The position numbers and the translations under genes are program-made. Shown here piece after piece: positions 1 through 64,000 of a DNA stretch of 64,000 nucleotides (positions are counted from its first letter, which is position 1; every line of letters begins with the position of its first letter). The stretch lies in assembly GCF_055900595.2 (NCBI RefSeq), contig NZ_CM148325.1. The stretch is one strand, 5' to 3'. Under the pieces are notes generated by a model. That model ran no database searches. It worked only from the letters and a program-made list of their open reading frames with translations, and was not told the DNA's origin.

Positions 1-15189: not shown

Positions 15190-16147
15190 GTTGTAATCGT
15201 TGTTGCTGAAGGGTCGGTTGGGTTATCCGATGGATGAGTACATCAATCGCCAGCTCCCCCAGTTCATCTTTCGGTTGATGGATAGTGGTTAATGGTGGCG
15301 TCATAAAGCTTGCCAGTTCGATATCGTCATAGCCAATCACCGCGATATCCTGCGGAACCTGTAACTCTGCCTGATATAGCGCCTGGTAAACGCCAACAGC
15401 CATAGCGTCATTTCCGGTAAAGACGGCCTGAGGACGCAGCGGATGTGATAACAGTTGGCGCATAGCGTCAAACCCGCCGTTAAATTCAAAATCACCAGTG
15501 ACTTCATAGCCATCAGGAATGTTGAGACCCGCACGTTTCATCGCCGCCCGATAACCTTCCAACCGCAGGCGCGCCGGAGTTTTATCCAGCGGGCCGGTAA
15601 TACAGGCGATACGGGTATGACCTTTATCGATCAGATATTGCGTTGCTAAGTCTCCGCCCAGCAACGAATTATCCTGAATGAGATCGCTGTCGCCATCGAA
15701 TGGTGCCCAGTCCATCATCACGGTAGGCACTGTCGGATAACGTTGCATGATTTCACGCGAAGGCTGATGCGTTTCGGTGCACAGTAACAGCAAGCCATCA
15801 ACGCGCTTTTGCATCAGCGTTTCCAGATTACGATTCATCCGCTGCTCATCGCCTTCGGTATTGCAAAGAACAAGACTATAGCCGCGCTCGAAGCAGCTGC
15901 GTTCAACGCCACGCACCAGTTCAGAATAAAAAGGATTGGTACTGGCAGTAATCAACATGCCAATGGTTCGAGTCTGATTGAGCTTGAGGCTACGCGCCAG
16001 AGCTGATGGCGCGTAATTGAGTTCTTTAATTGCCGCTTCAACTTTGGCAGTAATCGCTTCACTGACGAAGCGATCTTTATTGATGACGTGAGAAACTGTT
16101 GAGGTAGAAACGCCCGCCAGGCGGGCAACATCTTTCATTGTAGCCAA
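15155..16147 (-). CDS. rbsR: Ribose operon repressor, LacI family (330 aa)
   Basis: N-terminal LacI-type HTH ([23 protein letters not shown]); adjacent to rbsK. Confidence 0.92.
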
Positions 16148-16150
16148 GCG

Positions 16151-17080
16151 TCACCTCTGCCTGTCTAAAAATGCGTCGATCTCTTCACGCCATGGAACGG
16201 AAGGTTGTGCGCCTTTGCGCGTTACAGCAATCGCTGCGGCGGCATGAGCAAAACGAATCGCCTCCGGCAACGGTTTTTCTTCCAGCAACGCCGTGATTAA
16301 CGCGCCGTTAAAAGTATCTCCGGCAGCAATGGTATCGACAGCCTGCACCCGGAATCCAGGAACGCGCTGACCTTCACCATTCACGCTAGCCCATACACCA
16401 CGACTTCCTAAAGTAATCAGTACAGTACGGATACCTTTTTCATGCAGTACCTGCGCCGCTTTCGCTGCATCTTCATCATTTTCAACACGAATATCGGTGA
16501 GCTTTTCTGCTTCCGTTTCGTTTGGCGTAATAATGTCCACCAGCGCCAGCAGTTCGTCAGGAAGTTCGCGAGCCGGAGCCGGGTTAAGCGCAACGATAGT
16601 CTTATTTTGATGGGCGATTTTCGCCGCTGCCATCACACTTTCGAGTGGTGATTCCAGCTGCATTAATAATGCCGATGCGTTAGCAATACGCTCACGTTGC
16701 GCCTCCACCAGCGCAGGGGAAAGGGCTGCGTTAGCGCCGGCATGAATACCAATGACATTCTCACCTTCGCCATTAACAAAAATCAGCGCCACACCTGTTG
16801 ATTCGCCTTTGATCACGCTCACCGGAGAAATATCGATGTTATCAGTGGCGAGCTGCTGGCGAACGCTCTCACCAATGCTGTCATCACCCGTACAGGCAAT
16901 AAACGCGATATTCGCACCGCTACGCCCTGCAGCCACAGCCTGATTCGCGCCTTTGCCGCCAAATGCAACCTGATAGTGGTTACCGGTTACGGTTTCGCCT
17001 GGAGTAGGAAAAGATTGAAGATTAAGAATGTGGTCAGCATTAATGCTGCCAAGAACAACGAGGCTGCCTGCGTTTTGCAT
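16151..17080 (-). CDS. rbsK: Ribokinase (309 aa)
   Basis: Track ORF 16151..17107 trimmed to the Met of MQNAGSLVVLGSINADH; PfkB-family motifs. Confidence 0.9.
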   Translation of the reverse strand: MQNAGSLVVLGSINADHILNLQSFPTPGETVTGNHYQVAFGGKGANQAVAAGRSGANIAFIACTGDDSIGESVRQQLATDNIDISPVSVIKGESTGVALIFVNGEGENVIGIHAGANAALSPALVEAQRERIANASALLMQLESPLESVMAAAKIAHQNKTIVALNPAPARELPDELLALVDIITPNETEAEKLTDIRVENDEDAAKAAQVLHEKGIRTVLITLGSRGVWASVNGEGQRVPGFRVQAVDTIAAGDTFNGALITALLEEKPLPEAIRFAHAAAAIAVTRKGAQPSVPWREEIDAFLDRQR

Positions 17081-17205
17081 ATTCGGGATGTCCATAAAAT
17101 GCGCCACCGTGTTAGGGTGGCGCGTGCCCTGCTTTTCTTTATTTTACACGTTCATCTGTCGATGACGTATTTATGTCACCATCAGGTCATACAACCTGAT
17201 TAAAA

Positions 17206-18096
17206 CTACTGCTTAACAACCAGTTTCAGATCAACCGGATACTTAGCCTGAACTTTCTCGCCTTTCAGCACTTTATCGGCGGTTTCGACGCCTTTCGCGC
17301 CAATCTGATCGGGTAGCTGAGCGATAGTCGCTGCTAGTTTGCCATCATTCACCGCTTTTTCGCCATCCGGTGTACCGTCAAATCCGACGACCATCACATC
17401 CGATTTACCAGCAGTTTGCAGTGCGCGCAGCGCGCCCAGCGCCATTTCATCATTCTGCGCGAACACAGCCTGAACATCCGGATGAGCGGTCAACAGGTTC
17501 TGCATTACGTTCAAACCTTTGGTGCGGTCAAAGTCCGCTGGCTGGCTGGCAAGAACATTAAACTTGTGAGCAGCAACGGCCTGCTGGAAACCTTCGCCAC
17601 GCTCACGGGCTGCGGAGGTACCGGCAATGCCTTGCAGCTCGATAACTTTGGCTCCTTCGCCCGCTTTCTTCGCGATGTAATCACCGGCGATTTTGCCGCC
17701 CAGTACGTTATCAGAAGCAATATGGCTCACTACTTCACCTTTCGTTGCCTGGCGGTCAAGAGTGATAACCGGGATATTCGCCTGGTTAGCCATCTTCACA
17801 GCATTACCCACTGCGTCGGAGTCGGTCGGGTTAATTAGCAGAATTTTGGTGCCGCGAACGGTTAAGTCCTGCACGTTCGCCAGCTCTTTCGCCGGGTTGT
17901 TCTGGGAGTCCAGCACCACCAGGTTATAGCCGAGTTTATCCGCCTCTTTCTGCGCGCCATCTTTCAGCGATACAAAGAACGGGTTGTTAAGCGTGGAGAC
18001 CACCAGCGCGATGGTGTCTTTTGCCATCGCATTCGCACTGACGGTGGCGCTTAGCGCAACAGCGGAAACCAGGGTAGCCAGTTTTTTCATGTTCAT
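17206..18096 (-). CDS. rbsB: Ribose ABC transporter periplasmic binding protein (296 aa)
   Basis: Signal peptide [23 protein letters not shown]; periplasmic sugar-binding fold; start trimmed by two codons. Confidence 0.92.
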
Positions 18097-18120
18097 ATTC
18101 AAGATGTCCTGTAGTCGTTA

Positions 18121-19086
18121 TTACTGTTTTTTGTTGTCTACCAGCACCGCCAGCAAAATCACCACCGCTTTGACGATCATCTGGTAATAGGAGGAAACAC
18201 CTAACAAATTCAATCCATTATTAAGGAAGCCAAGAATTAATGCGCCGATCAACGTCCCAACAATGCGACCTTTTCCGCCCGCCAGACTCGTACCGCCCAG
18301 AACCACCGCAGCAATAGCATCCAGCTCATAGCCAGTTCCCGCAGTGGGTTGTGCGGAGGAGAGACGCGCCACTTCAATGATCCCGGCCAGCGATGCCAGC
18401 AGACCACAAAGAGAATAGACGATGATTTTGATTTTATTGACGTTGATACCAGAAAGGCGCGTAGCCGCTTCGTTGCCGCCCAGCGCGTAGATGTAACGCC
18501 CCAAACGTGTGTGATGCAGCATGTACCAGGCCGCGAGGAACACAATCCCCATGATCCAGACTGGCGTCGGTACGCCCAGCGGACGACCAATACCAAACCA
18601 GCCGAACAGATCGGCGTTCTCAGTAAAGCCGGTATTCACTGGGCTACCGTTGGTATAAACCATGGTCACGCCGCGCAGTAAAAGCATCATAACCAGCGTA
18701 GCGATAAACGCCTGGACGCGACCTTTCGCAACAATCACCCCGGTTACCGCACCAATAGCGGCACCTAACGCGAGAGCGGCAGCGACAGCCACCAGCGCAT
18801 TGACTTCAATGCCGACGATAGATGCAGCCACTGCGCCAGTCAGCGCCAATAGAGAACCTACCGACAAGTCGATGCCCGACGTCAGGATCACCAGCGTCAT
18901 CCCGACCGCCATAATGGCGTTCACCGAGGTTTGCTGGAGAATATTGAATAAGTTATTGATGGTGAAAAAGTTCGGGCTTAATGTCGAGACAATCGCGATC
19001 AGCACCAGCAGAGCGATAAGCGATTTCTGCTCCATCAGCCATGCTTTCGTGAAATAACGGCGACCAGAGACAGTCTGGGTTGTCAT
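18121..19086 (-). CDS. rbsC: Ribose ABC transporter permease (321 aa)
   Basis: Polytopic membrane protein in operon position between rbsA and rbsB. Confidence 0.92.
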   Translation of the reverse strand: MTTQTVSGRRYFTKAWLMEQKSLIALLVLIAIVSTLSPNFFTINNLFNILQQTSVNAIMAVGMTLVILTSGIDLSVGSLLALTGAVAASIVGIEVNALVAVAAALALGAAIGAVTGVIVAKGRVQAFIATLVMMLLLRGVTMVYTNGSPVNTGFTENADLFGWFGIGRPLGVPTPVWIMGIVFLAAWYMLHHTRLGRYIYALGGNEAATRLSGINVNKIKIIVYSLCGLLASLAGIIEVARLSSAQPTAGTGYELDAIAAVVLGGTSLAGGKGRIVGTLIGALILGFLNNGLNLLGVSSYYQMIVKAVVILLAVLVDNKKQ

Positions 19087-19090
19087 TTTT

Positions 19091-20596
19091 TTACTCCTGA
19101 TTCACGCGATTAAGCTTGCCCACAGCGGCAGCCATTAACACTTCCTGGGTGGCCCGCTCACGAGTAAATTCCCCGCTGAGATGCCCTTCATGCATGACGA
19201 TGATGCGATCGCTCATGCCTAATACTTCTGGCATCTCCGATGACACCAGAATGATGCTCAAGCCATCGGCTTTGAACTGGTTAATCAGTTGATAGATCTC
19301 TTTTTTCGCACCAACATCTACGCCACGGGTAGGTTCATCAAGAATCAACACTTTGGGGCGTGTCATCAGTCCACGGGCAATCGCCACTTTTTGCTGATTG
19401 CCACCGGAGAGCAAACCAATTGCCTGTTCCATCGACGGCGTTTTCACATTAAACAGACGAATAAAATCACTCACTGCCTGCTGTTCATCGGCATGCTTCA
19501 AACTGCCGCCAGTACGGCTAAAGTAACGCAGCGCAGTCAGCGACATATTCTCTTTGACTGACATACCCAGCACTAAACCGTCACGTTTGCGGTCTTCGGA
19601 GATATACACAATGCCGTTTGCCAGGCCATCCTGCGGTGAACGGGTAACGACTTCATGCCCATCCAGAGTGACGTAACCGCTGGTACGCGGCAGTGCGCCG
19701 TAGAGCACTTTCATCAGTTCGGTACGCCCCGCGCCCATCAAACCAGAGACGCCAAGAATTTCACCTTTGCGTAAGGTAAATGAAACATCATTAACGCCAG
19801 GTCCGCAGAGATTATCGACTTTCAGGCGGATATCGCCCGGCGCTTTGTCCAGGTGTGGATATTGATCTTCCAGCTTGCGGCCCACCATCATCTCAATCAG
19901 CGAATCTTCGGTCAGTGATGCCACTTCGCGCTCAGCAATAAATTGCCCGTCACGAAAAACAGTAACGTCATCGCAAATTTCGAAGATTTCTTTCATGCGG
20001 TGGGAGATATAGACAATACCGCGGCCTTGCGATTTCAGCTCGCGGATGACGCGGAACAGGGATTCGGTTTCGGTATCGGTCAGCGCATCGGTCGGTTCAT
20101 CCATAATGATGACTTTCGACTCAAAGCTCAGCACTTTGGCGATTTCAACCATTTGCTGGTCACCGATGGAAAGATCGCCCACCAGCTTGTCACTTTTAAA
20201 ACGCAGGTTAAGTTTAGCCAGCAATTTATCCGCTTCGGCATACATGGTTTTCCAGTCAATTTTGCCAAAGCGATTAACAAACTCACGACCGAGGAAAATG
20301 TTTTCGGCAATGGTTAACTGCGGGATCAGGTTCAGTTCCTGATGGATGATTCCAATGCCGGCTTCCTGGGAGGATTTCGGCCCGGTAAACGTTGTTTCTT
20401 TCCCCAGCCATAAAAGCGTACCGGCATCACGCGTATAGATACCAGTAAGCACTTTCATCATGGTGGATTTACCCGCGCCGTTTTCACCCACCAGCGCCAT
20501 TACACGCCCCGGATAGACATTTAACGCGGCGCCCGAGAGGGCTTTTACGCCCGGAAAGGCTTTATCAATGCCTTTAAGCTGTAGTAATGCTTCCAT
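19091..20596 (-). CDS. rbsA: Ribose ABC transporter ATP-binding protein with duplicated ATPase domains (501 aa)
   Basis: Two ABC cassettes, each with a Walker A motif (GENGAGKST and a second copy). Confidence 0.93.
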
Positions 20597-20603
20597 GACG
20601 GCC

Positions 20604-21023
20604 TCAGAACGTCACGCCAGCACAGAGAATGATATTCGCATACGGAGAACATTCTCCGCTGCGAATTACCGCCTGACTTTCTGCGGTTTGTTGTTTGAAT
20701 TGTTCATGCGTGGTGTAACGAATTTCAATGGTATTTCCCTGGTGTTTTTGCAGCTGCTCAAGGTGAGTGAGCAACGTTTCGTGGAGTTGCGGATTATGTT
20801 GTTTGATCTCTTCCGCGATAATGGCAGCCTCGACCTGCATTTCATTTGTGACGACGCCCAGCACCTGCATAAAAGAAGGTACACCCTGGGTTAATGCCAT
20901 ATCGATACGCGTTGTACTTTTGGGGATGGGTAAACCAGCATCACACACCACCAACGTATCGGTATGTCCCAGACGGGAGATCACCGAAGAAATATCAGAA
21001 TTAAGAACGGTGCCTTTTTTCAT
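20604..21023 (-). CDS. rbsD: D-ribose pyranase (139 aa)
   Basis: Track ORF 20604..21035 trimmed to the Met of [20 protein letters not shown]; first gene of the rbs operon. Confidence 0.9.
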
Positions 21024-21044
21024 TTTTTTCTCCATCAGCGAAAC

Positions 21045-21064
21045 GTTTCGCTGACCCGCAGTTT
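21045..21064. promoter_or_regulatory. Perfect 20-bp palindrome TCAGCGAAACGTTTCGCTGA, a candidate RbsR operator in the rbs promoter
   Basis: Exact inverted repeat about 22 bp upstream of the rbsD start codon; LacI-family operators are typically palindromes of this size. Confidence 0.75.
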
Positions 21065-21189
21065 AATCCTGACTGAGTTGGGAAAACCATCGTGACGTTA
21101 CGGAAATGTGATCAACATCGAAACGTTTTACATGGTGATTAACCATGAAAACAAAAACGCCCCCTTATGGAGAAAGGAGGCGTCTGGCG

Positions 21190-23058
21190 TTAAATTTCGA
21201 CCTGAGTACCCAGTTCGATAACCCTGTTTGGCGGGATTTCAAATTGATCCGGTGCGCGCAGCGCATTACGTTGCAACAGCAAATACAGCTTGCCGCGCAA
21301 ACGCAAATACCACGGACGTTTGCCGAGGATCAGTGATTCATGCGACATAAAGAAGGAGGTTTCCATCATCCGGCAACTTAACCCTTCCAGACCACAGCGG
21401 TGGAAAACTTCTTCCACGTTTGGCGTTTCCCGCCATCCATAACTTGCCACCACGCGCCAGAAAGTGGACGACAGTTGTTCAATCTGTACCCGACGGACGT
21501 TATGGACATATGGCGCGTCTTCAGTGCGCAGAGTTAACAGAATCACCCGCTCATGCAACACCTTGTTATGTTTCAGGTTATGCATCAGTGCAAAGGGAAT
21601 GACGTTGATTGCACGCGACATATACACCGCGGTCCCTGGCACGCGAACGGGCGGTGATTTCTCCAGCGAAGCAATCATCGCTTCCAGAGAGTTGCCATGT
21701 TCATGCATCCGCCGCAGCAAGCGGAAACGCTCGCTCTTCCAGGTAGTCATCACGATAAACATTACCGTACCGAGACTCAGTGGCAACCAGCCGCCGGAGA
21801 GCAGTTTATCGAGGTTAGCGGTGAACAATGGAATATCAACACAAAGGAAAGCAATCAGGATCAGCGCAACAAAATACTTATTCCAGTGCCAGTTCTGACG
21901 TGCCACAGTAGTTGAGAGAATAGACGTCAGTACCATGGTTCCGGTCACCGCAATCCCGTACGCCGCCGCCAGGTTGCTGGAGTGCTCAAAGCTGACAATC
22001 ACAATCACGACCGCGACATAGAGCATCCAGTTCACAAACGGAATATAGATTTGCCCTGACTCCATTTCGGAGGTGTGAATAATGCGCATCGGCGACAAAT
22101 ATCCCAGACGTACCGCCTGACGCGTCAATGAGAAGACGCCAGAAATAACCGCCTGCGAGGCAATTACCGTCGCCAGTGCGGCGATGATCAGCAGCGGGAT
22201 CAGCGCCCAGTCCGGTGCCAACAGGAAGAACGGGTTCTTAATTGCTTCCGGGTTCTTTAACAACAGAGCGCCCTGGCCAAAGTAATTAAGAGTTAATGAA
22301 GGCAATACGACGGTGAACCACACCAGGCGAATCGGGAACTTACCAAAGTGCCCCATATCAGCGTACAGCGCCTCGACACCGGTAATCGACAGCACCACTG
22401 CCCCTAACGCAATAAACGAAACCGTTTTATATTCAAGGAAGAAATGCACCGCCCACATCGGATTCAACGCATGCAGTACTTCCGGGTTAGCAATAATGCT
22501 ACGCACCCCCAGTCCCGCCAGAATCAAAAACCAGGTCAGCATGATAGGCGCAAACAGCTTACCGACCATAGCAGTGCCATGTTTTTGAATCATAAATAGT
22601 AAAGTCAGAACGATGATTGAGAGGGGAACTATCCAGGTATCCAGCTGCGGAGCGACGATTTCCAGACCTTCAATGGCAGACATCACCGAAATAGCGGGTG
22701 TTATGACGACTTCACCATAGAAAAAGCTGCCGCCGATTAGCCCCATAATAACCAGCATTGATGTCGTTCGCGCCGACGTATTACGCCCGGCAAGCGACAT
22801 CAACGTCAGAATGCCCCCTTCCCCGGCGTTATCTGCCCGCATCACGAAGGTGAGATATTTAATGGAAACCACAAAGATTAGCAGCCAGAAGATCAGCGAT
22901 AAAAAGCCAAACACGGCATCGCGTTCAACGCCAAAACCAAACTGGCCGGACAAACATTCACGAAGTGTATATAACGGGCTGGTACCAATATCGCCGTAGA
23001 CAACTCCAATCGCCGCGAGGGTAATCGCGGGCAACGATTGCTTATTATCAGTGCTCAT
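21190..23058 (-). CDS. kup: Low-affinity K+ uptake transporter Kup/TrkD (622 aa)
   Basis: 622-aa polytopic membrane protein with a soluble C-terminal domain; synteny between rbsD and ravA. Confidence 0.92.
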
Positions 23059-23280
23059 AGACTAGTCTTTCGTTGAAATATGAAATGTGTGCTTAGTCCC
23101 TTGGCCCACAAAAAAGCGCACAGTATGCACGATTAACGACAAAATCGTACTCCTAAATGCGGCCACATTAACCTGGCTCAAAGAAAAATAGACCTCTTTT
23201 GAGACTATTTTAGCCACCAGCAAGAAACGTCTATACTCGCAATTTACGCAGAACTTTTGACGAAAGGACGCCACTTCATT

Positions 23281-24777
23281 ATGGCTCACCCTCATTTATT
23301 AGCGGAAAGAATTTCCCGCCTGAGCAGTTCGTTGGAAAAGGGGCTTTATGAACGTAGCCACGCCATCCGCTTGTGTTTATTAGCGGCATTAAGTGGTGAA
23401 AGTGTGTTCCTCCTTGGCCCGCCAGGCATTGCCAAAAGTTTGATCGCCCGGCGCTTAAAATTCGCCTTTCAGAATGCCCGCGCGTTTGAATATCTGATGA
23501 CCCGCTTCTCCACGCCGGAAGAAGTTTTTGGTCCCCTTTCTATTCAGGCGCTAAAAGATGAAGGGCGCTATGAACGTTTAACCAGCGGTTACCTGCCGGA
23601 AGCAGAAATCGTCTTTCTGGATGAGATCTGGAAAGCGGGCCCGGCAATTCTTAATACCTTGCTCACCGCCATTAACGAGCGCCAGTTCCGTAACGGTGCA
23701 CACGTAGAAAAAATCCCGATGCGTCTGCTGGTGGCGGCCTCCAACGAGCTGCCGGAAGCAGACAGCAGTCTGGAAGCGTTATATGACCGCATGCTGATTC
23801 GTCTGTGGTTAGATAAAGTGCAGGATAAAGCGAATTTCCGCTCCATGCTGACCAGTCAACAGGATGAAAATGACAATCCGGTTCCTGCCTCCTTGCAGGT
23901 CACTGATGAAGAATATGAACGCTGGCAGAAAGAGATTGGTGAAATTACGCTGCCCGATCATGTATTTGAGCTGATTTTTATGCTGCGCCAGCAACTGGAT
24001 AAATTACCGGATGCGCCTTATGTCTCGGATCGTCGCTGGAAAAAAGCGATCCGCTTATTGCAGGCCAGCGCCTTTTTTAGCGGTCGCAGTGCTGTTGCCC
24101 CGGTAGATCTCATTTTGCTGAAAGATTGCCTGTGGTATGACGCGCAAAGCCTGAATTTGATACAACAACAAATTGATGTATTGATGACCGGTCATGCCTG
24201 GCAACAGCAAGGGATGTTGACCCGCCTGGGCGCGATTGTGCAACGTCACCTGCAACTACAGCAGCAACAAAGCGATAAAACAGCCTTAACGGTAATTCGT
24301 CTGGGCGGCATTTTCAGCCGTCGTCAGCAGTATCAACTCCCTGTTAACGTTACTGCTTCCAATCTGACTCTGCTGCTGCAAAAACCGTTAAAACTGCATG
24401 ATATGGAAGTGGTTCATATCTCCTTTGAGCGTAGCGCGCTGGAACAGTGGCTGAGCAGAGGTGGTGAAATTCGCGGCAAACTGAACGGTATCGGCTTTGC
24501 CCAGAAACTGAATCTGGAAGTTGATAGCGCCCAACATCTTGTCGTACGCGATGTAAGTTTACAAGGCAGTACGCTGGCACTTCCCGGTTCATCGGCTGAA
24601 GGTCTGCCAGGTGAAATAAAACAACAACTGGAAGAGCTTGAAAGCGACTGGCGCAAGCAACACGCTTTATTCAGCGAACAGCAAAAATGTCTGTTTATCC
24701 CAGGCGACTGGTTAGGTCGCATTGAAGCCAGCCTACAGGATGTCGGCACCCAGATTCGCCAGGCACAACAATGCTAA
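23281..24777 (+). CDS. ravA: MoxR-family AAA+ ATPase RavA (498 aa)
   Basis: Walker A motif GPPGIAKS; track ORF 23257..24777 trimmed to the Met of [11 protein letters not shown]; overlaps the viaA start. Confidence 0.9.
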
Positions 24778-26222
24778 CGCTGGATACGCTTAATGTGATG
24801 CTGGCCGTCAGCGAAGAGGGATTGATCGAAGAGATGATCATCGCGCTGCTGGCCTCACCGCAGCTGGCAGTCTTCTTTGAAAAATTCCCACGACTGAAGG
24901 CGGCAATCACTGATGATGTTCCCCGCTGGCGTGAGGCGCTTCGCAGTCGGCTGAAAGATGCCCGAGTCCCGCCGGAACTCACCGAAGAGGTGATGTGCTA
25001 TCAGGAAAGCCAGCTCCTCTCCACGCCGCAGTTTATTGTGCAGCTACCACAGATCCTGGACTTACTGCATCGTCTGAATTCCCCATGGGCAGAACAAGCC
25101 CGACAGTTGGTTGATGCTAACAGCACGATCACTTCAGCGTTACACACACTTTTTCTCCAGCGTTGGCGTTTAAGTCTGATCGTGCAAGCAACGACGTTAA
25201 ATCAACAGCTATTAGAAGAAGAACGCGAACAACTGTTGAGTGAAGTTCAGGAACGCATGACGCTGAGCGGGCAACTTGAACCGATTCTCGCAGATAACAA
25301 TACCGCAGCTGGTCGTCTGTGGGATATGAGCGCCGGTCAGCTTAAACGTGGCGACTATCAGTTGATTGTGAAATACGGTGAATTTCTTAACGAACAGCCG
25401 GAACTGAAACGCCTGGCAGAACAGTTGGGGCGTTCCCGGGAAGCCAAATCAATACCGCGCAACGATGCGCAGATGGAAACCTTCCGTACCATGGTGCGCG
25501 AACCGGCGACCGTTCCTGAGCAGGTTGATGGACTGCAACAAAGCGACGATATTTTACGCCTTCTACCACCGGAATTGGCGACGCTGGGGATAACGGAACT
25601 GGAATATGAGTTTTATCGTCGGCTGGTGGAAAAACAATTGCTCACCTATCGCCTTCACGGTGAGTCGTGGCGTGAAAAAGTGATCGAACGCCCGGTAGTT
25701 CATAAAGATTACGACGAACAGCCGCGCGGACCGTTTATTGTCTGCGTGGATACTTCCGGCTCAATGGGCGGCTTTAATGAACAGTGTGCGAAAGCGTTCT
25801 GTCTGGCATTGATGCGCATAGCCCTCGCTGAAAACCGGCGCTGCTATATTATGCTATTTTCCACCGAGATCGTCCGTTATGAGCTTTCAGGCCCACAAGG
25901 TATTGAGCAAGCGATCCGCTTTTTAAGTCAGCAGTTTCGTGGTGGCACCGATCTTGCCAGTTGTTTCCGCGCCATTATGGAACGCTTGCAAAGCCGGGAA
26001 TGGTTTGATGCCGATGCGGTGGTGATTTCTGATTTTATCGCCCAGCGGTTGCCTGATGATGTGACGAGCAAAGTGAAAGAGTTGCAGCGGGTACATCAGC
26101 ATCGCTTTCATGCCGTGGCGATGTCGGCACATGGCAAACCCGGCATCATGCGCATTTTCGATCATATCTGGCGCTTTGATACCGGGATGCGAAGCCGCCT
26201 GCTCAGACGCTGGCGGCGATAA
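24771..26222 (+). CDS. viaA: von Willebrand factor A domain protein ViaA (483 aa)
   Basis: VWA/MIDAS-like DTSGSM motif in the C-terminal part; 7-bp overlap with the ravA stop. Confidence 0.9.
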
Positions 26223-26226
26223 ACAA

Positions 26227-27219
26227 TTACAGCAGAGAAGGGACGCTCTCGCGAACAGCAGTAGGCCATACACCACACTGAACCTGACCGATATGTGGTA
26301 GTTGCAACAGCAGCATGGTCAAACGAGACTGGCCGATACCGCCGCCAATGGTCTGCGGCATTTCACCGCGCAGCAGCGCCTGATGCCACTCCAGCTGCAG
26401 GCGATCTTCGTCACCGGTCAGCGCCAGCTGATGCTTCAACGTTTCGGCATCCACGCGAATCCCCATGGAAGAAAGCTCAAACGCATCTTCCAGTACCGGG
26501 TTCCACACCAGAATATCGCCGTTCAAACCCGCATGGCCCAGCTCTGACGGGGTGCTCCAGTCATCATAATCCGGTGCGCGCACGTCGTGACGATGACCAT
26601 CACTCAACTTGCCGCCAATCCCGACGAGGAATACCGCGCCAAGATCTTTCGCAATCGCCCGCTCACGTCCTTTGGCATCGAGATCCGGATAACGAGCCAG
26701 TAACTCCTGGCTGTGTACGAAGTGGATCTGATCCGGCAGGAACGGTGCCAGGCCAAACTCTTCGCTAACTGCAGCTTCGGTTGCTTTAATTCCCGCCCAG
26801 ATCGCCTCTACCGTGCTTTTCAGAGTCGAGAATTGACGCTCGCCGTCGCCCATTACGCGTTCCCAGTCCCACTGGTCAACATAGACCGAGTGCAACGGGG
26901 AAAGACGGTCTTCATCGGGGCGAAGGGCTTTCATGTGCGTGTACAGCCCTTCGCCTGCGCTGAAGTCGTGTTGCCCTAAGGTCTGACGTTTCCACTTCGC
27001 CAGTGAATGAACCACTTCGAACTGGGCATCAGGCAGAGCTTTCACTTTTACCTGCACCGCTTTTTCACAGCCCGACAAGTTATCCTGCGTGCCATCCCCC
27101 ACACGGCTAAGAATCGGCGCCTGGACTTCAATCAGCCCCAGACGTTCTTCCAGTTGACGAGAAAAGTGAGATTTCACGAAGCTAATTTGACGTTGTTTGG
27201 CAATGTAAGCGGTTTTCAT
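26227..27219 (-). CDS. asnA: Aspartate-ammonia ligase (asparagine synthetase A), 330 aa
   Basis: Class II aminoacyl-tRNA-synthetase-like fold protein; divergent from asnC. Confidence 0.93.
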
Positions 27220-27370
27220 TTTTTATACTCCTGCGTCCTGTTGCTTATGATTAAGCAACAAAAACCGACACACATGCAATAATCATTCAATAAAAAGCCT
27301 CATGCACTTTTGATTCATTAAAAAATAGGGCTAAAATAGAATGAATCATCAATCCGCATAAGAAAATCCT

Positions 27371-27829
27371 ATGGAAAATTATCTGATCGACAATCTGGAC
27401 CGTGGCATCCTGGAAGCATTAATGGGCAATGCGCGCACCGCTTACGCCGAACTGGCGAAACAATTTGGCGTCAGTCCGGGGACAATTCACGTTCGAGTAG
27501 AGAAAATGAAGCAGGCGGGGATCATTACCGGGGCACGTATTGATGTCAGCCCGAAGCAGCTCGGTTATGACGTAGGCTGCTTTATCGGCATTATATTAAA
27601 GAGCGCCAAAGACTATCCTTCCGCGCTGGCAAAGCTGGAAAGCCTCGATGAAGTCACTGAAGCCTATTACACAACTGGCCACTACAGCATCTTTATCAAA
27701 GTGATGTGCCGTTCGATCGATGCTCTCCAGCATGTACTTATCAACAAGATCCAAACAATTGATGAAATTCAGTCCACCGAGACATTGATCGTCCTGCAGA
27801 ACCCGATCATGCGTACCATCAAGCCCTGA
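27371..27829 (+). CDS. asnC: Lrp/AsnC-family transcriptional regulator (152 aa)
   Basis: N-terminal HTH and C-terminal regulatory domain typical of AsnC; synteny. Confidence 0.93.
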   Translation: MENYLIDNLDRGILEALMGNARTAYAELAKQFGVSPGTIHVRVEKMKQAGIITGARIDVSPKQLGYDVGCFIGIILKSAKDYPSALAKLESLDEVTEAYYTTGHYSIFIKVMCRSIDALQHVLINKIQTIDEIQSTETLIVLQNPIMRTIKP

Positions 27830-27918
27830 TCGGCTTTTTTAATCCCATACTTTTCCACAGGTAGATCCCAACGCGTTCACAGCGTACAATACGCCACTCT
27901 TAATAAAGGTGGCGGTTT

Positions 27919-28362
27919 ATGGCAGATATCACTCTTATCAGCGGCAGCACCCTCGGCGGTGCCGAATATGTAGCAGAACACCTGGCTGAAAAGCTGGAAG
28001 AGGCGGGTTTTACCACCGAAACGCTGCACGGTCCGCTGTTGGAAGATTTATCTGCCTCTGGGATCTGGCTGGTTATCAGCTCAACCCACGGTGCCGGAGA
28101 TATTCCGGACAACCTTTCTCCTTTCTATGAAGCATTGCAGGAACAGAAGCCCGATCTTTCTGCGGTCCGCTTTGGCGCAATCGGTATTGGTAGTCGTGAA
28201 TATGACACCTTTTGTGGGGCTATCGATAAACTCAAGGCAGAACTCAAAAATTCCGGTGCAAAACAGACAGGCGAAACACTGAAGATCAACATCCTTGATC
28301 ACGAAATTCCGGAAGATCCGGCAGAAGAATGGCTGGGATCGTGGATTAATTTACTCAAATAA
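27919..28362 (+). CDS. mioC: Flavodoxin-like FMN-binding protein MioC (147 aa)
   Basis: Flavodoxin signature (ISGSTLGGAEYVAE...); immediately flanks oriC. Confidence 0.92.
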   Translation: MADITLISGSTLGGAEYVAEHLAEKLEEAGFTTETLHGPLLEDLSASGIWLVISSTHGAGDIPDNLSPFYEALQEQKPDLSAVRFGAIGIGSREYDTFCGAIDKLKAELKNSGAKQTGETLKINILDHEIPEDPAEEWLGSWINLLK

Positions 28363-28384
28363 GTATACAGATCGTGCGATCTAC

Positions 28385-28640
28385 TGTGGATAACTCTGTC
28401 AGGAAGCTTGGATCAACCGGTAGTTATCCAAAGAACAACGGTTGTTCAGTTTTTGAGTTGTGTATAACCCCTCATTCTGATCCCAGCTTATACGGTCCAG
28501 GATCACCGATCATTCACAGTTAATGATCCTTTCCAGGTTGTTGATCTTAAAAGCCGGATCCTTGTTATCCACAGGGAAGTGCGATCCTAATAAGAGATCA
28601 CAATAGAACAGATCTCTAAATAAATAGATCTTCTTTTTAA
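28385..28640. other. Chromosomal replication origin oriC: DnaA boxes R4 to R1 plus three AT-rich 13-mers
   Basis: TGTGGATAA (R4, 28385-28393), TTATCCACA (R1, 28565-28573), 13-mers read on the minus strand as GATCTCTTATTAG, GATCTGTTCTATT and GATCTATTTATTT (28587-28630), and dense GATC sites; located between mioC and mnmG. Confidence 0.95.
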
Positions 28641-28740
28641 TACCCAGGATCCCAGGTCTTTCTCAAGCCGACAAAGTTGAGTAGAATCCACGGCCCGGGC
28701 TTCAATCCATTTTCATACCGCGTTATGCGAGGCAATCACC

Positions 28741-30630
28741 ATGTTTTATCCGGATCCTTTTGACGTCATCATCATTGGCGGGGGTCATGCAGGCACCGAG
28801 GCCGCGATGGCCGCGGCGCGTATGGGTCAACAGACTCTGCTTTTGACACACAATATCGACACGCTGGGGCAGATGAGCTGCAACCCGGCGATCGGCGGTA
28901 TTGGGAAGGGACATCTGGTAAAAGAAGTGGATGCACTCGGCGGTCTGATGGCGAAAGCGATCGATCAGGCGGGTATCCAGTTTAGGATACTAAACGCAAG
29001 CAAGGGACCGGCAGTTCGCGCTACCCGAGCTCAGGCGGATCGTGTGCTCTACCGTCAGGCAGTACGTACGGCGCTGGAGAATCAACCGAATCTGATGATC
29101 TTCCAGCAGGCGGTTGAAGATCTTATTGTCGAAAATGATCGCGTGGTCGGTGCTGTTACCCAAATGGGACTGAAGTTCCGTGCCAAAGCCGTCGTGCTCA
29201 CCGTTGGGACGTTCCTCGACGGTAAAATTCATATCGGTCTGGATAACTACAGCGGTGGCCGTGCTGGTGATCCGCCGTCCATTCCGCTCTCTCGCCGTTT
29301 GCGTGAACTGCCGCTGCGCGTTGGTCGTCTGAAAACCGGGACACCGCCGCGTATTGATGCGCGTACTATCGACTTCAGCGTGCTGGCGCAACAGCATGGC
29401 GATAACCCAATGCCGGTATTCTCGTTTATGGGCAATGCGTCCCAGCATCCACAGCAGGTGCCGTGTTATATCACTCATACCAACGAGAAAACCCATGATG
29501 TGATCCGCAGTAACCTCGATCGTAGCCCAATGTACGCAGGGGTGATCGAAGGTGTCGGCCCACGCTACTGTCCGTCGATCGAAGACAAAGTCATGCGCTT
29601 CGCCGACAGAAATCAGCATCAGATCTTCCTTGAACCGGAAGGGCTGACCTCTAACGAAATTTATCCGAACGGTATCTCCACCAGCCTGCCGTTCGATGTG
29701 CAGATGCAAATCGTCCGCTCCATGCAGGGGATGGAAAACGCGAAGATCGTGCGTCCGGGATATGCCATTGAGTATGACTTCTTCGATCCACGCGACCTGA
29801 AACCGACGCTGGAGAGCAAGTTTATCCAGGGGCTGTTCTTTGCTGGTCAGATTAACGGCACTACCGGTTATGAAGAAGCCGCTGCGCAAGGTTTGTTGGC
29901 CGGTCTTAACGCTGCCCGTCTGTCTGCTGACAAAGAAGGTTGGGCTCCGGCGCGTTCTCAGGCGTATCTCGGCGTACTGGTTGATGACCTGTGCACTTTA
30001 GGAACCAAAGAACCGTATCGTATGTTTACCTCGCGCGCAGAATATCGTCTGATGCTGCGCGAAGATAATGCGGATCTGCGTTTGACTGAAATTGGTCGTG
30101 AACTGGGCCTGGTGGATGACGAACGTTGGGCGCGCTTTAACGAGAAACTTGAGAATATCGAGCGTGAGCGTCAGCGTCTGAAATCGACCTGGGTAACCCC
30201 GTCGGCGGAAGCTGCAGCCGAAGTGAATGCTCACCTGACTGCGCCGCTTTCCCGTGAAGCCAGTGGTGAAGATCTGCTGCGTCGTCCGGAAATGACTTAT
30301 GAAAAATTAACCATGCTGACGCCGTTTGCCCCTGCGTTGACAGACGAACAGGCGGCGGAACAGGTTGAGATTCAGGTTAAATACGAAGGTTACATTGCGC
30401 GCCAGCAAGATGAGATCGAAAAGCAGCAGCGTAACGAGAATACCTTGCTGCCAGCGACGCTGGATTACCGCCAGGTATCCGGTCTTTCTAACGAAGTGAT
30501 CGCCAAACTTAACGATCACAAACCGGCTTCTATCGGTCAGGCTTCGCGTATTTCTGGCGTCACGCCTGCTGCCATCTCCATTCTGCTGGTGTGGCTAAAA
30601 AAACAGGGTATGCTGCGTCGTAGCGCATAA
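28741..30630 (+). CDS. mnmG: tRNA uridine 5-carboxymethylaminomethyl modification enzyme MnmG/GidA (629 aa)
   Basis: N-terminal FAD-binding motif [10 protein letters not shown]; synteny. Confidence 0.95.
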
Positions 30631-30693
30631 CGCATTAAAAATGCCTGGTAAGCACCCGCTTACCAGGCAACGCATCAAGAACAGGTAATCACC

Positions 30694-31317
30694 GTGCTCA
30701 ACAAACTCTCCTCACTGCTGAAAGACGCAGGAATTTCGCTTACCGATCACCAGAAAAACCAGCTTATTGCCTACGTGAATATGCTGCATAAGTGGAATAA
30801 AGCGTACAACCTGACTTCGGTCCGCGATCCTAATGAGATGCTGGTACGCCATATTCTCGATAGCATTGTGGTGGCACCGTATCTGCAAGGTGAACGGTTT
30901 ATCGATGTCGGCACCGGACCAGGACTGCCTGGCATTCCACTCTCTATCGTGCGTCCTGAAGCCCATTTCACGTTGTTGGATAGCCTTGGTAAACGCGTGC
31001 GTTTCCTTCGTCAGGTGCAACATGAGCTTAAACTGGAGAATATTGAGCCAGTACAGAGCAGGGTAGAAGAGTTTCCATCAGAGCCGCCCTTTGATGGCGT
31101 AATTAGCCGCGCCTTTGCCTCTTTGAACGATATGGTGAGCTGGTGCCACCATCTTCCTGGTGAGCAAGGTCGTTTCTACGCGCTGAAAGGCCAAATACCG
31201 GAAGATGAAATCGCTTTGTTGCCCGAAGAATATCAGGTCGAATCAGTGGTTAAACTTCACGTTCCGGCCCTGGATGGCGAACGTCATCTGGTGGTGATTA
31301 AAGCAAATAAAATTTAA
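30694..31317 (+). CDS. rsmG: 16S rRNA m7G527 methyltransferase RsmG/GidB (207 aa), GTG start
   Basis: SAM-methyltransferase motif ([10 protein letters not shown]); synteny upstream of the atp operon. Confidence 0.93.
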
Positions 31318-31933
31318 TTTTTATCAAAAAAAACATAAAAAAATGACCGGTTAGACTGTTAACAACAACCAGGTTTTCTACTGATATAACTGGTTACATT
31401 TAACGCCACGTTCACTCTTTTGCATCAACGAGCTAACGTGGCTTTTTTGGGTAAGCAGAAAATAAGTCAGCAGTGAAAATATCAGGCTGCTAAAAATCGG
31501 CGCTAAGAACCATAATCATCTGTTAAAACATTATTAAAAATGTCAATGGGTGGTTTTTGTTGTGTAAATGTCACTTATTAAAAGAGTGTCTGTTTTTGGA
31601 CTTAAATATCATAAACTTGCAATGGCATCATTTGCCAAGTAAATAAATATGCTGTGCGCGAACATGCTCAATATGTGATCTGAAGCACGCTTTATCGCCA
31701 GTGTTTACGCGTTATTTACAGTTTTTCATGATCGAACAGCGTTAGCAGAAAAGTCGCAATTGTATGCACTGGAAAAATATTTAAACATTTATTCACCTTT
31801 TGGCTACTTATTGTTTGAAATCACGGGGGCGCACCGTATAATTTGACCGCTTTTTGATGCTTGACTCTAAGCCTTAAAGAAAGTTTTATACGACACGCGG
31901 CATACCTCGAAGGGAGCAGGAGTGAAAAACGTG

Positions 31934-33138
<1,205 letters not shown>

Positions 33139-33166
33139 TTTACCAACACTACTACGTTTTAACTGA

Positions 33167-33441
<275 letters not shown>

Positions 33442-33485
33442 TAAAGAGCAATATCAGAACGTTAACTAAATAGAGGCATTGTGCT

Positions 33486-33956
33486 GTGAATCTTAACGCA
33501 ACAATCCTCGGCCAGGCCATCGCGTTTGTCCTGTTCGTTCTGTTCTGCATGAAGTACGTATGGCCGCCATTAATGGCAGCCATCGAAAAACGTCAAAAAG
33601 AAATTGCTGACGGCCTTGCTTCCGCAGAACGAGCACATAAGGACCTTGACCTTGCAAAGGCCAGCGCGACCGACCAGCTGAAAAAAGCGAAAGCGGAAGC
33701 CCAGGTAATCATCGAGCAGGCGAACAAACGCCGCTCGCAGATTCTGGACGAAGCTAAAGCTGAAGCAGAGCAGGAACGTACTAAAATCGTGGCCCAGGCG
33801 CAGGCGGAAATTGAAGCCGAGCGTAAACGTGCCCGTGAAGAGCTGCGTAAGCAAGTTGCTATCCTGGCTGTTGCTGGCGCCGAGAAGATCATCGAACGTT
33901 CCGTGGATGAAGCTGCTAACAGCGACATCGTGGATAAACTTGTCGCTGAACTGTAA
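33486..33956 (+). CDS. atpF: F0 sector subunit b (156 aa), GTG start
   Basis: Operon order; single N-terminal TM helix then long charged helix. Confidence 0.95.
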
Positions 33957-33970
33957 GGAGGGAGGGGCTG

Positions 33971-34504
33971 ATGTCTGAATTTATTACGGTAGCTCGCCCC
34001 TACGCCAAAGCAGCTTTTGACTTTGCCGTCGAACACCAAAGTGTAGAACGCTGGCAGGACATGCTGGCGTTTGCCGCCGAGGTAACCAAAAACGAACAAA
34101 TGGCAGAGCTTCTCTCTGGCGCGCTTGCGCCAGAAACGCTCGCCGAGTCGTTTATCGCAGTTTGTGGTGAGCAACTGGACGAAAACGGTCAGAACCTGAT
34201 TCGGGTTATGGCTGAAAATGGTCGTCTTAATGCGCTCCCGGATGTTCTGGAGCAGTTTATTCACCTGCGTGCTGTGAGTGAGGCTACCGCTGAGGTAGAC
34301 GTCATTTCCGCTGCCGCGTTGAGTGAACAACAGCTCGCGAAAATTTCTGCTGCGATGGAAAAACGTCTGTCACGCAAAGTTAAGCTGAATTGCAAAATCG
34401 ATAAGTCTGTAATGGCAGGCGTTATCATCCGAGCGGGTGATATGGTCATTGATGGCAGCGTACGCGGTCGTCTTGAGCGCCTTGCAGACGTCTTGCAGTC
34501 TTAA
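33971..34504 (+). CDS. atpH: F1 sector subunit delta (177 aa)
   Basis: Operon order. Confidence 0.95.
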
Positions 34505-34516
34505 GGGGACTGGAGC

Positions 34517-36058
34517 ATGCAACTGAATTCCACCGAAATCAGCGAACTGATCAAGCAGCGCATTGCTCAGTTCAATGTTGTGAGTGAAGCTCACAACGAA
34601 GGTACTATTGTTTCTGTAAGTGACGGTGTTATCCGCATCCACGGCCTGGCCGATTGTATGCAGGGTGAAATGATCTCCCTGCCGGGTAACCGTTACGCTA
34701 TCGCACTGAACCTCGAGCGTGACTCTGTAGGTGCAGTTGTTATGGGTCCGTACGCTGACCTTGCCGAAGGCATGAAAGTTAAGTGTACTGGCCGTATCCT
34801 GGAAGTTCCGGTTGGCCGTGGCCTGCTGGGCCGTGTGGTTAACACTCTGGGTGCACCAATCGACGGTAAAGGTCCGCTGGATCACGACGGCTTCTCTGCT
34901 GTAGAAGCTATCGCCCCGGGCGTTATCGAACGTCAGTCCGTAGATCAGCCGGTACAGACCGGTTATAAAGCCGTTGACTCCATGATCCCAATCGGTCGTG
35001 GTCAGCGTGAATTGATCATCGGTGACCGTCAGACCGGTAAAACCGCACTGGCAATCGATGCCATCATTAACCAGCGCGATTCCGGTATCAAATGTATCTA
35101 TGTCGCTATCGGCCAGAAAGCGTCCACTATTTCTAACGTGGTACGTAAACTGGAAGAGCACGGCGCACTGGCTAACACCATCGTTGTGGTAGCAACCGCG
35201 TCTGAATCCGCTGCACTGCAATACCTGGCGCCGTATGCCGGTTGCGCAATGGGCGAATACTTCCGTGACCGCGGTGAAGATGCGCTGATCATTTACGATG
35301 ACCTGTCTAAACAGGCTGTTGCTTACCGTCAGATCTCCCTGCTGCTCCGTCGTCCGCCAGGACGTGAAGCATTCCCGGGCGACGTATTCTACCTCCACTC
35401 TCGTCTGCTGGAGCGTGCTGCGCGTGTTAACGCCGAATACGTTGAAGCCTTCACCAAAGGTGAAGTGAAAGGGAAAACCGGTTCTCTGACCGCGCTGCCG
35501 ATTATCGAAACTCAGGCGGGTGACGTTTCTGCGTTCGTTCCGACTAACGTAATCTCCATTACCGATGGTCAGATCTTCCTGGAAACCAACCTGTTCAACG
35601 CCGGTATTCGTCCTGCGGTTAACCCGGGTATTTCCGTATCCCGTGTTGGTGGTGCAGCACAGACCAAGATCATGAAAAAACTGTCCGGTGGTATCCGTAC
35701 CGCTCTGGCACAGTATCGTGAACTGGCAGCGTTCTCTCAGTTTGCATCCGACCTTGACGATGCAACTCGTAAGCAGCTTGACCACGGTCAGAAAGTGACC
35801 GAACTGCTGAAACAGAAACAGTATGCGCCGATGTCCGTTGCGCAGCAGTCTCTGGTTCTGTTCGCAGCAGAACGTGGTTACCTGGCGGATGTTGAACTGT
35901 CGAAAATCGGCAGCTTCGAAGCCGCTCTGCTGGCTTACGTCGACCGTGATCACGCTCCGTTGATGCAAGAGATCAACCAGACCGGTGGCTACAACGACGA
36001 AATCGAAGGCAAGCTGAAAGGCATCCTCGATTCCTTCAAAGCAACCCAATCCTGGTAA
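34517..36058 (+). CDS. atpA: F1 sector subunit alpha (513 aa)
   Basis: Walker A motif GDRQTGKT; operon order. Confidence 0.97.
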
Positions 36059-36108
36059 CGTCTGGCGGCTTGCCTTAGGGCAGGCCGCAAGGCATTGAGG
36101 AGAAGCTC

Positions 36109-38381
<2,273 letters not shown>

Positions 38382-38401
38382 CGCCTTAATCGGAGGGTGA
38401 T

Positions 38402-38821
38402 ATGGCAATGACTTACCACCTGGACGTCGTCAGCGCAGAGCAACAAATGTTCTCTGGTCTGGTCGAGAAAATCCAGGTAACGGGTAGCGAAGGTGAACTG
38501 GGCATTTACCCGGGCCACGCACCGCTGCTCACCGCCATTAAGCCTGGTATGATTCGCATCGTGAAACAGCACGGCCACGAAGAGTTTATCTATCTGTCTG
38601 GCGGCATTCTTGAAGTGCAGCCTGGCAACGTGACCGTTCTGGCCGACACCGCAATTCGCGGCCAGGATCTCGACGAAGCGCGAGCCATGGAAGCGAAACG
38701 TAAGGCTGAAGAGCACATTAGCAGCTCTCACGGCGACGTAGATTACGCTCAGGCGTCTGCGGAACTGGCCAAAGCGATCGCGCAGTTGCGCGTTATCGAG
38801 TTGACCAAAAAAGCGATGTAA
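38402..38821 (+). CDS. atpC: F1 sector subunit epsilon (139 aa)
   Basis: Operon order. Confidence 0.96.
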
Positions 38822-38842
38822 CACCGGCTTGAAAAGCTCAAA

Positions 38843-38872
38843 AGCCAGTCTGGAAACAGACTGGCTTTTTTT
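38843..38872 (+). terminator. atp operon rho-independent terminator
   Basis: AGCCAGTCTG-GAAA-CAGACTGGCT perfect 10-bp stem followed by a run of 7 T. Confidence 0.88.
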
Positions 38873-39171
38873 ACGCGTATTGACCCGTCCTGAAGAGCGT
38901 TCACATAGATCCTGCTGATATAAAACCCCCTGTTTCCCGTTTATTCATTGATCGAAATAAGAGCAAAAACATCCACCTGACGCTTAAATGAAGGTACTGC
39001 CTTAATTTTCTGCAGACAAAAGGCGTGACGATGGTCGAAAATGGCGCTTTCGTCAGAGGGGATAATCCGTTATTGAACAATTTATCCTCTGTCCATTTCA
39101 CGATGAAAAAAATGTAGTTTTTTCAAGGTGAAGCGGTTTAAATTCGTTCTCAAATTACAGTCAGGACGCGT

Positions 39172-40542
39172 ATGTTGAATAATGCTATGAGCGTAGTGAT
39201 CCTTGCCGCAGGTAAAGGCACGCGCATGTATTCCGATCTTCCGAAAGTGCTGCATACCCTTGCCGGGAAAGCGATGGTTCAGCATGTCATTGATGCTGCG
39301 AATGAATTAGGCGCAGCGCACGTTCACCTGGTGTACGGTCACGGCGGCGATCTGCTTAAACAGGCGCTGAAAGACGATAACCTGAACTGGGTGCTTCAGG
39401 CAGAACAGCTGGGTACGGGTCATGCAATGCAGCAGGCTGCACCTTTCTTTGCCGATGATGAAGACATATTAATGCTCTACGGCGACGTGCCGCTGATCTC
39501 TGTTGAAACACTCCAGCGTCTGCGTGATGCTAAACCGCAGGGTGGCATTGGTCTGCTGACGGTGAAACTGGATGATCCGACCGGTTATGGACGTATCACC
39601 CGTGAAAACGGCAAAGTTACCGGCATTGTTGAGCACAAAGATGCCACCGACGAGCAGCGTCAGATTCAGGAGATCAACACCGGCATTCTGATCGCCAACG
39701 GCGCAGATATGAAACGCTGGCTGGCTAAACTGACCAACAATAACGCGCAGGGCGAATACTACATCACCGACATTATTGCGCTGGCGTATCAGGAAGGGCG
39801 TGAAATCGTTGCCGTTCATCCGCAACGTTTAAGCGAAGTAGAAGGCGTGAATAACCGCCTGCAACTCTCTCGTCTGGAGCGCGTTTACCAGTCCGAACAG
39901 GCTGAAAAACTGCTTTTAGCAGGCGTTATGCTGCGCGATCCGGCGCGTTTTGATCTGCGCGGTACGCTTACTCACGGGCGCGATGTTGAAATTGATACTA
40001 ACGTTATCATCGAGGGCAACGTGACTCTCGGTAATCGCGTGAAAATCGGCACCGGTTGCGTGATTAAAAACAGCGTGATTGGCGATGATTGCGAAATTAG
40101 CCCGTATACCGTTGTGGAAGATGCGAATCTGGCAGCGGCCTGTACCATTGGCCCGTTTGCCCGTCTGCGTCCTGGTGCTGAGTTGCTGGAAGGCGCACAC
40201 GTCGGTAACTTCGTTGAGATGAAAAAAGCGCGTCTGGGTAAAGGCTCGAAAGCTGGTCATCTGACTTACCTGGGGGATGCGGAAATTGGCGATAACGTCA
40301 ACATCGGCGCAGGAACCATTACCTGCAACTACGATGGTGCCAATAAATTTAAAACCATTATTGGCGACGATGTGTTTGTCGGTTCCGACACTCAGCTGGT
40401 GGCCCCGGTAACGGTAGGCAAAGGCGCAACCATTGCTGCGGGTACAACTGTGACGCGTAATGTTGGCGAAAATGCTCTGGCAATCAGCCGTGTGCCGCAG
40501 TCGCAAAAAGAAGGCTGGCGTCGTCCGGTAAAGAAAAAGTAA
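39172..40542 (+). CDS. glmU: Bifunctional GlcNAc-1-phosphate uridyltransferase / glucosamine-1-phosphate acetyltransferase (456 aa)
   Basis: N-terminal nucleotidyltransferase motif (LAAGKGTRM) and C-terminal hexapeptide-repeat region. Confidence 0.95.
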
Positions 40543-40703
40543 TTCTGGCTGGGTAATCCGGCCATATGGGGTGAGGAGATAACATAATCTCCCGCCCACA
40601 AGCAGTAACTATAAAAATAACCCCACTCTCTACAAAGGCTCGGGGCGCCCGAAAAACGGGCATACAGGTTGACCGACAACGATATAAATCGGAATCAAAA
40701 ACT

Positions 40704-42533
40704 ATGTGTGGAATTGTTGGCGCGATCGCGCAACGTGATGTAGCAGAAATCCTTCTTGAAGGTTTACGTCGTCTGGAATACCGCGGATATGACTCTGCCG
40801 GTCTGGCGGTTGTAGATGCAGAAGGTCATATGACCCGTCTGCGTCGCCTCGGTAAAGTCCAGATGCTGGCCCAGGCAGCGGAAGAATATCCTCTGCATGG
40901 CGGCACCGGGATTGCTCACACTCGCTGGGCGACGCACGGCGAACCTTCAGAAGTGAATGCGCATCCGCATGTTTCTGAACACATTGTGGTGGTGCATAAC
41001 GGCATCATCGAAAACCATGAACCGCTGCGTGAAGCGTTAAAAGCACGTGGCTATACCTTCGTTTCTGAAACCGACACCGAAGTGATTGCACACCTGGTGA
41101 ACTGGGAACTGAAACAAGGCGGTACTCTGCGTGAGGCTGTTCTGCGTGCTATTCCGCAACTGCGCGGCGCGTACGGTACGGTAATTATGGACTCCCGTCA
41201 CCCGGATACCCTGCTGGCGGCTCGTTCTGGTAGCCCGCTGGTGATTGGCCTGGGCATGGGCGAAAAATTTATTGCTTCTGACCAGTTGGCGCTGTTGCCA
41301 GTGACCCGTCGCTTTATCTTCCTTGAAGAAGGCGATATTGCGGAAATCACTCGCCGTTCGGTAAACATCTTCGATAAAACTGGCGCGGAAGTGAAACGTC
41401 AGGATATCGAATCCAATCTGCAATATGACGCGGGCGATAAGGGTTTTTACCGCCACTACATGCAGAAAGAGATCTACGAACAGCCGAACGCGATCAAAAA
41501 CACCCTTACCGGGCGCATCAGCCACGGTCAGGTTGATTTGAACGAGCTGGGACCGAACGCCGACGAACTGCTGTCGAAGGTTGAGCATATTCAGATCCTC
41601 GCCTGTGGTACTTCTTACAACTCCGGTATGGTTTCCCGCTACTGGTTTGAAGCGCTGGCAGGTATTCCGTGCGATGTTGAAATCGCCTCTGAATTCCGCT
41701 ATCGCAAATCAGCCGTGCGTCGTAACAGCCTGATGATCACTCTGTCGCAGTCCGGTGAAACCGCGGATACCCTGGCGGGTCTGCGTCTGTCAAAAGAATT
41801 GGGTTACCTTGGATCGCTGGCAATCTGTAACGTTCCTGGCTCTTCGCTGGTACGTGAATCCGATTTGGCGCTGATGACCAATGCGGGTACGGAAATTGGC
41901 GTGGCGTCCACCAAAGCATTCACCACTCAGTTAACCGTGTTGTTGATGCTGGTGGCGAAGCTGTCTCGCCTGAAAGGTCTGGATGCCTCCATTGAGCATG
42001 ATATCGTGCATGGTCTGCAGGCGTTACCGAGCCGTATTGAGCAGATGCTGTCTCAGGACAAACGCATTGAAGCTCTGGCAGAAGATTTCTCTGACAAACA
42101 CCACGCGCTGTTCCTGGGCCGTGGCGATCAGTACCCAATTGCGCTGGAAGGCGCATTGAAGCTGAAAGAGATCTCTTATATTCATGCGGAAGCCTACGCA
42201 GCAGGCGAACTGAAACACGGTCCGCTGGCGCTGATTGACGCGGATATGCCGGTTATCGTCGTCGCACCGAACAACGAACTGCTGGAAAAACTGAAATCCA
42301 ACATTGAAGAAGTTCGTGCGCGTGGTGGTCAACTGTACGTCTTCGCCGATCAGGATGCTGGTTTTGTGAGCAGTGATAACATGCACATCATCGAGATGCC
42401 GCATGTGGAAGAGGTGATTGCACCGATCTTCTACACCGTTCCGCTGCAGCTGCTGGCCTATCACGTTGCGCTGATTAAAGGCACTGACGTTGACCAGCCG
42501 CGTAATCTGGCAAAATCGGTAACGGTTGAGTAA
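40704..42533 (+). CDS. glmS: Glutamine-fructose-6-phosphate aminotransferase (609 aa)
   Basis: N-terminal MCGIVGA nucleophile and tandem SIS domains; ends ...KSVTVE. Confidence 0.96.
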
Positions 42534-42554
42534 TTTTCATCATTGATATAAAAG

Positions 42555-42578
42555 GGCTGCCGACGGGCGGCCTTTTTT
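42555..42578 (+). terminator. glmS terminator hairpin, which is also the canonical Tn7 attachment position (unoccupied here)
   Basis: GGCUGCC-GACG-GGCGGCC stem (one G-U pair) followed by six U, about 22 bp after the glmS stop. No Tn7 ends or tns genes follow. Confidence 0.75.
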
Positions 42579-42838
42579 ATAAAGTGTATCAACGGTTTAT
42601 TATTGATGCACAAATTAATATAAATATATTCTGAATTATTGGTGATGTCCTATTACGCACTTGATTTTTTACTGTTTTAATAATATTTATATAATAAATT
42701 TATATTTAATTTCGCATAATTAATATTATTTTTAGATAAAAATACCCCTTTGGTGTACTATGCCTCTGAATCATAAAATCACTTATTAATTTAAGTTATG
42801 ATTTAGACTGAAGGATATATTATATCAATGGAGTTTGT

Positions 42839-43411
42839 ATGAAACGTAATATTATTGGCGGTGCAATTACGCTGGCATCTTTAATGTTAGCCGGAAATGC
42901 ACTTGCAGAAGATGGCGTTGTTCACTTTGTCGGTGAAATTGTCGATAGCACATGCGAAGTGACTTCCGATACCGCCGATCAAACAGTACCTCTTGGTAAG
43001 GTCAGTAAAAGTGCGTTTTCAGGAGTAGGCAGCCTGGCGTCACCACAGCAATTTAGTATTAAACTGGAAAATTGCCCAGCAACCTATACTCAGGCAGCCG
43101 TCCGTTTCGATGGTACTGAAGCACCTGGCGGAGACGGTGACCTGAAAGTGGGTACACCGCTGACATCAGGTACACCTGGCGATTTTACCGGTACAGGACA
43201 AGCGATTGCGGCAACCGGCGTCGGTATTCGTATTTTTAACCGGGCGGATAATTCTCAGGTTAAACTTTATAACGACTCTGCTTATAGCACAATCGACGCT
43301 GACGGTAAGGCTGAAATGAAGTTTATTGCACGCTATGTTGCTACCAATGCGACCGTAACGGCGGGTACAGCAAACGCTGATTCACAATTCACCGTCGAAT
43401 ATAAGAAATAA
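42839..43411 (+). CDS. lpfA: Fimbrial major subunit, type 1 pilin family (190 aa), lpfA-like
   Basis: Signal peptide, then the pilin N-terminal motif FVGEIVDSTCEV with a conserved Cys pair; first gene of a chaperone-usher operon between glmS and pstS. The lpf name rests on this location plus family resemblance, not on an alignment. Confidence 0.7.
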   Translation: MKRNIIGGAITLASLMLAGNALAEDGVVHFVGEIVDSTCEVTSDTADQTVPLGKVSKSAFSGVGSLASPQQFSIKLENCPATYTQAAVRFDGTEAPGGDGDLKVGTPLTSGTPGDFTGTGQAIAATGVGIRIFNRADNSQVKLYNDSAYSTIDADGKAEMKFIARYVATNATVTAGTANADSQFTVEYKK

Positions 43412-43458
43412 TTAATACAGGGCCTTTTTATTCAGTTGGCTTTGGCCAGGGAGTCGTT

Positions 43459-44190
43459 ATGTCCAGAAAAAGTTGTTTAATTAGGCTCTTTAAAACAACA
43501 ATTTCGTGTAATTTATTGAGGATTATTATTCTAAGCATCTTTTTCCTCCAGCCGACATTGACCTGTGCAGGTGTTGTCATTGGCGGTACACGGGTTGTTT
43601 ATTTGAGTAATAATGCTGATAAATCTATTTCTGTATTTAGTAAGGAAGAAAAAATTCCTTATCTCATCCAGGCATGGGTGGATCCGTTTAATAAAGATGA
43701 TAAAACTAAAGCGCCATTTATTGTTATTCCTCCGGTATCACGGTTAGAACCCGCGCAAGAAAAAATATTACGTATTGTCCACACTAAAGGTTTGTCATTA
43801 CCAGATGATCGAGAGTCTGTCTTCTGGCTAAATATCAAAAATATTCCACCCTCTGCGAGCAGCAAAGAAGCGAACTCGCTGGAAATCGCCGTTAAAACGC
43901 GAATTAAGCTTTTCTGGAGACCGGCATCTATCCGCATGATTCCCGAAGATGCCGCACCAAAGGTGAAGTGGCATCGGGAAGGCCGAAATCTTATTGCTGA
44001 GAACCCTAACCCGATTCATATCAGCGTGATGGATGTCATTGTTGATGGCCATGATGTACCTCTTAACATGATCCGCCCTTTCGAGACGCTCACGTTACCG
44101 TTGCCTGCTAATTCTTCGGGTAGCCAAATGACCTGGCGATTTATTAATGATTACGGTGCGATAAGCGAACCATTAAAGCAAGCGTTGTAA
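43459..44190 (+). CDS. lpfB: Periplasmic pilus chaperone, PapD-like (243 aa)
   Basis: Signal peptide then AGVVIGGTRVVY, typical of chaperone-usher chaperones; operon context. Confidence 0.72.
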   Translation: MSRKSCLIRLFKTTISCNLLRIIILSIFFLQPTLTCAGVVIGGTRVVYLSNNADKSISVFSKEEKIPYLIQAWVDPFNKDDKTKAPFIVIPPVSRLEPAQEKILRIVHTKGLSLPDDRESVFWLNIKNIPPSASSKEANSLEIAVKTRIKLFWRPASIRMIPEDAAPKVKWHREGRNLIAENPNPIHISVMDVIVDGHDVPLNMIRPFETLTLPLPANSSGSQMTWRFINDYGAISEPLKQAL

Positions 44191-44214
44191 GCATTGCATA
44201 AGGATAGGCGAATT

Positions 44215-64000: not shown

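Follow-up and report, generated by a model that had tools for sequence, protein, structure and literature searches.

The closest described system is the chromosomal replication origin, oriC, of Escherichia coli K-12. Its DnaA boxes follow the consensus TTATnCACA, the boxes of its low-affinity arrays are 2-4 bp apart, box R2 is separated by 9 bp from box I2 and by 20 bp from box C3, and the minimal origin has 11 GATC sites (Katayama et al. 2017, PMC5742627). The 13-mers have the consensus GATCTnTTnTTTT; the TTGT and TTATT motifs are needed for single-strand binding by DnaA, and the AT cluster beside 13-mer L aids unwinding (PMC5742627). The length of the spacer between the duplex-unwinding element (DUE) and box R1 is strictly required for unwinding, which is impaired when 1 bp is inserted or 2 bp are deleted (PMC5716108).

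Here we describe positions 28385-28640 of a 64-kb stretch of DNA (hereafter, the window). Judged from its sequence, this region is an ordinary E. coli chromosomal oriC, an already known element that gives no new insight into replication initiation. It is almost certainly the functional chromosomal replication origin of an E. coli strain and would operate as in K-12; none of the analyses run gave evidence against this identity. The value of oriC for the window is that of a landmark. It sets the chromosomal position and orientation of the window, with the origin at 28.5 kb; the DNA on its left belongs to one replichore and the DNA on its right to the other. The distances of all other features of the window can be counted from this point. 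The origin also identifies the organism as E. coli, of a lineage close to strain E200086.

Elements of the origin and their arrangement

The origin lies between mioC and mnmG (gidA) and is reversed with respect to the K-12 convention. As a reference, we used the origin_of_replication feature of K-12 MG1655 (NC_000913.3 3925744-3925975), which aligned without indels with window positions 28399-28630, matching at 230 of 232 bases. In window coordinates, the classic 245-bp minimal oriC is 28386-28630. The region under study starts at the first base of box R4 (28385) and ends, at 28640, within the AT cluster, 10 bp past 13-mer L. An Rfam scan gave no match within oriC, as expected for a DNA element.

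The DnaA box consensus was scanned as the pattern TTATNCACA, which has seven matches in the 64 kb; three of them, boxes R4, R2 and R1, fall in 28385-28640, and boxes R3 and R5M were picked up once mismatches were allowed. The exact sequence TTATCCACA occurs in the 64 kb only as R1 and R4, which face in opposite directions at a distance of 172 bp. When one mismatch is allowed, the 256 bp of the origin contain four boxes, where the box density of the window predicts 0.12 (Poisson probability 8e-6, or about 2e-3 after correction). A search of the 64-kb window for a second origin or a rival DnaA-box cluster found no other 256-bp stretch with more than two boxes at this threshold. Window-wide, the number of boxes at this threshold is about double the expectation (30 versus 14.3 +/- 4.4), and this excess stays when the four boxes of oriC are left out. 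The following boxes and spacer were assigned, the low-affinity boxes being placed by the spacing rule together with their literature sequences.

28385-28393, minus strand: DnaA box R4, TTATCCACA, full match to the consensus; bounds the DnaA-oligomerisation region on the right; identical to K-12
28397-28405, minus strand: putative low-affinity box C1, right-half array
28408-28416, minus strand: putative low-affinity box I3, right-half array
28419-28427, minus strand: putative low-affinity box C2, right-half array
28424-28432, plus strand: classical DnaA box R3, TTATCCAAA; overlaps C2 and C3
28430-28438, minus strand: putative low-affinity box C3, right-half array
28439-28458, no strand: 20-bp spacer between R2 and C3; contains the Fis-binding consensus
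28459-28467, minus strand: DnaA box R2, TTATACACA; moderate affinity, middle region
28477-28485, plus strand: putative low-affinity box I2, left-half array
28488-28496, plus strand: putative low-affinity box I1, left-half array
28499-28507, plus strand: putative low-affinity box tau2, left-half array
28510-28518, plus strand: DnaA box R5M, TCATTCACA, left-half array
about 28521-28529, plus strand: putative low-affinity box tau1, left-half array
28565-28573, plus strand: DnaA box R1, TTATCCACA, full match to the consensus; bounds the DnaA-oligomerisation region on the left; opposite in orientation to R4

The gaps between boxes are 2-3 bp in the right-half array (28397-28438) and 2 bp in the left-half array (28477-28529). 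Both array stretches are identical to K-12, and thus the low-affinity boxes are necessarily retained. A literature search for printed sequences of the low-affinity boxes returned oligonucleotide tables only; therefore, the individual positions rest on the published spacing rule and on box sequences attributed to the primary literature. All spacings in the origin agree with the published values: 9 bp from R2 to I2, 20 bp from R2 to C3, and 13 bp from R1 to 13-mer R.

The remaining elements, with the 13-mers located by a consensus scan and the AT cluster read from the sequence, are as follows.

28534-28546, minus strand: core of the IHF-binding site, between R1 and R5M, GATCAACAACCTG; identical to K-12
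28574-28586, no strand: 13-bp spacer between R1 and 13-mer R; same length as in K-12
28587-28599, minus strand: 13-mer R
28602-28614, minus strand: 13-mer M
28618-28630, minus strand: 13-mer L
28631-28645, no strand: AT cluster flanking 13-mer L

The 13-mers R, M and L are arranged head to tail and adjoin R1, giving three matches in 44 bp versus 0.023 expected. In the 64-kb window as a whole, the 13-mer consensus with at most two mismatches has 33 matches versus 25.8 expected, with no overall enrichment, so that the distinctive feature is only the tandem triplet. The DUE formed by these repeats (28587-28630, minus strand) has intact TTGT and TTATT motifs, reaches 78% A+T in a 40-bp window, and ranks second among the least stable 45-bp duplexes of the 30-kb core region around it. 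AT-richness or duplex stability alone was rejected as a detector of the DUE; window-wide, the element falls in the least stable 1.4%, behind the low-GC islands.

The IHF consensus WATCAANNNNTTR with at most one mismatch has 60 matches in the 64-kb window versus 68 expected, none of them in oriC. Since the oriC site has two mismatches, a consensus scan is of no use for detecting it, and the site was placed by its identity to K-12.

GATC sites number 11 in 28385-28640 versus 1.16 expected (P about 4e-8); elsewhere in the window, the highest count in a stretch is seven. The GATC-dense zone (27715-28651) reaches well past the minimal origin, with seven sites in 27715-27864 (the end of asnC and the mioC promoter region), four in 28284-28340 (the end of mioC), two at 28370-28381 and one at 28648. 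The motif is also over-represented in the window as a whole (290 versus 238 +/- 14 expected).

In the initial annotation, this region was described as an oriC with DnaA boxes and three 13-mers between mioC and mnmG, and the formal motif scan found the arrangement of boxes and 13-mers; the coordinates originally given for the region hold to within a few bases. The gap-free match to the annotated K-12 feature, the GATC density, the minimum of the G-C skew and the single chromosomal copy (see below) all uphold this description. It had also been called expected rather than novel, which is right. All defining features of an E. coli-type oriC that are open to computational testing were found here.

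By analogy with K-12 biochemistry, we infer the following course of binding and unwinding at this origin: (i) DnaA would bind the consensus boxes R1 and R4 at the two ends, (ii) ATP-DnaA would fill R2 and the oppositely oriented arrays, tau1-R5M-tau2-I1-I2 on the R1 side and C1-I3-C2-C3 on the R4 side, (iii) IHF would bend the DNA between R1 and R5M, (iv) the AT-rich 13-mers at 28587-28630 would open, and their T-rich strand would be held by the DnaA molecules bound to R1 and R5M, and (v) two DnaB helicases would be loaded, and the forks would depart in both directions. After firing, the 11 GATC sites would let SeqA sequester the hemimethylated origin.

Chromosomal setting of oriC and dosage of the accessory islands

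The gene map of the window was taken from the colinear E200086 chromosome. To the left of oriC, it includes ilvD'EMG-ilvXL, yifB, maoP, hdfR, an rrnC-type rRNA operon, yieP, mdtD, rbsRKBCAD, kup, ravA-viaA, asnA, asnC and mioC; to the right, it includes mnmG, rsmG, atpIBEFHAGDC, glmUS, lpfABCD, pstSCAB-phoU, a three-gene low-GC island, yieH, adeP, yieF, yieE and yidZ'. The features next to the origin are listed below.

27851-27859: DnaA box TTTTCCACA in the mioC promoter region (asnC-mioC gap)
27919-28362, plus strand: mioC, 147-aa ORF; annotation transferred from E200086; reads towards oriC
28660-28687, plus strand: promoter-like site TTCTCA-16-TAGAAT upstream of mnmG/gidA, a consensus match only; reads away from oriC
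28741-30630, plus strand: mnmG (gidA), 629-aa ORF; annotation transferred from E200086; reads away from oriC

The box in the asnC-mioC gap lies in the known DnaA-regulated promoter region of mioC. The direction of mioC towards oriC and of the promoter-like site into mnmG away from it is the known K-12 arrangement. No terminator-like site was found between mioC and oriC in a promoter and terminator scan of 27750-28800, which was used descriptively only, because its site counts are at chance level.

The strand asymmetry of the window switches at oriC. Starting at the left end, the cumulative G-C skew declines until 28773, its minimum, which is 143 bp past the end of the 13-mers (28630), and then climbs; left of oriC, the skew is -0.053, and right of it, +0.051. 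Chi sites follow the same switch: of the 10 sites left of oriC, 8 are on the minus strand, and of the 8 sites on its right, 6 are on the plus strand (Fisher P = 0.054, on small numbers). KOPS motifs have the same trend in numbers too few to test. Highly expressed operons are directed away from oriC: those on its left, rrnC, rbs and ilv, run leftward, and those on its right, atp, glmUS and pst, run rightward. About 72% of the genes to the left and 83% of those to the right are co-directional with the forks.

Several other elements were noted in the window. The 17-bp maoS motif CTAATACTCCGCGCCAT (attributed to Valens et al. 2016), the cis site for organisation of the Ori macrodomain, has an exact copy at 6321-6337 (minus strand), between maoP and hdfR and about 22 kb from oriC, with 0.01 copies expected by chance. 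Apart from the rRNA and tRNA genes, Rfam matches, all on the minus strand, were obtained for the sRNA STnc410, antisense in the atpC-glmU gap (38931-39088), for the family 'Rev39 5'UTR' over the ilv leader region (3831-4120), and for StyR-44 in the 16S-23S spacer (10678-10786).

Two accessory islands are located to the right of oriC. The first is the lpfABCD operon for long polar fimbriae of the O113 type, which fills the glmS-pstS gap (42534-48062), a published site for lpf (PMC2608844). An lpf operon occupies this site in 1962 of the 5426 complete E. coli genomes; most copies are about 82-83% identical to the window allele, and 11 genomes match the lpf query at 99% or more. The lpf promoter region has 33% GC, and the stretch at about 42600-42800 upstream of lpfA is the least stable duplex in the window.

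The second island, of 7.4 kb and 31% GC, fills the phoU-yieH gap (52643-60061) and appears to carry EspX/EspY-type effectors. The K-12 genes that it replaces at this position are bgl and others. Its three large ORFs are the following.

53049-55568, plus strand: large ORF of the effector island
56038-57225, minus strand: large ORF of the effector island
57478-59925, plus strand: large ORF of the effector island

In relatives, ORFs of this island are annotated as a type III effector, a pentapeptide-repeat protein and EspY4, and weak Pfam matches to pentapeptide repeats were obtained for two of the three. The island was found in 1088 of the 5426 genomes, mostly at 84-90% identity and thus far more divergent than the flanking core; 13 genomes match it at 99% or more. 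A GC content of 31% is typical of H-NS-silenced DNA, and H-NS-type silencing of the islands is likely, since both are low in GC.

The initial annotation placed both islands within about 25 kb of the origin. Measured from the centre of oriC, this holds for the lpf island, at 14.0-19.6 kb; the effector island starts at about 25 kb and runs past that limit (24.1-31.5 kb). The islands are separated from oriC by 0.5-1.2% of the 2.59-Mb replichore, and therefore the Cooper-Helmstetter model gives both of them 98-99% of the oriC copy number. With C = 40 min and tau = 20 min, the modelled copy number of the islands is 4.0 times that of the terminus and 1.85 times the genome mean; at slow growth, it is 1.4 times that of the terminus. 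Thus the earlier suggestion that proximity to the origin could raise the dosage of the islands in fast growth follows from the model, but this predicted effect is generic and textbook, being equal for every gene in the window.

The closeness of the islands to oriC could nevertheless be functional, if multifork replication lifted the copy number and hence the expression of the lpf and effector genes and if selection kept them in position. The near-origin dosage given by the model would suit such a role, and so would the constant site of each island wherever it is present (PMC2608844 for lpf). We consider this unlikely. The dosage effect does not distinguish the islands from the other genes in the window, and in the reporter study of Bryant et al. 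dosage amounted to 1.4-fold, which is small beside local position effects, including silencing, of about 300-fold (PMC4191405). The composition of the effector island and of the lpf promoter region is that expected under H-NS silencing. Old insertions into two variable intergenic sites, passed on vertically, would account equally well for the fixed position.

Distribution of the origin, its substitutions and comparison with known strains

A megablast search with positions 28300-28760 found the origin in 5424 of the 5426 complete E. coli genomes. The median was a single place per genome; all matches were chromosomal, with none on plasmids, and the annotated mioC and mnmG genes adjoined them. 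Two genomes had no match, and about 20 had coverage below 80%. About 30 genomes had two match places; most likely, the start of a circular record cuts the match in two there, because several assemblies have oriC at their beginning (for example, matches at 23-278 and 349-809). The exact 256-bp allele of the window is present in 10 of the 5424 genomes, whose sources are dog, goat and humans; at least the next 50 genomes among the matches listed are one base off it.

Two positions of the window's oriC differ from K-12. Position 28440, in the R2-C3 spacer and two bases from C3, is G in the window and T in K-12; strains 55989 and IAI39 share the base of the window. Position 28577, in the spacer between R1 and 13-mer R and 4 bp from R1, is A in the window and C in K-12, 55989 and IAI39, and the A is rare. 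The allele with A at 28577 is the sole oriC of the 10 sequenced strains that carry it. Since this substitution leaves the spacer length unchanged and its carriers have no other oriC, it is probably a neutral lineage marker.

It is very unlikely that either the A at 28577 tunes origin opening or initiation timing in a small lineage, or the proximity of the origin gives the lpf and EspX/EspY islands a growth-rate-dependent dose relevant to colonisation. Taken by itself, the proposal that the substitution alters the behaviour of the origin, through unwinding efficiency or initiation timing, and thereby makes a functional oriC variant of the lineage could appeal to the rarity of the exact allele, to the C in all three reference strains and to its location close to R1 within the length-critical DUE-R1 spacer (PMC5716108). 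However, the published requirement concerns spacer length, and the change is a substitution rather than an indel that leaves the spacing, R1, the 13-mers and the TTGT and TTATT contacts intact; moreover, the carriers are viable with this allele as their only oriC. We therefore hold such an effect to be highly improbable, and the reading of 28577 as a neutral marker is preferred.

That the oriC of the window is a copy not serving as the origin of the chromosome, be it a cloned or minichromosome copy, an integrated duplicate or a relic, is hardly credible: we found no support for this reading, and against it stand the colinearity of the 64 kb with complete chromosomes, the single median place per genome with no plasmid matches, and the coincidence of the site with the skew minimum and the switch in Chi orientation.

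The oriC of K-12 MG1655 has the same flanking genes, transcription directions and length as that of the window, and its DnaA boxes, IHF site, three 13-mers, AT cluster and 11 GATC sites are the same in sequence and spacing, apart from which the window differs by the two substitutions at 28440 and 28577 and by being the reverse complement of the K-12 numbering. Strains 55989 and IAI39 are closer, with 255 of the 256 bases of 28385-28640 identical, including the base at 28440, and differ from the window by the C at 28577; just outside the minimal origin, IAI39 differs at 28382 and 55989 at 28653. Identity over 28385-28640 is 100% in E200086, E400634, E500002, E600003, 100117, 100248, AST85, Z0117EC0005, 2020CK-00188 and R32_14_1F. 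To the chromosome of E200086, isolated from human stool in Mali, the whole 64 kb is colinear and 99.91-99.97% identical, and both islands are included in this 99.9% identity; the fourth gene of the lpf operon carries a frameshift in the E200086 annotation, whereas the window has an intact ORF of 357 aa.

What the first reader, a model, noticed from the sequence alone, without database searches (positions are those of the whole stretch)
42555..42838. Tn7 attachment site downstream of glmS is empty despite an adjacent insertion
The glmS terminator at 42555-42578 is the canonical Tn7 insertion position. No Tn7 terminal repeats or tns genes follow; instead an AT-rich leader and the fimbrial operon begin about 260 bp later. 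Foreign DNA has entered this hotspot without a recognisable transposon, which suggests an old insertion whose mobility functions were lost, or a different mechanism.
Basis: partly seen in the sequence, partly recalled or inferred. Interest (0 to 1): 0.3.

Follow-up and report, generated by a model that had tools for sequence, protein, structure and literature searches.

The report
Vacant Tn7 site beside lpf fimbriae
The Tn7 landing site just after glmS is intact and unoccupied, as in about 98% of E. coli genomes, and the fimbrial genes next to it are the well-known long polar fimbriae (lpfO113/lpf2-type) operon, which shows no sign of having arrived by Tn7.

Summary
glmS ends at 42533, and a strong terminator hairpin follows at 42550-42578. 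The predicted Tn7 insertion centre is 42556, inside a single GGGCT at 42554-42558. The window holds no Tn7 ends and no tns genes. A 260-bp leader of 22% G+C precedes a four-gene chaperone-usher operon.

The situation is ordinary. The operon is the known lpfO113/lpf2-family cluster, which the literature places between glmS and pstS. In 5,426 complete E. coli genomes this interval holds one of three alternatives: a 208-bp K-12-type spacer (3,064), an lpfO113-type operon (1,969) or an O157 lpf2-type operon (355).

The lpf version differs from the K-12 version from the base after the glmS stop codon, not from the Tn7 insertion point, and it carries its own glmS terminator. In 27 lpfO113 genomes Tn7 sits between glmS and lpfA. 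In strain 1EC213 it is flanked by duplicated GGGCT, so the site works and is independent of lpf.

The glmS-lpf-pstS order recurs in Citrobacter, Pseudocitrobacter and an unnamed enterobacterium. The window's lpfB-lpfD core is 94-99% identical to the P. vendiensis locus, against 82-88% for the flanks. This points to exchange by homologous recombination, not transposition.

The parts
40704..42533 (+). glmS (glutamine-fructose-6-phosphate aminotransferase), 609 aa; stop codon TAA at 42531-42533
   Evidence: ORF list. Pfam SIS and GATase domains. Annotated glmS in a 99.9% identical RefSeq record.
42498..42533 (+). TnsD-binding part of attTn7: the last 36 bp of the glmS ORF, equivalent to attTn7 +58 to +23
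   Evidence: 34 of 36 bases match K-12. The two differences are third-codon positions (+35 and +50), neither among the positions reported as important for TnsD binding (+30, +31, +33, +37, +42, +43, +45, +48, +51, +52, +54).; PMC2918618.
42554..42558 (.). Predicted Tn7 insertion point: GGGCT, centred on 42556, present once, so the site is vacant
   Evidence: Position computed. The same GGGCT, also 20 nt after the stop codon, is duplicated on either side of Tn7 in lpfO113 strain 1EC213. It is present once in the unoccupied lpfO113 strain A12.
42550..42578 (+). glmS intrinsic terminator of the lpf-type version: A-tract, GC stem pairing 42554-42561 with 42566-42573, loop GACG, then T-run
   Evidence: Fold of -24.5 kcal/mol, z = -5.25. 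The GGGCTGCC...GGCGGCC(C) stem recurs with different loops in the O113-type, O157-type and L012 loci.
42579..42838 (+). AT-rich leader and promoter region of the lpf operon (21.9% G+C)
   Evidence: Composition. Promoter-like hexamers such as TTTACT-16-TATAAT at 42668-42695, not more frequent than in shuffles. No Rfam match. Only ORFs of 50 aa or less.
42839..43411 (+). lpfA, fimbrial major subunit (190 aa)
   Evidence: Pfam Fimbrial domain. NCBIfam NF011817 at 380 bits against a cut-off of 203. Named lpfA-O113 in RefSeq.
43459..44190 (+). lpfB, periplasmic chaperone (243 aa)
   Evidence: Pfam PapD_N and PapD_C. NCBIfam NF011818 at 502 bits against a cut-off of 317.
44194..46737 (+). lpfC, outer-membrane usher (847-aa ORF; the RefSeq start corresponds to 44215)
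   Evidence: Pfam PapC_N, Usher and PapC_C. Named lpfC-O113 in RefSeq.
46747..47820 (+). lpfD, the 357-aa last subunit of the operon (probable tip adhesin); the most divergent gene of the operon
   Evidence: Pfam Fimbrial domain in the C-terminal half. Best NCBIfam match is StgD, below its cut-off. 78% aa identity to LpfD-O113.
47827..47853 (.). 11-bp-stem hairpin just after lpfD; probable end of the lpf transcript
   Evidence: Listed. Sequence. A similar hairpin is visible in the O113-type sequence in the alignment.
42534..47957 (+). The whole lpf-type version of the glmS-pstS interval (5,424 bp, 44.3% G+C). It replaces the 208-bp K-12-type spacer.
   Evidence: Boundary alignments and sequences. 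No homology to the K-12 spacer. Census.
47958..48062 (+). pstS promoter region (Pho boxes CTGTCATAAAACTGTCAT... by sequence), shared by all versions of the interval
   Evidence: Nearly identical in the window, the K-12/B-type and the O113-type (one substitution each in the window and the O113-type sequences). The O157 lpf2-type region is similar with a few substitutions. Calling these Pho boxes rests on established knowledge of the pstS promoter.

Best explanation
This is an intact, unoccupied attTn7 site lying inside the lpf-type version of the E. coli glmS-pstS interval.

Shown:
- The last 36 bp of glmS keep every base known to matter for TnsD binding.
- Twenty bases after the stop codon comes GGGCT, in the left arm of the glmS terminator. 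This is the pentamer that Tn7 duplicates when it enters the lpfO113-type version.
- Here GGGCT is present once, and nothing related to Tn7 is in the window.
- The adjacent genes are the known four-gene chaperone-usher operon lpfABCD of the lpfO113/lpf2 family. Their relation to Salmonella stg is indicated only by the StgD match in NCBIfam and by my recollection.

Inferred:
- The operon owes nothing to Tn7. The lpf segment runs from the base after the glmS stop codon to the pstS Pho boxes, carries its own glmS terminator, and is an alternative to the 208-bp K-12 spacer.
- Most likely an lpf/stg-type operon has lived in this interval since before Escherichia, Citrobacter and Pseudocitrobacter separated.
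- It has since been kept, lost or swapped between lineages, and even genera, by homologous recombination in the conserved flanks (glmS, pstS) or inside the operon.
- Each incoming version brings a terminator, and glmS itself supplies the TnsD site, so attTn7 is always regenerated.
For: - attTn7 is intact and vacant (with PMC2918618).
- Positive control: Tn7 (tnsABCDE plus a class 2 integron) lies between glmS and lpfA-O113 in strains 1EC213 and HN68. In 1EC213 it is flanked by GGGCT on both sides. The same Tn7-end/GGGCT/lpf-leader junction is present in 27 complete genomes.
- No Tn7 ends and no Tns homologues in the window or in any of the 79 lpf-related loci from other species.
- No terminal inverted repeats or target duplication at the block ends.
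- Identity of the operon; literature PMC2608844, PMC6033998 and PMC12750587.
- Three mutually exclusive versions account for 5,388 of 5,426 genomes.
- The boundaries lie at the stop codon and at the Pho boxes, and the alternatives share no homology.
- glmS-lpfABCD-pstS is also found in P. vendiensis, C. werkmanii, an unnamed enterobacterium and Escherichia sp. E1V33.
- Window 43690-46890 is 94-99% identical in nucleotides to P. vendiensis, whereas glmU, glmS, pstS and pstC are 82-88% identical.
- Within E. coli this allele is rare: 18 genomes at 97% or more against 1,962 at 80-90%.
Against: - Direction (gain or loss) is not settled. I could not inspect the interval in Escherichia species or other genera that lack lpf, so the K-12-type spacer could be the older state in Escherichia.
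- The block's G+C (44.3%) is below that of the flanks (53%), as expected for acquired DNA, although fimbrial operons and their leaders are commonly AT-rich.
- The outgroup survey kept one genome per species and only loci that hold an lpfC relative, so it cannot show how common the arrangement is in those genera.
- TnsD binding to this exact allele was not tested. The occupied examples are all of the O113-type version.
Confidence: 0.85

Rival explanations
1. An ancient Tn7-like, TnsD-targeted element delivered the lpf ancestor to attTn7 as cargo. Its tns genes and ends have since been deleted or eroded.
For: The block sits directly after glmS, the classic target of Tn7-like elements. It has lower G+C than its flanks. 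It is absent from 56% of E. coli genomes.
Against: - Divergence from the empty version starts at the stop codon, not 23 bp downstream.
- There is no 5-bp duplication. No TGT...ACA ends or inverted repeats occur at the block boundaries. The only weak candidate is AT-rich and lies inside the leader, 145 bp from the left boundary.
- Non-coding DNA is only 305 bp on the left and 242 bp on the right, which leaves no room for tns remnants.
- No Tns homologue lies within 8 kb of any of the 79 lpf-related loci in other species.
- The terminator that holds the insertion point belongs to the block and still works as a Tn7 target.
Confidence: 0.04
2. The lpf block is a recent, lineage-specific acquisition in E. 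coli. It was inserted into an ancestral K-12-type spacer by illegitimate recombination that also deleted about 208 bp, and then spread within the species.
For: Lower G+C. Patchy distribution, in 43% of genomes. Replacement-type junctions without repeats.
Against: - The same gene order occurs in Citrobacter, Pseudocitrobacter and an unnamed enterobacterium.
- Three allele classes occupy the identical site, and their proteins are only 34-63% identical between the O157 and SE11/O113 types (PMC2608844; 38-63% here for the window against O157). This is far deeper than divergence within E. coli.
- The terminator stem is shared by the window-type, O113-type and O157-type versions and by the unnamed enterobacterium.
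Confidence: 0.1
3. The block is an integrase-type genomic island, or a phage or ICE remnant, that uses the 3' end of glmS as its attachment site.
For: Its position at the 3' end of a conserved gene resembles the attachment sites of such islands.
Against: There is no integrase or recombinase ORF. The four lpf genes fill 42839-47820. No flanking direct repeats were found. No part of the glmS 3' end is duplicated at the far boundary.
Confidence: 0.01

Closest known systems
lpfO113 operon of LEE-negative STEC (Doughty et al. 2002, cited in PMC6033998; called 'lpfB1' there)
   Same: Four genes, lpfABCD, in the same order, between glmS and pstS. The boundaries match, the glmS terminator stem is the same, and GGGCT lies at the same distance from the stop codon. 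RefSeq names the window-type genes lpfA/B/C-O113.
   Different: The region is only about 83-85% identical in nucleotides. Protein identities are LpfA 93%, LpfB 88%, LpfC 91% and LpfD 78%. The window allele is a rare class, found in 18 of 5,426 genomes, and its core is closer to the Pseudocitrobacter vendiensis locus.
lpf2 operon of E. coli O157:H7 (O island 154)
   Same: Same chromosomal site, same kind of chaperone-usher operon, and a related terminator stem after glmS (PMC2608844, PMC6033998).
   Different: It has a longer leader (about 700 bp) and two lpfD-like genes, and in the record inspected its chaperone gene is annotated in two short pieces. Proteins are 38-63% identical to the window's. 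It occurs in 355 genomes.
Tn7 inserted at attTn7 of E. coli
   Same: The TnsD-binding sequence and the spacing are the same. In lpfO113 strains Tn7 lies exactly at the position predicted for the window.
   Different: The window has no Tn7. GGGCT is single, and there are no ends and no tns genes.
K-12/B-type glmS-pstS spacer (the textbook attTn7 context)
   Same: glmS, the TnsD site and the pstS Pho-box region are shared.
   Different: Its 208 bp, including a different terminator (GCCCTGCGTAAGCGGGGC), are replaced by the 5,424-bp lpf segment. The two share no detectable homology.
Salmonella Typhi / avian E. coli stg fimbrial operon
   Same: LpfD's best NCBIfam match is StgD. From memory only, not tested here: NF011817/NF011818 are the StgA/StgB models, and stg is described as lying between glmS and pstS.
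   Different: LpfD scores below the StgD cut-off (236 against 493 bits). The Salmonella locus was not examined here.

Membership tests
attTn7 (TnsD-recognised Tn7 attachment site) | 36-bp TnsD-binding sequence at the 3' end of glmS, with the bases important for binding (+31, +33, +42, +43, +45, +51, +54; lesser effect +30, +37, +48, +52) | tested here: met
   34 of 36 bases match K-12. The differences lie only at wobble positions +35 and +50. Criteria are from PMC2918618.
attTn7 (TnsD-recognised Tn7 attachment site) | Insertion point about 23 bp beyond the ORF end, in intergenic DNA, uninterrupted when the site is vacant | tested here: met
   GGGCT at 42554-42558 is present once. The homologous GGGCT flanks Tn7 on both sides in strain 1EC213. 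27 genomes carry the same Tn7-end/GGGCT/lpf-leader junction.
attTn7 (TnsD-recognised Tn7 attachment site) | TnsD binds and TnsABC+D transposition occurs into this exact allele | not testable with these tools
   Needs a gel-shift assay or a mini-Tn7 integration experiment.
Tn7 / Tn7-like transposon (occupied site or remnant) | tnsA, tnsB and tnsC (plus tnsD/tnsE) genes | tested here: not met
   tblastn with TnsA-E taken from L007 gives no hit in the window better than E = 1.2, and none in the 79 lpf-related loci. The four lpf genes fill the block.
Tn7 / Tn7-like transposon (occupied site or remnant) | Terminal TGTGGGCGGACA ends with repeated 22-bp TnsB-binding sites | tested here: not met
   Matches to the 12-mer are fewer than expected by chance, and none has 1 mismatch or fewer. 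The 23-mer gives 0 matches. The scan for TGT...ACA ends with a 5-bp duplication found only one pair, with unrelated ends.
Tn7 / Tn7-like transposon (occupied site or remnant) | 5-bp target-site duplication flanking the inserted segment | tested here: not met
   No duplication at 42534/47957. One AT-rich candidate (AATAA at 42679 and 47933) lies away from the boundaries.
lpfO113 / lpf2 (stg-like) chaperone-usher fimbrial operon | Major subunit, PapD-type chaperone, PapC-type usher and a long last subunit, in that order | tested here: met
   Pfam: Fimbrial; PapD_N/PapD_C; PapC_N/Usher/PapC_C; Fimbrial.
lpfO113 / lpf2 (stg-like) chaperone-usher fimbrial operon | Curated family models reached | tested here: inconclusive
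   LpfA (NF011817, 380 against 203 bits) and LpfB (NF011818, 502 against 317 bits) pass. LpfC and LpfD stay below every curated cut-off in this library. RefSeq nevertheless names lpfA/B/C-O113 in the 99.9% identical record and leaves the fourth gene as 'fimbrial protein'.
lpfO113 / lpf2 (stg-like) chaperone-usher fimbrial operon | Chromosomal position between glmS and pstS | tested here: met
   Literature: PMC2608844, PMC6033998, PMC12750587.
lpfO113 / lpf2 (stg-like) chaperone-usher fimbrial operon | Fimbriae are assembled and mediate adhesion | not testable with these tools
   Needs expression and adhesion assays.
Integrase-type genomic island | Integrase gene and flanking direct repeats derived from the attachment site | tested here: not met
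   No such ORF. No flanking repeats.

The most novel reading that the evidence does not exclude
The glmS-pstS interval may behave as a fimbrial cassette that is exchanged across genera. The core of the window's allele (lpfB 3' end, lpfC, lpfD 5' end; 43690-46890) is 94-99% identical to the Pseudocitrobacter vendiensis locus, although the surrounding housekeeping genes are only 82-88% identical. Only 18 of 5,426 E. coli genomes carry this allele. This would mean a fairly recent transfer between genera by homologous recombination inside a syntenic locus, with attTn7 regenerated each time because every version carries its own glmS terminator. An origin of the first lpf/stg ancestor as cargo of a Tn7-like element cannot be strictly excluded, but I put that at about 0.04.
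Probability: 0.6. Interest if true: 0.25.

Novelty: already known. Interest (0 to 1): 0.1.

Why it matters
It matters little beyond getting the annotation right.

- **Practical:** attTn7 in this strain should accept mini-Tn7 constructs at 42554-42558. Such an insertion would fall between glmS and the lpf promoter region, which is worth knowing if lpf expression is of interest.
- **Conceptual:** variable DNA next to glmS is not automatically Tn7-related. Here the variation is an old set of alternative versions of the interval, maintained and shuffled by homologous recombination. The Tn7 target is re-created by each version because its specificity lies in the glmS coding sequence.
- **The one new point:** the similarity of a rare E. 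coli lpf allele to the Pseudocitrobacter vendiensis locus is a small addition to what is known of how fimbrial repertoires diversify.

Tried and rejected
- **Tn7 probe:** It matched real Tn7 at 100%, but its context (next to intI2, distal to tnsA) shows it is the left, integron-proximal end. This does not affect the conclusions.
- **Duplication and inverted repeats:** a systematic scan for a 5-bp duplication with adjacent terminal inverted repeats across both boundary zones gave one AT-rich hit away from the boundaries. The null (a mononucleotide shuffle) is lenient for such AT-rich DNA. I rejected the hit.
- **K-12 spacer remnants:** local alignment of the 208-bp K-12-type spacer against the block, both strands, scored no better than shuffles. 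An apparent TAATCAA...CAAC...ACCGT similarity in the MAFFT alignment is therefore taken as an alignment artefact.
- **Terminator scan:** the consensus scan did not list the glmS hairpin. Direct folding shows it clearly.
- **Rfam:** a scan of 42300-48300 at E up to 1 found no family.
- **Literature:** searches for stg at glmS-pstS were unproductive. Doughty et al. 2002 (PMC133005) is not held. Statements about stg and about that paper's content therefore rest on memory or on citing papers.
- **Not examined:** E. coli 042's 'Tn21 element between lpfA and glmS' (PMC2808357), to see whether it rides on a Tn7-like backbone.

Full report
**What is at the coordinates**

The ORF 40704-42533 is glmS (SIS and glutamine-amidotransferase domains). 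It is preceded by glmU and the atp operon. Four fimbrial genes follow, then pstSCAB-phoU. The region 42300-48300 is 99.9% identical to E. coli strain Z0117EC0005.

Directly after the stop codon (TAA, 42531-42533) the sequence reads TTTTCATCATTGATATAAAAGGGCTGCCGACGGGCGGCCTTTTTTAT. It folds into an A-tract/GC-stem/T-tract hairpin of -24.5 kcal/mol (z = -5.25; 0 of 200 shuffles fold as well). The simple terminator scan missed it, probably because its stem extension pairs the A-tract with the T-run. The next 260 bp (42579-42838) are 21.9% G+C, and the first fimbrial gene starts at 42839.

**Is this the Tn7 insertion position, and is it empty?**

Mitra et al. 2010 (PMC2918618) define the TnsD-binding site as the last 36 bp of the glmS ORF (attTn7 +23 to +58). 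The 5-bp target duplication lies at -2 to +2. I checked the register against the bases they list (+31 C, +42 T, +43 T, +51 T), and +23 is the last base of the stop codon.

- In the window the 36 bp differ from K-12 at two third-codon positions (+35 and +50). Neither is among the positions that affect TnsD binding.
- Position 0 falls on 42556. The would-be duplication is GGGCT at 42554-42558, in the left arm of the terminator stem. It is present once.
- The Tn7 tip 12-mer has fewer near-matches than chance (37 against 49 expected, none with 1 mismatch or fewer).
- TnsA-E proteins taken from a real Tn7 give no tblastn hit in the 64 kb better than E = 1.2.

The site is intact and vacant.

**Positive control**

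A Tn7 end probe finds 118 of 5,426 complete E. coli genomes, with 99 chromosomal places. Vacancy is therefore the rule, in about 98% of genomes.

In strains 1EC213 and HN68 the order is glmS - tnsABCDE ... dfrA1-sat2 - intI2 - lpfA-O113. The 1EC213 junctions read ...GAGTAA-(20 nt)-GGGCT|TGTGGGCGGACAATAAAG... and ...TTGTCCGCCCACA|GGGCTGCCGACCGGTGGCCCTTTTTT. Tn7 thus enters the lpf-type terminator exactly where predicted and duplicates GGGCT.

The same Tn7-end/GGGCT/lpf-leader junction occurs in 27 genomes. The E. coli 042 genome paper also reports a resistance element between glmS and lpfA (PMC2808357). Tn7 and the lpf block are independent tenants of the interval.

**What the adjacent 'insertion' is**

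The four ORFs are a fimbrial major subunit, a PapD-type chaperone, a PapC-type usher and a 357-aa last subunit. RefSeq names them lpfA/B/C-O113 plus 'fimbrial protein'. In NCBIfam, LpfA and LpfB pass the NF011817 and NF011818 equivalog cut-offs, and LpfD's best match is StgD, below its cut-off.

The literature places this operon between glmS and pstS:
- E. coli SE11, E24377A, SMS-3-5 and O157 Sakai (PMC2608844).
- 'lpfB1' and O island 154 (PMC6033998).
- PMC12750587.

**Census of the interval**

In 5,426 complete E. coli genomes the glmS-pstS interval holds one of three alternatives. Together they account for 5,388 genomes (99.3%).

| Version | Genomes |
|---|---|
| 208-bp K-12-type spacer | 3,064 |
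| lpfO113-type operon, including the window's allele | 1,969 |
| O157 lpf2-type operon | 355 |

**Boundaries and mechanism**

- Against the empty version, the window diverges one base after the stop codon (42535). It re-converges at TGTCATAAAACTGTCAT, the pstS Pho-box region, at 47958.
- The 5,424-bp lpf segment and the 208-bp spacer replace each other and share no detectable homology.
- No terminal inverted repeats or target duplication mark the ends.
- Only 305 bp and 242 bp of non-coding DNA flank the four genes, and they hold no ORF longer than 69 aa.
- The terminator stem GGGCTGCC/GGCGGCC(C), with varying loops, is shared by the window-type, O113-type and O157-type versions and by an unnamed enterobacterium.

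The Tn7 insertion point therefore lies in lpf-specific DNA. A Tn7-type arrival, which would leave the original 23 bp after glmS and a 5-bp duplication, is not what the sequence shows.

**Other genera**

A scan of one genome per species with the window's LpfC found five loci with lpf next to glmS, pstS or both:

| Locus | Organism | Arrangement seen |
|---|---|---|
| L011 | Pseudocitrobacter vendiensis | glmU-glmS-lpfABCD-pstS |
| L012 | Unnamed enterobacterium MGYG-HGUT-00110 | glmU-glmS-lpfABCD-pstS |
| L009 | Citrobacter werkmanii | glmS 3' end-lpf-pstS |
| L014 | Escherichia sp. E1V33 | glmS 3' end-lpf-pstS (lpf2-like) |
| L010 | Citrobacter sp. | lpf-pstS; the glmS side is not in the stored DNA |

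None of the 79 loci holds a Tns homologue. Three deeply diverged allele classes at one site (34-63% protein identity between the O157 and SE11 types, PMC2608844), together with synteny across genera, favour an old resident locus over repeated insertions.

**Evidence for the actual mode of movement**

A sliding-window comparison shows window 43690-46890 (lpfB 3' end to lpfD 5' end) at 94-99% nucleotide identity to P. vendiensis. By contrast, glmU, glmS, pstS and pstC are 82-88% identical. The same stretch is 72-90% identical to the classical lpfO113 allele.

Within E. coli the identities are bimodal: 18 genomes at 97% or more and 1,962 at 80-90%. This mosaic is the signature of homologous recombination within a syntenic locus, here across genera.

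**What remains open**

The direction of change (lpf ancestral and lost, or K-12-type ancestral) is not proven. The block's lower G+C (44.3% against 53%) is compatible with either history. That the Salmonella stg operon sits at the same site is my recollection and was not tested here.

**Verdict**

The implied link to the Tn7 hotspot is not supported. The feature is already known and ordinary, so interest is low.

Noticed in passing
window 53049-59925: A very AT-rich segment (29-33% G+C against about 53% in its neighbours) lies between phoU and yieH. It holds three large ORFs (839, 395 and 815 aa). Two have weak pentapeptide-repeat matches below Pfam's cut-offs (one marginally above for the 395-aa ORF). 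RefSeq calls one of them 'type III effector protein' in the near-identical strain. In K-12-like strains this position holds bglGFBH-yieLK-cbrBC. This is a far more striking piece of foreign DNA than the lpf block.
   Followed up: partly
window 43690-46890; L011 about 7500-10700: The core of the lpf operon is 94-99% identical in nucleotides to the Pseudocitrobacter vendiensis type-strain locus, while the flanking glmU, glmS, pstS and pstC are 82-88% identical. Only 18 of 5,426 E. coli genomes carry this allele. This suggests recombination between genera.
   Followed up: yes
window 47883-47904: CATGACATAAAAGATGACATGG lies between lpfD and pstS. Its reverse complement carries two TGTCAT half-sites, like an inverted Pho box, although the spacing is 12 nt here rather than 11. 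By my reading of the alignment, the O113-type sequence has the same motif with 11-nt spacing. It may be an extra PhoB site upstream of pstS, or chance.
   Followed up: no
window 42598-42630 and 42693-42725: A 33-nt imperfect inverted repeat (79% complementary, arms 62 nt apart) lies inside the AT-rich lpf leader. In DNA this AT-rich it may be chance, or it may be a regulatory feature.
   Followed up: no
window 41713-42113 (glmS 3' half): This part of glmS is only 90-92% identical to a typical E. coli glmS, against 96% for neighbouring stretches. A recombination tract that includes the lpf allele may extend into glmS.
   Followed up: no
other genomes: NZ_CM165895.1 (H3), NZ_CP169309.1 (H122), NZ_AP042561.1 (H83): Several E. 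coli strains carry IS elements (IS1, IS2, ISEc8) inside the lpf operon at this locus. The operon is therefore being inactivated by insertion in some lineages.
   Followed up: no
window about 28360-28740 and 7555-12566 (by mapping to NZ_CP098223.1): By mapping to the near-identical record, the window spans the mioC-mnmG gap, where oriC lies in E. coli (the oriC assignment is from general knowledge), and an rRNA operon with tRNA-Glu, tRNA-Asp and tRNA-Trp, which I take to be rrnC. The finding therefore lies about 14 kb from the replication origin.
   Followed up: no

What the first reader, a model, noticed from the sequence alone, without database searches (positions are those of the whole stretch)
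42828..42842. Four-codon upstream ORF overlapping the lpfA start
ATG GAG TTT GTA TGA (M-E-F-V-stop) ends one base after the lpfA ATG at 42839, giving an overlapping ATGA junction. The predicted lpfA Shine-Dalgarno GGAG lies inside this mini-ORF. This could be a translational-coupling or leader-peptide arrangement, or just chance in AT-rich sequence.
Basis: seen in the sequence. Interest (0 to 1): 0.2.

Follow-up and report, generated by a model that had tools for sequence, protein, structure and literature searches.

The report
Incidental four-codon ORF at lpfA start
A four-codon reading frame really does overlap the start of the fimbrial gene lpfA, but it looks like a side-effect of a conserved ribosome-binding site rather than a regulatory leader peptide, so it is ordinary.

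Summary
ATG GAG TTT GTA TGA lies at 42828-42842, its TGA overlaps the lpfA ATG (42839-42841) as ATGA, and the lpfA Shine-Dalgarno GGAG (42830-42833) is inside it. The locus is the E. coli glmS-lpfABCD(O113 type)-pstS region.

The arrangement is not unusual. Three of 41 neighbouring genes have the same kind of mini-ORF. Shuffles of the upstream 60 nt give one of four codons or fewer in 5-12% of cases, and one of any length in 14-21%. The TGA is forced by ATG plus a Lys codon.

The mini-ORF is present in every E. coli lpfA-O113 allele sampled, in Pseudocitrobacter, in E. ruysiae, and as a five-codon version in O157:H7 lpfA2. Across 20 ortholog lineages only 9-10 keep an overlapping mini-ORF. Three have the same ATGGAG in frame with lpfA, and 7 have no overlapping mini-ORF. 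Only Met-Glu is constant, and those two codons are largely the Shine-Dalgarno sequence.

What is conserved is the block AATGGAGTT, not a reading frame. That block is also the 3' strand of a predicted 5'-leader hairpin that covers the Shine-Dalgarno sequence.

Most likely the mini-ORF is a by-product. A ribosome-delivery role by termination-reinitiation is not excluded. Interest is low.

The parts
42828..42842 (+). Four-codon mini-ORF ATG GAG TTT GTA TGA (M-E-F-V-stop)
   Evidence: Read directly. Variants in relatives are MEFL, MELK, MELQ, MEL, MES and MELYL.
42830..42833 (+). lpfA Shine-Dalgarno GGAG, 5 nt upstream of the lpfA ATG and inside the mini-ORF
   Evidence: Sequence. Duplex with the anti-SD is -5.9 kcal/mol. 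GGAG is present in 15 of 20 ortholog lineages.
42839..43411 (+). lpfA-O113-type major fimbrial subunit gene (190 aa, with a signal peptide MKRNIIGGAITLASLMLAGNALA)
   Evidence: ORF list. RefSeq annotation of a strain 100% identical over the 467-base query 42534-43000. Pfam PF00419 on homologs.
42811..42815 (+). AAGGA, the only Shine-Dalgarno-like element that could serve the mini-ORF ATG; it lies 12 nt upstream of that ATG, which is long spacing
   Evidence: Duplex with the anti-SD is -5.5 kcal/mol, with a gap of about 11-12 nt. Invariant in the E. coli alleles. A GGA is kept at this place in about half of the distant orthologs.
42811..42835 (+). 25-nt block AAGGATATATTATATCAATGGAGTT, invariant in all sampled E. 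coli lpfA-O113 alleles; contains the mini-ORF ATG and the SD
   Evidence: Alignment A1 has invariant columns 278-302; positions 42836 and 42837 vary.
42721..42854 (+). Predicted long imperfect hairpin of the lpfA leader. The SD, the mini-ORF ATG and lpfA codons 1-5 form its 3' strand.
   Evidence: MFE -41.1 kcal/mol, z -2.7 to -3.5 against shuffles. Kept in 13 sequences: 97% of cells paired against 35-53% in slid controls, and 6 pairs with changes on both sides against 0.8 in shuffles. The transcription start is unknown.
42745..42764 (+). Upstream pyrimidine/GGTGTAC box (CCCC-TTTGGTGTAC-TAT-GCC) predicted to pair with 42813-42833, including the SD
   Evidence: Pair list. Conserved block TTGGTGTA(C/G)TATGCC in alignment A2.
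42765..42807 (+). Inner hairpin (inverted repeat) of the leader
   Evidence: strand folding centroid structure. Inverted repeat I3.

Best explanation
The mini-ORF is a real string of codons, but it is most likely an incidental by-product of the lpfA ribosome-binding site and not a dedicated leader peptide or regulator.

Two things create it. First, lpfA starts ATG-AAA (Met-Lys), which automatically gives a TGA in the +1 frame. Second, the GGAG Shine-Dalgarno sequence, at its usual 5-nt spacing, is preceded by A-T, which gives an ATG 11 nt upstream in that same frame.

What evolution keeps is the sequence block AATGGAGTT, whichever frame it falls in. The likely reasons are inferred, not shown: the block is the ribosome-binding site, and it is also the 3' strand of a predicted leader helix that covers the SD.

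If ribosomes do start at 42828 (inferred, using the distant AAGGA at 42811-42815), they would move 12 nt, terminate on the UGA that overlaps the lpfA AUG, and could restart there with GGAG 5 nt behind them. The expected effect on lpfA output would be small.

Shown: the anatomy, the chance rate, and the conservation pattern. Inferred: absence of function, and the termination-reinitiation path if the mini-ORF is translated.
For: Chance rate. Three of 41 neighbouring genes have the same arrangement. In shuffles, 5-12% give a mini-ORF of 4 codons or fewer and 14-21% give one of any length. ATGGAG also precedes rbsD, there in frame.

The stop is forced. All 20 ortholog lineages start ATGA.

Conservation follows the motif, not the frame. 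Of 20 lineages, 15 have GGAG and 12 have ATGGAG. In 9 of those 12 the ATG is out of frame and overlapping, and in 3 (L021, L023, L028) a 6-nt spacing puts the same ATG in frame with lpfA. In 7 lineages there is no overlapping mini-ORF (for example ACG in L015, ATA in L018, CTG in L022; L085 has a 7-codon uORF in another frame that ends 11 nt inside lpfA).

No constraint on the peptide. Forms seen are MEFV, MEFL, MELK, MELQ, MEL, MES and MELYL, of 3 to 5 codons, ending in either TGA or TAA. Only M-E is fixed, and those two codons largely consist of the SD.

Within E. coli the ATG is no more conserved than the 17 nt upstream of it; the whole stretch 42811-42835 is invariant.

The ATG sits in helix 2 of a conserved predicted hairpin, with A42828 pairing U42750 and G42830 pairing C42748. 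This gives a non-coding reason for its conservation.

The mini-ORF's own SD-like element is 12 nt away, which is a poor spacing.
Against: When GGAG is present, A-T precedes it in 12 of 15 lineages. That is well above the roughly 15-20% expected from base composition, so the ATG is kept more than a neutral flank would be, although shared ancestry inflates this figure.

In O157:H7 lpfA2, which is only about 56% identical in protein and has a different 700-nt intergenic region, the SD-to-ATG spacing grew by exactly 3 nt and the overlapping frame was kept: ATG GAG TTA TAT TTA TGA.

Short upstream ORFs that exist only to deliver ribosomes to a downstream gene are an accepted possibility (review PMC12548453). 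A two-codon minigene has been shown to raise expression of a downstream gene in cis (PMC8708949).

No expression data were available to show that the ATG is silent.
Confidence: 0.6

Rival explanations
1. Functional ribosome-delivery mini-ORF. Ribosomes load at the AAGGA/AUG pair at 42811-42830, which is partly in an internal loop of the leader hairpin. They translate four codons, which melts the helix that covers the lpfA SD. They terminate on UGA in AUGA and reinitiate at the lpfA AUG by termination-reinitiation coupling. The mini-ORF would then set or boost lpfA translation.
For: An ATGA overlap is the classical coupling geometry (PMC6728339; PMC12548453). GGAG lies 5 nt before the restart codon. 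AAGGA pairs with the anti-SD about as strongly as the lpfA SD does, -5.5 against -5.9 kcal/mol. The RBS is predicted to be about 75% paired, so an unwinding step could matter. An overlapping mini-ORF is kept in 9-10 of 20 lineages, including O157:H7 where the spacing changed by +3 nt.
Against: The mini-ORF is lost or put in frame in about half of the orthologous operons, and those operons still have intact lpfA genes. The 12-nt SD spacing is poor. The chance rate is high. There is no evidence of translation.
Confidence: 0.2
2. The conserved AUGGAG, together with AAGGA 17 nt upstream, is a pair of GGA sites for a translational repressor of the CsrA type. The AUG is conserved as part of an A-N-GGA motif and not as a start codon.
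For: There are two GGA motifs at 42813 and 42830, 17 nt apart, and the second overlaps the SD. Both are invariant in the E. coli alleles. The natural variant ACGGAG (L015) keeps A-N-GGA while losing the ATG. That CsrA binds paired GGA sites, one of them at the SD, is from my own knowledge and was not tested here.
Against: The upstream GGA is missing in about half of the distant orthologs, for example L020-L023. If only A-N-GGA mattered, the middle base would be expected to vary more than it does (U in 12 of 15). No binding data or motif scoring were available.
Confidence: 0.1
3. 5'-terminal AUG. A promoter whose -10 element is the conserved TATATT/TATAAT block (42816-42821) starts transcription at or near A42828. 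The mRNA would then begin AUGGAG..., and 70S ribosomes would bind the 5' AUG in the leaderless mode, translate the mini-ORF and pass to lpfA.
For: A TATAAT-like hexamer ends 6 nt before the ATG in the window and in L013, L014 and L019, read from the sequences. E. coli mRNAs with a 5'-terminal AUG upstream of an SD-led gene exist and can bind 70S ribosomes (PMC4965119).
Against: There is no convincing -35 element, and the promoter scan did not report this site; its best hit is 42668-42695. AT-rich DNA is full of -10-like hexamers. An alternative register (TATTAT/TATAAT two bases further on) would start transcription after the ATG. The covariation between 42745-42764 and the RBS argues for a longer leader.
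Confidence: 0.05
4. Regulatory leader peptide or attenuator whose translation senses a metabolite, an antibiotic or tRNA charging, in the manner of ilvL, trpL or erm leaders.
For: Only the position of the mini-ORF upstream of the first gene of an operon.
Against: The peptide is not conserved beyond M-E, and its length varies from 3 to 5 codons. The stop lies inside the lpfA start codon, which leaves no room for terminator/antiterminator structures. Rfam found no leader family; all hits were far below their gathering scores.
Confidence: 0.02

Closest known systems
Overlapping stop-start gene pairs (ATGA, -4 nt) coupled by termination-reinitiation (Huber et al. 2019, PMC6728339; review PMC12548453)
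   Same: The junction ATGA is identical, the two frames are co-directional, and an SD lies inside the upstream frame a few nt before the restart codon.
   Different: The upstream partner here is 4 codons, not a gene. Its translation has not been shown. The overlap is not kept across the orthologous operons.
Two-codon minigene mg2 in the axe-txe leader (Kedzierska and Potrykus 2021, PMC8708949)
   Same: A very short ORF just upstream of a gene, acting (there) in cis on the downstream gene's expression, with frame and distance mattering.
   Different: That case was shown by reporter fusions and the present one is untested. It has 2 codons against 4. The mechanism proposed there is mRNA protection, not an ATGA restart.
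5'-terminal uAUG/uORFs on SD-led E. coli mRNAs (Beck et al. 2016, PMC4965119)
   Same: A short upstream AUG-started frame ahead of a canonical SD-led gene, which may bind ribosomes and modulate the downstream cistron.
   Different: This model requires the AUG to be at the mRNA 5' end. The lpfA transcription start is unknown, and the covariation evidence favours a longer leader.
Amino-acid operon leader peptides such as ilvL in this same window
   Same: A short ORF ahead of the first gene of an operon.
   Different: ilvL has 32 codons (99-nt CDS). From my own knowledge, not tested here, it carries regulatory codons and is followed by a terminator/antiterminator. The lpfA mini-ORF has none of these features.

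Membership tests
Translationally coupled overlapping ORF pair (termination-reinitiation) | Co-directional ORFs whose stop and start codons overlap (ATGA or TGATG/TAATG) | tested here: met
   ATGA at 42839-42842. A TAATG version occurs in L014, L019 and L020.
Translationally coupled overlapping ORF pair (termination-reinitiation) | The upstream ORF is translated | not testable with these tools
   No expression data. The only SD-like element (AAGGA) is 12 nt from the ATG. The published Sakai RIBOseq survey considered only ORFs of 30 aa or more (PMC5597208).
Translationally coupled overlapping ORF pair (termination-reinitiation) | Downstream translation depends on upstream translation | not testable with these tools
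   Needs reporter fusions with start-codon mutants.
Translationally coupled overlapping ORF pair (termination-reinitiation) | The overlap is conserved among orthologous operons | tested here: inconclusive
   Kept in all close relatives and in 9-10 of 20 lineages overall. In frame in 3 lineages, and no overlapping mini-ORF in 7.
Regulatory leader peptide / attenuator | Conserved peptide or regulatory codons | tested here: not met
   Only M-E is constant, and those two codons are essentially the SD. The remaining residues and the length vary.
Regulatory leader peptide / attenuator | Alternative RNA structures between the leader ORF and the gene | tested here: not met
   The stop lies within the lpfA start codon, so there is no intervening sequence. 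There was no Rfam leader hit.
5'-terminal uAUG (leaderless-type) uORF | The AUG is at the 5' end of the transcript | not testable with these tools
   The transcription start is unknown. A -10-like TATATT ends 6 nt upstream, but the scan's best promoter-like site is 42668-42695.
Toxic bar-type minigenes (peptidyl-tRNA drop-off) | A 2-6 codon ORF with an efficient SD that causes peptidyl-tRNA accumulation when Pth is limiting | not tested
   The length fits (4 codons), but the SD spacing is poor. The phenotype can only be tested experimentally.
LPF (lpfA-O113 / lpf2-type) chaperone-usher operon downstream of glmS | Major subunit, chaperone, usher and tip/minor subunit genes between glmS and pstS | tested here: met
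   ORFs. RefSeq names lpfA/B/C-O113 in a strain that is 100% identical over the 467-base query 42534-43000. Pfam Fimbrial, PapD and Usher domains on the neighbours of orthologs.

The most novel reading that the evidence does not exclude
The AUGGAG mini-ORF start is a selected part of a conserved translational switch for glmS-linked LPF fimbriae across Enterobacteriaceae. In this reading a long leader hairpin hides the lpfA SD. Ribosomes entering at the upstream AAGGA/AUG translate the 3-5 codon frame, open the helix and restart at the overlapping lpfA AUG. Fimbrial subunit synthesis would then be gated by whatever controls that entry, such as temperature melting of the A-U-rich stem or a CsrA-type protein on the two GGA sites.
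Probability: 0.1. Interest if true: 0.45.

Novelty: not a real feature. Interest (0 to 1): 0.12.

Why it matters
If the mini-ORF were functional, it would add a post-transcriptional layer to the control of long polar fimbriae, which are adhesins of STEC and other pathogenic E. coli. It would also be one more natural example of a tiny ORF whose only job is to hand ribosomes to the next gene.

As the evidence stands, its main value is as a caution. ATGA-overlapping mini-ORFs arise easily wherever an A-T precedes a GGAG Shine-Dalgarno sequence and the gene begins Met-Lys. Conservation among close alleles alone does not show function.

The conserved leader hairpin that covers the SD, found in passing, is the more promising lead for lpf regulation.

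Tried and rejected
Rfam scan of 42500-42950 at permissive E-values: only weak hits far below their gathering scores.

Promoter and terminator scan: 6 promoter-like sites against 3.8 expected in shuffles, none adjacent to the mini-ORF, and no terminator called, although the glmS terminator inverted repeat is visible.

Literature searches for an lpf2/lpfA-O113 promoter, transcription start or Fur site found nothing usable. The 'Fur' hits were matches to the word 'further'.

A protein-pattern scan of genome contigs returned only 2 loci. Orthologs were therefore gathered through the search for homologous proteins followed by the look-up of encoding contigs, and through a degenerate coding-region DNA pattern in metagenomes.

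Alternative lpfA start: rejected. The 42828 ATG is out of frame, and the 42839 start gives a canonical signal peptide and is the RefSeq start.

Small genes of 20 aa or more in the glmS-lpfA spacer: only short AT-rich ORFs with no support.

The paralogous lpf1 operon (OI-141 type, and Salmonella Typhimurium lpf) could not be retrieved with the remaining look-ups and was not compared.

Full report
**Context.** The window carries glmU, glmS (40704-42533), then a four-gene chaperone-usher operon (42839-47820), then pstS. RefSeq names the first three operon genes lpfA-O113, lpfB-O113 and lpfC-O113 and the fourth 'fimbrial protein', in a strain that is 100% identical over the 467-base query 42534-43000. 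The finding concerns the last 11 nt of the 305-nt AT-rich glmS-lpfA spacer.

**Observation.** Positions 42828-42842 read ATG GAG TTT GTA TGA. The lpfA ATG is at 42839-41, so the TGA (42840-42) and the ATG form ATGA. GGAG at 42830-33 lies 5 nt before the lpfA ATG and shares its first G with the mini-ORF ATG.

**Chance.**
- The TGA costs nothing. lpfA begins ATG-AAA, all 20 ortholog lineages examined begin ATGA, and 15 of 41 neighbouring genes do so.
- Given that stop, only an in-frame ATG with no intervening stop is needed.
- Among 41 annotated genes in the same 50 kb, ilvM, ilvL and lpfA each have an ATG mini-ORF of 6 codons or fewer whose stop overlaps the start codon.
- Shuffles of the 60 nt upstream of lpfA produce such an ORF in 14.5% (mononucleotide) to 21.4% (dinucleotide) of cases. 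One of 4 codons or fewer appears in 5.2-7.3%, or in 12.4% if GGAG is held in place.
- The hexamer ATGGAG also precedes rbsD, there in frame.
- A single occurrence therefore carries no weight.

**Conservation in close relatives.**
- The locus is present in 1,974 of 5,426 complete E. coli genomes.
- The window's allele is rare: 14 genomes are at 99% identity or more, and 4 are at about 94%.
- Ten allele classes spanning 80-100% identity all keep the mini-ORF. The only changes are TTT to TTC (synonymous) and GTA to TTA (Val to Leu).
- The ATG is part of a 25-nt invariant block (42811-42835), so this conservation is not specific to the ATG.
- Pseudocitrobacter vendiensis (LpfA 89% identical), a second Pseudocitrobacter (84%) and E. 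ruysiae (74%) also keep it.

**Conservation in distant orthologs.**
- A protein search followed by contig look-ups showed that orthologs at 55-74% identity sit immediately downstream of glmS in Salmonella enterica, S. bongori, Enterobacter, Klebsiella and Kluyvera (the Superficieibacter upstream gene was truncated and not identified), so they are positional orthologs.
- A degenerate coding-region pattern in metagenomes added further lineages.
- The O157:H7 Sakai lpfA2 region was read directly.
- Twenty lineage representatives were classified. Fifteen have GGAG and 12 have ATGGAG.
- Nine have an out-of-frame ATGGAG mini-ORF whose stop overlaps the lpfA start. It has 3 codons ending TAA-TG, 4 codons ending ATGA, or 5 codons in O157:H7 (ATG GAG TTA TAT TTA TGA).
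- One lineage (L061) has a different ATG at -8 that gives MIL-stop.
- In three lineages (L021 Kluyvera, L023 Enterobacter, L028) the spacing is 6 nt, so the same ATG is in frame with lpfA and no mini-ORF exists.
- Seven lineages have no overlapping mini-ORF. Examples are ACG in L015, ATA in L018 and CTG in L022. L085 has a 7-codon uORF in another frame.
- The peptides are MEFV, MEFL, MELK, MELQ, MEL, MES and MELYL. Only Met-Glu is constant, and those two codons are essentially the SD.

**Reading of the pattern.**
- The conserved unit is the sequence AATGGAGTT, not a reading frame, a length, a stop type or a peptide.
- The A-T before GGAG is kept in 12 of 15 GGAG lineages. That exceeds the compositional expectation of about 15-20%, although shared ancestry inflates the figure.
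- The A-T is kept just as well when the ATG is in frame with lpfA. This argues against selection for an ATGA-coupled mini-ORF as such.

**A non-coding reason for the conservation.**
- The region 42721-42854 folds into one long imperfect hairpin (-41.1 kcal/mol, z -2.7 to -3.5).
- In it, 42745-42764 (CCCC/TCTC-TTTGGTGTAC-TAT-GCC) pairs with 42813-42833, which includes the SD and the mini-ORF ATG.
- 42721-42734 pairs with lpfA codons 1-5.
- The structure is kept in 13 sequences: the E. coli alleles, two Pseudocitrobacter and E. ruysiae. Of the cells, 97% are paired against 35-53% in slid controls. Six pairs changed on both sides, against 0.8 in shuffles and 1-3 in slid controls.
- Distant orthologs give weaker z-scores (+0.3 to -2.6) but most have a local hairpin at about -70 to -30.
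- Caveats: AT-rich DNA is full of inverted repeats, the structure was derived from these same sequences, and the transcription start is unknown. The best promoter-like site, 42668-42695, would put the whole hairpin in the leader.

**Mechanism if the mini-ORF is translated (inferred).**
- The only SD-like element for the 42828 ATG is AAGGA at 42811-15. Its anti-SD duplex of -5.5 kcal/mol is similar to the lpfA SD's -5.9, but it lies 12 nt upstream, which is long.
- A ribosome starting there would cover the lpfA RBS and move 12 nt.
- It would terminate on the UGA of AUGA and could restart at the lpfA AUG with GGAG 5 nt behind it. This is the termination-reinitiation route described for ATGA gene pairs (PMC6728339; PMC12548453).
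- The review notes that short upstream ORFs may exist solely to deliver ribosomes.
- A two-codon minigene raises txe expression in cis (PMC8708949).
- 5'-terminal uAUGs on SD-led E. coli mRNAs bind 70S ribosomes (PMC4965119).
- These are resemblances, not demonstrations for lpfA.

**Rejected readings.** A classical leader peptide or attenuator is excluded by the lack of peptide conservation and by the absence of any sequence between the mini-ORF stop and the gene start. Rfam gives nothing. No published data address this ORF. The Sakai RIBOseq survey considered only intergenic ORFs of 30 aa or more (PMC5597208), and searches for the lpf2 promoter or transcription start were unproductive.

**Verdict.** The sequence feature is real and stable within E. 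coli. It is expected by chance at roughly the 5-20% level, is dispensable in about half of the orthologous operons, and carries no coding signal. The best explanation (0.6) is a by-product of a conserved RBS and leader element. A ribosome-delivery mini-ORF remains possible (0.2). Interest is low (0.12).

Noticed in passing
window 42721-42854: The lpfA leader is predicted to form one long hairpin that buries the SD and the start codon, with an upstream anti-SD-like box at 42745-42764. It folds better than shuffles (z -2.7 to -4.9 in five relatives) and shows modest covariation across E. coli, Pseudocitrobacter and E. ruysiae. This could be a translational control element such as a thermosensor or a protein-gated switch.
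   Followed up: partly
window 42534-47820; loci L012-L024, L107: In most orthologs whose upstream gene could be read (Escherichia, Pseudocitrobacter, Salmonella enterica and bongori, Enterobacter, Klebsiella, Kluyvera), the lpfA-O113/lpf2-type operon sits immediately downstream of glmS. This is the side where Tn7 is known to insert. The fimbrial locus is positionally fixed but very divergent in sequence.
   Followed up: partly
window 42534-43411: The window's lpfA allele and its upstream region are rare in E. coli: 14 of 5,426 complete genomes are at 99% or more, whereas about 1,940 carry alleles at about 80-84% DNA identity. The proximal 130 nt upstream of lpfA is nearly identical to Pseudocitrobacter vendiensis, which suggests recombination or transfer between genera.
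   Followed up: partly
window 42811-42833: Two GGA motifs, AAGGA and AUGGAG, lie 17 nt apart and the second overlaps the SD. This resembles a CsrA-type dual binding site. It was not tested.
   Followed up: no
L025 (same coordinates as the window) 1350-1370 and 3231-3251, minus strand: ilvM and ilvL each have a 6-codon ATG mini-ORF ending in an ATGA overlap with their start codons (ATGTTGGAGAAATTATCATGA and ATGCAAGAAAAGACAAAATGA). rbsD is preceded by ATGGAG in frame. This shows how common such arrangements are.
   Followed up: yes
L011 (JAIJJM010000969.1): A 1-kb contig binned as a 'Collinsella sp.' MAG carries the E. coli glmS 3' end and lpfA-O113. This is almost certainly a mis-binned Escherichia contig.
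   Followed up: no
window 44194-44215: The mechanical ORF for the usher gene lpfC starts at TTG 44194, whereas RefSeq annotates ATG 44215 in the near-identical strain. The true start is unresolved.
   Followed up: no
window 42543-42583: The glmS terminator-like inverted repeat (GGCTGCC...GGCGGCC followed by a T run) is visible and conserved in all alleles, but the simple terminator scan did not call it.
   Followed up: partly
L107 9621-10004 (O157:H7 Sakai): In O157:H7 Sakai the lpf2 chaperone gene is annotated as a pseudogene (ECs_4668, 'stgB'), and the glmS-lpfA2 spacer is about 700 nt against 305 nt here.
   Followed up: no
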